Positions 1 through 43,617 of a stretch of DNA of 43,617 bases are shown here, in pieces. The notes under the pieces were generated by a model. The model saw nothing but the letters and a program-made list of their open reading frames with translations. It made no database searches and was not told the DNA's origin. Position 1 is the first letter of the stretch, and every line of letters starts with the position of its first letter. The DNA is from Candidatus Collierbacteria bacterium. GTDB taxonomy: Bacteria > Patescibacteriota > Microgenomatia > UBA1400 > MFAQ01. The position numbers and the translations under genes are program-made. The stretch lies in NCBI GenBank assembly GCA_023245265.1, contig JAHFKQ010000001.1, positions 1-43,617 of the forward strand, read 5' to 3'.

Positions 1-120
1 TACTTTCTGGCCTCGTTTCAAGGCTCCTGGGAAGCCTGATGCGGCTTCCATCAGCTTGTCCATGATGGACAAACCTCCTGTTTTTTTAATAATATTATCT
101 GATTTTTGAGAATTGCTCAT
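1..120 (-). CDS. Partial CDS (N-terminus only, runs off window start); possibly an S1-like RNA-binding protein
   Basis: Open minus-strand frame from ATG 118-120 to the window edge: MSNSQKSDNIIKKTGGLSIMDKLMEAASGFPGALKRGQKV. An alternative in-frame ATG at 61-63 is preceded by AGGAGG. The product guess rests only on the ...KRGQKV motif. Confidence 0.4.
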   Translation of the reverse strand, partial: MSNSQKSDNIIKKTGGLSIMDKLMEAASGFPGALKRGQKV

Positions 121-186
121 TTATCATAAATTCCTTTCTTGTCTTTTAGACTTGCCTATTTTACCACAACCTAAACCTATTTAGGT

Positions 187-699
187 TCATTTAGACCCTA
201 GGCACTTCTCGGACCATCTCCCCAATTTTGCCTCTTTAGCCCTAGTTTCCAGCCCTTTCAGTCTTTGAATATACTCTGGGCTCGGTTTCAGTTTATCGTG
301 GACCTCAAAAGCCGTGTAGACCGTGGCTGCCCCGGTCGCGACCAGTTTATCCTCCACATTTTCCCCATCCACTAACACTTTGGCTAAGATCCGGCCATAA
401 CCGTCGTACCCCATTCGCTCGTAAGTGACGGACTTAGTCATCAGCTCTTTTTCAAGGACTCTGGTGGCTTCTTCAAAGTAGCATTCTTTCAGATCAGGCG
501 CATCTACTCCCCAGAGCCGAACCCGCCACTCACTTCCGTCTCTCAGACTCGTCACCCAAAAAGTATCTCCGTCCACCATCCGGCTATATCTTATTTTTTC
601 AAACCTCAAACCCTGCCAAAAGCCCAGCAATATTCCTAGCCCCACCCCCATCATCAACCAAACCAAAAACAGCCTGATATCGGCTCTTTTTTGTGCCAT
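187..699 (-). CDS. Membrane-anchored thermonuclease (staphylococcal nuclease, SNase) family protein
   Basis: 170-aa ORF with an N-terminal TM helix. SNase-like core: VDGDTFWV...VRLWGVDAPD...EEATRVL...GYGRILAKV...VEDKLVATGAATVY. Confidence 0.8.
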   Translation of the reverse strand: MAQKRADIRLFLVWLMMGVGLGILLGFWQGLRFEKIRYSRMVDGDTFWVTSLRDGSEWRVRLWGVDAPDLKECYFEEATRVLEKELMTKSVTYERMGYDGYGRILAKVLVDGENVEDKLVATGAATVYTAFEVHDKLKPSPEYIQRLKGLETRAKEAKLGRWSEKCLGSK

Positions 700-789
700 A
701 GTTTATCTTACACCGTGCCCCTCCCACCCCGAGTGTTACAATATCCGAGATCTTAGCGCTCTTATTCTGCCCCAAAGGAGTTTTGACAA

Positions 790-1266
790 ATGAAAGAAAT
801 CTTGTTGACTATTTTGGCTTTCTGTTTGGTTATCTTCAGCCTCTACTTTCCCTTCCGAATTGCCTACCTGGACAATCAACCCAAACAGGTGACGGTTGGA
901 CCCAACCAAACCTATACCTGGGCCTCTGACCAGCTGCTCACCCGTTCACTCGAAACCACATTTTCACTCAAAAGTCCCGCCTATTTCGAACTCAGACAGG
1001 GTGAAATTGTCAAACAAGCTGTTTATGAAACCCCGGTTATCGGAGAAACAAATGGCCTATACTGGATTCGCGACTTCCCTATGACCGGAACTTGGGCCAC
1101 CTCGGCTCAAGTGACCATTTTCAGTTTAGAAGAGTCCTCGTTCACCATTTCGGCTACTTTCTGGTATAAATTCATCAACTACTTTCTGGCTGTGGCCTTT
1201 TGCGCCATCCTACTACTTATTTCTTTGATTATTCTTGTTTGGTTAGACAGTGTCATACCCGGATAG
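790..1266 (+). CDS. Hypothetical bitopic membrane protein (N- and C-terminal TM helices), paralog of 1293-1751
   Basis: AAGGAG lies 9 nt upstream of the ATG. TM helices at both ends. VTVGPNQTYTWASDQ resembles VTVSPHTTYQWYADQ in the next gene. Confidence 0.65.
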   Translation: MKEILLTILAFCLVIFSLYFPFRIAYLDNQPKQVTVGPNQTYTWASDQLLTRSLETTFSLKSPAYFELRQGEIVKQAVYETPVIGETNGLYWIRDFPMTGTWATSAQVTIFSLEESSFTISATFWYKFINYFLAVAFCAILLLISLIILVWLDSVIPG

Positions 1267-1292
1267 TCGGACAAAAAGGAGACTTAGACAAG

Positions 1293-1751
1293 ATGGACAA
1301 TTCTACCCGTGTATTCCTGTGGTTGGTGATACTTATTATCGTGGGTATTGGCAGTTTTTTTGGAGCCAAAACGACGAGAACATACATCGTGACCGTGAGT
1401 CCTCATACCACTTACCAGTGGTATGCAGATCAAAGCTCGGTTTTACAAGGTGATGGTCAAACCCACCTTTACTTTAAAAGTGACCTCGGCAATTTCACCG
1501 TTTATGATCAAGATGGACTATTCGTCACCACCGGGCAGCCTTTACCAATGTTGCCGGGTGACACCAAACAAATTTTCACCGCCGATTTTGTACTTCAATC
1601 GGGTTACCAGTACTTTTTATCAGATAACGAAGCCAACCTTTACACTTTAAAACCGTCTGAGTTGCACTTTACCACTCAGAGATATTGGTTCTACATTGTC
1701 TTATATATCTGCGTCATATTATTTTGCGTTACCATATTCATTGTTCTTTAG
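1293..1751 (+). CDS. Hypothetical bitopic membrane protein, paralog of 790-1266
   Basis: I prefer the internal ATG at 1293 (MDNSTRVFLWLVILII...) because AAAGGAG lies at 1275-1281. The track start at 1200 overlaps the upstream gene. A terminator follows. Confidence 0.65.
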   Translation: MDNSTRVFLWLVILIIVGIGSFFGAKTTRTYIVTVSPHTTYQWYADQSSVLQGDGQTHLYFKSDLGNFTVYDQDGLFVTTGQPLPMLPGDTKQIFTADFVLQSGYQYFLSDNEANLYTLKPSELHFTTQRYWFYIVLYICVILFCVTIFIVL

Positions 1752-1761
1752 GTATTACCCT

Positions 1762-1785
1762 CCCCGCCACTCGGCGGGGTTTTTT
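1762..1785 (+). terminator. Rho-independent terminator
   Basis: CCCCGCC-ACTC-GGCGGGG followed by TTTTTT. Confidence 0.85.
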
Positions 1786-1820
1786 GATACAAAAAATCTA
1801 CATCAGTTCTATTGGTTTCG

Positions 1821-1958
1821 TTGCGCATTCCCGTAATAAAAATATTGCGCAATGTCAAAAAGCCGGTTTTTGTGTACTCACAAAATTTTTGACGGCAAGC
1901 AAGAACGGCGATCACGCTGGGTGATCGAGCGTTCGGTTTTTATGAAGGGAATGCGCAA
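1821..1958. repeat. Perfect 12-bp inverted repeat (TTGCGCATTCCC / GGGAATGCGCAA) enclosing a 114-nt spacer with internal palindromes
   Basis: Arms at 1821-1832 and 1947-1958. Inside are the 10-nt palindrome ATTGCGCAAT (1844-1853) and the hairpin CGATCAC-GCTGG-GTGATCG (~1909-1927). It lies between two convergent terminators. Confidence 0.5.
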
Positions 1959-1990
1959 ATAGAAACTAGAAATCCTTAATTTTTAATCAC

Positions 1991-2020
1991 AAAAAAACCA
2001 GCCTTTCGGTTGGTTTTTTT
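1991..2020 (-). terminator. Bidirectional hairpin terminator downstream of 5S rRNA
   Basis: CCAGCC-TTTC-GGTTGG, flanked by an A7 run on one side and a T7 run on the other. Confidence 0.75.
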
Positions 2021-2023
2021 GTT

Positions 2024-2143
2024 TGCCCGGCGATGATCTACTTTCGCAATCAGTTGCCCAATCACTATCATCGACGCTGACCTGTTTCACTTCTCTGTTC
2101 GAAATGGGAAGAGGTGGTTCCAAGTCGCACAAATCACCGGACA
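2024..2143 (-). rRNA. rrf: 5S ribosomal RNA
   Basis: 120 nt. Helix I closes 5'-UGUCCGGUGAU with AUCGCCGGGCA-3'. Contains the conserved CCCAUUUCGAACAGAGAAGUGAAAC block. Confidence 0.9.
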
Positions 2144-2261
2144 GGAAAAGGGTCGATGCGACAATCCCTTTCCTGTCAGGTAATAAGTAAATTTTAAACT
2201 ACTTAGGATATTACTCCCTGAATAGTGAATAGATTTGCAAAAAGATAGCACGAGTAATATT

Positions 2262-5480
<3,219 letters not shown>

Positions 5481-5630
5481 AATACTATTTTGCTTCAAAT
5501 TTGAATTTGAATTCGTGCGATCTACTTGCATAATCTATTCACTTTTCAAGGAACAATCCTGAGCTCCAAGAGCTCGTGGTTGATTCTAAGGCGCTCTAGC
5601 CTCAGAGTCAATCACCAGATCTCGGTCCTG

Positions 5631-5703
5631 TGGACCGTGCCGGACTCGAACCGGCCACCTCTACATTGCAAATGTAGCGCTCTACCAGATGAGCTAACGG
5701 CCC
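5631..5703 (-). tRNA. tRNA-Ala (anticodon UGC)
   Basis: Cloverleaf GGGCCGU...ACGGUCCA with a G3:U70 pair. Anticodon loop UUUGCAA. CCA is not encoded. It lies about 150 nt upstream of the 23S. Confidence 0.93.
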
Positions 5704-5708
5704 GATAA

Positions 5709-5733
5709 GAAAAAAGTCCGCCTTTAGCGGACT
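5709..5733 (-). terminator. Hairpin plus T-run downstream of the SIMPL gene, immediately upstream of tRNA-Ala
   Basis: Minus strand reads AGTCCGC-TAAAG-GCGGACT-TTTTTT. Confidence 0.7.
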
Positions 5734-5820
5734 GAATACGACCAAAGCGGCAAAAAACCTAGGGGGCTTTTGTGCTCACTGTTCGGTTTATCTTCATATT
5801 GTCTGCTAAGGACAACTGAA

Positions 5821-5849
5821 AGTATACCAAATACCGTATCAATACACAA
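5821..5849 (-). promoter_or_regulatory. Candidate sigma70-type promoter for the tRNA-Ala/23S/5S unit
   Basis: TTGTGT-N17-TATACT on the minus strand. Caveat: the 5709-5733 hairpin lies between it and the tRNA. Confidence 0.35.
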
Positions 5850-5881
5850 GTTGAATTCTTGCCTACCTCAGGCTCAGCCGC

Positions 5882-6628
5882 CTACTGTAGTTCCCAGACC
5901 ACCGTCATCGACTTGCTGATTGTGGTTGTTCCGGACTCTGCCGGCATTCCTCCCCCCCCGCCAATACCATCCATTTTGGCCATCGGATAATATAGCCCTG
6001 AAGATTGATATCCTTCCGTCACCGAAATAGCCTTCCCTAAAGTGGCTCCGGTAGCCTTAGCCATCACTTCAGCCTTGGTTCGGGCGTCTTTTAGAGCCTC
6101 TTCGGTCAGCTTATCCGCCGCTTTCTTGCTGGTATCCAGCTGAAAGTTGGGTCCATAGATATTTGTCGCTCCATTTTTACTGAGTATGTCAGCCAAAGCT
6201 CCGGCTCGGTTCACATCTCGGAGGGTCACTTCTATCGTGTTCCCCACATTCCATTGCCCTGGTCGTTGCTTGGAAACCCCATTATCATAGTAAGTTTCTG
6301 AGTACTGGTTCACACTCATCGATTGAGTAATAATGTCGCTGGGGTCAATGCCAAAGTCCTTTGCCGCTTGAGTAATAGCCGCGATTTTCGAGTTTACCTC
6401 TTTAATCGCCGTCTCTCGATTGTCATTGGTCGCGTTCACTCCGGCCGAGAATTTAGCAATCTGATTCTTCTCCTTTGACTCGGCCGTGCCGGTCACCGTC
6501 AGCGTCCTCACCGGCTCCATCACAATACGGCCCCAAGTGATGCTTTTCCATGGGAAGAAGAAAATGACGGCTGCGAAAAAACCTACTCCGAACACGATCC
6601 AGGCCAGTTTGGCAAAGTCTTTCATCAT
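5882..6628 (-). CDS. SIMPL/DUF541-family secreted or periplasmic protein
   Basis: 248 aa with an N-terminal TM/signal. LTVTGTAESKEKNQIAKFSAGVNA...AIKEVNSKIAAITQAAKDFGI... is typical of SIMPL-domain proteins. Confidence 0.8.
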   Translation of the reverse strand: MMKDFAKLAWIVFGVGFFAAVIFFFPWKSITWGRIVMEPVRTLTVTGTAESKEKNQIAKFSAGVNATNDNRETAIKEVNSKIAAITQAAKDFGIDPSDIITQSMSVNQYSETYYDNGVSKQRPGQWNVGNTIEVTLRDVNRAGALADILSKNGATNIYGPNFQLDTSKKAADKLTEEALKDARTKAEVMAKATGATLGKAISVTEGYQSSGLYYPMAKMDGIGGGGGMPAESGTTTISKSMTVVWELQ

Positions 6629-6718
6629 AACTTCACTTTATCATTTTCCTCTATATTTATCAAAATCCCTCTTATATGAGATAAAATACCCCCAGCAGTT
6701 CCTTAAAATGGAGGTTTT

Positions 6719-6991
6719 ATGTCCCCCAAGTCTTTGTATAAAATGACCCTCACCTTTTGTTTTACCTCAGAGCGATTCTTGGACCAAGCCATCGGTATTT
6801 TTAACTCTTGGTGTGCCTCTCAGCCCGAAAAGAAGAAACGCTACGGTTTTATCAGGACCAATCAAGTCACGGGGTTTTTCTACTTTTATTCATCCGGACC
6901 CTTGGTTTCTCGCACCGAATCACTTCACAAAGTTCTTGAAGCGGCCGGAAATTTAGACCTGATCAAAACCAAGTTTGAATCTTTTGCCTAG
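6719..6991 (+). CDS. Hypothetical protein (90 aa)
   Basis: GGAGG lies 4 nt upstream of the ATG. No recognisable motif. Confidence 0.45.
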   Translation: MSPKSLYKMTLTFCFTSERFLDQAIGIFNSWCASQPEKKKRYGFIRTNQVTGFFYFYSSGPLVSRTESLHKVLEAAGNLDLIKTKFESFA

Positions 6992-6999
6992 TTAGTGTA

Positions 7000-7028
7000 T
7001 TGACAACACCTTTTTTGGCGTTTAAAAT
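7000..7028 (+). promoter_or_regulatory. Sigma70-type promoter
   Basis: TTGACA-N17-TAAAAT, about 50 nt upstream of the 7079 ATG (SD: CAGGAG). Confidence 0.6.
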
Positions 7029-7078
7029 CACTTTAGCTAGACGCTCCTTAAATCAAATTCCACTCTTCAGGAGAACAT

Positions 7079-7909
7079 ATGTCCCTCACTTCTATTGCTC
7101 CTTCGTCACAAGATATTTTTAGAGTTATCCTGGTCAATATCGATAACCAAAGGGATTTTGTGAATAAAAATGGCCTTCTTTCTGTCCCCGGAGCCGATGT
7201 GGCGGCCCTTCGAGCCGCCCGGTTTATTGATACCCACCACGACCGGCTTACCACCATTCTGTCTTCCATGGATAAGCACGGCCTCAAACATATTTTTCTC
7301 GCCTCTTGGTGGGTGAACGCTGATGGTGCACTTCCACCTGAATACACCAACATCACCTATCAAGACATTCAAAACAAAATCTGGATGCCCCGTTTTGACA
7401 AGCAATGGTCAGAGGACTATGTTCGGTCACTCCAGAGCATCACCATCTGGCCGGTTCACTGTGTAGCAGGCACCCCGGGCAGCGAAATTGTGCCGGTTGT
7501 CGCCGAAGCGATTGCTCGACACAGTTTACTTCGCCGAGCGGTTCACCTTCAGGTTCACAAAGGCCAAAATCTTCGAACCGAGCATTATGGTTTGTTCGGA
7601 GCTGAGGTCGAAGATCCAAAAGATCCTGGTACCAAGTTGAATACCGATCTTATGAGAGATATCTCCGGCTATAACCGCAGCTACTGGCTCGGTCAAGAAG
7701 CCAATCACTGTGTCCGTCGTTCCCTCGAGCAATACATCGCTTGGTGTGAAGAGTTCAATCCGGAAGCCATCCACCGCATGCGCTATGTCACCGACTGTGT
7801 CAGCCTACTTCCTCACGGGGCAGAGTATCAAGCCGATGCCGAGCGTTCTTTGTTTGACATGGTCCAAAAAGGTATGCTTTTGGTCAACAGCTCAGACCAA
7901 ATCATCTAA
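7079..7909 (+). CDS. Isochorismatase/cysteine-hydrolase family protein (nicotinamidase-like)
   Basis: ILVNIDNQRDF (Asp motif), IWPVHCVAGTPGSE and GQEANHCV (catalytic Cys region). Confidence 0.75.
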   Translation: MSLTSIAPSSQDIFRVILVNIDNQRDFVNKNGLLSVPGADVAALRAARFIDTHHDRLTTILSSMDKHGLKHIFLASWWVNADGALPPEYTNITYQDIQNKIWMPRFDKQWSEDYVRSLQSITIWPVHCVAGTPGSEIVPVVAEAIARHSLLRRAVHLQVHKGQNLRTEHYGLFGAEVEDPKDPGTKLNTDLMRDISGYNRSYWLGQEANHCVRRSLEQYIAWCEEFNPEAIHRMRYVTDCVSLLPHGAEYQADAERSLFDMVQKGMLLVNSSDQII

Positions 7910-7932
7910 ACCTCTCTTTCTTATTACACCAA

Positions 7933-7957
7933 CCCTCCCCAAAAAGGAGGGTTTTTT
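7933..7957 (+). terminator. Rho-independent terminator
   Basis: CCCTCC-N7-GGAGGG-TTTTTT. It overlaps the stop region of the convergent HAD gene. Confidence 0.75.
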
Positions 7958-8594
7958 AATCCAAAAACTTCTCCATTTCTCCAAAGTCTTTAAAGACAAA
8001 TGCCGGTCCAAAGTTTACTTGTCCCTCTTTCCCGTAATATTCTTGATATCGGTCCGGGAAATATAGTCCTGTCCTTACTCCCACTCTTCTGCCGGCCATA
8101 ATATCTTTACCATTGTCGCCCACCATTACCGTTTCTTCCGGTTTCCCTTGCATGAGTTTCAAAGCTTTATAAACCGCCTCCGGGTCAGGCTTGACGAACT
8201 CCACATCTTCTTTGCCGAGAAATACATCCACTAAATCTCTTAGTCCGTTATTTCGGAGAGCGGTTTTGACCCACCGTTTCCGAGAAGCGGTGATAATACC
8301 GATTTTCCCGCCCTCCATTTTTATTTTTTTCAAAAGTTCCATTGCTCCAGGGTTGAGTGTTACCGAATTAAGTTTTTCGATCACTTCCGCCTCCACTTCG
8401 GCAAAAAAAGCTTCACTATTGGTAATCCCCAGCCGGGCCGGTCCGTCCCAATCACCAATTACTTCATTGCCAATTTTTTCATACTCCACTTCGATACCAT
8501 GTTTAGCAAAGACTTTTTTAAAACCGGCAAACCAAATTGGCAGGGTATCAGCCAAGCTTCCATCCCAGTCGAACAAAAAATATTTATATCTCAT
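7956..8594 (-). CDS. HAD-superfamily hydrolase (subfamily IA, phosphatase-like)
   Basis: Motif I FLFDWDGSLADT. Also IITASRK, and VGDNGKDIMAG (motif IV). Confidence 0.88.
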   Translation of the reverse strand: MRYKYFLFDWDGSLADTLPIWFAGFKKVFAKHGIEVEYEKIGNEVIGDWDGPARLGITNSEAFFAEVEAEVIEKLNSVTLNPGAMELLKKIKMEGGKIGIITASRKRWVKTALRNNGLRDLVDVFLGKEDVEFVKPDPEAVYKALKLMQGKPEETVMVGDNGKDIMAGRRVGVRTGLYFPDRYQEYYGKEGQVNFGPAFVFKDFGEMEKFLD

Positions 8595-8626
8595 GCCTTC
8601 ATTTTAACCCCTCCTATCTCAATTCT

Positions 8627-9148
8627 TTACCTCAAATCACCACAGGCCGTACTCACCGCCACTCTTTCGTCTGATTCATGAACATTTACTGCCAAAGGCA
8701 AATCGGCAAATAAATCTGCCATACTCACCGAGATAACCGTCTCTGCTTTTCCGTTGATCACTTTATTTAGTGGATACTTCACCACTCCGGTATTTGGACA
8801 CTTACCGACATGAACATGCGACGGTTGTGGCGACGGATACTTGGTCCCAATCATACTTATAGTCACTTTTGTTTTATCCCCAACCGCCACAAATTCCGCC
8901 ATTCCACTCTGCCCCGATAACCCTGTTTGTTCCAAAACTATCGCCTTAGAAACCAAGGTTGGTGTGGGCGAAACCACGGTGGTAGGTACCACTGCCTCTT
9001 CCACGCTCGGCAACACCACTGCTTTATTATTGCCCATCCAAATCATCCAAAATCCAATCGCCAAAATCAAAAGGATCATGAATGTCCCCGGAGTATTTTT
9101 TGACATTTTTAATAATGATGATAATAAATTAATGATACTCATAGCCAT
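8627..9148 (-). CDS. Membrane-anchored hypothetical protein with a CHRD / Cu,Zn-SOD-like beta-sandwich signature
   Basis: N-terminal TM helix. SHVHVGKCPNTGVV and LAVNVHESDERVAVSTACGDL resemble CHRD/SodC-like motifs. The functional call is weak. Confidence 0.55.
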   Translation of the reverse strand: MAMSIINLLSSLLKMSKNTPGTFMILLILAIGFWMIWMGNNKAVVLPSVEEAVVPTTVVSPTPTLVSKAIVLEQTGLSGQSGMAEFVAVGDKTKVTISMIGTKYPSPQPSHVHVGKCPNTGVVKYPLNKVINGKAETVISVSMADLFADLPLAVNVHESDERVAVSTACGDLR

Positions 9149-9194
9149 GGTTTTGTCAATATTCTTACAAATAACGCTCGTTGTAAAATAACTA

Positions 9195-9812
9195 ATGGAA
9201 ATTATTTGTCTGACGGTCGGAGATTTGGCGACTCACTGCTATCTGGCCATTGATGAAGAAACACGGCAAACCCTCGTTATCGATCCGGGCGACGAAGGCG
9301 ACTTTCTCAGCACCACTATTTTAGAAAATAATCTGGTTCCTCAAGCCATTATTCTCACACATGGGCATTACGATCACTGTCTCGCCGCCCTAGAGCTCAA
9401 ACTCAATTTTTCCCTTCCCATTTATCTCCACCAAAAAGACTTATTTCTTTATGAGAAGGCTCATCTCTCGGCCAAGCATTTCTCACATATCGCTATTCCC
9501 AAGCTCCCTCCCATTGACCATTTTCTAAAAGACCAGGAAATTATCACTTTTGGTAATTCATCTCTCAAAGTTCTACATACTCCCGGCCACACCCCTGGTT
9601 CGGTTTGCCTCTACTCTGCTCGTTCTCTTTTCAGCGGCGATACTCTCTTCGTCAACGGTGTCGGTAGTACTGACCATCAGTACTCCTCCGCCAGCGACCT
9701 GAAAAAATCCTTCGCCAAGATCAAGCCATTTTCTACTAACTCACTAATTTATCCGGGCCACGAAGATTTTGGCCTGCCACTTGTCGCCACACCTCCTCAT
9801 CTCTTTTCTTAA
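9195..9812 (+). CDS. MBL-fold metallo-hydrolase (glyoxalase II-like)
   Basis: ILTHGHYDHCLA (HxHxDH), HTPGHTPGS and GDTLF motifs. Confidence 0.9.
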   Translation: MEIICLTVGDLATHCYLAIDEETRQTLVIDPGDEGDFLSTTILENNLVPQAIILTHGHYDHCLAALELKLNFSLPIYLHQKDLFLYEKAHLSAKHFSHIAIPKLPPIDHFLKDQEIITFGNSSLKVLHTPGHTPGSVCLYSARSLFSGDTLFVNGVGSTDHQYSSASDLKKSFAKIKPFSTNSLIYPGHEDFGLPLVATPPHLFS

Positions 9813-10311
9813 TTTGATCCAGGATAAAGTCTTCGGCCCCATTCGACTCCATCAACTTTTTTGTCGCGAAAAAATTCAAGTCAAACTGCCACGAATACCA
9901 GCACAAAAAAACATCTATCTGAGTTTTCATCTCTTTTTTGGGCACCAGTCGTCCTTCCAAGAATGCCCTTAAGGCGCCTGGGGTTACTTTACCTTCCGGC
10001 AGTTTAAACTCCTGAATATGGTAGTGAAAATACGAAAGCAATCCCAGTTTGTCGGCGTCTCGGATAAATCTTCCATATAGTTCTCCGGCAAAATAATCCA
10101 ATCGGCTATGGTTTTTTACCGCCTCAGCTAAGACCTTGCCGTCTATCCCCAACTGTGCCATTTTTGGCCAAGGATGGGACTGTAATATTTTGGCACCTTC
10201 CTTAGCATGGTCAAAACCGGTTTTGATATCCGAAAAACTCCCAAGCATCGCCTGTGGAAACCGTCCAAAATCATGAGCAAAGGTGACCGCTCCACCCATC
10301 CAAGGTTTCAA
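9736..10311 (-). CDS. HD-domain phosphohydrolase, C-terminal part (carries the HD dyad); TTG start
   Basis: AHDFGRF...HAKEGA...NHS...IRDADKL. It overlaps the upstream ORF by TTGA. Its 3' end overlaps the convergent MBL gene by 77 nt. Confidence 0.6.
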   Translation of the reverse strand: MKPWMGGAVTFAHDFGRFPQAMLGSFSDIKTGFDHAKEGAKILQSHPWPKMAQLGIDGKVLAEAVKNHSRLDYFAGELYGRFIRDADKLGLLSYFHYHIQEFKLPEGKVTPGALRAFLEGRLVPKKEMKTQIDVFLCWYSWQFDLNFFATKKLMESNGAEDFILDQIKKRDEEVWRQVAGQNLRGPDKLVS

Positions 10312-10598
10312 TCTACATCCGTCTGTTGTGCCATAATCTCCAGCCCTGCCACAACCACCTCTCTGGTGTGAAGCACCTTTCTCAATATCATGTGCCTCAC
10401 ATCCCGACTCTGAGCCGCCATAAAATGTTCTTGCATTAAGTTCAGTCCAAACTCCAGCAGTTCATCGGGAATCATAAACTTCTCGGTTCCTTCACCCAAA
10501 AACAGTTCCTTTGTCCAGCGCTTCATAGCATCAACCTCAATATCAGGGTTTGCCAAAACCTCCAAATCGTTGTTATTCCTAATTTTCACAAGCCTCAT
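10308..10598 (-). CDS. HD-domain phosphohydrolase, N-terminal part (carries the first His); split from 9736-10311
   Basis: ...RKVLHTREVVVAGLEIMAQQTDVD*. The His sits 34 aa from the HD dyad of the next ORF if the two are joined by a -1 shift. Confidence 0.55.
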   Translation of the reverse strand: MRLVKIRNNNDLEVLANPDIEVDAMKRWTKELFLGEGTEKFMIPDELLEFGLNLMQEHFMAAQSRDVRHMILRKVLHTREVVVAGLEIMAQQTDVD

Positions 10599-10608
10599 TT
10601 TACCTTAC

Positions 10609-10637
10609 TTGACAATTCTACTATCTTGCCCTATAGT
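10609..10637 (+). promoter_or_regulatory. Sigma70-type promoter
   Basis: TTGACA-N17-TATAGT. Downstream, CTTAC..TTCGT weakly resembles the GACTTACAAAGTTCGTC leader element. Confidence 0.6.
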
Positions 10638-10700
10638 AAACGAATCTTACTTTCGTACGCACCCTAAATCATTCCCTACCAATCCATTTCAAGGAGTCCC

Positions 10701-11354
10701 ATGGACATTAAGCAAATCAATGAGCTTGTGGCAGAAGGTATTCAGTTAACCAGGCTCTGGAACAATCCGGAGTCCACTGGCCGTTACTACCATAACGATG
10801 AACACGCAGAAATGGCACATAACTGCTTCTTCGAGATCGCCGTCAAGGCGAATTTGAATCAGCGCATCAGCTACGATGAGATCCTCCTCGGCCGCCTGGC
10901 TATAGCTTGGCATGATGTCATCCAAGGACAAGGGTCGACTCAAAACGAAACTAAAAGCGCCGACTTACTGGCCAAAGACATGGTCCGCTACGCCTTCTCC
11001 CCCGATCAGATTAACCAAGCCAGAGAGCTTATCCTTGGCACCATTACCAGTTTCGACGAGCAGGGCTATATGCATCAGAGCGCCGAACTAATTGCCACTC
11101 CGCTGGCTTTGCTTGTAGCCGACGCCGATCTCTGCTCACTCGGCGCTCCGGCACCCAAATTCGTCCTCATGTCCCAACGGCTGATTATGGAATTTGCCGG
11201 CAAAACCGATCTGAGCCCTGAAGAATGGCAAAAGGGCTGGGCTGGGCAAGTGAAGTTTATGACAGGCCGAACTTTTCTCACCCCTGAAGCCAACGAGCGC
11301 TGGGGACTGCGCTTAGGCCAAAACTTTGAGCTTGCCAAAACCCTGGCTCGATAA
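10701..11354 (+). CDS. HD-superfamily protein (COG4339-like predicted metal-dependent phosphohydrolase)
   Basis: YYHNDEHAEM...LAIAWHDVIQG...NETKSADLL pattern. SD AAGGAG. Confidence 0.7.
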   Translation: MDIKQINELVAEGIQLTRLWNNPESTGRYYHNDEHAEMAHNCFFEIAVKANLNQRISYDEILLGRLAIAWHDVIQGQGSTQNETKSADLLAKDMVRYAFSPDQINQARELILGTITSFDEQGYMHQSAELIATPLALLVADADLCSLGAPAPKFVLMSQRLIMEFAGKTDLSPEEWQKGWAGQVKFMTGRTFLTPEANERWGLRLGQNFELAKTLAR

Positions 11355-11375
11355 CCCGTCTCTCACTCTAATTTA

Positions 11376-11398
11376 GGCACCCGAAAGGGTGCCTTTTT
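11376..11398 (+). terminator. Rho-independent terminator
   Basis: GGCACCC-GAAA-GGGTGCC-TTTTT. Confidence 0.9.
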
Positions 11399-11418
11399 CG
11401 TGCTATATTAAACTCACT

Positions 11419-12186
11419 ATGACCGAAGAACGACAAGCAATTTTTTCTAAACTTCAAAAACATTCCTGGTTCAAAGCCACCGATCCAAAGCTAATAGACG
11501 AACTATCCAACTTAGCCGAAGATTACAACCCTTTTCTTTCCGATCTCTCCGAAAGACCGGACGAAATTGGCGAGCTCGATGTTCTCAAGCTTGTCAAGAT
11601 AGGCCACGGTCACTACATGATTATGCCCGTTTTTGAGGTCAGATCAAATATCACCAACCAAATTTTTACCTACGAATACTGCAGCTGGAAGACAGGCCGC
11701 AACCCCGGCATGCGTGTCTTAATTTTTCTGGAAAGAGATGGCGAAATTACCCATTTTGTCATTACCAACTCCTACAAATTCTCCGTTGCTCACTCTGCTT
11801 ATGACAGTGTTGGTGGTCTTTATCTTCACATATTTGAAAACAAGATTGTGAACCTCCCCAAAAAAATCGAAAATGAGATCCGTTTCCACCTTGGAGTCGA
11901 GAAAATCGAGTTCAAAAAAGTCACTGATCTTGGCCGATGTCACCCCGATTACGGGATGAGTAACAATCAGTCCGACTTGTTCGCGGCCACCATCGATATT
12001 TCCCATCTTCCCAATCTCGTCGTCAAAGAAGACTTCCGTACTACCCACAAGCCAGTCGGGGTCGAGATTAAAATAGTCCCCATTTCCGAGCTCAGAGACT
12101 ATATTCTGAACCAAATCGAGGATAACTACTTCTTATCCGGCATCTCCCGGGTTCTGGTTCATCCCGATTTTAGTCTCCAGATCTAG
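11419..12186 (+). CDS. Nudix-fold-like protein with a degenerate Nudix box (paralog of 15539-16333)
   Basis: The start was moved to ATG 11419 because the track start lies inside the terminator. It aligns by eye to 15539-16333 over the full length (WFKAT/WFQAT, VLKL, PVFEV/PIFEV, YDSVGGL/YDSIGGL). The region equivalent to REx2EExG reads ENEIRFHLG. Confidence 0.7.
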   Translation: MTEERQAIFSKLQKHSWFKATDPKLIDELSNLAEDYNPFLSDLSERPDEIGELDVLKLVKIGHGHYMIMPVFEVRSNITNQIFTYEYCSWKTGRNPGMRVLIFLERDGEITHFVITNSYKFSVAHSAYDSVGGLYLHIFENKIVNLPKKIENEIRFHLGVEKIEFKKVTDLGRCHPDYGMSNNQSDLFAATIDISHLPNLVVKEDFRTTHKPVGVEIKIVPISELRDYILNQIEDNYFLSGISRVLVHPDFSLQI

Positions 12187-12190
12187 GCTC

Positions 12191-12243
12191 TTGACAGGAA
12201 AAGGAACCTATAGTATCATTATCCCAGACTTAAAAAGTTCGAC
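12191..12243 (+). promoter_or_regulatory. Promoter TTGACA-N17-TATCAT plus conserved leader element GACTTAAAAAGTTCGAC (12227-12243)
   Basis: The element begins exactly 7 nt after the -10 hexamer, as in the copies at 13527 and 16382. Confidence 0.7.
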
Positions 12244-12438
12244 ATTTCAAAGTCAATATCTCGTTCCAAAGGAGCAACCTATGCCTCGTTAATTCGTGCC
12301 TGCAAGCTCAGCTCTACCCCTCACCCCTTGGCCACCTCATCAGATCTGTTTATCATTTTTCAATTCCTAATACCCTTAGAAGACTGAAAATAGTAAGCAT
12401 TCTATCCTCAATTCACGGTCAAACTCAAAGGAGCCATC

Positions 12439-13149
12439 TTGAACAGTCATCTGCCTTTCTTTGGATTAATCTCAAAACAAATATCATCAATTTTTACCGC
12501 CGTTCCTCCGAACCTAAACCGGAGCTGGCAAATCTCCCTTGCCGATGGCGAGGCCGAGATCATCGACGCCTCCGGCGACATCCATTTCGGCAAGCTAAAT
12601 AAGCTTTCCTTGGATCATCTCATCCTGAGTTCTGCTTTTGGCCAGCTGGTCTACGGCTTTTTAAATCAGTCGTGGGATCAATGGGCCTTTTTCGAAGGTA
12701 CCTCAGACCTCGAACCAGCCGGTGTTTGGATAGCCATGTTTACCAGAATTCAGGGGATTCTCCATGTTGGCGTCATCGAAGAGTCACGCCCTCTCATCCA
12801 AGGCCATTTCTTTGCCATTCCTCATGGTTTCGTTGATATGGGTGAGCAGGGGCACGAGGCCGCCATGAGAGAGTTACTGGAAGAAACCGGAGTCAAAGTC
12901 ACCCAAATCTATTCGTTAGGTTACCTAGGTCACAACACCGCTTTTTTTGGTGGTTCAACTTCAGGTGCCCATAGCGACGAAGGTTTCTTGGTCATTCTTG
13001 AAAATGAGCTTCAGACGGTAAAAATCGGCGTCAAAGAATCCACCTTGAAATGGATTCCAACCTCAGAATTTGTTCTTTCCGGCTATTGTGCCCCATCAAC
13101 TGCGGTTGTGGCCAAAGCCCTAGTCAAAGTCACAAAGGAGACTAAATGA
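12439..13149 (+). CDS. Nudix hydrolase (ADP-ribose pyrophosphatase-like)
   Basis: Perfect Nudix box GFVDMGEQGHEAAMRELLEETGV (Gx5Ex7REUxEExGU). TTG start 5 nt after AAAGGAG. Confidence 0.85.
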   Translation: MNSHLPFFGLISKQISSIFTAVPPNLNRSWQISLADGEAEIIDASGDIHFGKLNKLSLDHLILSSAFGQLVYGFLNQSWDQWAFFEGTSDLEPAGVWIAMFTRIQGILHVGVIEESRPLIQGHFFAIPHGFVDMGEQGHEAAMRELLEETGVKVTQIYSLGYLGHNTAFFGGSTSGAHSDEGFLVILENELQTVKIGVKESTLKWIPTSEFVLSGYCAPSTAVVAKALVKVTKETK

Positions 13150-13409
13150 TCATCAATCTCATCCTCGAGCTTTTCGTCCAGAACATTTTTGCCATCGCCG
13201 CTTGTTTGTTCTTTCTAATACTGATCATCGGGTCCACCAGAAACCAAAAACTAAAATCCACAGTCAAATGTAGTAAATGCAAAACACAGTTTACGGTTGA
13301 TCCACAACAGGTTCAAGTGTCCGCCGGTCAGCCATCTGGAATAGGAGATGATGGTCTCTCATACTGGATCGACTGTCCATATTGCCACGAGTCAAACTCA
13401 CCTTATTAA
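13146..13409 (+). CDS. Small membrane protein with a C-terminal zinc ribbon
   Basis: ATGA overlap with the Nudix gene. One TM helix. CSKC...(38 aa)...CPYC cysteine pairs. Confidence 0.65.
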   Translation: MIINLILELFVQNIFAIAACLFFLILIIGSTRNQKLKSTVKCSKCKTQFTVDPQQVQVSAGQPSGIGDDGLSYWIDCPYCHESNSPY

Positions 13410-13432
13410 GTCACTCGCCTAGCCTCCACTTA

Positions 13433-13458
13433 CCCACCTCAACCGAGGTGGGTTTTTT
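13433..13458 (+). terminator. Rho-independent terminator
   Basis: CCCACCTC-AACC-GAGGTGGG-TTTTTT. Confidence 0.9.
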
Positions 13459-13489
13459 GTGCCTTCTCCGCCTAGCCACGAACTCCCTC

Positions 13490-13543
13490 TTGCTTTTTGT
13501 CTAAGTTATAACTTATAATACTCGTTGACTTACAAGGTTCGAC
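13490..13543 (+). promoter_or_regulatory. Promoter TTGCTT-N18-TATAAT plus conserved leader element GACTTACAAGGTTCGAC (13527-13543)
   Basis: The element begins 7 nt after the -10 hexamer. A ~130-nt C/U-rich leader precedes the SD AAGGAGG. Confidence 0.7.
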
Positions 13544-13674
13544 CTTAAAATATTTCCCAGCGCGTGCCTATTTGGGCAGCCATCGAACCTATTTTTACCC
13601 CTTTCCCCTTCTTTCCAACCGTTTACCCGGTTGTTTCGTGTATCCCAATCCCCATACCTTAAGGAGGTATTCCC

Positions 13675-15060
13675 ATGTTTTTTTCAAAAATCCGTTCGTC
13701 TTGGCTCGCCTTATGGGCGGGCTTCCTGCATTTTATGTACCTCGATCGTCCTGCAAAGAATGCCGCCAAACCCAGTTTTTACACTCCCGAGGAGCTTCGC
13801 GAGAAGCTGAAGGACCGTTCATTCCAGCTCGAAGCCATCAACTGGATCGAAATGACGCTCCGCCCACTGGAAAATGACGCCATCTTTTTGGCAGTCGCCC
13901 AAAACCGACCTACCGATGCTCGTAACATTACCACTCGCGACTTCCGTCAAATTCTCGATCTGTTCGCCCCTTTCATTGAAAGTGGCACTCCCGCTCACGA
14001 AAAAGGCCATCACATTTTTGATGCCCTAGGCATAATGTCCCTGATTAGTAACGATCCCTGGATTGCCCGGGCTTACAGAAACGAAATCGATGCGGCAGCG
14101 CTAGCCGGCATGATCCACGATGGTCTGACCGGTGTTCAGCACCGTTACATCGACAACAATTGGGAGCTGGATCACGGAGAAATCTGGGCCCACGAAGTTT
14201 ATCGAATGCTAGAGGGTCTGGTAAGCCAGCCAGTCCGGCTACTTACCGCCTATTTTATCGCCACTCACCCACATCGTACCAAGGATGTCACTCTGGCTAG
14301 CGGATACATTCGTCGACCGTGGAATGTCAAGATCTTCTACTACGAAGATCGTCCTGTCCGCATCGGCGACCGCCTTACCAAATTCACTGATCGCCTTGAA
14401 AACGGTGGCGACTCGGCTTGCCATTTCACCCGGCACGCCCTGGCCAATGTCGATGGCGCCCTTGTTGGCGGTCTTGACCTCAATCATCTGGACGGGACCT
14501 ACAACTTCTCCAACTCTCTCAGTCGACTCTTTGCCCCTTCGTTAGGATCGATTTCCATGCCCTCACTCAAGGATGGTGAACCTGTTCTGAAAGATGGCCA
14601 ACCGGTCATGGAGAATGTGCCCAGCATGATACAACACCTAAAGGGCTATGCCGATTCTGCTGTTGCACGGCCGTATAGTCCCTACAACATGTACGACGAC
14701 TTTTCTCCCAACATGCGTTTTCTGATGGACTGGAAAATCGCCAACAACAAAAAATTGATCGAGTTGGTCCAAAACACTACCGGCACCCCTAACTTCGAGC
14801 TGTTTGTTCAACTCATGCAGATGAAGTCCGGCTATCCAAATAATGATCAAACGCAAAAAACCATCGAGCTAACTCGTGCCTTGTGGGAACGGACCTCTCC
14901 CGAGGATCAGGCACACTGGGCCCAAGCCTTCGAATTTGCCCTCGCCTCCTATTATGAGTGGCTCACCGTCTTGGAGACTCAAATTTCCCAAGCTACCGAC
15001 CCGACAGTCCTGGCCTTCCAGCCCTTAGTGGCCGAATTCATTTCTCAGGTCAAGGGCTAA
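13675..15060 (+). CDS. Large HD-domain-like protein (461 aa), function unknown
   Basis: KGHHIFDALGIMSL...(~30 aa)...LAGMIHDGLTG gives H...HD spacing. Later IATHPH. Strong SD. Confidence 0.65.
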   Translation: MFFSKIRSSWLALWAGFLHFMYLDRPAKNAAKPSFYTPEELREKLKDRSFQLEAINWIEMTLRPLENDAIFLAVAQNRPTDARNITTRDFRQILDLFAPFIESGTPAHEKGHHIFDALGIMSLISNDPWIARAYRNEIDAAALAGMIHDGLTGVQHRYIDNNWELDHGEIWAHEVYRMLEGLVSQPVRLLTAYFIATHPHRTKDVTLASGYIRRPWNVKIFYYEDRPVRIGDRLTKFTDRLENGGDSACHFTRHALANVDGALVGGLDLNHLDGTYNFSNSLSRLFAPSLGSISMPSLKDGEPVLKDGQPVMENVPSMIQHLKGYADSAVARPYSPYNMYDDFSPNMRFLMDWKIANNKKLIELVQNTTGTPNFELFVQLMQMKSGYPNNDQTQKTIELTRALWERTSPEDQAHWAQAFEFALASYYEWLTVLETQISQATDPTVLAFQPLVAEFISQVKG

Positions 15061-15061
15061 A

Positions 15062-15463
15062 ATGGGCTTCAGTGTCGATTACGAACCAAACTTTACCTCG
15101 ATCCAGTACTCGTATATCAAGCCAGATCAAGACATCCGGGTTCTAAACTGGAAAGAGTTCCCTTTCCTGGAGTCGGTCAAAGACACTCAAGCCATCTATT
15201 TTTCGGCTTCCACTGTGGGTGGCAATCATCGCCATCCTCGCACGGAATGGTATCTGGGTTTTGGGGATCTAATCATTTACTGGTTAGATACCACAGGCAA
15301 ACGACATCAGAGGCATTTAAATCCCCAGGGGAGGCTGTTACTAGTGAAGATCCCCCCTTATCTGCCCCACGCTGTCCGAAACCGCTCAGTCACCAATTCA
15401 GCCCTGCTCATTGAGCTGGCCGACGCTCCTCAGCACGATGTCGAGCGCATCAAAGTTTTCTAA
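15062..15463 (+). CDS. Small cupin-fold protein (RmlC/WxcM-like)
   Basis: Starts 1 nt after the upstream stop. GGNHRHPRTEWYLGFGDLIIYWLD...LVKIPPYLPHAVRN resembles sugar epimerase/isomerase cupins. Confidence 0.6.
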   Translation: MGFSVDYEPNFTSIQYSYIKPDQDIRVLNWKEFPFLESVKDTQAIYFSASTVGGNHRHPRTEWYLGFGDLIIYWLDTTGKRHQRHLNPQGRLLLVKIPPYLPHAVRNRSVTNSALLIELADAPQHDVERIKVF

Positions 15464-15470
15464 CTCTCAA

Positions 15471-15495
15471 CCCACCCCTTCGGGGGTGGGTTTTT
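15471..15495 (+). terminator. Rho-independent terminator
   Basis: CCCACCCC-TTCG-GGGGTGGG-TTTTT. Confidence 0.9.
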
Positions 15496-15538
15496 CTTGG
15501 TCTCTTGACATTCTTTTTTTGTTCTATAACATGAACCT

Positions 15539-16333
15539 ATGTCCACCGCATTTAACTTCGAAGCTTTTAGCTACACACTCCCTCCTAACCGTCAGCTTTT
15601 GGCTGCCAAGCTCATCGAGAAAAAATGGTTCCAAGCTACTTCACCCGAACTCCAGCAAGAAGTACTTACCCTCCCGGACGATCACGAAGGCTTTCTCTAC
15701 GATCTGAGCCATCGCCCGGATATAGTCGGTCATCTGACCGTCCTCAAACTTCTCAAAATCGTCCGTGGCGAGTTTTTGGTCACCCCCATTTTCGAGGTTC
15801 ACTCCGCCACCTCAGGTAAAACCTTCACCAAAGAATATGTCTGCTGGAAAATGGGCGCTTTCCCGGGTATCAAGGGTACTTTATTCGTTCGCTTACACGG
15901 CAACATCACTCACTTTATCACCATCCAAACCGACAAATTTCCCGTTGGTGCCCTCTGTTACGACTCCATTGGTGGACTTTTTCAATATGCCAAAGGTACC
16001 AACCTCGATTTACCCAACAAAGTCGAACAGCTCATCAAAGATAAGCTTGGTTTACAAGCACTCAAAATTCAGGAATTTATCGATCTGGGACACATCCAGT
16101 CCGATAACGGCCTGACGCCAAACTACCCCCAAATCTTTGCCGCGATTATCGACGGCGACGAAGCTGGGCACCTCTCAGCCCGCGAGATTGACCCCCAGGA
16201 TCGCGAACAGGCCAATTTCCGGATCCAGGTCGTACCCATCCAGGAGCTCCCCGAATACCTCCTCAGGGTCGACGACGCCTTTTTCCTGGCTACCTGTGCC
16301 CGCCTCTTAGCCAAACGGGTTATCACCCTCTAG
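15539..16333 (+). CDS. Nudix-fold-like protein with a degenerate Nudix box (paralog of 11419-12186)
   Basis: It aligns to 11419-12186 and, by eye, to the Nudix core of 12439-13149 (G..F.R..G.I.H..I). The box position reads VEQLIKDKLGL. It is preceded by TTGACA-N16-TAACAT-N6-ATG with no SD. Confidence 0.7.
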   Translation: MSTAFNFEAFSYTLPPNRQLLAAKLIEKKWFQATSPELQQEVLTLPDDHEGFLYDLSHRPDIVGHLTVLKLLKIVRGEFLVTPIFEVHSATSGKTFTKEYVCWKMGAFPGIKGTLFVRLHGNITHFITIQTDKFPVGALCYDSIGGLFQYAKGTNLDLPNKVEQLIKDKLGLQALKIQEFIDLGHIQSDNGLTPNYPQIFAAIIDGDEAGHLSAREIDPQDREQANFRIQVVPIQELPEYLLRVDDAFFLATCARLLAKRVITL

Positions 16334-16344
16334 GCACAGACCTC

Positions 16345-16398
16345 TTGACATATACTCTAGGCTGAAGCTATAATACCCCCAGACTTACAAAGTTCGTC
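16345..16398 (+). promoter_or_regulatory. Promoter TTGACA-N18-TATAAT plus conserved leader element GACTTACAAAGTTCGTC (16382-16398)
   Basis: The element begins 7 nt after the -10 hexamer. SD AAGGAG precedes ATG 16450. Confidence 0.75.
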
Positions 16399-16449
16399 TT
16401 TTACATCCGCTTTTCTCCGTTCTTCCACCCTATTTCTTAAGGAGTCCCT

Positions 16450-16851
16450 ATGTCAGTTATCAAAAATGTTCGTATTTCGTTTGCCGTCGCCTGGTATTCA
16501 AACCCAACAGTTGGCCAAGGCACTATTGACCTCAAAGAAGGCGAAGGTCACAAGACTAAAGGCTTCGAAATCTCCGCCGACCATCGCTACCTCACCGCCT
16601 GGTCATACGATCTTGAAGAAAAGTACCCCATGCGTTGTAAGGTCGGCCTCAAGCCCGGCTTTTTTACCCAGATTGGAAACTTGCTCAAAGGCAATCCCAT
16701 GTTTCGGACTCGCCCAAAGTATGTTTCCGTCCTCGTAACAACCCGCTTCCCTCTTAGCGCCGTAAAAAATATTTCTTTTAGCAACGACTGGGACGACTCG
16801 TCCTACTCTTTCTACGACGCCGACAAACTTTCCCCAAAGGAGAACAAATGA
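16450..16851 (+). CDS. Hypothetical protein (133 aa)
   Basis: Strong SD. ATGA overlap with the next gene. No recognisable motif. Confidence 0.6.
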   Translation: MSVIKNVRISFAVAWYSNPTVGQGTIDLKEGEGHKTKGFEISADHRYLTAWSYDLEEKYPMRCKVGLKPGFFTQIGNLLKGNPMFRTRPKYVSVLVTTRFPLSAVKNISFSNDWDDSSYSFYDADKLSPKENK

Positions 16852-17267
16852 AAACCTTGTTTTTCCTCGGCCTAGGATCTTGGATCATCCAAATTTTGTC
16901 GACTGGTCTTAGCTTGGCTTCGTTCAATCACATTAAGTCTCAGATCAATGATCCTGCCAGCCTGCCTCTTTGGTATCAGATTCTAGCTTGGGTTATAAAT
17001 TTATCCTCCGTCGGATATTTGATTTGTACCCTCTGGATCTTTTTTACATTTCAGAGTCCTGTGTTTATGATTTCGGTCATTCTGGCTGCAGTGATTATCG
17101 CTATTCGAATGCGACACGGGCAAAAGGTCCCGACCAAAATGAGTAAGGAAGAAATTGCCGACTTTAACTTGGATTTCAAAGGTATCCTCATCGTTTGGTT
17201 GATTACCTTGGAAGTCTCTTTCTACGGCGCAGTCCCCTACTTACTGCTTTTCATATTTACTCTCTAG
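16848..17267 (+). CDS. Hypothetical integral membrane protein (~4 TM)
   Basis: Translationally coupled to 16450-16851. Hydrophobic helices throughout. Confidence 0.6.
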   Translation: MKTLFFLGLGSWIIQILSTGLSLASFNHIKSQINDPASLPLWYQILAWVINLSSVGYLICTLWIFFTFQSPVFMISVILAAVIIAIRMRHGQKVPTKMSKEEIADFNLDFKGILIVWLITLEVSFYGAVPYLLLFIFTL

Positions 17268-19363
17268 TCAAGTTTCTTCCCCGCCTTCACCGGCGGGGTT
17301 TTTATTGGCAAAGTAAATTCAAAGGTTGTTCCCTTGCCCTCTACACTCGAAAAGCGTATTTCTCCCCCGGAGGACTCAATAATCGCTTTAGTGAGATAAA
17401 GTCCCAAGCCGGAACCTTCCGTAAATTTTTTCAGAGCATTGCTAGCACGGAAGAATTTTTGAAACATTCTCTCCTGTTCCTCCATCGGGATACCGATGCC
17501 ATTATCGCTAACTTCGGAAATTATCTTTCCATCTTTGGCGTAAACTTTGACAGTTATCTCGCCTTTCTCCCCAGTGTAGCGGATAGCATTCGAGATGAGG
17601 TTGGCGTACACATGACGGATTAAGTCAGCATCAATATTGATGATGGGTAGTTTTTCACTTACTTGATCAATAAAGACTTTACCTTGACCTTCAGGATTTA
17701 ACTCAAAGTCCCCGATTATCGATTTCACTAAAGTTTTTAAGTCAGTTGATTTTGGCATGACCGCAATCTTTCCGGACTCCATTCTACTCAGGCTCAATAA
17801 CGAGTTAACAATCGTGATTTCTCTTTGGTTGGATTCTTCAATTCGATCAACAAATTCTTTTTGTTTTTTTGACAGTGGACCACCATCACCATTTTTTAAC
17901 ATTTCAGTAAACCACTTCACCGCCGATAGTGGAGTCCGCAATTGGTGGCTGGCCAAGGAAATAAACTCGGTCTTTATTTTTTCAATCGCCCTTTCTTTAC
18001 TTAGATCTCTTTCAATCCCCACAAAGAAAAGCAATTTTTTTTGCTCGTCCAAAATCGGTGAGATATGCATTTCTGCTTCGTAAGACTCTCCATTTTTCCT
18101 CTTATTTGTTACCTCATCTTCAAATGGCATTTTTTCATCCCTAATTGTTCTCCACATTCTTTGATAATATTCTTTAGGCATATTGCCTCCCCACAGGGAA
18201 GGTTTCTTCCCAATAAGTTCGGCTTCCGTGTAACCGGTAATTTTCATGGCGGCCTTATTCACATAAATAATTGTGCCATCTATATTTGTTATCACCACTT
18301 GGTCGGAAACTCCATCCACTGCTTGCTTAAATTTCTTCAAATCTCGTGTCGCAAATTCTACCAAGCTCCCCGCCCTCCTGTCTGCCGAGACAAACGAATA
18401 AATACTCAAAAACCATAATATATTTAGAGAGAGAACCATGACCAAAGTAATTGTTGGTAAATTTTCTTCATAATCTGAAAGTTTATATAGCCTATCCGTA
18501 TCCAAAATAATCTTCATCTTTCGATTTAACAGATTAAAGTCTTTAGAAACTGTATGCATCGGTCTTTCCCCTTGTAGTGATCCGACACTCATTACTTTTT
18601 TGTCCCCATCAATAAGTGAATATCTTATGCCCGGCCTCGTGACAAACTCTTCTTTCAATCTGTCAACATTCAGCCAAACATCTATAAACCCGATCAACAT
18701 TTCATCTCTTTTCTCTATTGGTATTTCTTCAATATTTTCAATCTTAAAAATCGGCATAATTACTCCGTATCCAGTCTTCTTGCTCTGGGGAATGATTTCC
18801 TCTAGCCGACCCAACTCCGACATTACTGGTTGGTTTGTCTTTTCGGCTAAAAGCAAAGCCGCCATGGTATTTTCTGAAGTTTGCAAATCAAATCCCAGCA
18901 AGTCATTAATTTGTGGATCAATAGAGTAAAGGTGTTTAATTGGATAAATTGTAAGACTGTCTGTTTTTGGGAAGACTTGATAATTTTCATAGTCATCAAT
19001 TCCCGAAGACCTCATTTCTAACTCCATTTTTTTTAAGTCTTTACGGGCTATTTTTGGCACATATGCCAGGGAATAGTCTTGATGATTTTGATCACTTACT
19101 AAAGCTTTAAAATGGTCGTTCCAATCCCTTGGGTGATCTTCACTCAAACTGATCAGGCCTTTCAGGTCATAAAGCAGGTCCACCCCCCTATCTATTTTGT
19201 CTACCATAGTCTTCACCACATCATCCAGAGTTTTGGACAGCTCCGCAATCCTTCTGAGCTCCACTGACCGTTGGATATAAATCATTAACATCACCGATCC
19301 CACCATCAATACCAAACTAGTCGTACCAATTAAAAATAACCTCCCCAAGTGTTCAATTTTCAT
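17264..19363 (-). CDS. Sensor histidine kinase: TM, CHASE-like extracytoplasmic domain, TM, PAS, HisKA, HATPase_c
   Basis: H-box FISLASHQLRTPLSAV, N-box ANLISNAIRYT, G-boxes DNGIGIP and GSGLGL. PAS region VVITNIDGTIIYVNKAAMKITGY. A ~270-aa loop lies between the two TM helices. Confidence 0.92.
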   Translation of the reverse strand: MKIEHLGRLFLIGTTSLVLMVGSVMLMIYIQRSVELRRIAELSKTLDDVVKTMVDKIDRGVDLLYDLKGLISLSEDHPRDWNDHFKALVSDQNHQDYSLAYVPKIARKDLKKMELEMRSSGIDDYENYQVFPKTDSLTIYPIKHLYSIDPQINDLLGFDLQTSENTMAALLLAEKTNQPVMSELGRLEEIIPQSKKTGYGVIMPIFKIENIEEIPIEKRDEMLIGFIDVWLNVDRLKEEFVTRPGIRYSLIDGDKKVMSVGSLQGERPMHTVSKDFNLLNRKMKIILDTDRLYKLSDYEENLPTITLVMVLSLNILWFLSIYSFVSADRRAGSLVEFATRDLKKFKQAVDGVSDQVVITNIDGTIIYVNKAAMKITGYTEAELIGKKPSLWGGNMPKEYYQRMWRTIRDEKMPFEDEVTNKRKNGESYEAEMHISPILDEQKKLLFFVGIERDLSKERAIEKIKTEFISLASHQLRTPLSAVKWFTEMLKNGDGGPLSKKQKEFVDRIEESNQREITIVNSLLSLSRMESGKIAVMPKSTDLKTLVKSIIGDFELNPEGQGKVFIDQVSEKLPIINIDADLIRHVYANLISNAIRYTGEKGEITVKVYAKDGKIISEVSDNGIGIPMEEQERMFQKFFRASNALKKFTEGSGLGLYLTKAIIESSGGEIRFSSVEGKGTTFEFTLPIKTPPVKAGKKLD
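17279..17303 (+). terminator. Rho-independent terminator embedded in the 3' coding end of the convergent kinase gene
   Basis: CCCCGCC-TTCAC(C)-GGCGGGG-TTTTT. The same bases encode ...KTPPVKAGKK on the minus strand. Confidence 0.8.
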
Positions 19364-19364
19364 G

Positions 19365-19742
19365 TCAGCTACTCAGTTTATCTTTGGGACACATTTTTTT
19401 CAGTTCCTCATCTATGTTCGAAAGACCCACATCAGTTTTCATAAAGCATTTAGTCGCACCCATTTGAAGGACTCTTTCCATAGCATCAGGTAAATTAGTA
19501 ATTACAAGAATTGGGATGTTAGTCGTTTTTTGATTCTTTTTTAATTCTTTCAAAACATCCAAACCGTTTAACCTTCCCGGCATATAAATATCTAGCAAAA
19601 TCAGGTCCGGCTCAAAAGTATCAGCTTCTTTTACCCCCATCTCACCATCTGTCGCAATTCTTACATCATACTTCTCTTCAAATTTTCTTCGATATGCTTC
19701 ATTTAGTAACAAATCATCCTCAATGATGAGTAATTTTGCCAT
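19365..19742 (-). CDS. Single-domain response regulator (CheY-like receiver)
   Basis: LIIEDD...DLILLDIYMPG...ILVITN...K motifs. 1 nt upstream of the kinase gene. Confidence 0.9.
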   Translation of the reverse strand: MAKLLIIEDDLLLNEAYRRKFEEKYDVRIATDGEMGVKEADTFEPDLILLDIYMPGRLNGLDVLKELKKNQKTTNIPILVITNLPDAMERVLQMGATKCFMKTDVGLSNIDEELKKMCPKDKLSS

Positions 19743-19802
19743 ATACCTAAATATATCACAGAGAAATTTCCGTAAATTAACTTACATCCTCTCCAGAAAG
19801 TC

Positions 19803-21818
19803 TTATTTTTTCTTTCCCAAAACTTTTTCGGTCAAACCTAGGATTTCCAATCCCTTAAGTAACATCAGCGCTTCATGCATGTACTTCGTCTCATCGGCGT
19901 TGACCGTAGGAAAAGCCATAAAATCCGCTTGGCTGGCACCTGGCATGAAGATAATGGCCTGGCCCGGCTCAGCGCCTTGCATCACATTGCCTTTGCCCAT
20001 GGTGTCTACATACTTAGCCCACCAGCCGGTTCCCACCAACATGGGGTGGTAAGTTTCAGCGTTGGTACTATCGTGAAAGGTCATTGTTCCTGCACTCGGC
20101 ATGTGCCCTCCAGCCACAAACGCCGGCTTTTCGTGAGTGAATTTGTTGTACATTTGGCGCAGACCAAAGGTTGGTTTAGAGAAAGACCCGCTATTGTTCA
20201 ATTTATCCACAAATGCCCCGTAGTATCTCGGCTTTGAAGCAGTTGTTCCCGAAGGTCCAATGGTTATTTCCATAAAAGATAAATGATGAATTAGCGGAAT
20301 ACCGGTGGCATTTGCAATATAAGAGGCCGGAGCTACCGGGAAACCATTTTCCCCTTTACCCATTTTTCCCTTCCAGGCTGATTGTCGCATCGACTCATCC
20401 ATCATCACCGCCAGGGTCTGATATTCTGCCCCCTTTATCAACTCGGCAAATTTATCCAATATTTGAATTCTCTTAGGCGATTCGCCTGCCTGTCTATCGA
20501 TCATGTTTCTCAGAAATACCACCACCGAATGCGGATTTTTTGCCACTTCAGTCATAAATCCACTCAAGTCTTTGAAGCCTTCGGAGCTACTGCCAATTCT
20601 GGCGTTAGCTACCAGCTGTAAAGCAATTGGCAGTTGGGTTTTTATATCATAGGAAAGTCTGTCGTAAGGCGTTTTCATCTCCATCTTGGAATACACATTC
20701 CTAATGGTTTCCCCTCCTACTTTCAGTTTATCCAAAGGCCTAGACTCGGTGTGAATGCCACCCAGGCGACTTTTGGCCGAGGTATATGAAATTTCCGGTG
20801 ATGCTTCTACCTTTTTGCGGATCGTTTCCAAAAGCTCTTTAGTTGTGCCCGAGGACTCCGCTCGATTTAATAGATTAATGGCCTTAAAAGCCATCTCTCC
20901 TTGCTCTTGTGTTGAGAAAGGGTAACTCCGGCCTTCTTTGTTTCTGGTTCTCGGTTGTAAAATCACTCCTTGCAAAAGCGGATCGGACAATCTTTTACCT
21001 AGTTTTACTCCATATTTATCCCGAGCTCCTTCACCCCCGGAGCCTTTAAGAGTGCCCGAAGAAATATAAATAATTTTCATTTTTCCTCCGGCGTAGGCTT
21101 CTTCTCCCACCGCCGTCCGATGAATATGTCCGCTGGAATAAATATTGGCTCTTGAAGATTCGCTAGTAGTCAAAGCTTCATCACGGAGTCCGGAAACCGG
21201 ATCAATCGCGCTGGCCGCCGGTGGGTTATGCCAGATTTTTTCAGTCACCGTATGGCCATTAGCAAAACGGATTTTTAGTTCTCCGCCATTTTGAATCAGA
21301 GGGATGTTGAGTCCTTTAGTCATCGAAATCCAAGGGTTCTGTGTCGTGGCATCTTGTGCCCAACCAGGGTGACCCCAATAGTCGGACACCATCGCCAAGA
21401 TTCTTCCTTCTGCCGCCAGTGGTTCATAAACCAATGCTCTGATCAAATCTATTTGTTGCTGTAGATCAATGGCCGTGCGGTTGGTATCCAAATACTCGGC
21501 TTTAATGCCTTCGACACTGTCCCCCAAATCCACCACTACCACATTAGGGTTATCCAAAATGTACTTCACCAGGTCGATTAATGGATCGAGTCCGGCCGCC
21601 AGACTACCTACATGCAGGTCAGATAAACAAATCAATTCAATCGGATCATTGTGCCGTACCCCCATCGTCACCGACTCACGCCCCATGTTATCTTTTTCCA
21701 AAGTCTGCGATTTTTTAATCACTTCCAAAATCAGTTGTGTTTTCTCTTGTACTGGGAGCATGGCCGGCTCGACTTTTGCCACATAAAAAGGTTGTTTTTT
21801 TATCTCCGGTTTAGGCAT
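19803..21818 (-). CDS. Large calcineurin-like metallophosphoesterase-domain protein (671 aa) with a second, degenerate MPE-like half
   Basis: LSDLHVGS, VVDLGDSVEG, DYWGHPGW and SSGHIHRT motifs in the N-terminal half. The C-terminal half has VAGGHMPSAG but lacks the other motifs. Confidence 0.7.
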   Translation of the reverse strand: MPKPEIKKQPFYVAKVEPAMLPVQEKTQLILEVIKKSQTLEKDNMGRESVTMGVRHNDPIELICLSDLHVGSLAAGLDPLIDLVKYILDNPNVVVVDLGDSVEGIKAEYLDTNRTAIDLQQQIDLIRALVYEPLAAEGRILAMVSDYWGHPGWAQDATTQNPWISMTKGLNIPLIQNGGELKIRFANGHTVTEKIWHNPPAASAIDPVSGLRDEALTTSESSRANIYSSGHIHRTAVGEEAYAGGKMKIIYISSGTLKGSGGEGARDKYGVKLGKRLSDPLLQGVILQPRTRNKEGRSYPFSTQEQGEMAFKAINLLNRAESSGTTKELLETIRKKVEASPEISYTSAKSRLGGIHTESRPLDKLKVGGETIRNVYSKMEMKTPYDRLSYDIKTQLPIALQLVANARIGSSSEGFKDLSGFMTEVAKNPHSVVVFLRNMIDRQAGESPKRIQILDKFAELIKGAEYQTLAVMMDESMRQSAWKGKMGKGENGFPVAPASYIANATGIPLIHHLSFMEITIGPSGTTASKPRYYGAFVDKLNNSGSFSKPTFGLRQMYNKFTHEKPAFVAGGHMPSAGTMTFHDSTNAETYHPMLVGTGWWAKYVDTMGKGNVMQGAEPGQAIIFMPGASQADFMAFPTVNADETKYMHEALMLLKGLEILGLTEKVLGKKK

Positions 21819-21917
21819 TAAAAAATATTAAAAAATTAATAGTATTCAACCAATCGTATTACTAGCGGAAACAAATAACAACCACCAAAAACAATCCTCT
21901 CCTCAAAACAAAATTTA

Positions 21918-22946
21918 TTAAATCAAAGTCTGGTTTTCTTCCAAAAATTCCTCCACCATTATTTCCACCTCCTCGGCATTATCCGCCGTCATAAGCTTCT
22001 TTCTCAAACCCACAGAGCCTTCAAAACCTCGAGCAAAACAAGCGAGGTGTTTGCGCATTGGAAAAAACTGATAGTGTAGTTCATCATAATTTTCGTTAAA
22101 CAGTTCTTGGTATTTTTTTGCCTGCTCCACCGCCACCCTAAGTTTTTCCTCCACCGTTGGCACATAGTTATCCTTTCTTAGGACCCAGGGATTACCCAGA
22201 GCTTCTCGTCCAATCAAGACTCCGTCCATTTTACCGGTCAAATCAATTTCCCTCCCGCTTTTTGTCACTATTTTAAGCTCTTGCTTGGTTGCCACCTTAA
22301 CTTCTTTTACATCCCCATTCCCCAAAAACTTCGCTCCACTGGCCCGAATTACTTCCGCCGCTTGGAGCAAAATCTCCCAATCGGCTTCTCCAGAATAAAG
22401 TTGCTTAAACGATCGACCATGCATCGCGACCGCCGGCAGTTTCATCTCAGCCAGCAGTTTCCACCATTCAGGGTCAGGGGCTTCACTTCCGATTCTCGTC
22501 TTGACGCTCACCGGCAGGTCTCCCGCCCCTCTTCTGGTTGCCTCGATCACTTCTCTGGCGTTACATTTGTCACGGATTAGGCCGGCACCGCCACCCCTTT
22601 TTTCGAGACCGGGGGAAGGACAGCCCATGTTAATATCAATACCGTCAAATCCTAGTTCAACACAGATTTTGGCCGCTTCGTAAAATGACTCCGGGTCACT
22701 GCCAAAGATCTGGGCGATGACCGGTCTTTCACTCTCAGAATACTTCAGCTCATTCCAGATTTTATGTTCCAGGTCCCCCCTTTTCTTTATCCTCCATAGC
22801 CCCTCGGCACTCACAAATTCGGTGTAGATAATATCCGGTTGGCCATATTTTTTAGCCACAAAACGCATGGAAGCGTCCGTCACCCCATCCATGGGCGACA
22901 GACCGATAATCGGACTAGATAATAGACCCCAAAAACCTTTCTGCAT
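21918..22946 (-). CDS. tRNA-dihydrouridine synthase (Dus family)
   Basis: LSPMDGVTDASMRF, IAQIFGSDPE and GIDINMGCP motifs. Confidence 0.9.
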   Translation of the reverse strand: MQKGFWGLLSSPIIGLSPMDGVTDASMRFVAKKYGQPDIIYTEFVSAEGLWRIKKRGDLEHKIWNELKYSESERPVIAQIFGSDPESFYEAAKICVELGFDGIDINMGCPSPGLEKRGGGAGLIRDKCNAREVIEATRRGAGDLPVSVKTRIGSEAPDPEWWKLLAEMKLPAVAMHGRSFKQLYSGEADWEILLQAAEVIRASGAKFLGNGDVKEVKVATKQELKIVTKSGREIDLTGKMDGVLIGREALGNPWVLRKDNYVPTVEEKLRVAVEQAKKYQELFNENYDELHYQFFPMRKHLACFARGFEGSVGLRKKLMTADNAEEVEIMVEEFLEENQTLI

Positions 22947-22955
22947 CCGTATATT

Positions 22956-23561
22956 TTACCTCATCAACCTCGCACCCTGCTTTCCAATCCTCTTTCCCCC
23001 ATAAGTCTGACTTTCTCGAAAATCCCTATTTTTTCGAGCTTCATCTCGCTGTTGTCTTTCTTGGACCTCGATTTGCTTAAGTTCTTCAGCCGTCGGCTCG
23101 GGGTAATCGTCAAAACGCTTATCATCTTCCTTAAAGGTAAAATGGCTGCCTCCCCCAGCTAAATCTCGAAACTCTCTCAGGCCATCAAGTGCATTGTAAG
23201 CCGCCTCACTTTGATCATAATCGGCTTCCCTTTGGTACTCAATTTCTTTCTCAAAAATAGCTTCCGGCATACTCTCTGCTTCCATCTCTTGTTGTTCAAA
23301 AACCCTCTCCCGCTTTCTCTTAAACTCTGCCTCCAATTCCATATCATCTCTTTGGTACTTATGTTTCCTAGATTCGGTAGCTTTCGTTCCCGAGTCTTTT
23401 CGTCTGTTATTAACACCGATTTCTTTTTGTGGTAAAAAGCTCTCCTGCTGTTTCTTTGAAATAGTTTTTTCCAAATGAGCCGGGCCTAGATTTACATCTT
23501 TCTCATACTCATCTTGGTCTCGTATCAACTTTTCAAACCAATCATTATCTCTATGGTCCAT
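22956..23561 (-). CDS. Highly charged (E/K/R/D-rich) hypothetical protein
   Basis: 201-aa ORF tightly spaced within the operon (7-9 nt gaps). Low-complexity, likely coiled-coil or disordered. Confidence 0.5.
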   Translation of the reverse strand: MDHRDNDWFEKLIRDQDEYEKDVNLGPAHLEKTISKKQQESFLPQKEIGVNNRRKDSGTKATESRKHKYQRDDMELEAEFKRKRERVFEQQEMEAESMPEAIFEKEIEYQREADYDQSEAAYNALDGLREFRDLAGGGSHFTFKEDDKRFDDYPEPTAEELKQIEVQERQQRDEARKNRDFRESQTYGGKRIGKQGARLMR

Positions 23562-23568
23562 AAAAAAA

Positions 23569-24324
23569 TTATAAACTATCAGTTTGAACCCTCCGCACCC
23601 CCATCAGCCATTTTTTGTAGATTTCGCCATCCACCCCTTTATCAATCCAGCGTTTTTCAAACTCTTCTCTGGCCATACTAAAAACCCCAATCCCCGCTCC
23701 CGGAGTATATTCTTCATCATAAGAAGGGTCTATCAACCACACCTTCTCCTCGTCGATGTCAAAGATAATGGAGTAGTGCCCACATTCCAGTTTTTCTATT
23801 TCTTCTTCCGATCCCTCGGATTGATAGCTAATCAGCACCACCCCATCATTATTTAAGACATTTTCAACATCAGTGAGACTCGCTTCCCAAATTTCCAGAT
23901 AGGGAATTTTTTCCTCTTCCAGCACTTCTTTTATCTTTTCGGATTTGGTCCCATCTATCGGGTTTACATCTAGTCTGCGATAGACATCGGTTTTTAAAAC
24001 ACCTTCTCGATTTATCATGAGCATCAAGGTGCTGAAGGCCGCCCCACCACAATCATAATCAAATTTCTGAGCCACAATATGCTCCGGACTTTTCCGATGC
24101 TTACCGTTTTCCAAGGTCTTCCCATCTAATATGATTTTAGACAAATAGTCAATACTATCAGCCACTTTTCCTATCTCCCAAGACTTCGGATATTCTGTTT
24201 TTTGCTTCAGAGCTTTATTCGCCAATCCTCTGCCGATATATAGCACCCCTTCGCCCTTTTTACCCAGCACTTTCTTAAGTTCTGCCGCCAGTATTTTTAG
24301 TTTCGGGTCAAAAACAATTTTCAT
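23569..24324 (-). CDS. Peptidase C39-like (papain-fold) cysteine peptidase domain protein with an N-terminal extension
   Basis: FDYDCGGAAFSTLMLM (Cys region) and CGHYSIIFDIDEEKVWLIDP (His region). Paralogous to 24757-25308. Confidence 0.7.
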   Translation of the reverse strand: MKIVFDPKLKILAAELKKVLGKKGEGVLYIGRGLANKALKQKTEYPKSWEIGKVADSIDYLSKIILDGKTLENGKHRKSPEHIVAQKFDYDCGGAAFSTLMLMINREGVLKTDVYRRLDVNPIDGTKSEKIKEVLEEEKIPYLEIWEASLTDVENVLNNDGVVLISYQSEGSEEEIEKLECGHYSIIFDIDEEKVWLIDPSYDEEYTPGAGIGVFSMAREEFEKRWIDKGVDGEIYKKWLMGVRRVQTDSL

Positions 24325-24328
24325 AGAT

Positions 24329-24727
24329 CTACTGTTTTACCGCCATCCCGGCTTTCAGTAACGCTTCATTTACCTGCACACCCTTACTACAGTCGGCAAA
24401 ACCCAACACATTTTTAACGCAGCCAATCCATACCGCATAATTACCATTTTCACTCTTAGTTATCCACACTTCTTTGTTTGAGAGCATTTGAGACAATAAA
24501 AATATCGCCGCTTCATAGCCTTCTTCTCCCGGAGTTTTTACTCTAACTTTTGCAAGAGTTATTTTTCTGCCATCGCCCAAGACTAGCCGACCGTCAGATT
24601 CGATACCGGCGACACGAGTCTCCTGTCCATACACTTTAAGAACTACCCCAGCGAGTCCCAAGAGAACCGCCAATCCGATCAATGTCGGCACTATTTTTTG
24701 GGAGAAATTCCATTCTTTAGCCACCAA
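24329..24727 (-). CDS. Membrane-anchored SNase-like OB-fold protein (probably catalytically degenerate)
   Basis: N-terminal TM helix. ITLAKVRVKTPGEEG...EAAIFLL...VNEALLKAGMA parallels the thermonuclease layout seen in 187-699. Confidence 0.55.
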   Translation of the reverse strand: MVAKEWNFSQKIVPTLIGLAVLLGLAGVVLKVYGQETRVAGIESDGRLVLGDGRKITLAKVRVKTPGEEGYEAAIFLLSQMLSNKEVWITKSENGNYAVWIGCVKNVLGFADCSKGVQVNEALLKAGMAVKQ

Positions 24728-24756
24728 ATTATCTTAGCAGATACTTAAAACTAAGG

Positions 24757-25308
24757 CTAAACGGCGATCATCCAGTGATCGTAAACTTCCCCTTTGTGGT
24801 CCATATCTCTCCACCTGCTCTCAAAGACTGTCTTTCGGATTTTCCGTACCCCCTTGCCATATCTGGTCTTGCCGCCCTTCACAAAAGGATCAGCTAGCCA
24901 CAAGTAATCCCTTTCAAACCCAAAAACTACCGAGTAGTGCCCACTTTCCATTCTTTCATAGTCTCTATGGCTGCCCCAAGCCTGATAGACCACCAGGCAG
25001 AGTCTCTGCCTTTTTAGCCTACTTTCCAGGTCTTCTAGAGTGGCTCCGTGAGTCTCCCGGAATTTTAGGTCCATCTCCTTTAGGAAGGCCTTAATTCTTT
25101 CCGGGTGAGTACCCACCTTGCTACTCGTGCCTAGCCTCTTTTTGAGGGTGTCTTTTCTCTGCTTCAGACCAAGGCTGTTTAGGATCGTCATGACTGAGGA
25201 CAGTCCACACTCATACCCATTCTCCTGACGAGAGGGTTTCACAGGCACGAGTAGTATCTTTTCTTTCTTAACCGCCATGGCCCCAATTTTAGGGCCACCT
25301 CTAGGCAT
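24757..25308 (-). CDS. Peptidase C39-like (papain-fold) cysteine peptidase domain protein
   Basis: QENGYECGLSSVMTILN (Cys region) and SGHYSVVFGFERDYLWLADP (His region). Confidence 0.7.
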   Translation of the reverse strand: MPRGGPKIGAMAVKKEKILLVPVKPSRQENGYECGLSSVMTILNSLGLKQRKDTLKKRLGTSSKVGTHPERIKAFLKEMDLKFRETHGATLEDLESRLKRQRLCLVVYQAWGSHRDYERMESGHYSVVFGFERDYLWLADPFVKGGKTRYGKGVRKIRKTVFESRWRDMDHKGEVYDHWMIAV

Positions 25309-25347
25309 TTACAACTCCCAATCCAGCCTCAAAAAGCCCATATATCG

Positions 25348-25373
25348 AAAAAAATCTCCCCCTGCTTGGGAGA
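25348..25373 (-). terminator. Rho-independent terminator directly downstream of tRNA-Ile
   Basis: Minus strand reads TCTCCC-AAGCAGG-GGGAGA-TTTTTTT. Confidence 0.8.
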
Positions 25374-25382
25374 GACATTTTG

Positions 25383-25456
25383 TGGGCGCTCTTGGAATCG
25401 AACCAAGCACCTCGGTCTTATCAGGACCGCGCTCTAACCATATGAGCTAAGCGCCC
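25383..25456 (-). tRNA. tRNA-Ile (anticodon GAU)
   Basis: GGGCGCUUAGCUCA...anticodon loop CUGAUAA...GGUUCGAUUCC...AGCGCCCA. An extended -10 box, TGCTAAAAT, lies upstream. Confidence 0.93.
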
Positions 25457-25500
25457 AAAAACTACTCGTCTATTTTAGCACAGCCAAGCTAAAATGAGCA

Positions 25501-25526
25501 CAAAAAGTCCCGCCGGTTGGCGGGAC
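25501..25526 (-). terminator. Rho-independent terminator
   Basis: Minus strand reads AGTCCCGCC-AACC-GGCGGGACT-TTTT. Confidence 0.85.
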
Positions 25527-25540
25527 TAAATAAAAAAATA

Positions 25541-25933
25541 CTAGCCCTTGGGCATGGGAATGTCCGGTTTGATTTTGACCACTTCCCAGCTTCTGTCTGA
25601 CAACTTCGTAAATTCGTACTCGATTTTGCCGTCAGGGCTGACGAGAGTGATGCCTTTTTCGGCCAAGGCTACAGCTTCCAGATTGCCATTTGAGGCCTGT
25701 TCCTGAAGCCAAGACTCAGCACTTTTAGGATTCCAATTAAAATGTTTGGTCATCATCGACTTGAGGTAGTCGAAAACTCCCAGTGAAGTCTGGTGAGTCA
25801 CTCTGGGGCCGCCCAGCTGGAAGCCGGAAAGACCTTTATTGTTTTGCTTGAATTCAGGATACCGATTAAACGGTCTCCATCCAAACAGAAATTCCTTTAG
25901 TTCAGGATCCATAAAATACCTCCTCGATTTCAA
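25541..25933 (-). CDS. Hypothetical protein (130 aa)
   Basis: The ORF is bounded by terminators on both sides. GAGGAGG lies upstream of the ATG. No motif recognised. Confidence 0.55.
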   Translation of the reverse strand: MKSRRYFMDPELKEFLFGWRPFNRYPEFKQNNKGLSGFQLGGPRVTHQTSLGVFDYLKSMMTKHFNWNPKSAESWLQEQASNGNLEAVALAEKGITLVSPDGKIEYEFTKLSDRSWEVVKIKPDIPMPKG

Positions 25934-25990
25934 TGTTCTTGTCGATATTCTACCATGTCTATAGGGTATTGTCCACCCATATTAGGCATC

Positions 25991-26013
25991 AAAAAGCCCC
26001 TCTTCCGAGGGGC
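25991..26013 (-). terminator. Rho-independent terminator
   Basis: Minus strand reads GCCCCTC-GGAA-GAGGGGC-TTTTT. Confidence 0.85.
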
Positions 26014-26020
26014 AAAGAGT

Positions 26021-26908
26021 CTAGCTATCCTGCTTGCGCAGAAAAACAAACCAGTAAACGATAGCCACAAAAACAGCGCCGCCGATAATATTTCCCATCG
26101 TCACCGGCAGCAGATTGGCAAGTAAAAAGCCTTTCCAGGTCAACAGGCCGATATGGGGAACTTTATCGGCTACCAGCAGGACAAATCCGGGATCAAAGAC
26201 CTTGATAAACAAGGCGTAGGTTATAAAGTACATATTGGCGATACTGTGCTCAAATCCGGCCGCCACAAAAGCGGTGATCGGAAAGATCACAGCCAGGATC
26301 TTGTCCCCGGTCGGTCTCGCACTATAGCTCAGCCAAACAGCGAGACACACCAGAGCGTTACACAAAATCCCCAGTGCCAAAGCTTGCCAAAATAAGAGTC
26401 CGCATTTGGCGATCGCGATATTCAAAGCCGTAATACCTACCGTATTCCCCCCAAAGGTATATTGTCTGGTGACAAACATAATGGCGGCCGTTGCAATCGA
26501 GGCGATAAAGTTTCCAAGATAGACAATGCCCCAATTTCTTAGCAGTGCCCTACCTGTCACCTTACCACTGGCCCAGGCCATCACGATCAAGTTGTTCCCG
26601 GTAAATAGTTCCGCTCCCCCAACCACGACTAAGATCAGCCCTAATGAAAAAACCAAACCGATTAACAATCTGGTGATTCCGTAAGGAAGCGCCGTTGTAA
26701 AAACGGTTGTCCCTGTCGCTGTCAAAAAAGTCATGGCGCCGGAAGCGACCGTAGTGGCAAAGATTGCCCCGAGAGAAATAAATGCCCCGGCCAAAAGAGC
26801 CAGAACAAACATTTTCATCGCCGGCATTTCAGCCTTGCGAACCCCTATCATTTCCGCTTTCTTTGCCATAGCGGCGGGCAACAGAGCATCAAAATTTTCT
26901 TGATCCAT
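26021..26908 (-). CDS. Formate/nitrite transporter (FNT) family channel
   Basis: AGAELFTGNNLIV and GFEHSIANMY signature regions with 6 TM helices. I prefer ATG at 26908, which lies 5 nt after GAGGAGG; the track start is TTG at 26911. Confidence 0.9.
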   Translation of the reverse strand: MDQENFDALLPAAMAKKAEMIGVRKAEMPAMKMFVLALLAGAFISLGAIFATTVASGAMTFLTATGTTVFTTALPYGITRLLIGLVFSLGLILVVVGGAELFTGNNLIVMAWASGKVTGRALLRNWGIVYLGNFIASIATAAIMFVTRQYTFGGNTVGITALNIAIAKCGLLFWQALALGILCNALVCLAVWLSYSARPTGDKILAVIFPITAFVAAGFEHSIANMYFITYALFIKVFDPGFVLLVADKVPHIGLLTWKGFLLANLLPVTMGNIIGGAVFVAIVYWFVFLRKQDS

Positions 26909-26995
26909 CAATTCCTCCTCATTATTTTAAGTTGCGAACCAATTGCGTACCCCGCATTCTAAGTCTCTTTTAACTGAGACTCAACCCCCAAAACC

Positions 26996-27020
26996 ACAAA
27001 AAACCCGCCTTTCGGCGGGT
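26996..27020 (-). terminator. Rho-independent terminator
   Basis: Minus strand reads ACCCGCC-GAAA-GGCGGGT-TTTTTT. Confidence 0.85.
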
Positions 27021-27027
27021 AGTCGAC

Positions 27028-27315
27028 TCATAAAAGGGTTATTAAGATCACCACCAGGCCTAGCATCAGAGCACAAAACACAACCGTTATGCTCCAATAC
27101 CCAAAATACTTTAGATAGGCCCCAAAATCAAATACTTCCCCCTCTGAAGTACAAGCTTTTCCAAAGGCCCAAGGGGTCAAAAAATAGGAAATAACAAATA
27201 ACCCCGTGGCCAAGCCAAAATGGCTAATTGTTTGCATTAAAATTCCCGTGCCCGTCACCACTGTCACCACTAAACAAATTATGGCCAAGCCTACCAAAGC
27301 GACATTTCTTAACAT
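27028..27315 (-). CDS. Small hydrophobic membrane protein (~95 aa)
   Basis: I prefer the start at M5 (ATG 27313-27315), preceded by GGAGG-N5. Three TM helices. Own promoter TTGACA-N18-TAGAAT at 27355-27384. Confidence 0.6.
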   Translation of the reverse strand: MLRNVALVGLAIICLVVTVVTGTGILMQTISHFGLATGLFVISYFLTPWAFGKACTSEGEVFDFGAYLKYFGYWSITVVFCALMLGLVVILITLL

Positions 27316-27354
27316 CCTTACCTCCATTGAGTTTTCAAATTTCTACGATAAACT

Positions 27355-27384
27355 ATTCTACCATCTCTATAGGACATTTGTCAA
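27355..27384 (-). promoter_or_regulatory. Sigma70-type promoter for the small membrane protein gene
   Basis: TTGACA-N18-TAGAAT on the minus strand. Confidence 0.6.
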
Positions 27385-27396
27385 CCCTCTTAGGCA

Positions 27397-27420
27397 TAAA
27401 AAACCCGCCTTTCAGCGGAT
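27397..27420 (-). terminator. Weak terminator-like hairpin downstream of 16S; decayed copy of the 26996-27020 terminator
   Basis: Shares AAAAAACCCGCCTTTC with the element exactly 400 nt away. Two stem positions are mismatched (4-bp GC core plus T-run). Confidence 0.4.
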
Positions 27421-27433
27421 TTTCTGGGCTTTA

Positions 27434-27476
27434 AACAAGTGAAGCAGTTTTGTCATCTCAAGAGTAGCGAGAGTCA
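27434..27476 (-). other. 16S trailer half of the long-range processing stem
   Basis: Plus-strand AACAAGTGAAGCAG (27434-27447) complements 29141-29154. AAGAGTAGCGAGAGT (27460-27474) complements 29068-29082 with one G-U pair. Confidence 0.75.
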
Positions 27477-27554
27477 GGTAGATTTGTTTTAGACACTCAT
27501 CTACCAATAGTGTGGCGATATTATCATCGGACTCGTGAAGTCCTTAACTCCTAG

Positions 27555-29047
<1,493 letters not shown>

Positions 29048-29065
29048 AAAAATTGAATAGATTAC

Positions 29066-29154
29066 GTCACTCTCGCCACTCTTCAAACGACAAAAAAATA
29101 AAAAATATACAAATAATTGAAATCAGCTCAATTATCTGTTTGCTGCTTCACTTG
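29066..29154 (-). other. 16S leader containing both 5' halves of the processing stem
   Basis: Complementarity to 27434-27476 (14 bp plus ~15 bp) brackets only the 16S. Confidence 0.75.
29103..29130 (-). promoter_or_regulatory. Candidate 16S promoter
   Basis: TTGAGC-N16-TATATT on the minus strand, about 55 nt upstream of the mature 5' end. It lies 3' of the AACAAGTGAAGCAG leader arm (29141-29154), so at least one of the two calls needs checking. The context is AT-rich. Confidence 0.45.
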
Positions 29155-29415
29155 TTAACGAGCTTGGGTATTTTAACAGCCGTGCTTCGCCTCCGCAAGA
29201 GCCTGTTTCAAAGGCCCCAAAAGTGGCAAAAAAAGAACTGACCGAAAACCCAAATCGGTATCCTCATTTTAACACAATTTTACCTACCTTGTCCCACCCG
29301 GACCTCACCCCCTTTTTAGTCATTTTTCAGGCTCAAGAAGGGCTTCTCCAATCATCCCCAAAGTCTATAACTAACCCCGAGCCCACATCTGAAGGTCTTT
29401 TTGTTAGTTAAATAT

Positions 29416-29443
29416 TTGACGAATCGGCCGAAAATGCTATATT
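29416..29443 (+). promoter_or_regulatory. Sigma70-type promoter driving a leaderless transcript
   Basis: TTGACG-N16-TATATT, then 5 nt, then ATG at 29449. Confidence 0.6.
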
Positions 29444-29448
29444 TAGAT

Positions 29449-29628
29449 ATGCCCAAAAAAGCTGCCCGCACCAAAAAGAAGGTTACCAAAATCACCAAGA
29501 GAGTCAAGGCTACCAAAGCCGACCAATCCTTTACCCTGGTGAAAAAGCAAGACAGTTACCTTTCCCTGCTCATGGTTATCCTTTTTGCTTCGCTTATCTT
29601 CTTAGGTTTGGTTCTTAGCCTCCGCTAG
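29449..29628 (+). CDS. Small lysine-rich protein with a C-terminal TM anchor (59 aa)
   Basis: MPKKAARTKKKVTKITKRVKATK... followed by a hydrophobic tail. Leaderless start inferred from promoter geometry. A terminator follows. Confidence 0.5.
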   Translation: MPKKAARTKKKVTKITKRVKATKADQSFTLVKKQDSYLSLLMVILFASLIFLGLVLSLR

Positions 29629-29637
29629 TCACAAAAA

Positions 29638-29657
29638 ACCCAGGTTTCCCTGGGTTT
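29638..29657. terminator. Bidirectional hairpin terminator between convergent genes
   Basis: ACCCAGG-TTTC-CCTGGGT flanked by an A-run and a T-run. Confidence 0.8.
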
Positions 29658-29662
29658 ATTAG

Positions 29663-29986
29663 TTATCTTACTAGCTCAAAAGTATTTACCTTAGACATAT
29701 AAGCTACTGCTTCATCGAAGTTTAATGGTCGTCGACTTTTACTTAATCTGAGTTCGTACTCAGGCACAAACATTTTTTCAATTCTGACCCCATTGTGCTC
29801 AAATGGATATCTTTTTATCTTGTCTAAGCCCATGAGGAGTTGTAGGTCATCCTCATTTACATAGTTTGAAGCCGAAGCAGGTCTTAAAAATACTCGACAG
29901 CCTCCGCCATCGGTTTTCTGAAGCTCTACCGAGCAGTTGTAGCCCCCATACGCATTCTTAGGCACAAACAGTACCACCTCGGACAT
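29663..29986 (-). CDS. Hypothetical protein (107 aa)
   Basis: AAGGAG lies upstream of the ATG. No motif recognised. Confidence 0.55.
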   Translation of the reverse strand: MSEVVLFVPKNAYGGYNCSVELQKTDGGGCRVFLRPASASNYVNEDDLQLLMGLDKIKRYPFEHNGVRIEKMFVPEYELRLSKSRRPLNFDEAVAYMSKVNTFELVR

Positions 29987-30067
29987 AATTTACTCCTTAA
30001 AGTGCAGAATTTTTAGGTTCAGGTATTCTACACCAAAAAGTCCCATAATACAAATTCTGGCCTCAAA

Positions 30068-31279
30068 TTAGGCAATCACTCCACCGCCCAAACACTCACC
30101 TTTTCCATCGTAAAAGACCGCACTCTGGCCACTGGCCACTCCCCGAACCGCTTTAGTTAGTTCTACCCAGTAGCCGTGTTCGGATTTAGACACCCTGGCC
30201 CCAATGAGCTCCCCCCCGTGGCGAATCCTGACAAATAGCTCGCTTATCTTCTCCAAGTCTCTTTTTTGGGGGCTCATCAAATTAACCTCTTCCACCTCAA
30301 ACAGGTCTTTGACAGCCTTATCGGCTTCTCCCACCACTAAAGTATTGTTTGTGGCATCCTTAGAAATAATATAAAACACCTCCGTTTCCCCATTTTGAGT
30401 TTTTGAGTTTCTGAGTTTCTGAGTTTTTGGGTCCAGTGTCCAGCCTCCTCTTTGTCCCACGGTATAAAACCACACCCCATCATGGGTTCCTACTTCATTT
30501 CCTTCGGTATCCATTACTTTCCCCGGTTTCTCTTTCAGTCGTCTGGCCAGAAACTCCCTCACTTCTACATTGCCGACAAAACAAATCCCTTGACTATCCT
30601 TTTTGTCCGCCACGGATAGCCCAGCTTCTTTAGCCATCTGCCGCACTTCATTTTTTACCAGGTCACCCAAAGGGAACATCACCTTTGATAATTCGTTTTG
30701 AGTCAACTTCCACAGAAAATATGTCTGATCTTTGTGTTTATCCTTCGGGATACAAAGTCGAAAAGACGGTGCCGGAGCGCTAACAAATCCGCGCGGAATC
30801 ATCCGAGGTGCACTACCGACGGGCGTGAGCACGGCATTTGTGCGGTCCAAGCCGTCTTCAAGTTTCGCATAATGACCCGTGGCTATGTAATCGAAGTTAT
30901 TTTCCATCGCCCAGTCCAAGAAAAGCCCAAATTTGATCTCCGAGTTACACAAAACATCCGGATTTGGTGTTCGACCTGCTTCATATTCCTCGTAAAAATA
31001 TTTAATTACTCGGTTGTTATACTCTTCGGAAAAATCCAAAACCTTAAAAGGAATCCCCAATTCTAAGCAAGTTTTCAAGGCACTGGCCCGATCTTCGTCA
31101 GCTCGACAACCATTTTTCTTTATCCACTCTTCACGGGTTAAACCATCCTTCTCCACTTCACTCTTGGGCGGCCAGCAGTAAAGATGGACACCGGTCACAT
31201 CATACCCCGCCTTTTTCAAAAGCAAAGCACTGACGGCGCTATCCACGCCCCCGGAAATTCCCACCGCTACTCGTTTCAT
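30068..31279 (-). CDS. mnmA: tRNA-specific 2-thiouridylase MnmA
   Basis: PP-loop VAVGISGGVDSAVSA, CNSEIKFG, KDQTYFL and YTVGQRGG motifs. Confidence 0.93.
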   Translation of the reverse strand: MKRVAVGISGGVDSAVSALLLKKAGYDVTGVHLYCWPPKSEVEKDGLTREEWIKKNGCRADEDRASALKTCLELGIPFKVLDFSEEYNNRVIKYFYEEYEAGRTPNPDVLCNSEIKFGLFLDWAMENNFDYIATGHYAKLEDGLDRTNAVLTPVGSAPRMIPRGFVSAPAPSFRLCIPKDKHKDQTYFLWKLTQNELSKVMFPLGDLVKNEVRQMAKEAGLSVADKKDSQGICFVGNVEVREFLARRLKEKPGKVMDTEGNEVGTHDGVWFYTVGQRGGWTLDPKTQKLRNSKTQNGETEVFYIISKDATNNTLVVGEADKAVKDLFEVEEVNLMSPQKRDLEKISELFVRIRHGGELIGARVSKSEHGYWVELTKAVRGVASGQSAVFYDGKGECLGGGVIA

Positions 31280-31298
31280 TGGGGTTATTTTACCTTAT

Positions 31299-32825
31299 CT
31301 ATCGCTCTTTTTTATTCATTAGTTCCAAGTTTCTCTGGCACAGCTGATTCCCGGGTCTGGCTAGGAGGCACTCCTCGAACTTCTTTTTCGCCTCCACAGT
31401 CTTGCCGGTCATCAGGTCATACATGCCCCAGTTATTCAACAGCTCGGGGTATTGAGGATAGATTTCATTTGCCTCCTCCATCAACACCTTAGCCGCCGGC
31501 AAATCTTGTTTAAGGAGGTACATCGCCGCCGCATTATTTTTCGCCATCACACTGTCCGAAGCATAGGTCGCATCGTGGATAAACAATCTCTCCTGACTCA
31601 ACCAGTCAAAGTTTCTGATCATCGTCCGCCCCATAAATAGTATCAAAATAATAACTAATGCTGTTGCAGAAGTTCTAGCCAAAACCGCAAGGACCATGTA
31701 CATGAGAGCCGAAGGGAATCCGCCGTCGGCGGACGAAACAGTTACGCGGGAGTACGGAATTTGGCGAACTTCGAAACAGCCGAGTAGACACATCACCACC
31801 CCTAAACTCGGCCAAAACCACAATCTCTCTCCAAAAATAGTGCCAATGGGAAACAGAAGATTCCCGGTCATCAAGATTGGACCCCAAAACAGTATCAATC
31901 CCATTACCCACAGCTTATTTTTTCGCCAATCATTTTTTAATAAACTCAAAATAGATCCACCCATCATCCCTAATCCCAAAATTACCTTCCAATTCCACCA
32001 TTCCTTAACCATTTTTATCTGGTTATACGAATAGTCATAGCTCAGATTTTTCGGATAGATGATTTTACCCACCCCAAAAGGAAGTATTGCCAAAGCGTTC
32101 ATCACTCTTTTTTCGACCGACATAAATTTAAGTGGGTTTTCCACCATTGTCGCGGCGTTCCCTATTCCCCAGCCCCCAAGAACTACCAACCGTAAAAGAA
32201 TTAAGCCTATTAGCGCCATCCCCACAAAGAAACCAGCCCCTCCCTTTTCTTCTTTTTTAATTTCACTATTGGACCAAATTAAATACCATACCAAGGGCAC
32301 TCCCGCCATCGCCGTCTCTTTCGACAGCATAGCCAGAAATAATAAAAGTGCGGTTAGCTCCCACTTTTTCTCCATACTTTTCCCTATCGCCCAGAGAACC
32401 AATCCAAGCGCTAGCAACTCTGCCCGACCCACAATATTGTTAACAGCCTCGGTATGGATTGGTAAAACAGTAAATAAAATCGTGCCCCAAAAAGCCCTAT
32501 TCTCACTCGTCCATTTTTGGAGCACCTGATAAACCAGCCCACAAACCCAAGCATAAATCAAAATATTACCCAATCGAAAACCCCATGCTTCTTTGCCGAT
32601 TATCAGAGCGTTCAGATAAAAACTAAATGTGGTCAGTGGCCGATAAACCGAGAAATCATTTCCTACTGTGTAGTAATAAGGCCGCGTCCAAGTTTTTATC
32701 AGTGAACCGGCATTACCCATGTCCGGATCTTCCGAGATTACTTTGATATCATCTTGCACCAAACCACCAAAGAGACTCACCGCATACAAAACAAAGGCCA
32801 ACGAAAAAATTACCCATCCTCTCAT
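31299..32825 (-). CDS. GT-C-type membrane glycosyltransferase-like protein (PMT/TMTC-like) with C-terminal TPR repeats
   Basis: About 11 TM helices. An early-loop DD motif (GLVQDDIKVI). C-terminal TPR-like YPELLNNWGMY...AKKKFEECL. Confidence 0.7.
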   Translation of the reverse strand: MRGWVIFSLAFVLYAVSLFGGLVQDDIKVISEDPDMGNAGSLIKTWTRPYYYTVGNDFSVYRPLTTFSFYLNALIIGKEAWGFRLGNILIYAWVCGLVYQVLQKWTSENRAFWGTILFTVLPIHTEAVNNIVGRAELLALGLVLWAIGKSMEKKWELTALLLFLAMLSKETAMAGVPLVWYLIWSNSEIKKEEKGGAGFFVGMALIGLILLRLVVLGGWGIGNAATMVENPLKFMSVEKRVMNALAILPFGVGKIIYPKNLSYDYSYNQIKMVKEWWNWKVILGLGMMGGSILSLLKNDWRKNKLWVMGLILFWGPILMTGNLLFPIGTIFGERLWFWPSLGVVMCLLGCFEVRQIPYSRVTVSSADGGFPSALMYMVLAVLARTSATALVIILILFMGRTMIRNFDWLSQERLFIHDATYASDSVMAKNNAAAMYLLKQDLPAAKVLMEEANEIYPQYPELLNNWGMYDLMTGKTVEAKKKFEECLLARPGNQLCQRNLELMNKKER

Positions 32826-32841
32826 ATCTCAATTGTATCGT

Positions 32842-33012
32842 TCAAACACTCTGCTTCTTGGTCGCTTCTTTTATCCGATACTCACTTTGACCCTCTTTTT
32901 TCTCCTTCTGACTCATTCCCGATTTTTTCTCTTTTGCCAGGCGAATTTGTTCCTCGGATTTCTTGAATTGATTATGAAATTCCGGACTATAAACCGTATT
33001 TTTTTGCCTCAT
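32842..33012 (-). CDS. Possible small K/E-rich protein (56 aa, below the ORF-track cutoff)
   Basis: Hand translation: MRQKNTVYSPEFHNQFKKSEEQIRLAKEKKSGMSQKEKKEGQSEYRIKEATKKQSV*. It is co-oriented with the GT-C gene and 17 nt upstream of it. No clear SD. Confidence 0.3.
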   Translation of the reverse strand: MRQKNTVYSPEFHNQFKKSEEQIRLAKEKKSGMSQKEKKEGQSEYRIKEATKKQSV

Positions 33013-33072
33013 ACCATAAGGTTAGCACACACCTCTAGTAAGATGCTCTTTTTTTCGTGATATATTTGTTTT

Positions 33073-33348
33073 ATGGACGGAGAACATTTTCCCTCAATAC
33101 TAAGTAAGATAGCAGCTAAAGAGAAAGATAAATCTTTATCCCTAAGTCAAGATGAGTCTAATGTTTCATTGACCCCGGAAGCCCAAAAAGCTGAGGATAC
33201 GAAAAGAGCACTAGCCAGAGTCAGTAAGGCTGGAATTGGTGGTGAACCACCACTGTCAGAATATGAAAGAAATCTTATCGTCGAGGCAGAGGCCAAAAGA
33301 ACCACTCAAACTGATTATGTTCCCCTAAAAGACCGCCGAGGACGATAA
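33073..33348 (+). CDS. Small hydrophilic hypothetical protein (91 aa)
   Basis: Extended -10 box TGATATATT, then 6 nt, then ATG (leaderless geometry). Its stop abuts the stop of the convergent ATP-grasp gene. Confidence 0.5.
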   Translation: MDGEHFPSILSKIAAKEKDKSLSLSQDESNVSLTPEAQKAEDTKRALARVSKAGIGGEPPLSEYERNLIVEAEAKRTTQTDYVPLKDRRGR

Positions 33349-34272
33349 TTAATTCTGTACTATCTTCTCCGCCACATTGATTCCCAGCTTACTTCTCTCA
33401 AACCACTTAAACTGAGCCGTGCGGTTCACTTCAAAAATGCGCCATTGCTTGGCTTCTTCATCCCAAGCGATATCTAGTCCGGCAAAGTCGGCTTTCAAAA
33501 CTCTCATGGCCGCCAGAGCGGTCGTTTTCAATTCTTCCATCTGCTCCTTTGTAAATTTCGGTTTTATTTTGGACAGTTCCTCTTGCTGAGAGAGCACTTG
33601 AAATTTATCCTTTTGTTTATGGGGCATCATCCCAAGCACCATTCCATTCAAAACGAGCACTCTATACCAACGACGAACCTTGAGTACCGGTTGAATTAGT
33701 ACATCTCCCTCACTATATTTCAGCGATAATTTGGTTAATTTTTCCAAACTCTCCGCCAATTTCACATTTTTGCCGTGAGACCCAAATCGAGCTTTCACCA
33801 TCACCGGCACAAACTCGCTTTTTCTTTTGGCTAGAATTTCCAAGTATCTTTTCCAACCTCTCTTCCCTTGAAATGACACAAAAGGAATTACAGGTAGTCC
33901 GGCTTCGGCCAGGAGAATTCCCTGTTCCAGTTTTCCCATTAAGGGAAAGAGTTTAAAACTTTCGCCATTAATGACTTTAATTTCTTTCTCGGGAGTCTTA
34001 ATCTGTTGTACATACTCCAAAATCACCGACTTCACTCCCAGCATACTGGCTCCACCCCTTTTGGTGGCCGCTCTCGGCACGATCAAGTCATACTCCTCCA
34101 ATTTCCGGCCGGTGCCCAAATCCACTATTGGTTTACCCAGCTTACTCACCCCAATGCGAACATGTTCATAATTTACCTTGTCCACCACATACCCCATTTT
34201 TTCGGCCTCTTCAGCCAATCTCTTGGGTTCATACTCCCCTCTAAATCTGGTTAAAATTAAAACCTTTTTCAT
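33349..34272 (-). CDS. RimK-like ATP-grasp ligase (paralog 2)
   Basis: VMVKARFGSHGKNVKL, LIQPV and IFEVNRTAQFKWFE motifs. 4-nt overlap with the upstream gene. Confidence 0.85.
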   Translation of the reverse strand: MKKVLILTRFRGEYEPKRLAEEAEKMGYVVDKVNYEHVRIGVSKLGKPIVDLGTGRKLEEYDLIVPRAATKRGGASMLGVKSVILEYVQQIKTPEKEIKVINGESFKLFPLMGKLEQGILLAEAGLPVIPFVSFQGKRGWKRYLEILAKRKSEFVPVMVKARFGSHGKNVKLAESLEKLTKLSLKYSEGDVLIQPVLKVRRWYRVLVLNGMVLGMMPHKQKDKFQVLSQQEELSKIKPKFTKEQMEELKTTALAAMRVLKADFAGLDIAWDEEAKQWRIFEVNRTAQFKWFERSKLGINVAEKIVQN

Positions 34273-35180
34273 TTTGAAAATTTCTCTTTACAATAACTGA
34301 GAATCGCCTGAGCCGCGTTAATTTTTGTTCTCTTTTCAAAGACCTTAAACTGCGGCGCCTCGTTCACCTCGACGATGTAGAGCTTCCCCGTTACTAGGTC
34401 ACGGATGATATCCGTCCCCGCCACTTCTACCTCTAGGCACTTGGCCGCTCTTTCGGCAATCTCGATTACATCTGCCGGTAAATCTTTGACCGCTACCGAG
34501 TTCCCCTGGCTCTTATTCAATATCAATTTTTCTTCTTTGACCATTCGCTTAAAACCACCGATACATTTGTATCCCACCGTCATCACTCGGTAGTCTCCGT
34601 CGTTGCGGATATATTCTTGGATCAGAAAACCTCTCATCGGTACCACTCGACCACCTTCAAGCTTGGCCTTTTCGCGTCGTCCCTCCAGCACATGAATTAG
34701 TTTTTCAATATCTTCCATTTCCCGAATCCAGAAAGTGCCCATTCCATGGCGTCCACCTTGGGACAGTTTCACAATCGCGGGGAACTGCCAGTTTTGAAGC
34801 TCTTTTTTAAGGTCAAGGAGACTCTCTACATAAGCAGACTTGGGATAGTTCACCCCGGCTTCAAGTAGTTGCCAGGTCATAATCGATTTATATCTTCTTA
34901 GTGGTCCTTCAGTTTTGAGGTACTCATCCACCATTGGAATGTTATGTTTCCGCGCATAAAGTTGCAGTAGCTTACTCCATTCGAGCTCCGACCCTACCGA
35001 TCGAAGATACCACCCGTCAAAATCTTTTAGATCCTTTTCTCCATACCAGATTCGGTCACCGATCAGTTTCAATTTCCGGTATTTTATTGGCACCAGCTCA
35101 ATCCCCATTTTTTCGGCCTCGGCCAAAAATCTGGCTTCACTTTCATCAAAAGTAATTCTATGTAAGTAAGCGATTTTCAT
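34269..35180 (-). CDS. RimK-like ATP-grasp ligase (paralog 1)
   Basis: AIVKLSQGGRHGMGTFWI, LIQEYI and IVEVNEAPQFKVFE motifs. Confidence 0.85.
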   Translation of the reverse strand: MKIAYLHRITFDESEARFLAEAEKMGIELVPIKYRKLKLIGDRIWYGEKDLKDFDGWYLRSVGSELEWSKLLQLYARKHNIPMVDEYLKTEGPLRRYKSIMTWQLLEAGVNYPKSAYVESLLDLKKELQNWQFPAIVKLSQGGRHGMGTFWIREMEDIEKLIHVLEGRREKAKLEGGRVVPMRGFLIQEYIRNDGDYRVMTVGYKCIGGFKRMVKEEKLILNKSQGNSVAVKDLPADVIEIAERAAKCLEVEVAGTDIIRDLVTGKLYIVEVNEAPQFKVFEKRTKINAAQAILSYCKEKFSK

Positions 35181-35182
35181 CG

Positions 35183-36487
35183 TTATTTTCTAATTTTTAT
35201 TAGTCCCGGGTCGACCACAAAATCTCTCAGATCTCTCCGGCCTATCAGTAGCTGACGACGGAGATTTTTTCTGTCCGTCAAATTAGCTCTGGTCTTAATA
35301 ATCTTACCTTTTAATTTGATCGTAATGGCCACTTGGGTTCTTTCTTCAGTTCCCATAGAGTTTTTCACTTTCTTTGTCCAGAGAACATTTTCCGGCGTCA
35401 ACAGACCGAGTTCCAAAGCCATCCCTTGGTCGATAGAGGTGCCTTTGGCTCCAGTATCTATCTTGGCTCGTACTTCAATCATTTTCTTTTTCCCATTTTT
35501 GATGCTCACTTTTTCAAAGATACCAATGACCGGTTTTTCCTCCCCAGTAAAGCGGACCCGATTGGCGAATTTACTGGCAAAAAGAGCCTTACCTATTTTG
35601 ACTCCCTTTTCGGCTTCTTCGACTTCGAGCCCTTCGACTCTTTCCAGTCTGCGTCTTAGCCCAGTCATATTAGCGAGCTGGATTGAGAGACCGGGTTGGT
35701 CATTTAACTCCAGCACCACCGGTCCTTTTTCTTCGTCGATCAGCATGTCTACCGATAAATATTTCAGATTCGAGACCATCTCCGTCTCGACCGCCATCTT
35801 CAAGATCTTGTTCCAGTAAGGCACCGCGATACCATTCACCTTGATATTTGTATCGGGAAAATACTTGACTGGTCCATTTTTATAAACTCCATGAGTGGTA
35901 ATCCCGGTTGCCATGTCTATACCTAGTCCGATAGCTCCTTGATGCAGGTTCGCCTTTCCACTACTTTCTTCGGTTGGCAGACGAAGCATGGCCATCACCG
36001 GCACTCGGTTAAAGACAATTACCCGCACATCGGGAGCACCGCCTACAGCCAATTTCTTAAATTTCGGGTGAATTTTTATTCTCTCTTCGATCATCGCCTT
36101 ATCCGGCAGATTATTATGAGAGTATTTTCCTTCAATGATATCCAAAGCGTGCAGCACCAAGTCGGCCGTCCCGATTTTTTTGCCATCCACCGTCAGGAAA
36201 TAACCCTTTTCTTTGGCCGGTTTCCGAATCAAAAGAATTCCTTGTCCTCCAAAACCTTGTACCGGCTTAATGGCAAATCCTTCTTTCAGTTTGTTCCAGT
36301 TAAAGGCTCTTACCTCGGCCTGTTCCCCCATCACCCCCAAAAGTTTTGGGTGCGGCACTTGAGCCCTTTTAAGCATTCTTTTAGTCATCAGCTTATCGTC
36401 GGCCCGTTTACGGGCTGTTTTTCGATTGAGCGACAAATAGTCGGCGGACCGGGCATTGAGTCCTAAAATATCGGATAGTCTAGGCAT
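35183..36487 (-). CDS. Fusion protein: alpha-L-glutamate-ligase-related ATP-grasp plus a C-terminal retropepsin-like (DUF785/RimB-type) protease module
   Basis: N-terminal ILGLNARSADYLSLNRK...DDKLMTKRML, AIKPVQGFGGQGILLI and VLELNDQPGLSIQ. C-terminal ~120 aa with AKIDTGAKGTSID (DTG) and LIGRRDL. Confidence 0.75.
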   Translation of the reverse strand: MPRLSDILGLNARSADYLSLNRKTARKRADDKLMTKRMLKRAQVPHPKLLGVMGEQAEVRAFNWNKLKEGFAIKPVQGFGGQGILLIRKPAKEKGYFLTVDGKKIGTADLVLHALDIIEGKYSHNNLPDKAMIEERIKIHPKFKKLAVGGAPDVRVIVFNRVPVMAMLRLPTEESSGKANLHQGAIGLGIDMATGITTHGVYKNGPVKYFPDTNIKVNGIAVPYWNKILKMAVETEMVSNLKYLSVDMLIDEEKGPVVLELNDQPGLSIQLANMTGLRRRLERVEGLEVEEAEKGVKIGKALFASKFANRVRFTGEEKPVIGIFEKVSIKNGKKKMIEVRAKIDTGAKGTSIDQGMALELGLLTPENVLWTKKVKNSMGTEERTQVAITIKLKGKIIKTRANLTDRKNLRRQLLIGRRDLRDFVVDPGLIKIRK

Positions 36488-37357
36488 TTATTTGGAAAGT
36501 AGTTTTCTAAAGCGCCAAATTTCCAAGAGGCGTAAACCCTTATATTTTCCAATCAAGAGGTCAATCATCAGAATCAAGAAGACCGTCATTTCAGGGTTAA
36601 GTAAGACCAGGGCTTGAACCAACGGATTACTAATCACTTTATAAGCGATAAAGGCCAAGACCACCGTTTCCATCGTCATGCCAAAGGAGGTAGCCATATT
36701 TCTCGTGATCTGAGCTTCAATGAAAGTCTCAGCCAAAAGCACAAAAAGCATAATCGGGAAAATACCCACCGTCGCCAGTCTTTCCAGGCCAATAACCGGG
36801 GATAGAATCAGAAGCCCCAAAACTGCCATGGAAATCAGCCAAATCAAGATTGCCAGTTTAGGCAAGTACGGCACCTTTATCTTCTTAATAGCTACTCGTC
36901 CGAGAGTCGCGGCCAGGAGAATAAAGGCCAGTAGTACCAATCCGACCAAGCCTCCGGTAGAGAGAAAAGCCACCGAAAGGAGGGCCGGCACAATCATGCC
37001 AAAGCCACTGACTCCAACAACCTGTCGGGAAAAGGCCACCAAAGCCGCTACCAGCGGAAAAAGGAACAATAAAACCAGCGTATTGGGAGACACCCCGTCG
37101 GCTACCGCACGATGCAGGGCGATTTTCAAGAAGTTTCCCGCCCACCAACCCTTGATTTTCTGAGTCGTGAGTAAGGTGGTCAAACGGTTTTGTTCTTCTC
37201 TGGGGGCGGTCAAATCGGCCGGTTTCTCTTCCTGTTCAGCCACCAAAACTGCCGCGGAGGTCGCGGTCATACTGGGTGATGGTTTGGGCAGAGCCAAAAC
37301 AGGGGAATTACCAAGTAAAAATAAGCATAATGAAAGCCATATCGCCATTTTTTTCAT
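36488..37357 (-). CDS. Signal peptide plus ~7-TM membrane protein (7TM_transglut-like partner of ATP-grasp ligases)
   Basis: MKKMAIWLSLCLFLLGNSPVLALP signal, followed by seven hydrophobic helices. Its stop is directly adjacent to the start of the fusion ligase. Confidence 0.65.
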   Translation of the reverse strand: MKKMAIWLSLCLFLLGNSPVLALPKPSPSMTATSAAVLVAEQEEKPADLTAPREEQNRLTTLLTTQKIKGWWAGNFLKIALHRAVADGVSPNTLVLLFLFPLVAALVAFSRQVVGVSGFGMIVPALLSVAFLSTGGLVGLVLLAFILLAATLGRVAIKKIKVPYLPKLAILIWLISMAVLGLLILSPVIGLERLATVGIFPIMLFVLLAETFIEAQITRNMATSFGMTMETVVLAFIAYKVISNPLVQALVLLNPEMTVFLILMIDLLIGKYKGLRLLEIWRFRKLLSK

Positions 37358-37422
37358 GTAGGGTATTTTACCCTATAACTACTCTAATCACCAGTCGCAG
37401 AATGGATTTTGCTCCATCTTCC

Positions 37423-38157
37423 TTATTTCGCCGGTGTGAAGAGATCGTCATGCATCTCCCAGAACTTACCTTGCTCACCGGCACACAGGGCCGCTTCAGC
37501 CGCTTTCTGGGCCAAAGGGTGGAAGGACAAGGGGAAACTCTTGTACTCCAAACTAATTTTGCCTGCGTATTTCTGCATTATGGCAGTTATCGTTGGGAAA
37601 GCTCTCTCACAGAAAGGGCATTCAAAATCGGTAAACTCAACTATTTTAATTTTGGCATTTTTATCCCCGGTTACATAGCTGTCGGCCAAATTCAGTTTAA
37701 CCCTGGTACCCGCTTCACCGAGGGCCTTAGCCGCGGCCGGTCCTCCCCCATTTTTTAATTCGGCATCAATAATACTTTCAAAACTCGACTGCGGCTGAGC
37801 TCCTACTACCATCACTCCATTGATGAAGAATGAAGGCGTACCACTGACTCCCAGGGCCGCCCCTTCCTTTTGTTCGGCTGCCACTCTATTTGCAGTCGCA
37901 CCACTATCCAAACATGCATCAAACTTTGATGTATCTAAACCCAATTTCTTTGCTCTCTCTTTTAGGCTAGCCACATCCAGTTTTCTTTCCGGTGCCGCCG
38001 GTGCTTGAGCTGTCGGGGCTGTGGTTTCACTTCCAGCCACTTTTTTCAGGCCATCGACTTGAGACGATAATCGGCCGATATAGAAAGCCGCTACCAAAAG
38101 TAGTACCACCATAACGGGGGCGTAGAACTTAGAGAGATCTTGAGTTTTTTCAGACAT
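37423..38157 (-). CDS. DsbA/thioredoxin-fold thiol:disulfide oxidoreductase, membrane-anchored
   Basis: FTDFECPFCERA (CxxC) and GVSGTPSFFINGV motifs. N-terminal TM helix. Confidence 0.88.
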   Translation of the reverse strand: MSEKTQDLSKFYAPVMVVLLLVAAFYIGRLSSQVDGLKKVAGSETTAPTAQAPAAPERKLDVASLKERAKKLGLDTSKFDACLDSGATANRVAAEQKEGAALGVSGTPSFFINGVMVVGAQPQSSFESIIDAELKNGGGPAAAKALGEAGTRVKLNLADSYVTGDKNAKIKIVEFTDFECPFCERAFPTITAIMQKYAGKISLEYKSFPLSFHPLAQKAAEAALCAGEQGKFWEMHDDLFTPAK

Positions 38158-38188
38158 AGAAGAATAATAACAGAATTATTGAAAAACA

Positions 38189-40504
38189 CTACCCCACCAC
38201 GAAGTTCAAAGCTTTTCCTTTGATATAGATTACTTTTTTTATTTCTCCCTCAGCTAAAAATTTCGCGATTTTTTCCTCTCGCTTCGCCTTTTCAATCACT
38301 TCCTCTTCGGTTGCTTCCGGTTTTATCTCGATCACCCCTCGCACCTTTCCATTTACTTGTACGGCCAAGGAAAGAAACTCACTCACCAAAAATTTCTCTT
38401 CAGCTACCGGAAAGGCTTGGGAGTGAACACTGCCGTGTCCTCCCAGAACCACCCAAAGTTCTTGAGCTACAAATGGGGCCAGTGGAGCGATTACTTTTAC
38501 CATGGCTCGTAAATCCTCGTTTTCAATCGATCCGGTTATTTTTGCTAAACCATTCGTTGTCTCCATCAGTTTCGCCACGACGGTATTAAATTTAAATTCC
38601 TCAAGGTCTTCACCCGCGCTCTTCACCAATTTGTTTATCAATCTTTTCCCCTCCATCTCTTGTCCTGAGTTCTTACCTGCGTGTTCCGTCACCAATTTAT
38701 AGAATCTTTCCAAGAATCGGCTCACACCGATAAGGGATCTTTCATTCCAAGCCATCGTGGCATCAAAAGGCCCCATGAACGACATGTACATTCTCACCAC
38801 ATCGGTACCATATTTACTGGTCATTTCCTCCGGCGCGATCACATTTCCTTTACTCTTACTCATTCGTTTCCCATCGGGCGCCAAGATGACTCCATGAGAC
38901 AAGCGTTTTTTATATGGCTCAGGGTGCTCCTTGGGAACTACGCCCAAGTCAAATAAAAATTGGTATATAAATCTGGAATACAAAAGGTGCAGGGTATTGT
39001 GTTCATCACCCCCAATATACATATCGACCGGCAACCAGTACTTCATTTTTTCCATGTCCGCCAAGGCCGAACTATTTTTTGGATCACAGTACCGGAGGAA
39101 GTACCAGTCGCTCCCCGCCCAGTTGGGCATCGTGTCCGTTTCTCTTTTAGCTTCACCTCCACACTTGGGACACTTGGTGTCGACCCACTCTTTGATATTG
39201 GCGAGGGGGGATTCTCCCGTATCCGTCGGTTGGTATTTCTCTACCTTCGGTAAGACTATCGGCAGCTCATTTTCCGGCACACTGACCCAACCATCTTTTT
39301 TGCACCACACCATCGGGATTGGTTCCCCCCAGTAATGTTGCCGGGAAAAAATCCAGTCACGGAGGTGATAAGACACTTTTTTCTTACCCCAACCCTTATT
39401 TACTACTTCTCCCCACATCCCAATCTCCGGGATGGTCACTGCCTCAAAGCTTATCCCCATCTCTTTTGCAAAGTCCTTATCTCGCTCATCGTGCGACGGC
39501 ACTCCCATAATGGCTCCGGTACCAAAGTCCATCGACACATAATCCGCCACAAAAATAGGTACTTCTTTTCCGTTCAGCGGGTTTATCGCCCGGACCGTTA
39601 ATTTCACCCCTGTTTTTTGTTTTTCTTCTCGATTCTTGATATCTCTCTGTTTATATTTTTCGACATATCTTTTTACTTCGTCATTACCGAATTTTTCTGC
39701 CAACTTATGGTCGGGTGAAATGACCAAAAATTCTACGCCCGTCAAAGTGTCCGGTCTGGTGGTAAACACCCGAATTTTTTCTTCGCTACCCCCTATCAAA
39801 AATTCTATTTCCATCCCCTCTTTGCGGTCTATCCAGTTCACTTGGGCCGCTTTAACCTTTTCGATAAAATCCGTATTTTTCAAACCGTCAATCAGTCTGT
39901 CGGCATAATCGGTAATCTTCACCACCCACTGAGAAATGGTTCTTTTTTCCGTCTCGGCGCCACACCTCTCACACTTGCCGTCGATCACTTCCTCATTAGC
40001 CAAACCAATTTTATCTTTCGGACACCAGTTAATTGGCATCTCTTCTTTATGAGCCAAGCCTTTCTCAAAAAGTTTGATAAAGATCCACTGGGTCCATTTA
40101 TAGTACTCAGGCAGAGTCGTGTTTATTTCCCTGTCCCAGTCAAAAGAAAAGGCCATCCTCTTCATCTGTTCTTTGAACAGTTTGGTTATCCGGTCCGTTG
40201 TGACTTGGGGCTGAATCCCGGTTTTGATGGCGTAGTTTTCGGCCGGTAGACCAAAAGCATCCCACCCCATGGGAAACAAGACATTAAAACCTTTCATTCT
40301 TAGGTATCGGGCGTAGACATCGGAACCGGTCATCGAAAAAGCGTGACCCACATGGAGTCCTTCACCGGAGGGGTAGGGAAACTCGACCAAAACATACTTT
40401 TTCTCTCGCTTGTCAAAATCAACCCCCCGATTTATATCTCTGTCCTCAGGATTATCCATCCACTTCTTCTCAATTTCTCTAAAATCATAGCTCGCCATAG
40501 GCAT
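38189..40504 (-). CDS. leuS: Leucine--tRNA ligase
   Basis: PYPSGEGLHVGH (HIGH), KMSKSKGN (KMSKS), and a CP1/zinc region CERCG...CPKCGG. Confidence 0.96.
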   Translation of the reverse strand: MPMASYDFREIEKKWMDNPEDRDINRGVDFDKREKKYVLVEFPYPSGEGLHVGHAFSMTGSDVYARYLRMKGFNVLFPMGWDAFGLPAENYAIKTGIQPQVTTDRITKLFKEQMKRMAFSFDWDREINTTLPEYYKWTQWIFIKLFEKGLAHKEEMPINWCPKDKIGLANEEVIDGKCERCGAETEKRTISQWVVKITDYADRLIDGLKNTDFIEKVKAAQVNWIDRKEGMEIEFLIGGSEEKIRVFTTRPDTLTGVEFLVISPDHKLAEKFGNDEVKRYVEKYKQRDIKNREEKQKTGVKLTVRAINPLNGKEVPIFVADYVSMDFGTGAIMGVPSHDERDKDFAKEMGISFEAVTIPEIGMWGEVVNKGWGKKKVSYHLRDWIFSRQHYWGEPIPMVWCKKDGWVSVPENELPIVLPKVEKYQPTDTGESPLANIKEWVDTKCPKCGGEAKRETDTMPNWAGSDWYFLRYCDPKNSSALADMEKMKYWLPVDMYIGGDEHNTLHLLYSRFIYQFLFDLGVVPKEHPEPYKKRLSHGVILAPDGKRMSKSKGNVIAPEEMTSKYGTDVVRMYMSFMGPFDATMAWNERSLIGVSRFLERFYKLVTEHAGKNSGQEMEGKRLINKLVKSAGEDLEEFKFNTVVAKLMETTNGLAKITGSIENEDLRAMVKVIAPLAPFVAQELWVVLGGHGSVHSQAFPVAEEKFLVSEFLSLAVQVNGKVRGVIEIKPEATEEEVIEKAKREEKIAKFLAEGEIKKVIYIKGKALNFVVG

Positions 40505-40574
40505 AATTCTACCACTCTCTCGCCTTGATTTTTGAGTTTTAGAGTTTTAGTTTTTTGTCAGTATAATCAAATCT

Positions 40575-41321
40575 ATGCACCTGACCGTCAAAGGTATTCG
40601 CACTAATTATGTCGATATTAACCGCAAAGGCTCAAAAACGATTGTTATTCTTCATGGTTGGGCTTCTTCTCTCTCCTTTTGGTTACCGGTCGCCCAGCTA
40701 CTTTCTCCCCATTGGCGTATTGTCTTGCTCGACTTACCCGGCTTCGGCTTAACTCCTCCCATCGACGACACCCCCGATATTCCCGAGTACACCCAGTTTG
40801 TCAGAAGTTTTACCCAAAAGCTCAAACTAAAGAAATTCATTTTGGTCGGTCACTCTTTCGGCGGTCAAATAGCTCTCGATTATGCTCTCAAGTTCCCAAC
40901 CGATCTTCTTACTTTAATTCTCGTCGCCCCTGCGGCCATCAAGGAAAGATCCCAAATCCTAAAACTCAAGCTCCGTTTGACGAATGCTCTTAAGCCTTTT
41001 TTATCCAAGTCTTCCTATAATTACCTCGAACAATACCTGGGCTGGTATACCCCGACCGATTATGCCCATGCGAATGAGTATCAGAAGAAAGTCCTTCAAA
41101 AAATTGTTAAATATAATTTAAAACCCCTACTCAAGAAGTTATCCGTTTTTACCGATATTATCTGGGGTAGTAACGACTTCATTATTCCCAATGCCGGCAA
41201 TTATTTGACCAAAAATATTTCCCAAAGCCGACTTCATATTATTCCGGGGGCAAACCATTTGCTCAATTTAACCCATCCTCAAGAGCTGGCCAAAGTCATC
41301 GGTGGAATTCTCAATTCCTAG
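40575..41321 (+). CDS. Alpha/beta-fold hydrolase
   Basis: ILHGWASS, the nucleophile elbow GHSFGG, and a C-terminal GANHL region. TATAAT lies 7 nt upstream of the ATG with no SD. Confidence 0.85.
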   Translation: MHLTVKGIRTNYVDINRKGSKTIVILHGWASSLSFWLPVAQLLSPHWRIVLLDLPGFGLTPPIDDTPDIPEYTQFVRSFTQKLKLKKFILVGHSFGGQIALDYALKFPTDLLTLILVAPAAIKERSQILKLKLRLTNALKPFLSKSSYNYLEQYLGWYTPTDYAHANEYQKKVLQKIVKYNLKPLLKKLSVFTDIIWGSNDFIIPNAGNYLTKNISQSRLHIIPGANHLLNLTHPQELAKVIGGILNS

Positions 41322-41333
41322 ATCCGATTACTC

Positions 41334-42407
41334 TCACACATCAAAATCTCCCAGTAAGATTATCTCGTTCTCCAACTCCAAACCAATTGTTTCTTTAGCT
41401 CTTTTGGCTATTTCATCTCTCACCGCCAAATAATCTTTCGCTGTTGCTCCGCCGGTATTAACAATAAAGTTATGGTGGTCGGTGGAAATCATAGCTCCAC
41501 CAACCTTAAAACCGTTCATATTCAAAATATGTTCCACAATGTAGCCGGTCGAGGTTGTCGGATACCCCATGATCTCGGCATCCCGTTTGGATATATTTTT
41601 AAATACACAGCCGGCCGAGTTAAATGGTTGCGAAGATTTTCTTTTTCGCCACTCTTCCGCCACTTCCCTCGCTTTTTGAACATCACCCTTTTTTAATCTC
41701 AAGGTCACCGCCAATATTATTTCACCGGTCTCTTGGAACCTTGATTTGTCATACCCCAGTCTCATTTCTTTAGCCGGAATTTTAGTCACCCCACTATGCT
41801 TATCCAACACTGTCACCTCTTTGATTAGTTCGGCCAAAGTATGGCTCCCCCCGTGAATATTGTTAAATACGGCTCCCCCCATCGTCCCCGGAATTCTGGC
41901 ATACCACTGCAATCCGGTAACTCCTTGTTCAAAAAGGTTATACATTGCCGCTTGCAGGTTTACCCCTGCGTCGATTACCACCTCCACTTCCGGAAAGCGA
42001 CTCTCATCATAATCCAGATCCGTAAAATCGTATTTTTTAGTTCCCTGATCGGCCACTTCCCACCGTGACTCTATCGGGATGACTTTATCCCGATGAAAAC
42101 CAAAAAACTTCTTTTCCCTTATTTTTAGTTCCCCACCACTATTTTGTATTGTTAGACCCTTGATCCCCCCATCACTCACTAAAATATTACTTCCTCCTCC
42201 TATCACGGTGAACGGCACCCCAAAGCTTCTGGCCAGTCTGACGGCTTTGATTAATTCTCCGGAGTTCTTTGCCTCAAAAAATAATTCGGCCGGTCCACCT
42301 ATCTTGAGAGTCGTATGGAGCGACAAAGGTTCATTTATTTTAACCTCTTTGTCTCCCAGTGTTTTGATTAGGCTATCGATATTACTCAAGCTCCTAAATT
42401 CTACCAT
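41334..42407 (-). CDS. murB: UDP-N-acetylenolpyruvoylglucosamine reductase MurB
   Basis: HTTLKIGGPAELF, VIGGGSNILVSD, AGCVFKN and GGAMIS motifs. It contains a ~45-aa internal insertion. Confidence 0.92.
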   Translation of the reverse strand: MVEFRSLSNIDSLIKTLGDKEVKINEPLSLHTTLKIGGPAELFFEAKNSGELIKAVRLARSFGVPFTVIGGGSNILVSDGGIKGLTIQNSGGELKIREKKFFGFHRDKVIPIESRWEVADQGTKKYDFTDLDYDESRFPEVEVVIDAGVNLQAAMYNLFEQGVTGLQWYARIPGTMGGAVFNNIHGGSHTLAELIKEVTVLDKHSGVTKIPAKEMRLGYDKSRFQETGEIILAVTLRLKKGDVQKAREVAEEWRKRKSSQPFNSAGCVFKNISKRDAEIMGYPTTSTGYIVEHILNMNGFKVGGAMISTDHHNFIVNTGGATAKDYLAVRDEIAKRAKETIGLELENEIILLGDFDV

Positions 42408-43617
42408 TTACACCACCAGACAGTCGGCATATTTTTCTTTCAAAGCCAACTCCAATTTTTTCTTACCTTCATAACCAATTGTCAGCAGAATCCTTACCGT
42501 AAACCTTTCTTGTTCATCCACCTTTTCCACCTTACTTCTGGCATCACCTCCAAAGCGGCTCACCATTTGCGCCAACTCTTTCGATATTCCTATTTTATTT
42601 TCTCCTTTAATCAAGATCGAAGTATACCGGCCCTTGACTATCCCCATTTCATCTAGTTTTCTTCTAATGGTGTTCAGGTCAAACCCATATGCCACCTTGT
42701 AGTACAAGTCATTTACCCCATTCCAACATCCCAGATCCATCAGCATTTTATCTACCACTTTAGTTTCCAAATCCAGTAAATTTAAGACACCTCTTTCTCT
42801 CAATACTTCTGCCATCAATATTTCTTTTCCTCGTCCCACTTCTTCGTCTCTTTGTGAGATTAAGAGTTGTTGCTCTACCAGCCGTTTGGTATGGGCATTC
42901 CCATAACGAAGCCAATCAGCTTTTGGTTTTGTTTGTTCCTGGTCGAAAATAATTTCTACCAAGCTGGCATTTGGGACCACCATTTCCAGTTCACACATTT
43001 TCCCATCGACTAACATTCCGACTGCCCGCAGTCCCAGAAGCGGATTTAATTTATATGCCAGGTCAATGCCCGTAGCTTCCAGCTCCATAAAAAACAATTC
43101 TTTCTTCGGGGTAAAGATTTTTTTTCTTTTAAAAAGTTCCGGGTTCTTTATAATTTCTTCTTGGCTCAAGCTCACTACTCCCCAATTATTAAAGTTTTCT
43201 CGGTTTTTGGTAGAGAAAGCTATCTCGACATCACCCTCTTCGAAGTGATAAGTGTCGTGCAAAGCCGAGTAACCATTATTGGCTTTATTGACAAGATAAT
43301 CATTATGCCTCTGCTTCATGAGTTTTTCCCCATACAGCATTCGGACCATCCCCAGCGCTTTATAACAATCAGCCAGGTTTTCTTCTTCCAAAATAATCCT
43401 GAAACTTATTGCATCGGAAATATCGGCGAAACCATTGGTCCGGGAACTGGCCCGCATACCAAATTTCTTCTGTTTCTCGGCCATTTCCCAGTATCCTCCC
43501 ACTTGATGTTCTACTTTGGCCTTGAGTCCGGCTTTTCTTAGTTGGTCACCGATTTCATTTTCTCGTTTCTCTACAAAATAAATATTTAACCTCGGATCTG
43601 AATCAATTTTCTCCTTA
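42408..43617 (-). CDS. Long RelA/SpoT homolog (synthetase, TGS, ACT-like C-terminus); N-terminus lies beyond the window end
   Basis: The frame stays open upstream of the track's GTG to the window edge (KEKIDSDPRLNIYFVEKRENEIGD...). Synthetase block ISDAISFRIIL...DYLVNKANNGYSALH...VEIAFSTK. TGS-like FTPKKELFFMELEATGIDLAYKL...GMLVDGK. Confidence 0.85.
   Translation of the reverse strand, partial: KEKIDSDPRLNIYFVEKRENEIGDQLRKAGLKAKVEHQVGGYWEMAEKQKKFGMRASSRTNGFADISDAISFRIILEEENLADCYKALGMVRMLYGEKLMKQRHNDYLVNKANNGYSALHDTYHFEEGDVEIAFSTKNRENFNNWGVVSLSQEEIIKNPELFKRKKIFTPKKELFFMELEATGIDLAYKLNPLLGLRAVGMLVDGKMCELEMVVPNASLVEIIFDQEQTKPKADWLRYGNAHTKRLVEQQLLISQRDEEVGRGKEILMAEVLRERGVLNLLDLETKVVDKMLMDLGCWNGVNDLYYKVAYGFDLNTIRRKLDEMGIVKGRYTSILIKGENKIGISKELAQMVSRFGGDARSKVEKVDEQERFTVRILLTIGYEGKKKLELALKEKYADCLVV

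Follow-up and report, generated by a model that had tools for sequence, protein, structure and literature searches.

Among described proteins, the Nudix-related transcriptional regulators (NrtR) come closest to those discussed here (PMC2330246). In NrtR, a Nudix domain that resembles ADP-ribose pyrophosphatase and has a degenerate signature is combined with a C-terminal winged helix-turn-helix, and the protein is encoded beside the genes to be controlled, follows a ligand-sensor logic with ADP-ribose as effector, and has a 21-bp GT-N7-AC palindrome as its site. Nudix folds without a catalytic box also persist as the ADP-ribose sensor NUDT9-H of TRPM2 (PMC6461439) and as the sequence-specific RNA binder CFIm25/NUDT21 (PMC3695940; PMC10476966). 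A different theme, that of nucleotide-centred conflict systems, has been reviewed elsewhere (PMC9503650).

In the stretch of Candidatus Collierbacteria DNA that we analysed (the window, 43,617 nucleotides), an accessory gene island contains two pseudo-Nudix proteins, NL-A and NL-B (Table 1). Like NrtR, they have a degenerate Nudix signature in an ADP-ribose-pyrophosphatase-like domain and lie beside the genes they might control, and we propose for them the same sensor logic with ADP-ribose as effector. Unlike NrtR, they have no C-terminal winged helix-turn-helix but an extra N-terminal helical domain of 60 residues, net acidic in nearly all orthologs; the element considered here as their target, P*, is 24 nt long, mostly non-palindromic and situated at the transcription start; and the cargo of the island is not NAD metabolism. 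Similarity between NrtR and NL is not detectable by Pfam or NCBIfam. TRPM2 NUDT9-H and CFIm25 are eukaryotic and of unrelated architectures, and no specific similarity to NL was detected for them either. The AF2 model of NL-B, of moderate quality (pLDDT 73; TM 0.35-0.48), matches ADP-ribose/NDP-sugar pyrophosphatases (ADPRase, NUDT5, YffH, NudE) with a best E of 4e-6. Its best structural matches are E. coli NudF, NudE and YffH, human NUDT5 and Bdellovibrio Bd3179 (E 4e-6 to 1e-4), and the top 50 are all ADPRase-type enzymes. From such enzymes NL-A and NL-B differ by the loss of the REUxEE catalytic glutamates, an insertion in the box and the additional N-terminal domain.

Table 1. Features of the island, with positions in the window.
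Feature	Position	Strand	Basis
HD-domain gene inactivated by a 1-nt deletion (split HD); 96-aa and 191-aa ORFs in different frames	9736..10598	-	alignment to intact orthologs
HD217, small HD-type phosphohydrolase, own promoter 10609-10637	10701..11354	+	PHROG matches; promoter scan
Intrinsic terminator after HD217	11375..11394	+	terminator scan, visible in sequence
NL-A, pseudo-Nudix, ADP-ribose-pyrophosphatase-like fold, near-leaderless transcript	11419..12186	+	paralog of NL-B; orthologs in every related locus
P* promoter 1, TTGACA-17-TATCAT, element 12227-12250	12191..12250	+	promoter/element scans
Nudix236, canonical Nudix hydrolase, ADP-sugar pyrophosphatase type	12439..13149	+	Pfam NUDIX 6e-11; perfect box
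Zn87, membrane-anchored zinc-ribbon protein, 4-nt overlap with Nudix236	13146..13409	+	sub-threshold zinc-ribbon matches
Intrinsic terminator after Zn87	13432..13453	+	terminator scan
P* promoter 2 (TTGCTT-18-TATAAT, element 13527-13550) and 148-nt p461 leader	13490..13674	+	conserved at p461 orthologs
p461, divergent HD-superfamily protein, N-terminal hydrophobic helix	13675..15060	+	remote relatives match Pfam HD
cupin133, small probable cupin	15062..15463	+	HxH..E..H metal-binding motif; only some loci
Intrinsic terminator after cupin133	15469..15492	+	terminator scan
NL-B with promoter TTGACA-16-TAACAT, leaderless ATG 15539	15505..16333	+	sequence, promoter scan, AF2 model
P* promoter 3, TTGACA-18-TATAAT, element 16382-16405	16345..16405	+	promoter/element scans
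u133, orphan soluble protein	16450..16851	+	homologs in L008, L017, L085
TM139, multi-pass membrane protein, strain-specific cassette	16848..17267	+	hydrophobic segments
Terminator closing the island, common to the convergent histidine kinase gene	17279..17298	+	terminator scan

An earlier note on this DNA had listed three HD-type and three Nudix-fold genes here, together with a small cupin, a TM/zinc-ribbon protein, a 133-aa protein without assignment and a 4-TM protein. All of these open reading frames are present; both the HD genes (Pfam HD of orthologs or relatives, PHROG, motif) and the Nudix-fold genes (Pfam NUDIX, AF2 model, paralogy) are supported at superfamily or fold level. NL-A and NL-B are indeed box-degenerate paralogs (38% identical, E 4e-61), and judging from their occurrence in the related genomes both lineages are older than the divergence of these. 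NL-A has IENEIRFHLGV in place of REUxEExGU. Across the family, REUxEE has lost at least three of its four Arg/Glu residues, including both EE glutamates, in 19 of 20 aligned sequences; one divergent member retains RExxEE. The family is small, with 17 members in 5.8e9 proteins and eight loci in GTDB, all of this lineage, and no DNA-binding domain is detectable in it (neither a C-terminal winged helix-turn-helix nor any Pfam match). NL promoters are leaderless or near-leaderless: the true start of NL-A is the ATG at 11419, the GTG at 11389 falling within the terminator, and an extended -10, TGCTATATT, lies 10 nt 5' of that ATG.

Each short operon of the island is begun by a near-consensus sigma-70 promoter, and P*, GACTTAmAARGTnnnnCYTTAAAA, begins 7-8 nt past such -10 boxes. 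The element had been described as shared by two leaders. Its recurrence is far beyond chance (0.15 copies would be expected in the window, which has three, each of them inside the island), but a third copy, before p461-cupin133, had been missed beside those before Nudix236-Zn87 and u133-TM139. About 20 related loci have one to four copies each, always within this island type. All 28 instances from 13 related loci are on the + strand and 7-8 nt after a -10 box. A GTDB-wide scan returned 13 promoter-associated matches, none of them outside this island type, and 48 further matches that have no -35/-10 boxes at that spacing and come from unrelated taxa, except for one Patescibacteria and one Saccharibacteria MAG. 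P* forms the initial transcribed region of each predicted island-operon promoter carrying it, at a variable distance from the ribosome-binding site (about 35 to 212 nt). It is conserved as a linear, asymmetric sequence and not as a palindrome, and it contains GACyUU twice as a direct repeat, at a distance of 14 nt; a dyad found no statistical support (61 of 500 shuffles were as good once redundant copies were removed), and no stable conserved RNA structure was found within the 24 nt. The 24 nt and their spacing are conserved among copies whereas the sequence between -35, -10 and P* is not, a sign that the element as such is under selection. P* lies 40-210 nt past an NL gene in 23 of 25 cases, with differing genes behind it; near L091, a more distant NL homolog, no P* was found.

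Of the proteins encoded behind P*, Nudix236 has the perfect box claimed for it (GX5EX7REUXEEXGU). Its best sequence matches are ADP-ribose/NDP-sugar pyrophosphatases (in PDB, NUDT5/ADP-sugar pyrophosphatase, 1.3e-4), to which it adds an N-terminal extension of 110 residues. With sequence and model both suggesting the ADP-ribose/ADP-sugar pyrophosphatase type for all three Nudix-fold proteins, the ADP-ribose or NDP-sugar theme suspected earlier seems reasonable. Zn87 combines one TM segment (residues 1-19) with two CxxC pairs, as had been described; the otherwise syntenic locus L092 is missing Nudix236 and has a 78%-identical Zn87 homolog. The 133-aa protein, u133, matches nothing in any library searched, and its homologs in L008, L017 and L085 are usually paired with an F9-family gene. 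TM139, the 4-TM protein, has three to four hydrophobic segments. All-against-all BLAST clustered neither Nudix236 with u133 nor Zn87 with TM139.

The HD proteins are more divergent. For p461 itself there is no Pfam match, yet of ten sampled relatives eight match Pfam HD (PF01966), four above the cutoff; the family comprises 25 close members and 180 relatives found by profile search. By transitive sequence homology, p461 belongs to the HD superfamily. It shares with HD phosphohydrolases and class I phosphodiesterases such as PDE4D the invariant H..HD..H..H..D set (candidate ligands H108/H112, H148-D149, H167, H198 and D239), and its predicted metal site is probably dinuclear. Its architecture sets it apart from them: within its 461 aa there are inserted beta-hairpins, and the C-terminal half is long and helical. 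Neither PDB nor BFVD gave the AF2 model (pLDDT 86.8) a significant match, and only PDE4D and jumbo-phage HD hydrolases reach a noticeable probability (0.3-0.5). Upstream of p461, P* and the leader are conserved in all orthologous loci. The leader folds into a long-range stem (13535-13542/13583-13590), an inner hairpin and a terminator-like hairpin (13616-13633), and the stem of this attenuator hairpin occurs in three sequence versions among the lineages; an Rfam search of the leader found nothing. Positions 9-16 of P* pair with the downstream TCGAACCT in one clade; at the same site, L010 carries another complementary pair, AACTAG/CTAGTT. The reported small cupin, cupin133, has its motif invariant in four orthologs, all of which match Cupin_2 below threshold (best E 7.7e-4). 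HD217, without a Pfam match, shows an H..HD..D pattern; two PHROG families of 'phosphohydrolase' match it, at 1.6e-10 and 1e-6. It has only three homologs in 5.8e9 proteins. In L033, a 51%-identical homolog is under a P* promoter. Compared with its intact orthologs (282-286 aa), the minus-strand split gene lacks one G of a TGG codon near 10309, a deletion that creates a TGA and shifts the frame; the closest relative carries an intact 284-aa version. The intact orthologs match Pfam HD over nearly the full domain (E 1e-3, 19.8 bits against a cutoff of 22). No paralogy is detectable among HD217, p461 and the split gene.

The island is bounded by an MBL-fold gene on one side and by a conserved 671-aa gene, then Dus, on the other. 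In agreement with the earlier note, its genes do not belong to housekeeping families; most have no Pfam or NCBIfam model. A linkage across relatives, for which the note had suggested looking, stands for the core, MBL -> NL-A -> p461, which about 20 related loci keep (some of them together with cupin and NL-B), but not for HD217, Nudix236, Zn87, u133 and TM139, accessory cassettes that are gained and lost. NL-A is the sole constant island gene and NL-B is usually present too. Between these conserved flanks, the cargo is hypervariable and largely orphan, and that behind P* is swapped by recombination even between strains about 90% identical. In one such relative, the p461 body and the cupin are replaced, p461 by a very divergent allele (31% identity), and an unrelated 189-aa protein takes the place of TM139. 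One breakpoint is at codon 24 of p461; others fall on terminators, among them that at 15469-15492.

We tentatively regard the island as a lineage-restricted, island-specific regulon of short operons at a fixed chromosomal site. Our main reading, with a probability of roughly 0.4, is that this regulon consists of nucleotide-directed hydrolases and membrane proteins controlled via pseudo-Nudix sensors of the ADP-ribose type. The NL proteins would have lost hydrolysis and would now bind or sense a nucleotide of the ADP-ribose or NDP-sugar type, a role with precedents among dead Nudix domains in NrtR (PMC2330246) and TRPM2 NUDT9-H (PMC6461439). Acting directly or via a partner, they would determine the output of the P* promoters or of the 5' leaders that follow. 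The genes so induced in the window would encode three pairs: an active Nudix enzyme of the ADP-sugar-pyrophosphatase type and a membrane zinc-ribbon protein, a novel HD metallo-phosphoesterase and a cupin, and an orphan protein and a membrane protein. Together these pairs might process or remove that nucleotide class at or near the membrane. The conserved attenuator hairpin could place p461 under a second layer of control. Against this reading speak the lack of a detectable DNA-binding domain in the NL proteins and their acidic N-terminal domain, the unsupported dyad in P*, the moderate quality of the NL model and the NL homolog L091 with no P* nearby. The adjacency of NL and P* may also go back to no more than two ancestral junctions that synteny has preserved, or to recombination at P*, and the cargo of related loci consists mostly of orphans without a link to nucleotides.

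That P* acts as RNA seems rather improbable to us. In that case NL homodimers or an NL-A/NL-B heterodimer would bind the conserved mRNA 5' end sequence-specifically, much as CFIm25 binds UGUA, and set mRNA stability, attenuation or translation according to a nucleotide ligand. The locking of the element to the transcription start (28 of 28 instances) at variable distances from the ribosome-binding site, its linear asymmetry and direct repeats, the pairing of P* with the leader in one clade and the alternative pair in L010 would all suit an RNA, as would the precedent of an RNA-binding dead Nudix protein (PMC3695940; PMC10476966). An acidic NL without helix-turn-helix fits as well, but such a protein suits RNA no better than DNA. 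Moreover, the 24 nt hold no stable conserved structure, the long-range stem is missing in L017 and L018, and NL shares nothing with CFIm25 in sequence or structure beyond the Nudix fold, its fold matches being ADPRase-type enzymes throughout. It is also doubtful that the genes have no common function, P* being a lineage-specific strong promoter/leader spread before unrelated accessory genes and the NL proteins enzymes with an altered catalytic motif. The cargo families are mutually unrelated, synteny alone can pass on the adjacency of NL and P*, some Nudix enzymes function with non-canonical boxes, and one NL member keeps RExxEE. Set against this are the conservation of P* and its spacing amid non-conserved promoter sequence, its confinement to this island in every genome sampled, and the near-universal loss of REUxEE.

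Alternatively, the island might be a diversity hotspot for conflict, defence or host-interaction genes, repressed at P* until attack, with cassettes that act as effectors or counter-measures on nucleotide second messengers or NAD/ADP-ribose derivatives, plus membrane effectors. HD, Nudix and small membrane proteins recur in nucleotide-centred conflict systems. Conserved flanks around orphan-rich cargo, the p461 allele swap, the exchange of TM139 for a non-homologous gene, and strong consensus promoters with a start-site element suggestive of tight off/on control point the same way. We nevertheless hold this to be unlikely: PADLOC gave no significant matches, no nuclease, ATPase, TIR, cyclase, integrase or phage genes were found in the island, and its position is chromosomal and vertically conserved, without mobility genes. 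Orphan-rich variable regions of this kind are, besides, common in CPR genomes. An origin by tandem duplication of a module (HD gene, terminator, degenerate Nudix gene, promoter, two-gene operon), as the earlier note had it, is very improbable. The gene order does occur twice, and the terminators, the leaderless or near-leaderless NL genes and the shared element are real. Only the NL paralogs and the promoter element are detectably homologous, though; the pairs HD217/p461, Nudix236/u133 and Zn87/TM139 are not, both NL lineages are older than the split between the related genomes, in which other genes vary, and relatives show other orders (NL-A directly followed by NL-B in L006; NL-A -> P* -> p461 in L001).

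Collierbacteria and their relatives, tiny and uncultured bacteria, thus have a fast-changing island of predicted nucleotide-cleaving enzymes and small membrane proteins, with one promoter tag common to its operons, anchored by ADP-ribose-enzyme-like proteins that are predicted to be catalytically dead and may serve as its sensors.

The island at 9736-17267 of the window is a private set of operons with a common start-site element, P*, and strains exchange its cassettes. P* has one constant partner only, NL, a dead ADPRase-like Nudix protein, and the cargo includes predicted HD enzymes together with an ADP-sugar-type Nudix whose intact box suggests that it is active. An earlier note on this DNA had read the layout as a duplicated module. 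All the ORFs that it claimed are present as given, and its terminator and promoter positions agree with those found here. The layout is likewise real, with three P* operons rather than two and with a regulon that extends across the family and turns over its cassettes, but the idea of a duplicated module was wrong: homology is limited to the two pseudo-Nudix paralogs, NL-A and NL-B, and the promoter-proximal element. In hhalign comparisons p461, the 461-aa HD-type protein, showed no paralogy with HD217 (a smaller HD-type protein) or with the intact form of the split HD, nor did the paired cargo genes fall into shared clusters. Because both NL lineages are already found among the related loci, the duplication is probably old and would have involved NL alone.

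The island recurs in about 20 loci, in which an MBL-fold gene lies on one side and a conserved 671-709-aa gene, then Dus, on the other. NL-A is always present and p461 nearly always, while the intact minus-strand HD, the cupin and NL-B each occur in a subset of the loci; all other cassettes vary and give weak sub-threshold Pfam matches at most. P* follows the NL gene within 40-210 nt in 23 of the 25 cases with downstream sequence. The gene behind it varies: after NL-A it is Nudix236 (the canonical Nudix), p461, a 108-aa ORF, a TM protein, a gene like the orphan u133 or a 312-aa ORF, and after NL-B it is u133, a member of family F2, a 151-aa ORF or a 192-aa ORF. F2, an orphan family of ~202 aa that is missing from the window, is in relatives the cassette most often found behind NL-B under a P* promoter. 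The u133-like genes are mostly paired with a gene of another cassette family, F9 (L006, L008 and L085).

Turnover is best seen in the closest relative, L085, which has ~90% nucleotide identity in the flanks and lacks DNA similarity to two segments of the window. In the first, the stretch from p461 codon 25 up to and including the cupin is exchanged for an allele of 431 aa that is 31% identical and has HE for HD; the first 24 codons are common to both and the cupin is absent. The second exchanges TM139, a multi-pass membrane protein, for an unrelated F9-family gene. The breakpoints fall at the p461 leader/N-terminal helix and at terminators. A further arrangement is found in L092 (MFAS01000001, a complete Collierbacteria genome), where NL-A (84% identical), P*, a homolog of the membrane zinc-ribbon protein Zn87 (78%), a second P* and a p461-like gene (33%) follow one another. 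Since this locus keeps the Zn87 homolog without Nudix236, the latter is, judging from gene content, dispensable even in its own operon.

Positions of island features, neighbouring genes and counterparts in related loci
Feature	Sequence	Position	Strand	Remark
23S rRNA	window	2260-5480	-	match 3221 nt, model 2925 nt
HD217 promoter and sequence after it	window	10609-10700	+	followed by ATCTTAC..TTCGTAC
NL-A	window	11419		true start
P* copy 1	window	starts 12227		before Nudix236-Zn87; 7 nt past -10 hexamer
Mini-ORF and Shine-Dalgarno	window	12267-12292	+	ATG CCT CGT TAA at 12281-12292
P* copy 2	window	starts 13527		before p461-cupin; 7 nt past -10 hexamer
Swap 1	window	13747-15467		p461 codon 25 through cupin
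Swap 1 counterpart	L085	6621-7916		431-aa p461 allele
P* copy 3	window	starts 16382		before u133-TM139; 7 nt past -10 hexamer
Swap 2	window	16848-17274		TM139
Swap 2 counterpart	L085	9309-9878		F9-family gene
Histidine kinase and receiver	window	17264-19742	-	adjoin island
16S rRNA	window	27555-29050	-	22 kb from 23S
NL-A to p461-like gene	L092	3001-6066		
F2	L004	10886-11491		
F2	L005	12369-12977		
F2	L006	5370-6014		
F2	L007	3622-4230		
F2	L023	10362-10970		

The window contains three copies of the 17-nt P* core, GACTTAnAAnGTTCGnC, where 0.15 are expected. A PWM scan of the related loci found one to four copies in each, on the island strand only and always 7-8 nt past near-consensus -35/-10 boxes. 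Extended, the consensus reads nGACTTAmAARGTyvkwCYTTwAmAT, in which A2, C3, T5, G11, T12, T19 and T20 do not vary. Across 185,579 species genomes the strict form matched 61 times; 13 of these matches lie in a promoter context, and all 13 are of the island type. We considered whether P* is an RNA hairpin or a DNA palindrome. An apparent G:C to A:T covariation at positions 10/18 would speak for pairing and loses its significance once redundant p461 copies are removed; among 24 non-redundant copies the dyad AARG-N5-CYTT was not significant, for which reason P* is best treated as a linear element at the transcription start.

The p461 leader carries a terminator-like hairpin ~85-105 nt past P* that is kept in all lineages, with three different stem sequences across them and a U-rich tract after each. 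In one clade P* positions 9-16 could also form a long-range stem with a downstream TCGAACCT, and L010 has another complementary pair. A universal riboswitch-like P1 stem was nonetheless rejected for this leader, as the pairing is missing in L017 and L018 and the L010 sequence differs. Searching Rfam 15 against window positions 9000-17500 at E up to 5 returned nothing for P* or the p461 leader; the sole match in this range is unrelated, at the last terminator (17.6 bits). With the gathering thresholds, too, Rfam gave no match in the island. The Nudix236 leader is 212 nt long and contains a 3-codon mini-ORF with its own strong Shine-Dalgarno.

Among the Nudix-fold proteins, Nudix236 matches Pfam NUDIX (PF00293) at 6e-11 and keeps the catalytic box GX5EX7REUXEEXGU as GFVDMGEQGHEAAMRELLEETGV; among solved structures those closest to it are ADP-sugar pyrophosphatases. 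NL-A and NL-B, whose genes are leaderless or near-leaderless, are 38% identical. NL-B has no sequence match in the PDB. Its AF2 model (pLDDT 73) matches ADP-ribose/NDP-sugar pyrophosphatases with E 4e-6 and probability 1.00, at a TM score of only 0.35-0.48. When the NL profile was compared with Nudix236 in hhalign, the Nudix helices were aligned correctly and significance was not reached. The glutamates of REUxEE are replaced in all aligned NL sequences save the divergent P0041 (NL-A reads ..IENEIRFHLGV and NL-B ..VEQLIKDKLGL). Because the Nudix box is degenerate, the NL proteins are predicted to be members of the Nudix fold and not hydrolases.

The HD genes form a less uniform group. The split HD owes its interruption to one G missing from a TGG codon near 10309 in comparison with its orthologs, which are intact (282-286 aa), that of the closest relative included, and which cover nearly the whole Pfam HD domain at 19.0-19.8 bits, just below the cutoff of 22. 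Stop-codon recoding would also account for a split gene, but the halves lie in different frames and the closest relative's gene is intact. By inspection the H..HD..D pattern is visible in both the split HD and HD217. No Pfam or PDB sequence match was obtained for HD217; two PHROG phosphohydrolase families match it (best 1.6e-10), which supports, of the COG4339-like label in the note, only a generic phosphohydrolase assignment. Its promoter is followed by a faint P* likeness below threshold. As the HD217 homolog in L033 is driven by a full P*, the promoter in the window may be a decayed P* promoter.

p461 itself has no match in Pfam, NCBIfam or PDB sequences, and its profile found none in the PDB either. 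Searched with this profile, 1.84e9 representatives yielded 180 relatives; of ten remote ones sampled, eight match Pfam HD at 17-26 bits and four exceed the cutoff of 22. H108/H112, H148-D149, H167, H198 and D239 are invariant in a 22-sequence alignment. Given this invariant ligand set and the relatives that match Pfam HD, we place p461 in the HD superfamily by transitive homology. Its AF2 model is confident (pLDDT 86.8, pTM 0.86), and Foldseek found no significant match to it in the PDB or BFVD. The best PDB structural E-value is 0.07, and the only matches of noticeable probability are PDE4D (0.3-0.5, TM 0.37-0.44) and jumbo-phage HD hydrolases (0.3-0.5).

The island could be assigned to no known pathway, defence system or RNA family. 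Against Pfam, NCBIfam, PADLOC and PHROGs, its ORFs gave only the Nudix236 match, the phosphohydrolase match of HD217 and weak zinc-ribbon matches; the PADLOC-DB defence models yielded no match beyond a weak Nudix-box one (E 0.005) and another at E 0.12. Of 18 cassette proteins from related loci, a set that includes the window's TM139 (20 sequences scanned minus two HD orthologs), 17, TM139 among them, had no Pfam match or a weak one far below threshold. In the orthologs of the predicted cupin both motifs of a cupin metal site, HxH..E and ..H..N, are present, the HxH..E..H motif is invariant, and Cupin_2 (PF07883) matches four of four, all sub-threshold (best E 7.7e-4); the cupin profile found no match among PDB sequences.

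The window is a complete NCBI contig of 43.6 kb from a CPR bacterium akin to Candidatus Collierbacteria, and Collierbacteria-type MAGs are almost the sole source of homologs of its island proteins. GC skew is below zero in each 1-kb bin of window 1-43617 (-0.06 to -0.36), whatever the gene orientation, in agreement with the whole-chromosome C-over-G strand disparity known for Collierbacteria, Beckwithbacteria and Ch65 (PMC7143001). The length of the 23S rRNA match implies an insertion of roughly 300 nt, and the distance to the 16S rRNA means that the rRNA genes are unlinked. GTDB representative MAGs with the island are also labelled 'uncultured Pseudomonadales' (L029, L033, L037, L045, L052), 'Spirochaetia' (L010) or 'Woesebacteria' (L007, L043, L091). 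Collierbacteria-type flanking synteny (histidine kinase, the conserved 671-aa gene, Dus or MBL) is present in L010, L037, L043, L045 and L052 as well, and these taxonomic labels look unreliable.

How P* is controlled is a matter for conjecture. In the window and in L001, L045, L052, L085 and L092 the island adjoins the genes of a CHASE-PAS histidine kinase and of a stand-alone receiver, proteins that might be taken for its regulators; most other loci do not have them there and the receiver lacks an output domain, so that a functional tie is possible but not supported. We favour the NL proteins, which might act as sensors of a nucleotide of the ADP-ribose or NDP-sugar type and control the output of P*, while the cargo would process the same nucleotide class near the membrane. 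A nucleotide/ADP-ribose theme is plausible. A precedent is NrtR, whose Nudix domain, like that of NL, is ADPRase-like and perturbed in its signature, and whose DNA binding responds to ADP-ribose (PMC2330246). NrtR carries a C-terminal winged helix-turn-helix, whereas NL lacks one and has, in the model, two helices (residues 234-258) past the last Nudix strand; no DNA-binding domain of NL was matched in Pfam or NCBIfam. The operators differ too: that of NrtR is a 21-bp palindrome with a GT-N7-AC core upstream of its targets, P* a 24-nt element with a GT-N3-AC centre and no significant dyad. The NrtR logic would thus fit, but its architecture does not. The additional domain of NL is N-terminal, helical and net acidic, and this acidity weakens the case for a classical DNA-binding repressor acting through it. 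As NL has no winged helix and its extra domain is acidic, we leave its route to P* among three candidates, namely DNA binding, RNA binding in the manner of CFIm25 (an RNA-binding dead Nudix, and the model for this route) or a partner. In its boldest form, to which we would give about one chance in eight, our reading is that NL-A and NL-B would form a new class of pseudo-Nudix regulators in bacteria, which would read an ADP-ribose-type nucleotide, bind the P* 5' end of private mRNAs and couple the signal to transcript fate for an island that swaps its cassettes, as a prokaryotic analogue of CFIm25-like dead-Nudix RNA recognition paired with a structurally novel HD family.

In CPR bacteria the genomes are tiny, regulators that can be recognised are very few, and much of the gene complement is without known function. 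For such organisms the island offers a compact regulon whose 24-nt start-site element is easy to recognise, a dead Nudix family specific to the lineage as this element's sole constant partner, and a confidently modelled 461-residue HD-type protein without a structural relative. If the cargo were related to defence or host interaction, new effector families would be gained. We propose that the island represents Nudix-based sensing tied to a local regulon. If the NL proteins are indeed nucleotide sensors acting on P*, this would be a second, independent Nudix-based form of gene control besides NrtR, and a rare way into how uncultured CPR bacteria regulate their genes and how these turn over at strain level.

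Follow-up and report, generated by a model that had tools for sequence, protein, structure and literature searches.

A conserved 25-nt hairpin-plus-tail element at the predicted transcription start of co-located operons in a Candidatus Collierbacteria island

Three adjacent operons in the window analysed here (the whole 43,617-nt stretch of Candidatus Collierbacteria DNA) begin with copies of one conserved unit of about 25 nt, GACYT-loop(3–6)-ARGTY followed by xGWCYTTWA, which is found again in the syntenic islands of relatives. The pattern of its conservation shows that the element is under selection, and it is most likely a lineage-restricted regulatory signal. We favour, with about even confidence, its reading as a transcribed 5′-terminal RNA module, a hairpin-plus-tail tag on the leadered mRNAs of the island. 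The sequence-only reading had offered either an operator at +1 or a 5′ RNA tag; the evidence leans to the tag, and the operator is kept as a possible but less probable explanation. We lean to RNA because the conserved block starts sharply at +1/+2, because variation in the stem is wobble-tolerant yet free of A·C cells, because the loop length is variable, which a hairpin tolerates and a duplex dyad operator tolerates poorly, and because, in the leader of the gene for a 461-aa orphan protein, a segment of the element finds a complement farther downstream, with one compensatory change.

Element copies in the window and in relatives

The three 17-mers first noticed in the window are exact in sequence and coordinates, all on the + strand (Table 1). 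They are identical at 14/17 positions, as had been claimed, with every pair agreeing at 15/17, and the 7-nt gap between the −10 hexamer and the element start is true of all three; conservation runs about 8 nt past the 17-mer, to approximately +25. A degenerate pattern gave three matches in the window versus 0 in 100 dinucleotide-preserving shuffles, and a covariance model scored the three copies at 34–40 bits, the next best site of the window reaching 8.7 bits. A degraded fourth copy had also been tentatively proposed after the promoter at 10609–10637, and this did not hold up: the covariance model detected nothing there even at E ≤ 10, and a copy at 10644 would require a 4-nt deletion removing the 3′ arm of the hairpin.

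Table 1. Element copies, promoters, operons and leader features of the island, in window coordinates
Feature	Position	Strand	Score or support
Element copy 1, GACTTAAAAAGTTCGAC (17-mer, 12227–12243) plus tail ATTTCAAA	12227–12251	+	covariance model 33.9 bits
Element copy 2 (class I), 17-mer GACTTACAAGGTTCGAC (13527–13543), full unit GACTTACAAGGTTCGACCTTAAAAT	13527–13551	+	covariance model 39.9 bits
Element copy 3, 17-mer GACTTACAAAGTTCGTC (16382–16398), full unit GACTTACAAAGTTCGTCTTTTACAT	16382–16406	+	covariance model 37.2 bits
Sigma-70-type promoter of the NUDIX operon: TTGACA, 17 nt, TATCAT (−10 at 12214–12219)	12191–12219	+	
Promoter of the 461-aa gene operon: TTGCTT, 18 nt, TATAAT (−10 at 13514–13519)	13490–13519	+	
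Promoter of the third operon: TTGACA, 18 nt, TATAAT (−10 at 16369–16374), consensus 12/12	16345–16374	+	
Operon 1: NUDIX hydrolase (12439–13149), 87-aa zinc-ribbon membrane protein (13146–13409); terminator 13432–13453	12439–13409	+	
Operon 2: 461-aa orphan protein (13675–15060), 133-aa protein (15062–15463); terminator 15469–15492	13675–15463	+	
Operon 3: 133-aa basic protein, 139-aa membrane protein; terminator 17279–17298	16450–17267	+	
P2, G+C-rich hairpin in the class I leader	13562–13580	+	sequence differs among relatives, hairpin at this position retained
P1 3′ strand TCGAACCT, partner of element nt 9–16 (AGGTTCGA)	13583–13590	+	leader folds, compensatory change in L054
C/U-rich tract CCCCTTTCCCCTTCTTTCC, paired with the Shine-Dalgarno sequence in the minimum-energy fold	13598–13616	+	
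P3 hairpin, CAACCG-TTTACC-CGGTTG, then TTTCG	13616–13638	+	conserved with covariation in relatives

Syntenic islands of relatives were obtained through protein look-ups and scanned without a −10 constraint, yielding about 21 further copies (in L002, L005, L006, L007 and L051–L055) at 1–5 per island; the 461-aa marker protein in these islands is 41–61% identical. Every copy lies on the coding strand. Over 36 distinct promoter contexts, the distance from the sigma-70-type −10 box is 7 nt in 29/36, 8 nt in 6/36 and 6 nt in 1/36, which bears out the suggestion that the element starts at roughly the predicted transcription start. The class I element is invariant over 22–25 nt in the 11 distinct promoters of 461-aa gene orthologues: information content jumps to its maximum at element position 1 and is held to about +22, the discriminator, spacer and leader around it are variable, and the conserved block never reaches upstream of +1. 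Across the islands the element heads at least seven protein families with no BLASTP matches between them, so its sharing is not a matter of orthology alone. In a 1.09-Mb single-contig genome the promoter-anchored pattern has only two matches, both within the island; the regulon is local to the island, in line with the earlier proposal that the element marks co-located operons. Matches outside the clade (L011, L017–L024, L031, L035, L037, L040, L041, L047, L049) have no −35 box and lack the gene context; by a manual estimate based on the degeneracy of the pattern and the size of the collection, they are no more numerous than chance predicts.

That the element itself is selected is further borne out by its 88% identity among the window copies, against 12–38% in the spacer, upstream region and leader. 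The flanks are essentially unrelated, and whole intergenic regions have therefore not been recently duplicated. The same comparison bears on the idea that the element is a functionless residue of promoter duplication, left by paralogous promoters that were copied along with their genes. Spacer motifs are indeed common to some promoter classes, and there is one clear case of promoter duplication in a relative, L009, where positions 109 and 1195 have the entire promoter in common; the duplicated copy, however, is the one starting to decay (GGTCAGTC). With window flanks at random-level identity, and with 22–25 nt of the element (nearly) invariant across species whose 461-aa proteins have diverged as above and whose spacers and leaders have been replaced, this idea appears effectively refuted. 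Recent horizontal copying among the relatives' loci is excluded by the protein divergence.

The proteins downstream offer few functional leads. Pfam matches among them are confined to NUDIX and zinc ribbon, the cold-shock domain being absent. Two paralogues of 255 and 264 aa, universal in the islands, share an ADP-ribose-pyrophosphatase-like NUDIX fold in which the Nudix box is degenerate, and carry an acidic helical N-terminal extension. A fold search with the 461-aa protein gave no significant match, with a weak likeness to the PDE4 catalytic domain (probability about 0.5–0.6, E > 0.3); a PDB sequence search with the island proteins gave no informative matches, PADLOC annotation of the island for defence systems gave nothing meaningful, and the search of the island and its surroundings identified no RNA-binding or DNA-binding protein.

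Hairpin, tail and the case for a DNA operator

The element had been described as neither an obvious palindrome nor a strong hairpin, which proved wrong: a 4–5 bp stem (GACTT-NNN-AAGTY) is the feature best conserved across relatives. The hairpin takes up the first 13 nt (GACTT/AAGTT in copy 1, whose nt 1–5 are also able to pair with AAGTC at 12249–12253). Pairing holds in 96.7% of stem cells among 24 distinct variants. Pair 1/13 occurs as G-C (11 variants), G·U (10) or A-U (3) and pair 4/10 as U-A (14), U·G (6) or C-G (4); two stem pairs show changes on both sides. G·U wobbles make up 16/120 stem cells while A·C or C·A cells are absent, so that dyad symmetry in the DNA is broken and the pair in the sense-strand RNA is kept. 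The observed covariation score was reached by 1/500 shuffles in a control that ignores relatedness, and the independent events behind the covariation are few, about four, to which the P1 helix described below adds one compensatory change. Loop length varies inside one genome, with L051 carrying 13-nt and 14-nt versions side by side, and the L053 version has a 5-nt loop. Two properties count against an RNA function: the hairpin is predicted to have little stability (between −0.2 and −2.6 kcal/mol at 37 °C, between −2.4 and −5.6 kcal/mol at 12 °C), and sequence is conserved in stem, loop and tail alike, which would also suit a DNA-binding protein.

Such a protein would be a repressor, probably a dimer, bound to GACTT-N3-AAGTC and the adjacent GAC-YTT, and by occupying the duplex between +1 and about +25 it would prevent the open complex from forming or the polymerase from clearing the promoter. 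The promoters are near-consensus, with 10–12 of 12 matches, and should therefore be constitutively strong unless repressed. The core GACTT-NNN-AAGTC is a perfect 5+5 bp palindrome in 11/24 variants, but the 16 departing stem cells are of the G·T type and never of the A·C type, and the half-site spacing varies by 1 bp, once by 2 bp, among copies of the same genome. Similarly, +1 to +25 is a classical repressor position, resembling that of lac O1 or CIRCE, but the conserved block has no extension upstream of +1. While a tiny, island-restricted regulon suits a local transcription factor, searches of the island and neighbouring proteins returned no helix-turn-helix or other DNA-binding domain, and the universal paralogues have the NUDIX fold with an acidic N-terminus. 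Lastly, the downstream CGAACC partner of the element, at non-phased distances and with a compensatory change, points to RNA pairing. On this balance we regard an operator as possible, well short of probable.

Further candidates were rejected. An alternative hairpin B (nt 8–11 with 17–20, AARG/CYTT) is 96% paired in close relatives, but this falls to 87.5% when the wider set is taken, and the L051 and L053 variants lack it; it is not a universal feature and may be a secondary or alternative pairing. Variation at positions 1, 4, 7, 10, 13 and 16 resembled codon periodicity, but stops (TAA, TAG) lie in the matching frame on both strands, and the three-base spacing arises from symmetry around the hairpin loop. 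T-loop or tRNA mimicry by GGTTCGA has as its sole match a tRNA T-arm, by chance, and the CG is not kept in distant relatives. The LexA/Cheo-box SOS operator (CGAAC-N4-GTTCG) is represented by a single GTTCG half, in place of which distant relatives have GTCAG, GTCAC or GTTAG. NrtR-type regulation was dismissed as the NUDIX-fold paralogues are without a winged helix and the canonical NUDIX protein matches NtrR at E = 0.011, far below cut-off. ECF-sigma and sigma-54 readings do not fit the sequences. The motif CTATAGG/CCTATAG, considered as an operator, is found as well at 27384(−) and 25975(−), within promoter spacers outside the island, and therefore lacks specificity for the element.

The leader of the 461-aa gene

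Upstream of the 461-aa gene lies a leader of about 150 nt, predicted to be structured and attenuator-like. In 13/13 aligned leaders the element's GGUUCG (nt 10–15) pairs with CGAACC 37–81 nt downstream to form P1, at distances that are out of helical phase. In the most distant relative, L054, the element reads GGTTTGAC and the partner GTCAAAC, a compensatory C-G to U-A change. The partner is missing from the distant 461-aa leader of L051, and different complements are present instead in L052 and L053. P2 and P3 are retained with differing sequences across relatives, and P3 looks like a weak terminator or attenuator. The predicted layout resembles that of a riboswitch or attenuator: P1, invariant in the aligned leaders and formed by the extreme 5′ segment, closes a structured domain, with a terminator-like hairpin and a Shine-Dalgarno sequence open to sequestration farther downstream. 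Untypically for a riboswitch, the 5′ strand of P1 is also found in unrelated short leaders, and no shared higher-order fold was found among the element leaders other than that of the 461-aa gene.

In the RNA module that we favour, transcription would start at the first G or one base earlier, judging from the 6–8 nt to the −10 box of strong sigma-70-type promoters. The RNA would begin with a 4–5 bp stem-loop (G-ACYU / loop of 3–6 nt / ARGU-Y) directly followed by a conserved single-stranded tail, xGWC-YUUWA(A/U-rich), and this shared 5′ module would act after initiation. The terminal hairpin may shield the 5′ end against 5′-end-dependent decay, and the hairpin and conserved tail may together form a common binding platform for a putative factor, leading to joint control of the island operons. 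In the 461-aa leader, nt 10–15/17 also pair with CGAACC and close P1 of the approximately 150-nt structure; depending on whether it is free, bound or paired, the 5′ module would set the conformation of the attenuator and ribosome-binding site, with putative effects on stability, attenuation or translation.

A terminator-like P3 with its U-run, which could be read through by antitermination, would also fit an element that acts on RNA polymerase, either as an initial-transcribed-sequence element or as a promoter-proximal pause element. The nascent 5′ hairpin and the G...YUU/A-rich tract would then tune promoter escape or, alternatively, a hairpin-stabilised pause at about +20 to +25 would be where an elongation factor loads, a logic analogous to ops/RfaH or to lambda Q and nut sites. 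The register to the −10 box is suitably fixed at 6–8 nt, and the invariant T19–T20 lie about 7 nt after the hairpin ends at +13. We nevertheless consider this quite improbable: by-eye comparison gave no match to the consensus of ops, boxA or boxB, neither the window nor the relatives' loci showed a NusG paralogue or a Q/N-like gene, and most element-bearing operons are short, with 1–2 genes, leaving little work for processive antitermination.

Relation to known systems and significance

A gathering-threshold scan of the whole window with Rfam 15 returned only rRNAs and tRNAs, and an E-value scan of 10550–16500 gave a single chance-level snoRNA match (E = 4.2) and no family (E ≤ 5). Among described systems, the cold box has a 5′-proximal stem-loop with an A/U-rich stretch behind it and influences both the stability of the mRNA and autoregulation. 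This brief conserved 5′-UTR sequence lies near the 5′ end of the separately transcribed E. coli cspA, cspB, cspG and cspI mRNAs and marks them as a co-regulated set (PMC6719143). In our island, too, a conserved 5′-proximal sequence is common to separately transcribed mRNAs and would mark a co-regulated set, a likeness by analogy and not by homology. The sequences differ, the genes downstream here are not of the cold-shock-domain (CspA) family, our element starts at +1/+2 whereas the cold box lies a few bases in, and the host is an uncultivated CPR/Patescibacteria bacterium while the cold box is known from E. coli.

A hairpin at the very 5′ terminus has the geometry that blocks 5′-end-dependent RNases and pyrophosphohydrolase. 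Stabiliser stem-loops of this 5′-terminal kind were reportedly described for ompA and papA by Emory, Bouvet and Belasco in 1992 (cited in PMC3997798), and the element resembles them in its predicted geometry, its stem 6–8 nt past the −10 box predicting a 5′ overhang of 0–1 nt. Pairing has likewise been maintained in evolution (in the share of stem cells given above, through few independent events). Known stabiliser hairpins are defined by structure and not by sequence, and most are more stable; in our element sequence conservation takes in the loop and a 12-nt tail, implying specific recognition. CIRCE, the HrcA operator of heat-shock operons, which acts as both DNA operator and mRNA element, is a 9-bp inverted repeat, TTAGCACTC-N9-GAGTGCTAA, that occurs across phyla at a variable position relative to +1. 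Our element is similarly an inverted repeat between transcription start and start codon in several housekeeping-sigma operons, but has arms of 4–5 bp, a spacer of 3–6 nt, a fixed register and a distribution limited to one narrow clade. Identity with CIRCE was rejected, as the two agree neither in sequence nor in the lengths of arms and spacer, and no chaperone genes lie downstream.

In a speculative and rather improbable extension, the 25-nt module would be a 5′-end address label read by an island-encoded protein. The two NUDIX-fold paralogues with the degenerate catalytic box would be the foremost candidates: RNA 5′ ends are targets of NUDIX enzymes such as RppH and NudC, and the paralogues could have turned into sequence-specific 5′-end binders. 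On this view the 461-aa leader would be a new ligand- or protein-sensing attenuator RNA in which P1 competes for the label.

To our knowledge, gene regulation in the CPR/Patescibacteria is almost unexplored, because these bacteria are uncultivated and encode few recognisable regulators. The scope of the present finding is narrow, one clade and one island. Within it, the element is a clean cis-element with evolutionary support and defines a regulon of 2–5 operons of orphan genes, including NUDIX-fold and possibly HD/phosphodiesterase-like proteins. It also supplies a candidate structured leader RNA and a handle for seeking a CPR regulator. Promoters of the lineage are of the classical sigma-70 type, with leaderless and leadered mRNAs side by side. 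Should the address-label reading hold, CPR bacteria would possess a post-transcriptional regulon architecture that has not been described before.

Element copies in the window and in relatives

The sequence-only reading had described three 17-mers, each beginning 7 nt past a -10 hexamer, and they were found exactly so, as parts of a conserved unit of about 25 nt, the element. A degenerate pattern matched three times in the window and 0 times in 100 shuffles, and a covariance model scored the three copies at 34–40 bits, with the next best site in the window at 8.7 bits. A suggested fourth copy at 10644 was not detected by this model. The flanks had been called unconserved, and this was borne out, as pairwise identity is 88% among the three elements and 12–38% in spacers, upstream regions and leaders. 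Other strong promoters of the window (7000+, 9159-, 15505+, 25975-, 27384- and 5611-) lack the element.

For comparison we used contigs encoding homologues (41–61% identity) of the 461-aa protein, whose family is small (25 clusters). All fetched contigs carry the same island, bordered on one side by HAD-hydrolase or metallo-beta-lactamase genes and on the other by a 709-aa gene and Dus. Searched without a promoter constraint, relatives' islands hold one to five copies each, all on the coding strand and immediately 3′ of TTGACA-(16-19)-TAnnnT; of 36 distinct promoter contexts, 29 have a gap of 7 nt from the -10 box, six have 8 nt and one has 6 nt. Two promoter-anchored exact-pattern scans, of 185,579 species (one genome each) and of 241 million metagenome records, recovered the same clade and some unrelated matches, which lack a -35 box and gene context and do not exceed chance expectation, a hand estimate from pattern degeneracy and collection size. 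A single-contig 1.09-Mb Collierbacteria genome gave two matches to this anchored pattern, 700 bp apart and both inside the island. On these searches, then, the element is confined to one clade, with the island itself as its regulon.

The element precedes at least seven protein families without mutual BLASTP similarity, and orthology of one leader therefore does not explain it. The earlier observation stands, and the element clearly has a function; that it is a functionless residue of promoter duplication is effectively excluded. In one relative (L009, 109-133 versus 1195-1219; also L045) a second copy of the complete 461-aa gene promoter lies about 1.1 kb further upstream, before another gene; the element of this copy has drifted to GACTTATAAGGTCAGTC, its stem retained and its CG gone. 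Three contigs with the Collierbacteria-type island, L009, L014 and L053 (CAZGSP010000046.1, CAYHNG010000015.1 and DATIKJ010000033.1), were deposited as 'uncultured Pseudomonadales' and 'Spirochaetia bacterium' and are probably mis-binned or mislabelled.

Chromosomal setting and island genes

The window comes from a CPR/Patescibacteria chromosome, and its proteins have their closest named homologues in Candidatus Collierbacteria genome bins. The rRNA genes are separated by about 22 kb with protein genes in between; tRNA-Ala adjoins the 23S gene, and 2 kb separate tRNA-Ile from the 16S gene. At 3221 nt the 23S match is longer than its 2925-nt model, so about 300 nt of the gene are insertion; in a relative, the corresponding edge holds a LAGLIDADG gene fragment (L008, 17807-18001). 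Across the whole window GC skew has strongly negative values (-0.09 to -0.33 in each 2-kb window), independent of gene strand.

Features of the window
Feature	Position	Strand	Remark
23S rRNA gene	2260-5480	-	unlinked from 16S
16S rRNA gene	27555-29050	-	unlinked from 23S
Element copies 1, 2, 3	12227, 13527, 16382	+
Operon, 217-aa gene		+	island
Operon, 255-aa gene	11419-12186	+	island
Operon, NUDIX and zinc-ribbon genes		+	island
Operon, 461-aa and 133-aa genes		+	island
Operon, 264-aa gene	15539-16333	+	island; paralogue of 255-aa gene, 38% identity
Operon, 133-aa and 139-aa genes		+	island
Shine-Dalgarno AAAGGAG	12268-12274		NUDIX operon leader
Mini-ORF ATG CCT CGT TAA	12281-12292		NUDIX operon leader
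Hairpin in 461-aa gene	13700-13725		about +175 from element
Kinase and response regulator	17264-19742	-	directly beyond island
CCTATAG / CTCTAGG motif	10630, 12207, 16355	+	island promoters
CCTATAG / CTCTAGG motif	25959-25965, 27367-27373	read on -	two unrelated promoters, TTGACAaatgtCCTATAGagatggTAGAAT and TGGACAataccCTATAGacatggTAGAAT

The element-bearing region is a run of plus-strand operons (10.6-17.3 kb), each with its own sigma-70-type promoter and intrinsic terminator. The NUDIX operon has a 212-nt leader that holds a three-codon mini-ORF behind a good Shine-Dalgarno sequence. A second motif, CCTATAG / CTCTAGG, recurs within promoter spacers or immediately 5′ of the -35 box, with versions TTATAGGNTATAMT or CTATAGGTCTTG in relatives, and may represent either a feature of promoters in general or the site of a global factor.

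Every island examined has the 255-aa and 264-aa paralogues, whose transcription units lack the element (window ~11400-11421 and 15505-15541). The ATG of the 264-aa gene is the 7th base after its -10 hexamer TAACAT, so at least this gene appears leaderless; leaderless mRNAs and mRNAs with long leaders would therefore alternate in a single island. The paralogues have no Pfam match, and their predicted fold is that of an ADP-ribose-pyrophosphatase-like NUDIX protein (pLDDT 89; Foldseek matches to NUDT5 and NudF, E ~1e-9). Their Nudix box is degenerate (NEIRFH in place of REx2EE), the N-terminal extension is acidic and helical, and they may be non-catalytic. The fold search gave no significant structural neighbour for the 461-aa protein, its PDE4-like signal being weak. 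From these folds, the island looks like one of nucleotide or ADP-ribose-related metabolism. No DNA- or RNA-binding domain was recognisable in island or neighbouring proteins. The pair directly beyond the island, a CHASE-PAS histidine kinase and a stand-alone receiver-domain response regulator without a DNA-binding output domain, stands at this position in L055 and L051, is absent from most syntenic relatives, and may be a sensory input to the island.

Predicted hairpin, long-range pairing and possible mode of action

Information content, taken over 11 distinct orthologous 461-aa gene promoters, is low in spacer and discriminator and maximal from exactly element position 1 to about +22. The consensus over 24 distinct variants is GACYT, a loop of 3–6 nt, ARGTY, one base, GWC-YTT-WA and, to finish, A/T-rich sequence; at positions 14-15 close relatives always have CG, and distant ones have AG or AC. 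One L053 promoter has the second block only (GACCTTTAAAT), which suggests two modules.

Positions 1-5 can pair with 9-13, and 96.7% of stem cells are paired over the 24 variants; pair 1/13 is G-C in 11, G·U in 10 and A-U in three, and pair 4/10 is U-A in 14, U·G in six and C-G in four. The covariation score was equalled by 1 of 500 shuffles, a control that ignores relatedness, and we count about four independent events, so the covariation is suggestive of a hairpin and not conclusive. With -0.2 to -2.6 kcal/mol at 37 °C and -2.4 to -5.6 kcal/mol at 12 °C, the stem has little stability. Nucleotides 8-11 can also pair with 17-20; this second hairpin suits the close relatives, breaks down in several distant copies and may be a secondary pairing.

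A repressor operator on duplex DNA, from +1 to +25, is a possible alternative that we hold to be the less probable one. A duplex dyad site is disfavoured by 16 wobble cells against no A·C or C·A cells, by loop length, which shifts within one genome (L051 has both GACTTACAAAGTC and GACTTAAAACAGTC; L053 has GACTTAACTAGTC), and by a conserved block that never crosses the predicted start site, with the stem always starting at +1/+2; these features speak for a sense-strand RNA hairpin. An action on RNA polymerase, through promoter escape or pausing, seems improbable.

In the ~150-nt leader of the 461-aa gene, the element is predicted to belong to a larger RNA, for which Rfam has no family match. 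In each of 13 aligned leaders, element nt 10-15 (GGUUCG) have their complement in an invariant CGAACC, and the two would form a long-range helix (P1) that extends to 6–11 bp over a strand distance of 37–81 nt. L054, the most distant relative (its protein is 41% identical), has GGTTTGAC in the element and GTCAAAC rather than GTCGAAC in the homologous downstream segment, a compensatory C-G to U-A change. The aligned leaders thus indicate an element that is probably part of the transcript and takes part in RNA pairing, at least here. In two distant leaders, other parts of the element have downstream complements of a different kind, and a further leader lacks P1. P1 encloses a G+C-rich hairpin (P2) whose sequence varies between species with pairing preserved. 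On the 3′ side of P1 follow a C/U-rich tract, paired with the Shine-Dalgarno sequence in the minimum-energy fold, and a hairpin CCG...CGG with a U-run (P3), which resembles a weak attenuator and covaries in relatives (ACAG/CUGU, CCGUG/CACGG, CCGUGC/GCACGG). A hairpin of high stability (about -14 kcal/mol, GGCTCGCC-TTA-TGGGCGGGCT) sits just within the 5′ end of the coding region and reappears at that place in relatives; it may merely reflect conserved N-terminal helix codons.

We give roughly even odds to a transcribed, 5′-terminal hairpin-plus-tail module that would co-ordinate the island mRNAs and, within one of their leaders, compete with the long-range helix of an attenuator-like RNA. In function, the nearest analogues of the element are the csp cold box (PMC6719143), the 5′-terminal stabiliser hairpins as cited in PMC3997798, and CIRCE; it belongs to neither the cold box nor CIRCE, and probably not to the stabiliser hairpins. 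It is a new, lineage-specific cis-regulatory signal of a familiar type, and its main interest is as a rare, well-supported way into CPR gene regulation.
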